Source: an uncultured virus (IMG/VR IMGVR_UViG_3300043446_000587)
Lineage: Duplodnaviria; Heunggongvirae; Uroviricota; Caudoviricetes
Length of the DNA stretch: 20,000 bases
Reading direction: 5' to 3' (one strand)
Virus record (IMG/VR): IMGVR_UViG_3300043446_000587
The notes under the pieces were generated by a model. That model did no database searches and had not been told where the DNA came from. It saw only the letters and a list, made by a program, of their open reading frames with translations. The position numbers and the translations under genes were made by a program. Below are positions 1-20,000 of the stretch, piece after piece. Each line of letters opens with the position of its first letter. The first letter of the stretch is position 1.

Positions 1-171
1 CTTGAAGGCGACATGACTGAAGCCCAACACAAAGCCAACATCCTGATTGCCGAAACCAAAATTTTATTGAACACTCTTGTAATCATGCAAGAAAAGGAAA
101 GCCAACATGCCATACGTCAACAAGCCCCGACCCTACAAGAAAGAGTATCAGCAACAGAAGGAGCGGGGTGA
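1..171 (+). CDS. 3' end of a hypothetical phage protein (5' truncated by window edge)
   Basis: Frame +1 is open from base 1 to TGA at 169-171 (LEGDMTEAQHKANILIAETKILLNTLVIMQEKESQHAIRQQAPTLQERVSATEGAG*). It overlaps the next ORF by 65 nt. Not in the ORF track. Confidence 0.6.
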   Translation, partial: LEGDMTEAQHKANILIAETKILLNTLVIMQEKESQHAIRQQAPTLQERVSATEGAG

Positions 172-418
172 ACACGAACGTCGCATGGAGCGCCAGCGCG
201 CACGTCGAGCGATTGACAAGCGTGACACTGGCACTGTGACTAAAGAATCTCCTAGACGCAAAGGCAAAGATGTTGCACACGTCGTCGCGCTCGACAAGGG
301 TGGTACAAATAAAGACGGTACATACATCACAAGCGCCGCCGCAAATCGTTCTTTCAGACGCGACTCTAAGGGTAACCTCGTATCTGAAACAAGCAAAAAA
401 GAACGAAAAAGAACTTGA
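107..418 (+). CDS. Small basic HNH-like endonuclease family protein
   Basis: 103 aa. GKDVAHVVALDKGGTNKDG...AANRSFR resembles the DxxH..GGxN...NR pattern of phage HNH proteins. AAGGA RBS-like sequence upstream. Confidence 0.7.
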   Translation: MPYVNKPRPYKKEYQQQKERGEHERRMERQRARRAIDKRDTGTVTKESPRRKGKDVAHVVALDKGGTNKDGTYITSAAANRSFRRDSKGNLVSETSKKERKRT

Positions 419-442
419 CAAATAAAAAATCGGACTTATCAT
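415..442 (+). promoter_or_regulatory. sigma70-type promoter
   Basis: Perfect TTGACA at 415-420, AT-rich 16-nt spacer, TATCAT at 437-442 (5/6 match to TATAAT). It sits at the start of the long intergenic region. Confidence 0.7.
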
Positions 443-443
443 A

Positions 444-755
444 GTATTCAGTGCTTGGTTTGCTTTGCTGAGTACAGGCCATAAGGTGTGAGTGGGCCAG
501 AGGTTTAATTGCGCCTCGTAACCGCATCAGTCAATCGGTGGTTTAAATCCTCCCTTTCGCCGCGACAGGATTGACTGACAACCCGGAAAGACGGGTACTA
601 ACACGCATGAGTATTGTCAGGGGCTGGAAACCTCTGCGGTAGTCGCAACCTGCTGCTGTAGCAAAGGCAGTACTCAGTCGTGTTGGTGGAAAAGGGTAAC
701 GCTATGGGACGCCATAGCTATGTTGCATCGTGAGGGCTTTGCAACTGAAACAACC
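444..755 (+). ncRNA. Unclassified cluster of structured RNA elements (leader or sRNA array)
   Basis: Back-to-back helices, several with G-U pairs that favour the + strand: 444-451/468-475; 477-480/495-498; 500-503/514-517; perfect 10 bp 527-536/569-578; 581-585/592-596; 597-605/679-687 plus 608-618/666-676; 701-707/712-718; 722-727/740-745. Confidence 0.6.
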
Positions 756-884
756 TCCCACGCTCCGTTCAGGGGGAAGCACCCTGCTGATGATTGGGAC
801 ACCAACAACTTGCATAAGCCGAAGGCTCGACGGTTAATCTAATCCGTCTGAGGTATCCACCGCACCAAGAAACAGAAGCGGGGA
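756..884 (+). ncRNA. Candidate type III hammerhead ribozyme with expanded stem II
   Basis: GUU 767-769; stem I CAGGG 770-774/CCCUG 782-786; CUGAUGA 787-793; stem II UUGG 794-797/CCAA 865-868; GAAAC 869-873; stem III extension UCCC(A)CGCU 756-764/AGCGGGGA 877-884. Atypical features are a U-A pair closing stem II and a 67-nt loop II. Confidence 0.45.
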
Positions 885-906
885 CAACAAACAGTTTTGG
901 AGAAGT

Positions 907-2475
907 ATGGAAGTAGTTGAAGACAGTGCAGTGCGCTTTCAGTGTCCACCTGAAATTGCGCAAGACATCACAAAGTACATCAAGAAGTCCGAGGTGCTTT
1001 CGTCGTCGAACGGTGTCGCTGATGTTGTGGTGTATTGGGGGCTTGAAGAGATGCAACGTCTCGCGCGCCTTACCCCTAGCACAATCAAAGTCCCATCCCC
1101 TATCGAGCGTGATTACAAGTGGCCCGGAATGTACACGCCTATGGACCACCAGCGAGATACCGCACGGTTTCTTTCTTTGCATCGTCGTGCGTTTTGCTTC
1201 AATGAAGCAGGCACAGGCAAAACATCAGCGGCTATCTGGGCGGCTGACTATCTGATGAATCAGGGTGTGGTGAAGCGTGTCCTAGTCATCTGCCCCCTAT
1301 CAATCATGCAAAGCGCATGGCAAGCTGATCTGTTCAAGACAGCTATGCACAGAACATGTGCTATCGCACACGGCACGAAGCGTCGTAAAGTGATTCAAGG
1401 CGGCTACGAGTTCGTCATCATCAACTATGACGGCGTGGCGGCTGAGTTTGAAACTATCAAAGCACATGGGTTTGACCTTGTCATCATCGACGAAGCAAAC
1501 GCATACAAGAACCCAAGCACCGTGCGTTGGAAGGTTCTTGCCAAGATGATTAATCCAGACACGTATTTATGGATGATGACCGGCACTCCTGCGTCTCAGT
1601 CACCCGAAGATGCTTTTGGTCTGGCGAAGTTGGTGAACCCAAACAATGTACCGAAATATAGAACTGCGTGGAAAGAGAAAGTCATGACGCAGATTACTCG
1701 GTTCAAGTGGGTCCCAAAGTCTGATGCGCGTGACACAGTGTTTAGCGCTTTGCAACCTGCTATCCGCTACGAGAAGGCGCAGTGCGTTGACTTACCAGAG
1801 CTGACACACCAGACACGAACAGTGCCGTTGAGTCCACAGGCGGCGAAGTATTACAAGGACCTTGTGCGAGAGATGCAGATTCAAGCCGCAGGTGAGACTA
1901 TCAGCACAGTCAATGCCGCCGCCGCACTTAGCCGCTTACTTCAATTGTCGGGCGGGGCTGTCTACACCGATGATGGCAATGTGGTCGAGTTCGATGTAGC
2001 CCCACGGTTGAGCGTCTTGCATGAGGTCTTGGAAGAGTCGCCACACAAGGTGATTGTGTTTGTGCCGTACAGACACACCCTGACTCTGATAAAAAATTAT
2101 CTGGACAAACACAGCGTCAGCAACGAAGTCATCTCCGGTGATGTATCAGCTAACGAGCGATCAGCAATCTTCAATCGTTTCCAAACAACGAATGACCCAG
2201 AAGTATTACTGATTCAACCGCAAGCCGCATCACATGGTGTTACTTTGACCCGTGCTGATACGGTTGTGTTCTGGTCACCCGTCATGTCTGTCGAGACATA
2301 CTTGCAGTGCATTGCGCGTATCGACCGTATCGGACAGAAAAATTCTATGACAGTCATCCACCTTCAAGGGTCCGAGGTGGAACGGCGTATGTACACGATG
2401 TTGCAAAACAAAGTGGACATGCACGAACGACTTGTGGACCTGTATCGAGAAGAAATGGAGGAAATCAATGGTTGA
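907..2475 (+). CDS. SNF2-family (superfamily 2) helicase/ATPase
   Basis: 522 aa. Q-motif-like PMDHQ, Walker A NEAGTGKT, LVICPLS, Walker B IIDEAN, motif III MTGTP, motif V HGVTLT, motif VI QCIARIDRIGQ. GGAG RBS at 899-902. Confidence 0.93.
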   Translation: MEVVEDSAVRFQCPPEIAQDITKYIKKSEVLSSSNGVADVVVYWGLEEMQRLARLTPSTIKVPSPIERDYKWPGMYTPMDHQRDTARFLSLHRRAFCFNEAGTGKTSAAIWAADYLMNQGVVKRVLVICPLSIMQSAWQADLFKTAMHRTCAIAHGTKRRKVIQGGYEFVIINYDGVAAEFETIKAHGFDLVIIDEANAYKNPSTVRWKVLAKMINPDTYLWMMTGTPASQSPEDAFGLAKLVNPNNVPKYRTAWKEKVMTQITRFKWVPKSDARDTVFSALQPAIRYEKAQCVDLPELTHQTRTVPLSPQAAKYYKDLVREMQIQAAGETISTVNAAAALSRLLQLSGGAVYTDDGNVVEFDVAPRLSVLHEVLEESPHKVIVFVPYRHTLTLIKNYLDKHSVSNEVISGDVSANERSAIFNRFQTTNDPEVLLIQPQAASHGVTLTRADTVVFWSPVMSVETYLQCIARIDRIGQKNSMTVIHLQGSEVERRMYTMLQNKVDMHERLVDLYREEMEEING

Positions 2476-2644
2476 CCCAAACAAGTTGCAGTATTTCACG
2501 ACCGCCGCATGGCTAAGAGGATACGCTTCTGGGCTAGATGAGTATCAACACAAAACTCTTATTTTTAAATTAAACCAAGCCGCAGACCTGCTTGACCACG
2601 TGTGGAGCAGATATGTGGAAGAAGAAGGGGAAAACAATGGCTGA
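2468..2644 (+). CDS. Hypothetical protein (58 aa, MVDPNKLQYF...)
   Basis: ATG at 2468 preceded by GGAGG. Overlaps the helicase stop and the next start by 8 nt each, consistent with translational coupling. Confidence 0.7.
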   Translation: MVDPNKLQYFTTAAWLRGYASGLDEYQHKTLIFKLNQAADLLDHVWSRYVEEEGENNG

Positions 2645-3050
2645 CGCCAACGCATTAGTAGAAACCTATTTGACGATTCGCCGTGAACGTGAAAAACTCA
2701 AGGCAGAATACGAATTACAAGACTCAGAGTTGAAAGGAGACATGGAGAAAATTGAAGCAACCCTGCTATCAATCTGTAACGATCAAAATGTCAGCGGATT
2801 GAAAACTCCGCATGGCACAGTAACACGGTCAGTCAAAGAGCGATTCTTCTGTACTGACTGGGACCACTTCAAAAAGTTTGTGGAAGCAGAAGGTTCAATC
2901 GACCTTCTAGAGCGCCGCATTCATCAGAAGAACTTCAAAGAATTCATGGCTGAGAGGCAAGGCGAAGGCTTACCTCCCGGCGTGAACGCTTTGCGTGAGT
3001 ATGACATTACTGTACGCAAGGCATCAGCAACCAGTGAAACATCAGTTTAA
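2637..3050 (+). CDS. Conserved phage hypothetical protein with N-terminal coiled coil (137 aa)
   Basis: ATG at 2637 after a purine-rich RBS. YLTIRRERE coiled coil, KTPHGTV, TDWDHFKKFV, LLERRI and LPPGVN motifs are of a type common in phage replication modules. Confidence 0.8.
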   Translation: MADANALVETYLTIRREREKLKAEYELQDSELKGDMEKIEATLLSICNDQNVSGLKTPHGTVTRSVKERFFCTDWDHFKKFVEAEGSIDLLERRIHQKNFKEFMAERQGEGLPPGVNALREYDITVRKASATSETSV

Positions 3051-3061
3051 GGAACAGTATT

Positions 3062-3919
3062 ATGGCAAACGAACTTGCTACCATTCTCGGCTCTAGCGCA
3101 CTCGTCGAACTCGGTCTCGACGAAGACACCCTTGCAGTTGCAGGCGGTGCTACCAAAGGCAACAAACGTATCTCTATTGAGGGCCGTGTGTTTCGCAAAA
3201 TTGTTGGTGGTAAAGAGCAAAGCGTTAACACAGACAACGCAATGAACGTGGTCATCGTCAAGATGGCACACGACGCATCGCGCACCTACTACAACCAGAC
3301 CTACAAGAAGGGCATCAAACTGTCGCCTGCCTGCTGGTCGAACGACTCTAAGACACCTGACCCAGAGGTGAAGAACCCCTGCGCTTCATCATGCGCTGAG
3401 TGCCCACAGTCCGTCAAAGGCTCTGGTCAAGGCGGTCAGGGTACTGCATGCCGTCTGTCATGGCGCACTGCCGTGGTCTTGCCCAACGACCCCGAAGGTG
3501 ATGTGTATCAGTTGGTGCTTCCCGCTACTTCCGCTTTCGGTAAAGAAGAAAACGGACGTTGGCCTTTCCGTCCATACATCCAGATGTTGGCAAACAACAA
3601 TGTGTCTGCTGGGCGCGTTGTGACCAAGATGGAGTTCGACATTAACAGCCCCGTGCCTCGCTTGTTGTTCTCTCCAGTGGCGGCAGTGCCACCTGAGATG
3701 CGCGACGTTATCGCCCGTCAAGGCAAGAGTTCTTCCGCTGAAGCCGCTATCAAGCTGACCGTCTACAAGACCGATGCTCAAGGCGCAGAAGAAGCAGAAG
3801 CACCTGCTGAGAAGGCAATGGATGAAGTTGCACAACCAACCAAACGCGAGACTGCTAAACCCGCCGCCGCTAAAGCGGACGACGTGCAAGACGTGTTGAA
3901 GAAATGGACTAAGAAGTAA
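3062..3919 (+). CDS. Putative ssDNA-binding/annealing protein with Cys cluster
   Basis: 285 aa. PACWSND...CAECPQ...ACR could bind metal. Low-complexity Ala/Glu/Lys C-terminal linker. Lies between helicase and primase. Function is inferred from context only. Confidence 0.55.
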   Translation: MANELATILGSSALVELGLDEDTLAVAGGATKGNKRISIEGRVFRKIVGGKEQSVNTDNAMNVVIVKMAHDASRTYYNQTYKKGIKLSPACWSNDSKTPDPEVKNPCASSCAECPQSVKGSGQGGQGTACRLSWRTAVVLPNDPEGDVYQLVLPATSAFGKEENGRWPFRPYIQMLANNNVSAGRVVTKMEFDINSPVPRLLFSPVAAVPPEMRDVIARQGKSSSAEAAIKLTVYKTDAQGAEEAEAPAEKAMDEVAQPTKRETAKPAAAKADDVQDVLKKWTKK

Positions 3920-4254
3920 TGGTCAGAACGTATAGCCCCGCACTCAGAGAAGCCGTGAAAGACCCCGTGTCGTACAGACTAGGGGTTGACCTTGCAAACA
4001 CGTGCATCAAAGCAAACTTGCCAGCGCTGTATGTGGCGCAGGTCTTTGACACATCACGGCAAACCATTCACGCATGGTTCAGAGGCGGGGTTATACGCGC
4101 CAAGAAGCGCCCACGCATAGAAGTGTTTATCAGATTACTGGAGGAGGATTTGGAAAAAGGTGTCTTGCCATGCAAGAACCTTCGGGATGCAAAAGCTTAC
4201 CTACGGGACATGATTGGTAAGCCAATCAAAAAAGCATCCAAAGCGTCGGACTAA
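3919..4254 (+). CDS. Putative helix-turn-helix DNA-binding protein
   Basis: 111 aa. ALYVAQVFDTSRQTIHAWFRG fits an XRE/Cro-type HTH. TAATG coupling to the upstream gene. Confidence 0.7.
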   Translation: MVRTYSPALREAVKDPVSYRLGVDLANTCIKANLPALYVAQVFDTSRQTIHAWFRGGVIRAKKRPRIEVFIRLLEEDLEKGVLPCKNLRDAKAYLRDMIGKPIKKASKASD

Positions 4255-4270
4255 TTTAGTCTATCTAAGG

Positions 4271-4295
4271 TGGCGGGGTCACCCCCGCCGTTTTT
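4271..4295 (+). terminator. Rho-independent terminator-like hairpin
   Basis: GGCGGGG 4272-4278, loop TCAC, CCCCGCC 4283-4289, then G and TTTTT 4291-4295. Confidence 0.75.
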
Positions 4296-4307
4296 GTCTC
4301 TGCGAAC

Positions 4308-7181
4308 ATGAACCAACAATTTTTCGAGAAAGTATTGCCAACGCAGGGCAACATTTGTGTAGTAGGAATCAAGGGCGAGACAGTGCGCCCACGTTTCTTT
4401 GACAACATACCAGCCGCCATAACTCAGATGGAGGCGTTGGACAAAGATGATTTCAACACATTCTTTGCGCTAGGCACATTTGAGGGGATGAAACGCCGCG
4501 CTGATGCTTGCATCTTCATGCGTTCGTTCTTTGTGGATTTAGACTGTGGCGAAAACAAACCATACCCCGCATGGGAAGATGGCTTGATCGCATTGATGCA
4601 GTTTGTATCTGAACAAGAACTGCCACCCCCTGTCATCGTCAACTCTGGGCGCGGTATCCACGCATACTGGCCCTTTACCGAAGAAGTACCTGCAACGGTG
4701 TGGAAGCCGTACGCAGAAAAATTCAAGCAATTCTGTCTCGATAGTGGCCTACACATCGACGAGTCAGTAACAGCAGACGCCGCACGTATCTTGCGTTCAC
4801 CCGGTTCTCGTAACCTCAAGGGTGAGCCATTGCCTGTTGAAGTCATTAACGACGCCGACCCCACAGTGTTTGATGTTTGGGTTGAGATGCTTGGCGAAGT
4901 CGAGAAGCCGTTTGATTTGTCTGATGTTGCAGGTGGCCTCGACGAAGATACCAAAGCCATATATGAAAAACTCAGCGGCAACTTTGAATACAACTTCAAC
5001 AAGATTGCTGTTGACAGCTTGGAAGGAAACGGCTGTGCTCAGATTAAATTCATCCTCGAAAACGCAGACAGTTGTCCGGAGCCACTCTGGTACGCTGGAA
5101 TTTCTGTCGCCATTAGGTGTGTTGATGGCGCTTCAGCCATACATGCAATGTCGGAAGGACACCCAAACTACGACGAAGCGGAAACGGAGCGGAAAGCCGC
5201 GCAATCATTACGAGAAGCGAAGTGGTCACATAGCTGTGACGCATTCGAACGAGAGAACTCAATCAACTGCCAAGGTTGCCCACACCGCACCCGCCTCGGA
5301 AAAGTTGGGCCTATCGGACTTGGCAAAGTCCTTAAAACCGTGGCAGACAGCCCTGCCACTGACGGAGGAACAGATGGAACAGTTAACTATGAAGTACAAG
5401 ATGAAGCGGAATCAGTTCGGGACGACCCGCCTGCCAAAACGATACAGTTCCCCGATTACCTCAAACCCTTCTCAAGAGGAGTCAACGGAGGCATCTACTG
5501 GACACCCCCACTCCGATCAACCAAAAAAGGAATGGTCCAAGACCCAGACGAGCTGATTATCCCGTTCACGGTCTATCCGATTGAGCGCATGGAGAACCCA
5601 CTTGAGGGCGCTTGCATGCTGATGCAGGTTGAATTGCCGCTTGACGGTAACAAAGAGTTCATCATCAAGATGCGTGACGTTGGTGCGATTGACCGACTCA
5701 AGAACATCTTGGCAGATAACAGTATTCCGTATGAGCCTACTAACGCACCGAAGATAGCTAGCTATCTGATGAAGTGGGCGACATTCTTAACCAATGCAAA
5801 GAGAGCGAGTCTTATGCGTATGCAACAAGGTTGGACCGACGACAAGTATGAATCGTTTGTGCTCGGTCAAAACGAATACTTCCGCAACGGTGAAATCCGT
5901 CACACGCCACCCACAATCCGTTCGCGCAACGTTGTGCGTAACATCCATACAAGCGGGACGCTTGAAGGTTGGCAGAAGTCTATCAATATGTTTGGCGACC
6001 CCGGCTACGAGTGGCATGCGTTTGCAGTGCTGTGCGGCATGGCATCCCCTCTGATTGAATTCACCAACGTCAACGGTGTGATTCTGTCTTTGTATGGCGA
6101 AACAGGCTTTGGTAAAACGGGCGCACTGTATGGTGGCTTGAGCATCTGGGGACACCCCGAACGCTTGGCTGTGTACGACGCCACATCCAACGCGCTTATT
6201 GGGCGCATGATTACCTGCAAGAATATTCTTTACGGCTTGGACGAGCAGGGCAACCGTGATGGGCACACCATCTCGCACATCGCACACAACATCTCATCAG
6301 GGCAACCCAAACTGCGCATGTCTGGTTCAGATAACTCTGAGCGCGATGTGGCGTTCGTGACCAAGTTGCTTGCGATCATGACGACCAACCACCGTATGAA
6401 AGACATCATGTCTACATACAAGGGCGATACCAAAGCGGAAGAGATGCGGGTGCTTGAACCCAACTTGCGCCGCCCAAATCAGGCTGGCTATGAACTCACA
6501 GACGAGCGCGGATACGAGATGTTTGAAATGCTCAAGATGAACTACGGACACGCAGGTCCAATCCTCATTCAAGAGTACCTGCGTATCGGCCCCGTAAAAC
6601 TCAAAAACGAAATTAAGACACGGTATCTTCAGACAGGCGACAGATTCTCCAACAGCGCCGAGTACCGCTTCCTATCAAACTTAAGAACGGTGACTGCCTA
6701 TGCAGGAGAGATTGCCTCAAATCTTGGACTCATTAACTGGGACTTGGACAGAGTTTTTAGCGTCATCGACCACGACCTTGAAAACATCATCGCTGGAAAA
6801 GCTGACGATGAAAACGACCGTGCGGAAAACATCCTTGGTGACTTTATTAGTAAAAACATTCAAAACGCATTGGTACTCAAAGACTTCAAAGTTGTGATCG
6901 AACCGAAGCAAGCGTTGAACATCCGTGCCGAAGTGGACGAAGGCGAGATGTGGATTTCCACCTCGGCTATGAAAGAGCATCTCAAGTTGCAACGTCTGAG
7001 TGTTAGCTGGTTTGAAGAGCAACTGCACAAGCGTGGCATGCTGAAATGCAAAGAGCGCAAGCAGATGGCGGCAGGCTGGAAGTCAGGTCTTGGGCACACC
7101 AACATGCAGGCGTACAAACTCAACATGAAGATTGACCACCTGTTCAAGCATGACGAAACCGAAACAGATCAGACCGCTTGA
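4308..7181 (+). CDS. Primase-helicase fusion: N-terminal AEP/RepB-like primase, Cys-rich middle domain, C-terminal DUF927-like P-loop helicase
   Basis: 957 aa. FFVDLDC (DxD), VNSGRGIHAYW, D..VTADAARILR.PG; QQGW motif; Walker A GETGFGKT; Walker B-like YGLDE. Confidence 0.88.
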   Translation: MNQQFFEKVLPTQGNICVVGIKGETVRPRFFDNIPAAITQMEALDKDDFNTFFALGTFEGMKRRADACIFMRSFFVDLDCGENKPYPAWEDGLIALMQFVSEQELPPPVIVNSGRGIHAYWPFTEEVPATVWKPYAEKFKQFCLDSGLHIDESVTADAARILRSPGSRNLKGEPLPVEVINDADPTVFDVWVEMLGEVEKPFDLSDVAGGLDEDTKAIYEKLSGNFEYNFNKIAVDSLEGNGCAQIKFILENADSCPEPLWYAGISVAIRCVDGASAIHAMSEGHPNYDEAETERKAAQSLREAKWSHSCDAFERENSINCQGCPHRTRLGKVGPIGLGKVLKTVADSPATDGGTDGTVNYEVQDEAESVRDDPPAKTIQFPDYLKPFSRGVNGGIYWTPPLRSTKKGMVQDPDELIIPFTVYPIERMENPLEGACMLMQVELPLDGNKEFIIKMRDVGAIDRLKNILADNSIPYEPTNAPKIASYLMKWATFLTNAKRASLMRMQQGWTDDKYESFVLGQNEYFRNGEIRHTPPTIRSRNVVRNIHTSGTLEGWQKSINMFGDPGYEWHAFAVLCGMASPLIEFTNVNGVILSLYGETGFGKTGALYGGLSIWGHPERLAVYDATSNALIGRMITCKNILYGLDEQGNRDGHTISHIAHNISSGQPKLRMSGSDNSERDVAFVTKLLAIMTTNHRMKDIMSTYKGDTKAEEMRVLEPNLRRPNQAGYELTDERGYEMFEMLKMNYGHAGPILIQEYLRIGPVKLKNEIKTRYLQTGDRFSNSAEYRFLSNLRTVTAYAGEIASNLGLINWDLDRVFSVIDHDLENIIAGKADDENDRAENILGDFISKNIQNALVLKDFKVVIEPKQALNIRAEVDEGEMWISTSAMKEHLKLQRLSVSWFEEQLHKRGMLKCKERKQMAAGWKSGLGHTNMQAYKLNMKIDHLFKHDETETDQTA

Positions 7182-7368
7182 TGAGCCGTTGTGGGATTTG
7201 CCATACGAGGTGATGGAAGTTGGCGACAGCTTCTTTATACCGACTCTGAAGCCCGCATACTTAACGTATGTGATTGATACGACCTCCAAAAAGGCTGGCT
7301 ACAAGGTCAAGGTGTTTACCGTGACTGAGAAGGGCCTTCTTGGGGTTCGTGCTTGGCGGGTTGGTTAA
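7150..7368 (+). CDS. Small conserved phage protein (72 aa), possibly DNA-binding
   Basis: ATG at 7150 overlaps the primase end. LPYEVMEVGDSFFIP...GVRAWRV is a pattern common in small phage proteins. Confidence 0.75.
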   Translation: MTKPKQIRPLDEPLWDLPYEVMEVGDSFFIPTLKPAYLTYVIDTTSKKAGYKVKVFTVTEKGLLGVRAWRVG

Positions 7369-10300
7369 GGCTTCATTCCGAAGTCTTCTTTGAACGTCAA
7401 GAGCAGGTCGCGTTTGATTGCGTTCTGGTAAAGCATCAACTCGTCGATCTGCTCCTTGCGTTCGCGTGGCGTAATCTCGTCACTAGGCATAGCGCGCACC
7501 TCGTTGAGCTGTTGGCGCACCTTACGCAAGCCACGGTTGATCTGCTTGTTGTAATACTTCACAATGTCAGCTTCATCCGGATTGTTAGACACATACTCGT
7601 CGTACATGTCTGGGCGGCTTTCCTTCATCGTGTTGAGCTTCTGTTCGATGCCCTTGATACGATCTTCCACCCGTGCAAATTCACGCGCATCAATGTTGGA
7701 CTTAGCACCAACGAATCCACGCACAAACGGCACTTCGTTGCGTACATCGAAGTCTTTGCCACCACCCATGACCTGAGTCAAGCCGTAGCCCATCGAGGCA
7801 ATCTGAGCCATACCGTCGATATAGTTACTAGCCAAGAACATCATGGTGTTCGGGTTCATGTCCACCGAGCCGTTGGTAATATCAAACAGCAAGCGCGCAG
7901 CATCCTTGTACATGCTTGGTGTGCTATCACTGCCCATGTAGGCGTCACCGTAGCGTGACTGACGGTCGTTGTAGATAGAGCGGCCCAGACCATCGAGGTT
8001 CATCACAAACTCAAACAGCGGACGAGTCAACGATGGGTTCAGCGTGTCAGCGATAAAGGGCAGTGGCTTCTCAAACATGTTGATCTTGGAAATGGGCAAC
8101 GGCAGATAGTTGTCCATCATGATCTGGCGGATGTTGTCGAAGTTGGTTGCCAGAGAGTCCCGACCCATAGTCATAGCTGCCATCTGTGCGCCAATAGCCG
8201 CAAACGCGCCGTGACCGAAGCCCCAACGAATCTGGATTGGGTTATCAGACCAAGGCACAAAGAACCGTGCGTTGCGGGTCCAGCGCGCTGTGTCGTCGAT
8301 AGCAACCTTGTTGCGGCCTTCTTCATCGTCACCAGCCATCATGTATGACATGTAGTACATCATCATGCCCATGCCGACCAGACTCATAATCATGTGACGG
8401 GCATTCTCAGCTTCACGCTTGAGCTGCTTAAGCGCCTCATCAGTACGGCGGCTGACTTCAGCATCAGTCAAATTCTTGTCGCTGTTACGCAGGAACTGAC
8501 CGTACTCTGCGCGGAACATCTCTTCACGCTCCTTGATGATTCCCTTGCCGGGAAGTAACGTGCCACTCACGCCGTACAGACGCAAGGCAGGCATGATCGC
8601 TTCAATCGCACGATACGCACCAGTAGCCGCAGGACGGAAGAACATGAACAGCGCACCCGCTGCCTTGCCCCATTCACCAGTCTGCTCAAAGTTAGCCAAG
8701 TTTTTAGTCTCGGCAGCGGCTTTCACTTTTGCGTCAGCCAGAGCTTCAGCATCGGATTTGAACCGTCCGCTCTTCTTGTTTTCAGCGAAGTATTGAGAAC
8801 GCAAGGCGCGATACGCCCCGACGCGGCTGGAGAGTTCCAGCGTGTCGTTATACATGTCTACATAGTTGTCAACGAACTCTTTGGCACGAGTGCCCTTGCC
8901 ACGGTTCAAGTCACGCGACAGTTGTTCTTCGGCGCCACGGGCAGACACGGCTTGCAGGTATGACACCTTGCCACCCATATCCACATACTCTTTCAGGTCG
9001 CGGTAGTACTGCTGTTCTTTTGTAAGCTGGTCGTAGGGTTTGGTCCCACCAGCCAAGCGGTTCAATTCTGCGTTGTTACCTTTACCAGACAAGTACGCAA
9101 ACTTAGCCGACTTAGCAATACCGCCGTTGAAGAAGATGTCATCAGCAGTTTGACGAATCAACTGGAAAGACTTGCTTGGGCCGTACTTAGCACCAAGGTT
9201 CCATGCGTTGGTCAGCAAGTCAGTCAAGAAGTTCACTGGACCGAACGCAGGGTTGTAGCGAGTGTGGGTCTGACCCATCAAGCTGGTGTAGCGGTCAAGC
9301 GTGTCGATGATTGGGTTTGCTGTGCGATATGTACGACGGATAGCCTCTGCCTCCGCAGCGGAGGTCAGGTTGATAACCGCGATGCGTCCATCTGGCTCAT
9401 AGTGGAAGATTTTGCCGGGACCAGCAAGGTCAGCCTTTTCCACGTTGTCGATGTAGCGGTCACGGAAGTCAATGTACTTGATCTCACCCTTCAGGATGCC
9501 AGACTCGACGGCGTTCTTAATAGCCAGCGTCAGGTCAGAGCGACCAGCGCGCAGCGCAGAGCCACTTGCATCAGCCATCACTTGCAAGATAGGGTTTTCA
9601 GATTCAGACTTACGACCCTCAAACGCATTGGTCATGTCTTGGAACTCACCGCCGATCAAACGAGAACCCATATCCAATTGATCGTCGATTGTGCGCTGGC
9701 CCTTGCGACCTTTGAAGGGGATATAGTTTTTATACCCGTAGAACTTGGAAATATTCTCAACAGGCTGCGACCAATAGTTGGCCTCTTGGTTGAGGTCCTT
9801 GGTCTGGTCCATGACTTTGCTCAAAGACTTCCATACGGCATCAATTTCTTTCTGGAGCTCTGGACGGTCAAACTGTCTGCGAATGTCAGCAATCTCATCC
9901 GCGCTACGACCCTCTGCGCTCACGCCGTCACCGATGACGCTGTAGTTGGCGTTGTTCACATCGTATGTCTCGTCGTTTGTTTTGGGCGCGCGCATGTCTG
10001 GATTGTTCTTGGCGTCGTTGACCACGGTCTCAAGTGCCGTACGCAGCTGCGCGATGGTCTTGGCATCGTATTTTTTATTCTCTGCCAATAGACTCTTGAT
10101 CTCGCGACGCAACGCTTCGGCGCTGTAGGTCTTGCCCTTGTACTCATCACCCATGATGCTGTCCAGACGATACACCTTGCGGGTGTCATCCAGCGGAACA
10201 CTGAACAAGAACTTCACCATACGACGCTCAGGCTCGTGGCGAGCTTCCATAATCAAGTGCAGTTCTGCGAGCGCATCGTTAACAGAGATGCCACGCTTCT

Positions 10301-13300
10301 CGGCGTAAGCACCAATGTCGCCCTCCAGCGCCTCGGTCAGATAGCGCATGCGGGAGTTGAAGAGGTTCACACCCCTGCCGATGGCGAATGTAAGCTGGTC
10401 GTAAACGTTGTTCAGTTTGGGGCCAAGGCGCTCAACCATGCCTAGACGGTCAGCAACCTGCTGGATACGGCGAATACCTTCTCGGCTGTTTGCAAACTTG
10501 CGCACCATAAGGTTGTAGCCCTCGTACGACATCAAGTTCTTAATCAGCGACTTAGCACCGCGCTCTTTAATCTGCACCTGCTTCTTGTAACCTTCACGGC
10601 GTTGGTCTGACGACTGGGTTGGCATGACAGGCGCAGCCATAGTTGACCCCAGAGGAGCCATGTCGATACCACCTTTGGGCGCAGACACAACATAGTCAAA
10701 CGCTTGGAAGGCTTCCAACAGAGCGGACGTACCGCCTTGGAACTTAGCAATGTCAACGCCTAGCAACTCAGCAATGCTACGGACAAAGTTTCTCCATGCG
10801 CTAACTTCTCCGGGGACCAGAGAGTCTTCACGTGGGATGGCAATGTTATTGAGTTCAGTCTGGAATGCCTCGTTGGTCATCGCCTCGCTCAAGAACTCAT
10901 ACACGTTTGTGTAGGCATCTGGGAACTTTTCGCCAAGCTTGTTCTTGGTGATGTTCATCAGGTATGTGAGGTGCTCCGCCGCATCTTCTTGTTTGTCGGA
11001 CAGCTTGTTTTGTGCCTTGGTGTAATCGTTGAGCACCTTGACAGACGCAGCGTGAACCAGCTCGTGCAACATGGTGCGCTCAGTCTTGCCAGCCTCAGTG
11101 ACACGAATCACATCTGCCTTGGGGTCGTACTCTGCCACGCGTCCGTCTGGGAGCGATCTGACAAACTCTAATTTAGTATTCAGCTTGAGCTGACCAATAC
11201 GCTTAGCCACCTCTCTCAGAATAGGAGAGACATTCTTTGATGTCTTGAGATAGTTGAGCGCTGCTAGCAGATTGCCATTCTCGACTTGTTTCTTGATCTG
11301 GTTTGGCAGCTCGGCTTCTTTGACCTTGGACTCAGGCTTGCCGTGGACTTCATCCGCAATAGCAGCCGCCGCTGCGTCAAACGACTCAGCGCTACCGTCC
11401 TTGGTCATCTCAACCACCCGTGCTTGTTGGGCGGGGGTCAGTTCACCAAACGCAGGGACTTGGCGTTTAGCGTTGTCAGCCTGCTCGTTGTGGTACTCGC
11501 GTGACGCTTCAAACTCGTCGATGAAGTCTTGGCTGACTTCTGGCGCGGCTTGTTCTTCTACTGCTGGGGCAGTTTGTCCTTGCAGTGCGGCTTTTACGCG
11601 CTCAAACAGCGCCTTGTATTCTTCTGTATTGGTTACAGGAGCTGTACCTAGAGCGTTGTAAAGGTTGTCGCCAAGGTTCTTTTTGATAGTTTCTTCAGGC
11701 GTGTCTTTAGCATTCCAGTACGGAACACCATTACCGTCAAAACCTATGCTCAGTACCTTTTCTTTGCCTTTGCTATTCAGGAGGCGCAGCGCAATGTTTT
11801 GCGCTTGTTCTTGGTCAATAAGCTCAGTGACTCGTGTTTTACCGTTTGCTAGCGTAGTATCCATTTTGTGATGGATAAACCCAGACTTGTCCTGCCATGA
11901 ATTTTCATCTTCAGGCGCATTTGGATTTGGACGCCAATAGTTTTCTGGCTTTGTTGCATCAGTAGACGGTGGAGGCGCAGAAAAGTCAGGGACGTCTGTA
12001 AGCTCTTCTACTGGAGCGGGTGTGATTCCTTTTCCTTTAGTAGCACCTGCAACATTCGGTCCAGTAGATACCACTCCAGTTCCGTCAGATGGTTGAGGTC
12101 CTCCGGCGGGGGGTGCAACATCACTGGCTGGTGCAGGTACGACAGCGCCTTCTCCACCTGCTGTGGTGTCAGTTTGTCCAACATTTGGTGCTCCTTGCGT
12201 TTTAGAGAGCGCAAACTCATATAGGCGTACCTGTTCCTTTTTGCGTGCAATCTTTTTAAGAATATCTTCTGGCGGCTTTGTACCGCTATCGAGATAAGTG
12301 TTTACTTGCCCTTCCAGTGAAGACAATTCTTTTTTTAATTTTTCACTTTTGGCAGCAACGCTTTTGACTACATCAGGCGTGGCTTTACCTTCGGCAACAG
12401 CTACTAGCGTGTTGAACTGGTTAAAGTTGGTTTCAGCAATCTTGACGTGCGTACCCTTTTGGCCCTTTTCCAAGAAAGTGCCAAGCTTCTTTTCCGCCGC
12501 ATCGCGCAAGTCATACAGTTCACCCATCGGGGTAGCTTCTGCACGGATGTCAGGCGCTGTTTCACGTGGAACTTCTGCCGCAGTTGTTTCACCAGCAAGA
12601 ATCTTGGCGAACTCTGTTTGGTCTGGAGCCTCGGGCTGTGCGCCCAACATGACGTCCTCTGCCTGTGCACGCTCTTGCCCACGCTCTACGAAACGACCGG
12701 GAACGCCCAACGCGCCACCAAGCACCGCGCCGCCGATAAAGTTTTCCAAATACTCTTTGCGTGCGGCTTCGTCAGTAATATTCAGGCCAGCTTGCAAGCG
12801 TTCAAACACCTGCTGCGCGGCTTCAGTTGTACCTTCAATACCAGCGGTCTTGCCAGTTTTGAGGGTGTAGTCCACCACAGTATCTTTAAGAGTACGCTCA
12901 AGAATCTGCTTGGCTTGCGCTTCAGTCAACTTCTCGCCAACAGAGCCAAACAGTTTGCCCAGACCGGGGACCATACGCAATGACAGTGTGTCTAGGGCCG
13001 CTTGAGGGATAGACGCTAGCACGGCGTTACCAAGGTCAGTCTCAGACAGACGCTTGCCTTCTTGTATCTGACGAGACAAGTTTGAGCCAGTAAATTGTGC
13101 AGCGGACGCCAGACCAGTAGCGCCAAGCGTAGCCAGACCAGCGGGAGCAACAGCAGCGGCGGCAACAGGAGCGGCAATATAGGGCAGTGAACCACCAGCC
13201 AGCTCTTTGAACTTGGTCCAAGGTGCTTCATCCCAACCTTCTTCGGTAGGCTTGAATGTGCGTTTTTGGTATTCCTCTTGCTCGGCGCGAATCTGCTCGG

Positions 13301-13559
13301 CTTTCTCTGGAGAGATGATGCCAGTTCTACCTGCTAGGGTAGCAAGGTCCTCGTACGCACCAGACGCACCAGCTTTTAAAGCGGGAATAAAACCCGACTC
13401 GCCTTGCGGTTCGACTGGTTTAGGCGGCGCAAAATCAAGCGGCTCCATAGCGCTGAAGTGCGCCATCGCCAAGTTACGCAGGGACGTTTTACTTAATCCC
13501 TTGGGAGCCTCCAGATCGTAAACCTTGCCGTCTGGACCTCTTACGGTGTACGTTGCCAT
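7365..13559 (-). CDS. Large internal virion/DNA-ejection protein (polyvalent type) with zincin-like HExxH domain and LPD38-like C-terminus
   Basis: 2064 aa with AAGGA RBS. Hydrophobic Gly/Ala helices near the N-terminus; MLHELVHA followed by YEFLSEAMTN; C-terminal hydrophobic helix followed by WTRNARFFVP...IRWGFG...RPLFEFVMNLDGLGRSIY. Last gene of the virion operon. Confidence 0.75.
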   Translation of the reverse strand: MATYTVRGPDGKVYDLEAPKGLSKTSLRNLAMAHFSAMEPLDFAPPKPVEPQGESGFIPALKAGASGAYEDLATLAGRTGIISPEKAEQIRAEQEEYQKRTFKPTEEGWDEAPWTKFKELAGGSLPYIAAPVAAAAVAPAGLATLGATGLASAAQFTGSNLSRQIQEGKRLSETDLGNAVLASIPQAALDTLSLRMVPGLGKLFGSVGEKLTEAQAKQILERTLKDTVVDYTLKTGKTAGIEGTTEAAQQVFERLQAGLNITDEAARKEYLENFIGGAVLGGALGVPGRFVERGQERAQAEDVMLGAQPEAPDQTEFAKILAGETTAAEVPRETAPDIRAEATPMGELYDLRDAAEKKLGTFLEKGQKGTHVKIAETNFNQFNTLVAVAEGKATPDVVKSVAAKSEKLKKELSSLEGQVNTYLDSGTKPPEDILKKIARKKEQVRLYEFALSKTQGAPNVGQTDTTAGGEGAVVPAPASDVAPPAGGPQPSDGTGVVSTGPNVAGATKGKGITPAPVEELTDVPDFSAPPPSTDATKPENYWRPNPNAPEDENSWQDKSGFIHHKMDTTLANGKTRVTELIDQEQAQNIALRLLNSKGKEKVLSIGFDGNGVPYWNAKDTPEETIKKNLGDNLYNALGTAPVTNTEEYKALFERVKAALQGQTAPAVEEQAAPEVSQDFIDEFEASREYHNEQADNAKRQVPAFGELTPAQQARVVEMTKDGSAESFDAAAAAIADEVHGKPESKVKEAELPNQIKKQVENGNLLAALNYLKTSKNVSPILREVAKRIGQLKLNTKLEFVRSLPDGRVAEYDPKADVIRVTEAGKTERTMLHELVHAASVKVLNDYTKAQNKLSDKQEDAAEHLTYLMNITKNKLGEKFPDAYTNVYEFLSEAMTNEAFQTELNNIAIPREDSLVPGEVSAWRNFVRSIAELLGVDIAKFQGGTSALLEAFQAFDYVVSAPKGGIDMAPLGSTMAAPVMPTQSSDQRREGYKKQVQIKERGAKSLIKNLMSYEGYNLMVRKFANSREGIRRIQQVADRLGMVERLGPKLNNVYDQLTFAIGRGVNLFNSRMRYLTEALEGDIGAYAEKRGISVNDALAELHLIMEARHEPERRMVKFLFSVPLDDTRKVYRLDSIMGDEYKGKTYSAEALRREIKSLLAENKKYDAKTIAQLRTALETVVNDAKNNPDMRAPKTNDETYDVNNANYSVIGDGVSAEGRSADEIADIRRQFDRPELQKEIDAVWKSLSKVMDQTKDLNQEANYWSQPVENISKFYGYKNYIPFKGRKGQRTIDDQLDMGSRLIGGEFQDMTNAFEGRKSESENPILQVMADASGSALRAGRSDLTLAIKNAVESGILKGEIKYIDFRDRYIDNVEKADLAGPGKIFHYEPDGRIAVINLTSAAEAEAIRRTYRTANPIIDTLDRYTSLMGQTHTRYNPAFGPVNFLTDLLTNAWNLGAKYGPSKSFQLIRQTADDIFFNGGIAKSAKFAYLSGKGNNAELNRLAGGTKPYDQLTKEQQYYRDLKEYVDMGGKVSYLQAVSARGAEEQLSRDLNRGKGTRAKEFVDNYVDMYNDTLELSSRVGAYRALRSQYFAENKKSGRFKSDAEALADAKVKAAAETKNLANFEQTGEWGKAAGALFMFFRPAATGAYRAIEAIMPALRLYGVSGTLLPGKGIIKEREEMFRAEYGQFLRNSDKNLTDAEVSRRTDEALKQLKREAENARHMIMSLVGMGMMMYYMSYMMAGDDEEGRNKVAIDDTARWTRNARFFVPWSDNPIQIRWGFGHGAFAAIGAQMAAMTMGRDSLATNFDNIRQIMMDNYLPLPISKINMFEKPLPFIADTLNPSLTRPLFEFVMNLDGLGRSIYNDRQSRYGDAYMGSDSTPSMYKDAARLLFDITNGSVDMNPNTMMFLASNYIDGMAQIASMGYGLTQVMGGGKDFDVRNEVPFVRGFVGAKSNIDAREFARVEDRIKGIEQKLNTMKESRPDMYDEYVSNNPDEADIVKYYNKQINRGLRKVRQQLNEVRAMPSDEITPRERKEQIDELMLYQNAIKRDLLLTFKEDFGMKP
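12008..12184 (-). CDS. Candidate overprinted small gene nested out of frame in the 2064-aa gene (58 aa)
   Basis: AAGGAG (12196-12191), 6 nt spacer, ATG (12184); TAG at 12010-12008. Product MLDKLTPQQVEKALSYLHQPVMLHPPPEDLNHLTELEWYLLDRMLQVLLKEKESHPLQ. Confidence 0.65.
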   Translation of the reverse strand: MLDKLTPQQVEKALSYLHQPVMLHPPPEDLNHLTELEWYLLDRMLQVLLKEKESHPLQ

Positions 13560-13573
13560 ACTTGGTTTCCTTT

Positions 13574-16000
13574 TTACGAGAACAGGTCAACGTCAACGTC
13601 GTCGGTATCTTTAGATTTTGATTCAGATAAAGCGCCGGGCAAGAAACGACCAACGTTTTGTTTCTCTAGATGGCGTAAGAACTGTTCCTGTGTCATACCT
13701 TTATCCTTGAGCTCTTTTGGTACTCGACCACCATAGACTTTATCAAAGATATTTAATGCATGAGTAGCCGCTTTTTCTTGCGCGCGGCCTGTTGCTTTGA
13801 ACACTTCCAAGTCCATGCGGTTGCCTGTCGCGCCAGCACGAGCTGACAAGATGCCTTCCTTTACCTTGTTCGAACGAATCTGCTCGTTGAGCTGTGCTTG
13901 TTGCAGCTTGCGGGTTTCAAGGCTGTTAGCCAAGTTAGCGGCAGTCTGCTGGTCGCCTTTCTTGAGCGCCACTTCGTACTTGGTCATCTCAAGATTCATC
14001 TTCATGGCGTTGTCTTTAGCAGCACGTGCCAGACGATCTGTCTCGGCGGCAGACTCGTACAGTGTTGGCGATGCAGCAGCAGCGCTCTCCAACAGGCCAC
14101 CCAGACCGGGGCGGCGCGCTTGACCGGGACGTGCGGCATTTGCAGCCATATTGAAACCAAATGCGGCTAGAGCTTTACCCAAGCCAGCTTTTTTGATTTC
14201 TTCTGAGTCCTTGGCATTTGCTAGCAGCGTGTCTTTAATACTCTTGAGCTGGTCCTTAGACGAGCTTGTCAGTTTGTCCAAGAACTTGTTGTAGTTATCT
14301 TCGAACGTGTCGCCTTGTCCCATTGCTTCTGCAATACCACGGGCTTCTGCCACCGAAGGATGCCCGTCAGCTTTAGGTTTGGATTTTCCAGCGCCCGTAT
14401 CTTCACTCAGCGTACCCATGTAATCTTCACGGCGGGTGGCTGTAGCACGATCAAATTTATCTGCTACGGCGGCAGGTTCTGACTTTGCTTCTGGTTTACT
14501 AGGACGGCTAAAACCGTAGCCGGGGTACGACACAATATGTTTAGGAATATCGGCAAGGAAGCTACCCAAGGAGCGCATTTGTTCGCCATAAGACATGGGC
14601 TTACCTTCGTCGCCGCCTTCAGCAAACGCAACCATGCCACCACTAGCAGCACGGATCATGTTGTCTTGGGACTCCGCAGGCAGCTGGTCAAACGCATAGC
14701 CTAGACCGCTGTTGATAGAAGCATTCTGCGCGCGCATCTCGTCGTTGCTAGCCAAAAGCTGGTCAACATAGGCCGCTGTCTCAAAGTCACGGCGCGCCAG
14801 AGCAGCCTGTTTAGCGCGGAACAAAGCCTCGGTATTGCCACGAATACTGTCGAGCTTGTCTTCAATAAAGTCCGAACTAGTAACAGAGCCACGGTCTCCG
14901 GCATAAGTCTTAATCTCGCCGCCTTTGGCTTTATTAGCGGCGTTGTACAGACTAGACAAGCCCAGAGCACCGACACCTAGACCGGCGGCCTGACCCAGCA
15001 AACTGCCGGGAGCTTGATACATCTGAGTTGTAGACTGCTGACCCAATGGCAAGCCACGGATCATATCGGACATGAACCCCAACTGTTTGTATGGGTAGTT
15101 CTGCTCGTCCATGAAGTCTTGATAAGCCTGAGTCAATCCTTGTTGACGTAGCGCCTGCTGTTGCGCGCCGTATGCAGCCTGCAACTTGTTGATGTCCATG
15201 CCTTGCTGGAACTGCTGACTGCCTAGAGCGCCGAGCTGACCTGCACCGGTAAGTGCGGTCTGAAGTCCTTGCATGCCAATGTTTGCTCCAAACTGACGTG
15301 ACTGTTCGCCAAGCTGTTGAGCCTGCATAGCACGTTGTTGGTCGGCGTTGAACTGATTGGCGGCTTGCGTGTAAGCGTCCTGCAAGCCTTTTGACATGAT
15401 GTCGCCCTGCTGAATGCCCAAGTTACGCTGGCGCTCGGCCTCAACCAAAGCTGAACGGGAGCCACCAAACGCACCTTGGCCTACGGCACGAGCCGCATTC
15501 TGCTGCCCCATAATATCAGACGCACGTTGCGCTTCACGCAACTGGGGAGCCAAAGCCTGCTGAATAAACGGACTCATGTACTGAGCTGCTTCTTGCCCGC
15601 CAAACTGCCCGCCGTAGAACTGACCGCCTTGATAGTTTTGCCCCAGCCCACGCAAAGCAGCTTGCCCAGCAACTTGACCGCCCAAGCCAGTCAAACCAGA
15701 TGTCTGCATACCGGCAGCTTGCTCCTGCGCCTGCTGTTGTAAGGGACTAAATCCAGCAAAACGGGGCTGGTCGTATCTTTGGTATGGTTTTTCTGAAAGC
15801 GCCGCTGTTTTTTCTAGGGTGCTCTTAGCATATGGGCGCGCCCACTCAGGTAGTTCGTTAATCTGAGTTTGTGTTCCAGTGGAAGAACCTCCGCCGCCCC
15901 CGCCACCGCCAAGAACCATGCCGCCATCCGCTTTGCGGTAGGTAGCGCTGTCTCCAAGGGGTTCACCCATAGCATAGAGTTGTCTGCGAGAGTAGCTCAT
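13574..16000 (-). CDS. Internal virion/DNA transfer (ejection/pilot-like) protein
   Basis: 808 aa, Gln/Gly/Ala rich and helical. G8 run near the N-terminus, LPEWARPY, YMSPFIQQAL and GAFGGSR motifs. Located in the virion operon with ATGA coupling to the GNAT. Confidence 0.7.
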   Translation of the reverse strand: MSYSRRQLYAMGEPLGDSATYRKADGGMVLGGGGGGGGSSTGTQTQINELPEWARPYAKSTLEKTAALSEKPYQRYDQPRFAGFSPLQQQAQEQAAGMQTSGLTGLGGQVAGQAALRGLGQNYQGGQFYGGQFGGQEAAQYMSPFIQQALAPQLREAQRASDIMGQQNAARAVGQGAFGGSRSALVEAERQRNLGIQQGDIMSKGLQDAYTQAANQFNADQQRAMQAQQLGEQSRQFGANIGMQGLQTALTGAGQLGALGSQQFQQGMDINKLQAAYGAQQQALRQQGLTQAYQDFMDEQNYPYKQLGFMSDMIRGLPLGQQSTTQMYQAPGSLLGQAAGLGVGALGLSSLYNAANKAKGGEIKTYAGDRGSVTSSDFIEDKLDSIRGNTEALFRAKQAALARRDFETAAYVDQLLASNDEMRAQNASINSGLGYAFDQLPAESQDNMIRAASGGMVAFAEGGDEGKPMSYGEQMRSLGSFLADIPKHIVSYPGYGFSRPSKPEAKSEPAAVADKFDRATATRREDYMGTLSEDTGAGKSKPKADGHPSVAEARGIAEAMGQGDTFEDNYNKFLDKLTSSSKDQLKSIKDTLLANAKDSEEIKKAGLGKALAAFGFNMAANAARPGQARRPGLGGLLESAAAASPTLYESAAETDRLARAAKDNAMKMNLEMTKYEVALKKGDQQTAANLANSLETRKLQQAQLNEQIRSNKVKEGILSARAGATGNRMDLEVFKATGRAQEKAATHALNIFDKVYGGRVPKELKDKGMTQEQFLRHLEKQNVGRFLPGALSESKSKDTDDVDVDLFS

Positions 16001-16461
16001 AGTGGCTCCGTATTCAAAACTTTCGAGAATAGCTTGTCGGTAAATGTGTACCCAAGATATTCAAACAAACGAGAATTGTCGAGGAAAACCTTTGTGTGCA
16101 TGATGACACGGTTCACCCCTTCTTTTTTAAGCACGTCTTCTGCGAACTGGAACAGACGGAGTCCCACACGTCCCTTGCGGTACTCTTTCTTCAGATAATA
16201 AATATCCTCAAAGGCAGTCAAGCAAGTTCTGTAATGTAAGTGTGGTTGCACAATAAAAATTGCGTAACCAATAAGCTGATTATCCTCTCTAACCGTGATG
16301 CAGCGCAACATGCCAGCCACGTGCATTCGTCCAAACGCTTCGTAATCTGGGGCTAGAGGGAAGTCCTTGCAGGGGCAAAGCTCTTCGTAGTGTGACGGCA
16401 GTATCTCCCTGAGGGCGTCAATGAAGTCGCCCGGGTCTTCAGTTTGATACGTTATCGTCAT
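15997..16461 (-). CDS. GNAT-family N-acetyl/acyltransferase
   Basis: 154 aa. LIGYAIF strand, EDIYYLKKEYRKGRVGLRLF (acyl-CoA binding motif A), SRLFEYLGY (motif B). Confidence 0.85.
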   Translation of the reverse strand: MTITYQTEDPGDFIDALREILPSHYEELCPCKDFPLAPDYEAFGRMHVAGMLRCITVREDNQLIGYAIFIVQPHLHYRTCLTAFEDIYYLKKEYRKGRVGLRLFQFAEDVLKKEGVNRVIMHTKVFLDNSRLFEYLGYTFTDKLFSKVLNTEPL

Positions 16462-17822
16462 GCGGGCAGGTATTTATCAGCGCGGCTGTTCTTAGCCACT
16501 TTACCCTTGCCTACGGTCTTACCACGAGCGGCTTGCACACGGTCCATCATTGCGTAAAGCTTACGAGCGCCAGCCTCTGTCGAGCCGTTGCCCAATTCAG
16601 AAACGATACGAGCAGGCACAACAAATTCACCATCAGCCAAACGAGCTGGCTGTTTACGCCCAATCACTGCTGGGATAGAGTCAGACACGCCGTCACCGGG
16701 ACCCTTCAATAGACGCCCACCGTCAGAGTAATCGCCAAGGTGAGAAAGGCCACCTCCAGCAAATGCAAAATTAAGGCTACCAAGACCTGCCGCAGCTGCC
16801 TGCTGCGCTTCGTTTAAACCAGAAGCTGCCGTGGCGTTGTTGTTCCCAGTAAAAGGACCGGGCTGACCCATCATCCCGCCGCCCTGATTCATTTGGCGAG
16901 CAAGTTGACCAAACTGGCCGCCTTCAGGGTTGCCATCGAAATCAACACGGCCTTGCAACTGAACGTTACCGCCTGCGGCGTAAGCCATACCGCCATCAGC
17001 CAACATCTGACCGCTCATGCGGTTTACTCCAGTGTCAGCAGTGCCAGCCACCACGTTTTGGCTTACAGGAGTTTGCCAAGGAGTTGCGTATGCGTGCCCG
17101 CTAATGTCAGCTTGAGGGTAGCCAGTGTTCATACCCACGGCATTTGCATTTGACATTTGTTCAACGGGACCGCCCCCTGCATACCCACGAATGGATTTGG
17201 CTTCTTCTGGGGAAATTTGTCTGTATCCGGCATTGGGGAAATAACTTTGCTGACGTCCAAAGTCTTGGCCCAGATTGTCGTAGCCGGGCACATCGGGTGC
17301 GGGTAGGGGTGTAGCTGTACCTTGATCGTAGCGCAAGCGCTGTGGCATTGTGCTGTCGCCTGCCTGCGTCTGTGGCTGTGGGGTCACCGCCATCGCGGGG
17401 GCAAGAGCTGCCAACCCAGCCATGCCTGCTTTTAAACCGCCACCCATTGCTGTAACTGCCGTAGATGGATTAGCGAATCCCGCGCTAAGTTTGTCCCAGT
17501 TTGATAGGCCCGCCATTTTGTCAGCAACACTGTTTTGCATTGCTTGGTTGTAAGCTTCACCGGTTAAGCCTTGTTTGGTGGCCTCTTCAGCCGCATTTGC
17601 GACTGCTGTTTTACCAAGTTCAGCCGAGCCAGCACCCATCAAACCGCCTGTTATTTGGCCCCCGCCGTAGGCGCTAAGACCCGCCAACATACCCTGCTGT
17701 AAACTGCCTGTTTTTTTAGCAGTCACCCCGCCAGCCAGCGCCATACCAAGATACGGGTTGCCAGTGAAATAGGTCGATGCCGCACCGGCTGCCATAGGTA
17801 AAAGTGAAGAAAGAAAGCCCAT
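16458..17822 (-). CDS. Gly/Ala-rich internal virion protein with C-terminal GPGDGVSDSIPA...GEFVV domain (454 aa from ATG 17822)
   Basis: ATG 17822 is preceded by GAGG, so it is preferred over TTG 17834. Hydrophobic Gly-rich N-terminus, repeated AxGG motifs, and a C-terminal motif resembling one seen in tape-measure proteins. Confidence 0.7.
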   Translation of the reverse strand: MGFLSSLLPMAAGAASTYFTGNPYLGMALAGGVTAKKTGSLQQGMLAGLSAYGGGQITGGLMGAGSAELGKTAVANAAEEATKQGLTGEAYNQAMQNSVADKMAGLSNWDKLSAGFANPSTAVTAMGGGLKAGMAGLAALAPAMAVTPQPQTQAGDSTMPQRLRYDQGTATPLPAPDVPGYDNLGQDFGRQQSYFPNAGYRQISPEEAKSIRGYAGGGPVEQMSNANAVGMNTGYPQADISGHAYATPWQTPVSQNVVAGTADTGVNRMSGQMLADGGMAYAAGGNVQLQGRVDFDGNPEGGQFGQLARQMNQGGGMMGQPGPFTGNNNATAASGLNEAQQAAAAGLGSLNFAFAGGGLSHLGDYSDGGRLLKGPGDGVSDSIPAVIGRKQPARLADGEFVVPARIVSELGNGSTEAGARKLYAMMDRVQAARGKTVGKGKVAKNSRADKYLPA

Positions 17823-17849
17823 AAAGCCTCGCAAATTAGGGGTTGACGA

Positions 17850-17878
17850 AGTCTATCATGTCAAGATAGAAGACACAA
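17850..17878 (-). promoter_or_regulatory. Possible internal extended -10 sigma70 promoter
   Basis: On the minus strand: TTGTGT (17878-17873), 17 nt spacer, TAGACT (17855-17850), with TG-n directly upstream (TGATAGACT). Confidence 0.4.
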
Positions 17879-18509
17879 ATGAAAGTGTTGCCACGACCGC
17901 AGGGATCGCAGGCATGGTGAAGGGGGAGGTAGACGCTGTAGTGGAATCAAAAGTTACAGCAGTGTTACTGACAGCCGCCCACATCTCAACCGTGTCATTT
18001 GCGCGCAACTGAACAAAGAAGTTAGCGGCCCCAATAACAAAACCGGGCGTTCCACCGTGGGAAGAAATTACATCAAACTTGCTGCCGGTACCGGCAATAT
18101 CCACGCCGTTTACGCGCAACCAAATCCATGCGGAATGGATAGAAGTGTCGGTGTTCTTAAACTGCACGCTGAACTGATAGTTATAAATGCCGTCTTGCAG
18201 TACTTTGATACCGTCGAGCCCAGTATTAGTTGCACCGTTGATGAAGTCCGTTGTCGGAAAAACAATCTGCGTTGCAGTGTTGGCGGTAAAGCTAATGTCC
18301 GTAGTGTTTTGAACTGCGGCGTATACGTTGTTAAGGTACTTACCGCCTTCTGGTGCCAACAGTGCAGCCAACCCATTACTGAGCTGGTTGAAATACAAAC
18401 GAAGCACGTTGGTGAGGTCGTCACCATAACGCTGGCTGTACTCAACCGGTGCCGCAGGTAGACGCGGCGGCGAAACCGTTTGTAGTTGATTGCGGGCTGT
18501 TGTAGCCAT
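17856..18509 (-). CDS. Small tail-associated protein with beta-rich (C1q/BclA-C-like) C-terminal domain
   Basis: 217 aa. N-terminal PRLPAAPVEY...LRLYFNQL; GIYNYQFSVQF, IWLRVNG and FVQLRANDTVEM resemble jelly-roll strands. TAATG coupling to the upstream gene. Confidence 0.6.
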   Translation of the reverse strand: MATTARNQLQTVSPPRLPAAPVEYSQRYGDDLTNVLRLYFNQLSNGLAALLAPEGGKYLNNVYAAVQNTTDISFTANTATQIVFPTTDFINGATNTGLDGIKVLQDGIYNYQFSVQFKNTDTSIHSAWIWLRVNGVDIAGTGSKFDVISSHGGTPGFVIGAANFFVQLRANDTVEMWAAVSNTAVTFDSTTASTSPFTMPAIPAVVATLSFVSSILT

Positions 18510-20000
18510 TAACGACGTCCATCTGGGCGCACATCAAGGCGCGGAGTACCGAGCTGCCAAGCAACGCCAAGGTCATTGGAGCTAACTTTGAACGCCATCT
18601 GACGTCCACGGATGCGCACGTAGGCATACTCAGTGAACTGCTGCACGTTGTATACGCGCTGACCAGAATAGTTATTGCCACTGGTGATTGTTGGGCTATC
18701 AGAGCTGCCGTAGTTTGTGCCGGGATTCTGGCGTGGGCGCACAGTGAAGTCCAATGAAGGGGCCGCTGTATCAGAGCCGTCAAAGGTTACATCAGGAATG
18801 ATACGCCACACAAGACCAAAATTATGGCCATCACCAATATCAAAGTCAGAGGACTGCACGTAAGCCTCGATAGGCGAAGCAGGTGTTGTAGTGCCGTCAT
18901 CGTTACCTGTCTCTTGGTAAATCAGTTGACCGTTATAGCCAGCCGCCATTGGCACTTCACGCAGGGGGCTATCCAACCAAGCAGTGCGGGCCAGTGTGCC
19001 GTAGTACCAAGTACGCTCAAGGTGGTTGAACACCACATACTTGTCGATTGTGTCGCTGTTGGCTGAACAATAGAACCACCAAATCTCGTTGTAGCCTTCG
19101 TTGGTGCTAGCAAAGAATTGGTACGACTGCACCAAGTTAATATCGTCAAACACATACTGCCGCAAAGAGCATGGCAGTGTTTCCACACGGCCAGAGTACA
19201 TATAGAACTTGTCTGCGCCCATCCAGTAGGTCACGTTGTTGGCTGTAGCCATGACGTTGGGACCAGCAATAGACAAATTGCTACCCATGATCTGGAAGCC
19301 CCAAACGTATGGGGGGCCAAGGTACTGCATTGAGTACAAGGCGGCATCAGTCCAAATCAAAATCTCTTGGCGGGTCTGCATAGCGCCAATGATCTCTGAG
19401 CCGTTACTCAGGCGGTAGTCACCGGCTTGGTTGGTAGGCGAGGGCGTCCATGTGTAGAACTCTTCTTGTTGCGACCAACGAATCTGCAAGGGGTCTTGTG
19501 TGGTGGTGGCGTACGCGCCCGTTGGGTCGTTTGTACCCATAGCAATTACGAAACGCGACGAGTCTGACACCATAACAATGTTGGCTACGGACGGGCATGT
19601 TGAGTCGATTGCCACAGATGACCCACGCACAGTGATAGAACTGCCAGCAACAAGAAGTTGCCCGCGATCAAACGTGTTGATGTTGTTATTAGTAGACCAG
19701 TAGTAGATGCCGCCGCCACGTGGGTTAAATATCAAATCTTGACCGTAATTGGCTTGGCTCCAGAGACGAAGTTGTTGCCCGACACCGGAGTTAGCGGCAG
19801 CGATACCCCAACCGTTCCAAGTGGATGCGACCTGTGTAACAGTAGCACCAGAAGTATGCGCCGCCGCAGTCGTACCATTTGCGCCACGAACGCAGCCAGT
19901 AAGCGTATTTGTTGACTTACCTGAGTATGTGATGGACTCGGTATCAATCACAATAGTGCCAGATGCAGAGAACGACGCGGCTGAAGTCAGGGTAATAGAT
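18509..20000 (-). CDS. Tail tubular/head-stabilisation protein (P22 gp10-like), 5' truncated by window edge
   Basis: The frame stays open to the window end (SITLTSAASFSASGTIVIDTES...). Trp/Tyr-rich propeller-like motifs: IRWSQQE, ILIWTD, TYWMG, EIWWFY, WYYGTLARTAW, RIRGRQ, WQLG. Confidence 0.75.
   Translation of the reverse strand, partial: SITLTSAASFSASGTIVIDTESITYSGKSTNTLTGCVRGANGTTAAAHTSGATVTQVASTWNGWGIAAANSGVGQQLRLWSQANYGQDLIFNPRGGGIYYWSTNNNINTFDRGQLLVAGSSITVRGSSVAIDSTCPSVANIVMVSDSSRFVIAMGTNDPTGAYATTTQDPLQIRWSQQEEFYTWTPSPTNQAGDYRLSNGSEIIGAMQTRQEILIWTDAALYSMQYLGPPYVWGFQIMGSNLSIAGPNVMATANNVTYWMGADKFYMYSGRVETLPCSLRQYVFDDINLVQSYQFFASTNEGYNEIWWFYCSANSDTIDKYVVFNHLERTWYYGTLARTAWLDSPLREVPMAAGYNGQLIYQETGNDDGTTTPASPIEAYVQSSDFDIGDGHNFGLVWRIIPDVTFDGSDTAAPSLDFTVRPRQNPGTNYGSSDSPTITSGNNYSGQRVYNVQQFTEYAYVRIRGRQMAFKVSSNDLGVAWQLGTPRLDVRPDGRR

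Follow-up and report, generated by a model that had tools for sequence, protein, structure and literature searches.

A phage intergenic region as an array of exchangeable RNA cassettes, probably cut by the host RNase III

Integron cassette arrays are built of constant imperfect hairpins that alternate with interchangeable cargo, and the phage locus described here is comparable in layout but differs in its RNA cargo, in having no integrase among 150/177 flanking ORFs and in having no extrahelical bases. Closer parallels are phage RNAs processed by RNase III. Sites of the T7 R1.1 type, as described in the accessible part of PMC1540722, share with the carrier stem of our unit A an 11-position helix, proximal and distal boxes and a U-C-type mismatch by the cut. 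In the precursor of DicF from the Qin prophage a stem flanks the excised small RNA, as in unit A, and dicF.dicB scores −23.9 (Table S5a, from the available part of PMC6212723). The present locus differs from T7 and DicF in that many unrelated phages employ a single standard stem repeatedly, in tandem, with about 100 different cargos and in alternation with a tRNA-like carrier. Modular shuffling driven by homology between short conserved intergenic elements is known from the T4-type PeSL cassettes and is seen here as well; PeSLs, however, are promoter-terminator units that shuffle protein genes (PMC2839356, accessible text), whereas the carriers described here look like RNA-processing signals and their cargo is RNA.

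Other phage RNAs share single traits with the locus. The lambdoid anti-sRNAs AgvB and AsxR, too, combine a constant scaffold with a variable portion and sit in a tolerant position downstream of the late promoter, but they are 51–60 nt long with a 14–18-nt variable seed, are separately transcribed and, in the available text of PMC4104026, have neither carrier stems nor arrays. The C4 antisense RNA of P1 and P7 (RF01695) is likewise tRNA-like, cut from a longer transcript and variable in its loop (PMC5320573, accessible part). An identity with C4 was rejected, since RF01695 matched none of five records at E ≤ 10, nor the window, no likeness to P1 c4 was visible and no flanking a/b target repeats were seen. 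The pseudo-ToxI RNA of PhiTE is an earlier example of a host RNA being imitated by a phage non-coding RNA so that defence is weakened, but it consists of tandem repeats of one mimic (PMC3475682, available part), and its family RF02519 had no match in the cargos tested here.

The window, by which we mean the whole stretch of 20,000 nucleotides that was analysed, belongs to an uncultured dsDNA phage and holds a small HNH-like ORF, an SNF2 helicase, and primase-like and virion genes (ORF list, Pfam, PHROG). Among its other genes are a 2064-aa virion-type protein that ends in the large polyvalent protein domain LPD38 (7365–13559, − strand) and a GNAT acetyltransferase (15997–16461, − strand). The region of interest lies at 415–906, between the 103-aa HNH-like ORF (107–418, + strand) and the gene of an SNF2-family helicase, the first of the replication operon (907–2475, + strand; Pfam PF00176 and PF00271, phrog_62). 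The initial annotation had described it as the only long gap, set between an HNH and an SNF2 gene. The gap is real, with smaller ones at about 2476–2591 and 7182–7364, and the SNF2 assignment is borne out by Pfam and PHROG; the HNH label is a reading by eye of an ORF with no Pfam match and a weak one to phrog_4590. The ORF list has no + strand entry reaching 50 aa within the gap, and one of the frames there is stop-free over 87 codons. BLASTN of 400–920 against cultured phages returned no match, and the nearest record, G001, was likewise without one.

Transcription of the gap would start from a sigma70-type promoter, TTGACA-16-TATCAT, which overlaps the stop of the HNH-like ORF (415–442, + strand) and agrees with the consensus at 11/12 positions. 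The scan of 1–2000 found one such site where 1.5 are expected by chance and is by itself little proof; a similar site is present in 40/78 distinct related gaps, and the near-consensus promoter claimed initially is retained. A hairpin of eight pairs, three of them G-U, sits at the predicted transcript start (451–475, + strand; sequence reading and fold). On the + strand 415–906 folds at −169.7 kcal/mol (z −3.12), better than all 100 shuffles, and on the − strand at z −0.93, with 18/100 shuffles as good, so that the gap is structured on the strand first proposed. Folding and covariation together give about 19 helices, in line with the earlier count of more than a dozen. The description "fully tiled" holds by covariation and does not hold by energy alone, since 2/9 windows of 120 nt reach z ≤ −3 and the remaining ones are at the background of the whole stretch (−2.2 to 1.6). 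Neither a tRNA search of the gap nor an Rfam scan of 1–3000 (E ≤ 5) found a match, which agrees with the initial statements that no canonical tRNA is present and that the region could not be assigned to a known family. The gap is made up of four modules: a resident RNA, M1, two cassettes termed units A and B, and a short tail.

M1 (477–595) combines a pseudoknot with an anti-Shine-Dalgarno loop and is typical of the HNH–SNF2 gap of related phages. Protein searches yielded 160 loci, and in most close relatives the gap measures 160–275 nt versus 488 in the window, where units A, B and the tail make up the extra 310 nt. For the alignment, 107 gaps of 100–520 nt were taken, 26 without an M1 anchor were dropped, and the 81 anchored ones were reduced to 42 distinct loci by removing near-duplicates. 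Across these, 94.1% of 901 cells are paired and 20/22 pairs show two-sided compensatory change, a level reached by 0/500 shuffles; slid controls gave 30–39% paired. The 5′ domain (477–528, + strand) is an H-type pseudoknot in which P1 pairs 477–480 with 495–498 (compensatory in 6/6 pairs) and 485–490, six nucleotides of a 14-nt hairpin loop, pair past an invariant AAC linker (520–522) with 523–528 (compensatory in 4/6 pairs, 98.4% of cells paired); P2 (500–518) is an optional hairpin. Around the pseudoknot 9 positions are invariant and 8 nearly so. Stem P3 (529–576, + strand), compensatory in 7/7 outer pairs, exposes a C/U-rich loop at about 542–557, and CUCC or UCCU lies inside P3 in 41/42 loci versus 14.5 expected. 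A GNRA-like hairpin closes M1 (582–595, + strand) and follows P3 in 22/42 loci; hairpins of this type precede 19/127 A units versus 4/78 control stretches.

The sequence of M1 points most likely to an action through the exposed anti-Shine-Dalgarno loop. A pairing of this loop with ribosome-binding sites of the same phage was rejected, since no covariation was found (median ranks 0.46 and 0.5) and the SNF2 site is in the top tenth in 3/42 loci; for this reason the P3 loop is taken to be a generic anti-Shine-Dalgarno loop. A YAGU motif that had caught the eye close to start codons showed no enrichment (59/246 versus 56 expected). Among the 120 M1 pattern matches listed, 40 of which have short flanks, an HNH-like gene lies upstream in 107, SNF2 accompanies 90 and neither accompanies 13. 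Where both neighbours are missing, M1 heads tRNA-containing arrays or, as in L235 and L238, occurs by itself upstream of a terminator-like hairpin. It often begins about 10 nt past the upstream stop with no promoter. The site tolerates protein cargo too, as extra small genes lie between M1 and SNF2 in L161, L180, L223, L231, L232 and L236, and another recurring module with a T-loop-like hairpin occurs after M1 or before a B unit in L021, L028–L032, L271 and L486. The SNF2 proteins of L115, L116, L136, L141, L147, L154, L159 and L160 lack the first 60–70 residues of the window protein.

Unit A (597–687, + strand) is a carrier stem, 597–616/668–687, that folds over 20 positions as 9 pairs, a 2×2 internal loop and 9 pairs, and encloses a 51-nt cargo (617–667, + strand) of two hairpins in a three-way junction. 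Its 3′ arm continues directly into the stem of unit B. A-like units occur in 2/83 distinct related gaps, one of them doubtful. A pattern scan of IMG/VR with the A stem found at least 120 viral loci, with 114 distinct units among the matches listed, and the pattern is also present in 20 GTDB genomes, of which 14 have titles that place them in the Betaproteobacteria. At the stem positions that the pattern leaves free, 356/360 cells are paired (shuffle mean 306, maximum 315), and on the + strand the stem shows 23 G-U against 3 A-C. Two or more A starts are found in 24 of the 120 A loci listed and tRNAs in 15, all of these on the array strand; A and B carriers recur in tandem, often beside tRNAs. 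In the search for the window's A cargo 8/9 matches were judged chance. A copy of the cargo that agrees at 50/51 positions is found in L506, whose array has variant stems and consists of four A units plus four B units. In L344 the HNH-M1-A-B-SNF2 order of the window is repeated with different cargos.

According to the accessible part of PMC1540722, an RNase III substrate is an 11-bp helix whose proximal box has G-C and A-U/U-A pairs, with no G-C/C-G next to the cut, and whose distal box has a U-A plus a strictly needed U-G. The mapping of this box numbering onto the A stem is our own. The geometry of the A stem agrees with that description, with 11 positions inside and 9 pairs outside, where at least 6 nt are required (PMC1540722). 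In 20 pattern-independent A units the proximal box holds U-A at +3 and G-C at +4 in 20/20, G-C/C-G is absent from proximal box position 4 in 20/20, and the distal box holds U-G at +9 in 15/20 and U-A at +10 in 18/20. At +2 (proximal box position 3) the stems depart from the preferred A-U, with an A-G mismatch in 13/20 and A-U in 4/20; all four L506 stems have A-U there, and A-G occupies this position in 2/85 E. coli targets (PMC6212723, as available).

We scored 128 A stems with Table S4 of PMC6212723, an E. coli model used here for phages whose host may be betaproteobacterial. The predicted register was the best in 117/128 stems and in 16/20 of the pattern-independent ones; the median score was −23.9, and 97/128 were at or above −25.5, a value that heads a column in Table S5a of the same source, in its available part. 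Among the controls, threading gave 6.3%, 0.9% of pair-order permutations reached or exceeded the observed score and the antisense view gave 16/128; as the 128 stems share one consensus and 110 were chosen by a pattern that fixes the boxes, they amount to about one observation, with p about 0.01–0.04. Unit A of the window scores −24.7, register +3 ties with it at −24.8, and 66/2000 threaded stems match it. The predicted cuts fall after 605 and after 680, and the second would create a 5′ end at 681, precisely where the 8-bp stem of unit B begins, a coincidence that is an independent fit to the modelled register. An earlier register, with cuts at 611 and 674, was rejected on the box definitions in the accessible part of PMC1540722.

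Unit B (681–807, + strand) has an 8-bp stem resembling a tRNA acceptor (681–688/800–807) around a cloverleaf-like cargo of 111 nt (689–799). In 14 homologous loci 98.4% of the cargo cells are paired and 8/38 pairs are compensatory (0/500 shuffles), and the cargo follows 12 different upstream stretches. Although the window's unit B has no tRNA match with RF00005, two other B units pass the Rfam tRNA cut-off with extra arms (44.2 and 40.1 bits over 104–108 nt). The tRNA 3′ end (NCCA/ACCA) is nevertheless not typical of 61 B units, whose tails are mostly AACC (23) or AACU (13). Because B units can score as tRNAs with extra arms and yet do not end in ACCA, unit B is a tRNA-derived shell and not a tRNA. 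A hairpin adjoins the 3′ strand in 28/61 B units versus 9.5 expected.

Cultured phages carry these elements as well: A-like stems and one B family are present in several of them, including PAJU2, PhiPLPE and the qut–S interval of HK620, and in HK620 and PAJU2 one B family sits at the AgvB/AsxR site after the late promoter. The qut–S late leader of HK620 (L485, about 355–1000) contains two related long stems that surround cargos, a member of the common B family and a short reading frame that by eye resembles a tmRNA tag. The B family of L359, L372, L374, L376, L463 and L484–L488 is marked by two constant hairpins, one 5′ and one 3′, and 6 nt of complementarity between their loops could allow a kissing contact; the family is common among cultured phages of proteobacteria, and Rfam gave no match to it. 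In L304 a type I hammerhead-like core was seen by eye directly after a B unit, about 95–140 nt after the start of the unit, and was not reported by Rfam.

The tail of the gap holds two small hairpins (817–827 and 829–848, + strand; sequence and fold) for which a homologue search found nothing. Module C (852–884, + strand), a small putative pseudoknot before the SNF2 ribosome-binding site, lies at the same position in 3 relatives, among which its first stem shows one two-sided change; 19/22 matches in its pattern scan, and 28/31 in another search, were judged chance. Single low-depth contigs, from a run that is probably DNA, join 595 to 815 and 603 to 850, which weakly suggests that some relatives lack A and B.

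The cargos collected, 124 from A and 116 from B units, fall into at least about 170 families, 39 with several members and 131 with one; the limits of the B units were set automatically and a few overrun. On their own the cargos fold weakly, slightly better than shuffles (median z −0.68 sense and −0.45 antisense; below −1 in 47 versus 33 of 120). In an Rfam scan of 63 A/B loci tRNAs alone were above the cut-off. The top PHROG matches of the nearest flanking ORFs, 150/177 of which were scanned, include terminase (25), HNH (12) and Dps-like proteins (7); in L335, L347, L350, L385, L394, L395 and L413 the array lies between an HNH gene and a Dps-like gene. The cargo family of L417, L450, L394, L413, L447 and L506 occurs in both A and B carriers and presumably resembles the ToxI repeat. 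That likeness was rejected, since RF02519 did not match the cargos tested; its best match (E 0.012) lay elsewhere in the record, and the controls matched in 10/14. Mimicry of rRNA as a general rule was likewise rejected, since exact matches of 10 and 11 nt between 162 family representatives and the rRNA of E. coli were as frequent as chance predicts; those of 12 nt numbered 4 versus a shuffle maximum of 3. Bases 1–12 of E. coli 23S rRNA are matched exactly by the A cargo of L345, L352 and L355, and one B cargo matches 16S at 174–185. Profiles of the window's B and of M1 did not match rRNA (best E 0.2).

The initial annotation had proposed a polycistronic array of small structured RNAs, and this is supported in that the modules show compensatory changes, M1 in the related HNH–SNF2 gaps included, and are recombined differently in other phages. 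We consider it likely that the region is an array of interchangeable phage RNA cassettes set on the resident M1 and processed by the RNase III of the host, so that its RNAs are probably cut apart by a host nuclease. One promoter-driven transcript would carry M1 and an inserted pair of standard cassettes, and two cuts in the stem of unit A, after 605 and 680, would free M1 (about 450–605), the A cargo on an 11-position stem (606–680) and a downstream RNA whose 5′ end, 681, would coincide with the start of the B stem. Unit B would then refold by strand exchange into a tRNA-acceptor-like shell protecting its cargo and the helicase mRNA; as the outer arm of A and the stem of B compete for 682–687, folding and cutting may be coupled to each other. 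In longer arrays the next A stem would free the 3′ end of B. The constant carrier ends could offer about 20 nt of homology for the swapping of cargos among phages of Betaproteobacteria, and the recurrence of the same RNA pieces in new combinations in unrelated phages suggests, at the level of sequence, a shared and shuffled library. More tentatively, the cargos might work in trans on the host, decoying or regulating its RNA-binding proteins, its nucleases or its translation; their diversity and exchange among unrelated phages resemble an arms-race repertoire, whereas the weak folding of the cargos by themselves and the negative results on likeness to rRNA, C4 and ToxI speak against it.

The stems could instead be processing or stabilising signals for the downstream mRNA, as in T7 early mRNA, and the enclosed sequences drifting, hitch-hiking passengers. 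Weak folding of the cargos alone and many one-member families would agree with this, as would the frequent position of arrays before terminase genes (25/150 flanking ORFs), where processing could matter. It is nevertheless unlikely, as compensatory changes preserve the fold of the window's B cargo, each of the two cargos in the window moves without its neighbours, and mRNA processing would not need arrays that reach four A plus four B units. A single cis-regulatory leader of the SNF2 operon, which the initial annotation had offered as one option, would have the M1 loop switch the ribosome-binding site of the helicase. Such a role would account for M1 preceding SNF2 in 90 of the 120 matches listed (40 with short flanks) and for CUCC/UCCU in P3 of 41/42 loci, but it conflicts with the lack of covariation with the SNF2 site (3/42 in the top tenth), with copies of M1 that have no start nearby on the downstream side or are followed by a terminator-like hairpin, and with the two cassettes and the predicted double cut that separate M1 from the SNF2 site in the window. 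Since 81/83 distinct related HNH–SNF2 gaps are without unit A and the same units elsewhere precede terminase, Dps-like and polymerase genes, a leader is quite improbable as the whole story.

Imperfect inverted repeats with AAC and GTT ends and a variable centre recall attC sites, and the A stems might on this ground be single-stranded DNA hairpins, attC- or REP-like, used by a recombinase or transposase that moves the cassettes, whose mobility and strand asymmetry would fit as well. The top PHROG matches of 150/177 nearest ORFs contained no integrase, transposase or Cas, enzymes acting from afar being possible, and the absence of an extrahelical base, the conserved U-G at the RNase III distal box, the tRNA shells and the co-oriented tRNAs all speak against a DNA role, which we regard as very improbable. 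Little credence is left, finally, to release of the RNAs by self-cleavage, the other option offered initially, with M1 as an unknown small ribozyme. The invariant and near-invariant positions around its pseudoknot (9 and 8), its frequent start some 10 nt after a stop without a promoter and the hammerhead-like core seen by eye in L304 would suit a ribozyme, but Rfam reported no small self-cleaving ribozyme in the window or any locus scanned, where permuted or new forms would escape, and unit A instead fits the RNase III determinants. The topology of M1 is also unlike the pistol, twister, hatchet and HDV folds.

We found no published account of the A and B carriers in the literature covered, which leaves most subscription papers outside; the supplements of PMC5737381 and PMC10690425 may list single modules. 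The 8495 candidate RNAs from IMG/VR of Fremin 2023 (PMC10690425) gave no motif or contig match in the files searched, which comprise all but two large ones. The principle of processing is known, and what is new, as far as searched, is that phages share a pool of RNA cargos mounted on two standard carriers.

The repertoires by which phages counter defence and take over the host are known almost only as proteins, individual RNA mimics being few. Even if the cargos should be passengers, M1 and the B cargo are two well-supported structured RNAs that Rfam lacks. Processing by RNase III, if true, makes a precise and testable prediction for the RNA ends and would be a natural version of a design for expression from a tRNA scaffold with RNase III. 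It is conceivable, though we offer it with reserve, that phages of Betaproteobacteria share an integron-like library of hundreds of structured effector RNAs, each carried in an RNase III stem or a tRNA-derived shell, strung in arrays cut by the host and recombined among unrelated phages as decoys against its defences. If so, this RNA cassette system would let phage RNA effectors be enumerated from their carriers, as the at least 170 or so families from 240 cargos may illustrate.

Follow-up and report, generated by a model that had tools for sequence, protein, structure and literature searches.

Results

The analysed window is a 20,000-nucleotide stretch of DNA from an uncultured virus of the class Caudoviricetes, in which the helicase and primase genes with their neighbours occupy the plus strand (907-7368) and converge on a late gene block on the minus strand. 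This block includes a giant gene (7365..13559, minus strand) encoding 2064 amino acids, which profile matches identify as a polyvalent internal virion protein of the ejection type. Its N-terminal part matched PHROG 6958, a virion structural protein (E 8e-7), the profile of the giant family matched PDB chain 9sfn_G, 'Internal virion protein' (E 8e-13), and Pfam placed an LPD38 domain at residues 1758-1935 (7755..8288, minus strand; E 7e-15). Residues 832-836 (11052..11066, minus strand) form an HExxH motif, labelled as metallopeptidase-type after PMC5512222, of which H832, E833 and H836 were invariant in 69 aligned giants. With an LPD domain and an HExxH motif in the product of a late virion block, the giant qualifies as a polyvalent virion protein. 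Such proteins with LPD38/LPD39 and MPTase domains are described in PMC5512222, and gp47 of phage phi24B, which has LPD38 and a metallopeptidase, was detected in virions and has been put forward as an ejection protein (bioRxiv 10.64898/2026.04.10.717836); the window giant resembles both in having LPD38 together with HExxH. An AlphaFold2 model of its last 1071 residues (pLDDT 68) had no match in PDB. The variable middle parts of several relatives (L114, L152, L164, L193, L171) carry ART-PolyVal, GP88, YkuD-like or HATPase domains, none of which was detected by Pfam in the window giant.

Upstream of the giant gene lies a gene of 808 codons (13574..16000, minus strand), the first half of whose product matched PHROG 4287, a DNA ejection protein (E 1e-15); the ejection-gene profile had no match in PDB. 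Many relatives have two genes at this position (about 350 and 400-850 amino acids), and both fused and split counterparts were present among the best 80 of 566 ejection-gene loci. We infer that the 808-codon gene is a fusion of two separate genes. The same block contains a GNAT acetyltransferase-like gene (15997..16461, minus strand; PF00583, E 4e-9; PHROG 1249) and a virion structural gene (PHROG 3287). The order of GNAT, ejection and giant genes is one which we take to resemble that of T7 genes 13-16. On the plus strand, a 58-codon gene with a Shine-Dalgarno (SD) sequence and ATG (2468-2644) overlaps the helicase stop codon and extends 53 bases into a 152-amino-acid ORF listed from a TTG, for which its own first ATG is the likelier start.

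A further gene of 58 codons (12008..12184, minus strand) is nested within the giant gene and read in its +1 frame, from an ATG at 12184-12182 to a TAG at 12010-12008. The SD sequence AAGGAG (12191..12196, minus strand) stands six bases before the ATG. The original prediction had quoted this same ORF, AAGGAG-N6-ATG on the same strand in another frame, and its interval 12008..12196 includes the ribosome site. Contigs from run X1, the possible source run, spanned the nested stretch with zero differences and zero gaps. An in-frame ATG 12 codons upstream (12218..12220, minus strand) has no clear SD in the window, and the matching position is an SD-bearing start in relatives that lack the usual ATG. 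A promoter-like site was looked for near the nested start and not found.

The nested gene encodes an acidic protein ending in Q, for which AlphaFold2 predicted helices at residues 7-18 and 35-54 (mean pLDDT 86.8, 122 alignment rows). Of the two amphipathic helices originally read from the sequence, both were thus predicted, but only the first is clearly amphipathic (moment 0.48; 0.29 for the second). Residues L5, E11, A13, L17, P27, L30, L33, W38, L41, L45, L48 and E51 are conserved at 93-99% in the family. The predicted helix-loop-helix exposes a face of leucine and tryptophan and has an invariable ...L/V-H/Q terminus. The final residue was H or Q in 122/122 members, a W stood 20 residues from the C-terminal end in 117/122, and the mean net charge of the 122 members was about -5. 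Cysteine is absent from the window protein and no cysteine is conserved across the 122 members. The window protein has no hydrophobic N-terminal stretch, and no lipoprotein signal peptide with a lipobox cysteine, by which o-spanins of the Rz1 family are recognised, was found in it.

A single-sequence protein search with the small protein returned nothing, whereas a 14-row profile found relatives. Pfam and PHROG gave no family for the window protein, and across the 122 members any one family was matched by at most one (Pfam) or two (PHROG) of them. No match below E 0.14 was obtained in a PDB sequence search, no usable match in the ESM Atlas for the window protein or another member (P0250), none at E 0.001 with Foldseek against BFVD and PDB, and none with Z of 5 or more in a fold search (best 4.9). 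These null fold searches show neither novelty nor an absence of relatives. T7 gp6.7 did not occur among the sequence or fold matches, short helical proteins giving weak searches. A tblastn search of GenBank phages with the small protein yielded no match, and a literature search, with most subscription journals outside its scope, found no paper on this small-protein family. The word 'overlap' is absent from the main text of PMC5512222, whose supplements might list such ORFs, and no nested gene turned up in the passages on these proteins there or in the phi24B preprint.

Considered from the window alone, the nested ORF is not more than would be expected by chance. Among 500 synonymous shuffles of this gene, 13.8% contained an out-of-frame ORF of at least 50 codons with AGGAG and ATG; the gene shuffled was the giant. 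The linker of the primase gene also holds a 60-codon SD-ATG ORF in the +1 frame (5374-5556, plus strand); since it was missing from 18 distinct homologous linkers, it was rejected as a gene, is probably a product of chance and serves as an internal negative control. Once relatives are compared, the 58-codon ORF exceeds chance.

When the small protein alone was the query, 20/20 viral loci carried its gene embedded in a long ORF, always in the same frame. The small-protein profile was found in 102 of 103 sources (window included), which gave 66 distinct contexts, and in 66/66 of these the gene was nested in the same frame. An SD sequence with ATG, GTG or TTG preceded 96/98 family genes, as expected if homologues were likewise nested with their own ribosome site; in the distinct contexts, G stood at -10 in 64/66 and at -9 in 58/66. 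The two exceptions, L122 (ATA) and L214 (ACA), have no canonical start and are possible cases of non-AUG initiation. In L122 (6968-7174), compared with L123, ATA stands for ATG behind a very strong SD and the frame is intact. Nine genes with ATA, CTG or GCG at the usual start have an SD-ATG 12 codons upstream; as they belong to two lineages only, they do not represent nine events. One locus (L102) was dropped as a false match, L119 was not confirmed as a family member, and L233 is likewise absent from the confirmed members. Gene length in the family is 57-59 codons. In protein databases, a word search gave 143 relatives, and 127 clusters were obtained at 50% identity, a few of which look like chimeric or chance matches; nine proteins, among them the giant, were excluded from the small-family profile. 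Two single records join the family sequence to other protein parts and may be assembly errors: P0193, on a 1.2-kb contig, joins it to the host frame, and P0222 to a longer N-terminal part that looks helix-turn-helix-like by eye.

Conservation begins at the ribosome site and drops at the stop codon of the nested gene, with nucleotide identity of 0.56-0.82 from SD to stop versus 0.27-0.41 outside. By codon position of the small frame, identity across the 66 distinct contexts was 0.68/0.78/0.57, so that the wobble position of the host frame is its best conserved and the first position its worst. Protein identity in the small frame (64%) exceeded that in the host frame (41%), and did so in 2144/2145 pairs. 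In 33 disjoint pairs, pN/pS was 0.28 in the small frame versus 2.02 in the host frame, and lower for the small frame in 33/33. These comparisons support purifying selection on the nested product, and the claim that selection acts mainly on the nested frame is borne out by them. The ORF thus lies wholly inside a same-strand gene with an open host frame, has its own conserved start and is under purifying selection, which places it among embedded genes. The nested gene is shown by these alignments to be old and conserved, with a ribosome site of its own, and the earlier view that it encodes a real small protein finds support in its nested homologues, SD sequences and starts. That standard annotation would miss it proved partly right: gene callers report the protein on many short contigs, and it probably escapes them chiefly in unbroken giant ORFs. 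In one case (L101:3691-3864) the 18.6-kb contig bearing the nested gene and its giant was binned into a Polaromonas metagenome-assembled genome; unless mis-binned, it hints weakly at a betaproteobacterial host.

The giant N-terminus and the upstream ejection gene were used as queries to remove ascertainment bias. With the former, 13 loci were obtained, of which 5 carry the nested gene, 7 lack it and 1 is cut short before the site. With the latter, the best 80 of 566 loci were taken, 28 were dropped for too little downstream DNA and 52 were kept, their giants being identified by a positional rule. The small gene was present in 22/52 of these loci (19/48 clusters at 90%), always nested in +1 and never free, and it was the only widely shared SD-led nested ORF across them. 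None of the 36 records without the gene at the locus carried it elsewhere (0/6 for near-complete ones); the same search did detect it in G002 and G003. With 30 of the 52 loci lacking it and no copy elsewhere in these 36 records, the small gene is not an essential part of the module and is accessory. No small-family match was found in G001, the genome record nearest the window (50% complete), or within the 42 kb examined of Pseudomonas phage Rollin, which shares the primase.

Presence of the gene followed the C-terminal type of the giant, at 22/25 for two types and 0/27 for the rest of the 52 loci, the types being BLAST clusters and the third class lumping all others, some of them incomplete. 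Nine independent pairs on the ejection-gene tree gave a median p of 0.004 for this link, and the 71-row tree implies 17 changes in gene presence. The link is partly mechanical, because the gene rides inside the giant during giant swaps. Near-identical upstream ejection genes stand beside different giant types in L150/L146, L202/L191 and L177/L179, which indicates that close relatives exchange entire giant genes. The small gene also occurs with other LPD38-type giants (L114, L122-L134). Other SD-led +1 ORFs of 72-77 codons were seen in variable parts of giants (L171:9564-9785; L150:16901-17131; L189:13471-13689; also L204 and L208); they have a protein-like composition and no Pfam match, and could be further nested genes.

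The host-frame reading of the nested DNA (12006..12185, minus strand; giant residues 459-518) is a spacer between the N-terminal domain of the giant and its variable middle. G, P, A, T and V make up 75% of it, versus 35% of the whole giant, 28% of the preceding 60 residues and 38% of the following 60. No other 59-residue window of the giant is as rich in these residues, the best elsewhere reaching 59%; the low-complexity linker originally described over the nested interval was therefore confirmed. In genomes of equal GC (0.34-0.40), third positions of the small frame were G in 52% and T in 6% for 8 nested copies, versus A in 53% and T in 27% for 6 free-standing copies. At positions where T makes a host stop, T was found in 0/137 cases in nested and 33/115 in free copies, the zero being partly due to the definition of 'nested'. 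The host frame is thus not neutral: G-rich, T-poor wobble positions are forced and leave a stop-free spacer. From the wobble bias and the avoidance of T in nested copies, the giant is probably read through across the nested gene, with small residues preferred there. It had been proposed that selection acts on the nested frame above a mere linker; this holds for where selection mainly falls, but the host frame is also selected for an open spacer of small residues.

A profile of this host-frame reading, or shadow, was used to search giants at the protein level. Among the best 120 of 868 giants sharing the window C-terminal module, it matched 103/106 proteins of at least 1750 residues, at 41-94 bits, and none of the 14 shorter ones. 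Two of the three long giants that miss the shadow begin downstream of the site; the third has no such explanation. Giants without the nested gene scored at most 10.3 bits.

All searches, distant members included, gave 108 distinct genes in 162/234 sources, of which 100 are nested and 8 free. The free copies all lie in the same late block, five between two ejection genes (L120, L121, L219, L220, L221/L222) and three directly after the stop codon of the giant (L227-L229). The most distant family members came without genomic context, so that free-standing copies may be undercounted. A search with P0245 as query yielded no locus. One genome (G002, 98% complete) has a single copy, which is free; its giant is of the window C-terminal type without a nested copy, and no shadow was found in its N-terminal part. 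In a tree from 57 columns, midpoint-rooted and without outgroup, the free copies share a supported clade (97/92) with nested ones, which suggests that they may have escaped from the nested state. Relatives without the nested ORF in which the host stretch persists, the mark of strict de novo overprinting, were not found. Because the spacer is missing, too, from giants that lack the gene, the segment acts as a 60-codon cassette, and 'embedded cassette' fits better than strict de novo overprinting. The original term, overprinted, thus holds for nesting in another frame but is not supported in its strict sense, with 8/108 copies free and no spacer trace in giants without the gene. Contigs of other phages from three runs matched only a block of 35-50 bases where the nested gene begins (window 12146-12197), with unlike flanks; this block is a possible crossover point for module swaps.

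Discussion

Taken with its relatives, the 58-codon ORF is almost certainly a real gene. The opposite reading, in which there is no gene and a conserved host linker, through its composition, keeps a chance ORF open, could appeal to the frequency of comparable ORFs in the shuffled giant gene and to the host-frame base bias, which would cut the frequency of stops in the +1 frame. It has next to no probability left, since the small frame is the more conserved in nearly all pairs, SD, start, length and stop are conserved alike, and free-standing homologues exist in which the host frame is closed by 3-8 stops. The comparative data have already refuted it.

Embedded genes as such are already known. 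The closest parallel in arrangement is lambda Rz1 in Rz, a spanin gene embedded in +1 over a mutationally silent host linker, for which embedded and separated forms exist (PMC5295617). The gene described here shares with it the position wholly in the +1 frame, over a linker, and the occurrence of nested and separate forms. Unlike in Rz/Rz1, where a lysis protein is the host, the host here is a virion protein of 2064 residues, the small gene is optional, and its product has neither lipoprotein signal nor cysteine; on these last grounds the product was rejected as a spanin. With phiX174 E in D it shares the same-strand internal +1 overlap, the commonest kind of overlap (PMC8227390). The host frame in E/D is the older and conserved one, whereas in the giant it is the nested frame that is conserved and encodes a folded product, the host frame being disordered and present only with the nested gene. 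T7 gp6.7, of 88 residues, is a core adaptor that sits between the portal and the core proteins; in its ejected form a long loop connects two short helices (PMC11784390). The nested product is similarly small, has two helices and a loop, and belongs to a phage with large ejected core proteins; gp6.7, in contrast, is encoded by a separate gene and gave no sequence or fold match.

The main functional clue is position: every copy, nested or free, lies beside ejection genes. The late-operon position shows timing and not partnership. We propose that the nested gene would be translated by internal initiation on the late mRNA, simultaneously with the ejection proteins, and that its product would be, in the least sure step of this model, an accessory part of the internal core/ejection module. 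As an adaptor or chaperone it could bind ejection proteins, or the portal, during head loading or ejection, as T7 gp6.7 does, and certain giant types might require it while the rest can do without. By this analogy, the small protein may well serve the ejection module, a reading to which we give about an even chance. The divergence of the small gene followed that of the two ejection genes and the giant C-terminus (rho 0.36, 0.40 and 0.35; partial rho 0.20, 0.24 and 0.14; 35 loci, pairs not independent), with 0.03 for the giant N-terminus. As the values for both ejection genes and the C-terminus are nearly equal, no single partner is named by them. A dedicated partner for one C-terminal module is weakened by this equal tracking and by the several C-terminal types with which the gene occurs. 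A complex prediction for the small protein with giant residues 1125-2064 scored 0.00 and is no evidence either way. The partly mechanical link with giant type, the occurrence with other LPD38 giants and the equal divergence tracking favour an accessory adaptor or chaperone of the module.

Other functions deserve comparison with this one. The product might be a built-in inhibitor, akin to an immunity protein, that binds a harmful part of the giant, either the HExxH peptidase or the C-terminal module, and silences it within the producing cell until packaging. Nesting would guarantee co-expression, polyvalent proteins carry effector domains (PMC5512222), and the gene is nearly universal with the window giant type, as judged from the shadow (103/106), and is kept free where such a giant lacks the nested copy (G002). 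We nevertheless hold an inhibitor to be unlikely. Many HExxH giants are without the gene, some gene-bearing giants (L114, L115) are without HExxH, and one small family accompanies at least three C-terminal types and very different middle domains, while immunity proteins usually change along with their toxin. A host-directed factor, made late or co-ejected, seems similarly doubtful. It could act in superinfection exclusion or anti-defence, or as a C-terminal-tail mimic docking a host protease or polymerase, the late block providing timing or a ride in the virion. The patchy presence on the ejection-gene tree would suit such an accessory gene, as would the negative charge, and the constant H/Q end with W at a fixed distance suggests a free C-terminus docking into a pocket. 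The strong conservation, however, extends over phages of very different base composition, and hence probably of different hosts, which is less typical of arms-race proteins; the small protein has no membrane anchor, and 0/8 free copies lie in an early or accessory region.

A mainly cis-acting role, whether in tuning ribosome traffic on the giant, in a +1 frameshift joining its N-terminal part to the small frame, or as a recombination anchor in the swapping of giant modules, is considerably less probable still. The 35-50 bases at the gene start, which are all that contigs of other phages share with it, the shuffling of the giant N-terminal domain relative to the nested gene and the passage of P0193 from the host frame into the small frame would fit it. 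P0193 is, however, a single record that may be an assembly error, and the amino-acid constraint with free synonymous change, the confident fold and the free copies require a protein. The adaptor or chaperone of the ejection module therefore remains our preferred reading.

These data offer clean evolutionary evidence for a protein family, still without a name, that is mostly hidden inside giant virion genes. In annotated giant proteins, the spacer shadow offers a ready marker of the hidden gene, and nested and free copies at equal base composition provide a natural experiment on the cost of dual coding. A bolder proposal, which we regard as rather improbable as a whole, is that of a portable 60-codon cassette encoding an adaptor together with a spacer and moving among unrelated giants, its product acting as a hidden fourth core protein in loading or piloting them and its 5' end the crossover point of giant modules, overlooked across many uncultured aquatic phages. 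How large ejection proteins are packed and released is posed as an open question in the phi24B preprint (bioRxiv 10.64898/2026.04.10.717836). If the small protein is a core adaptor or chaperone, it would bear on the packing and release of ejection proteins of 200-300 kDa.
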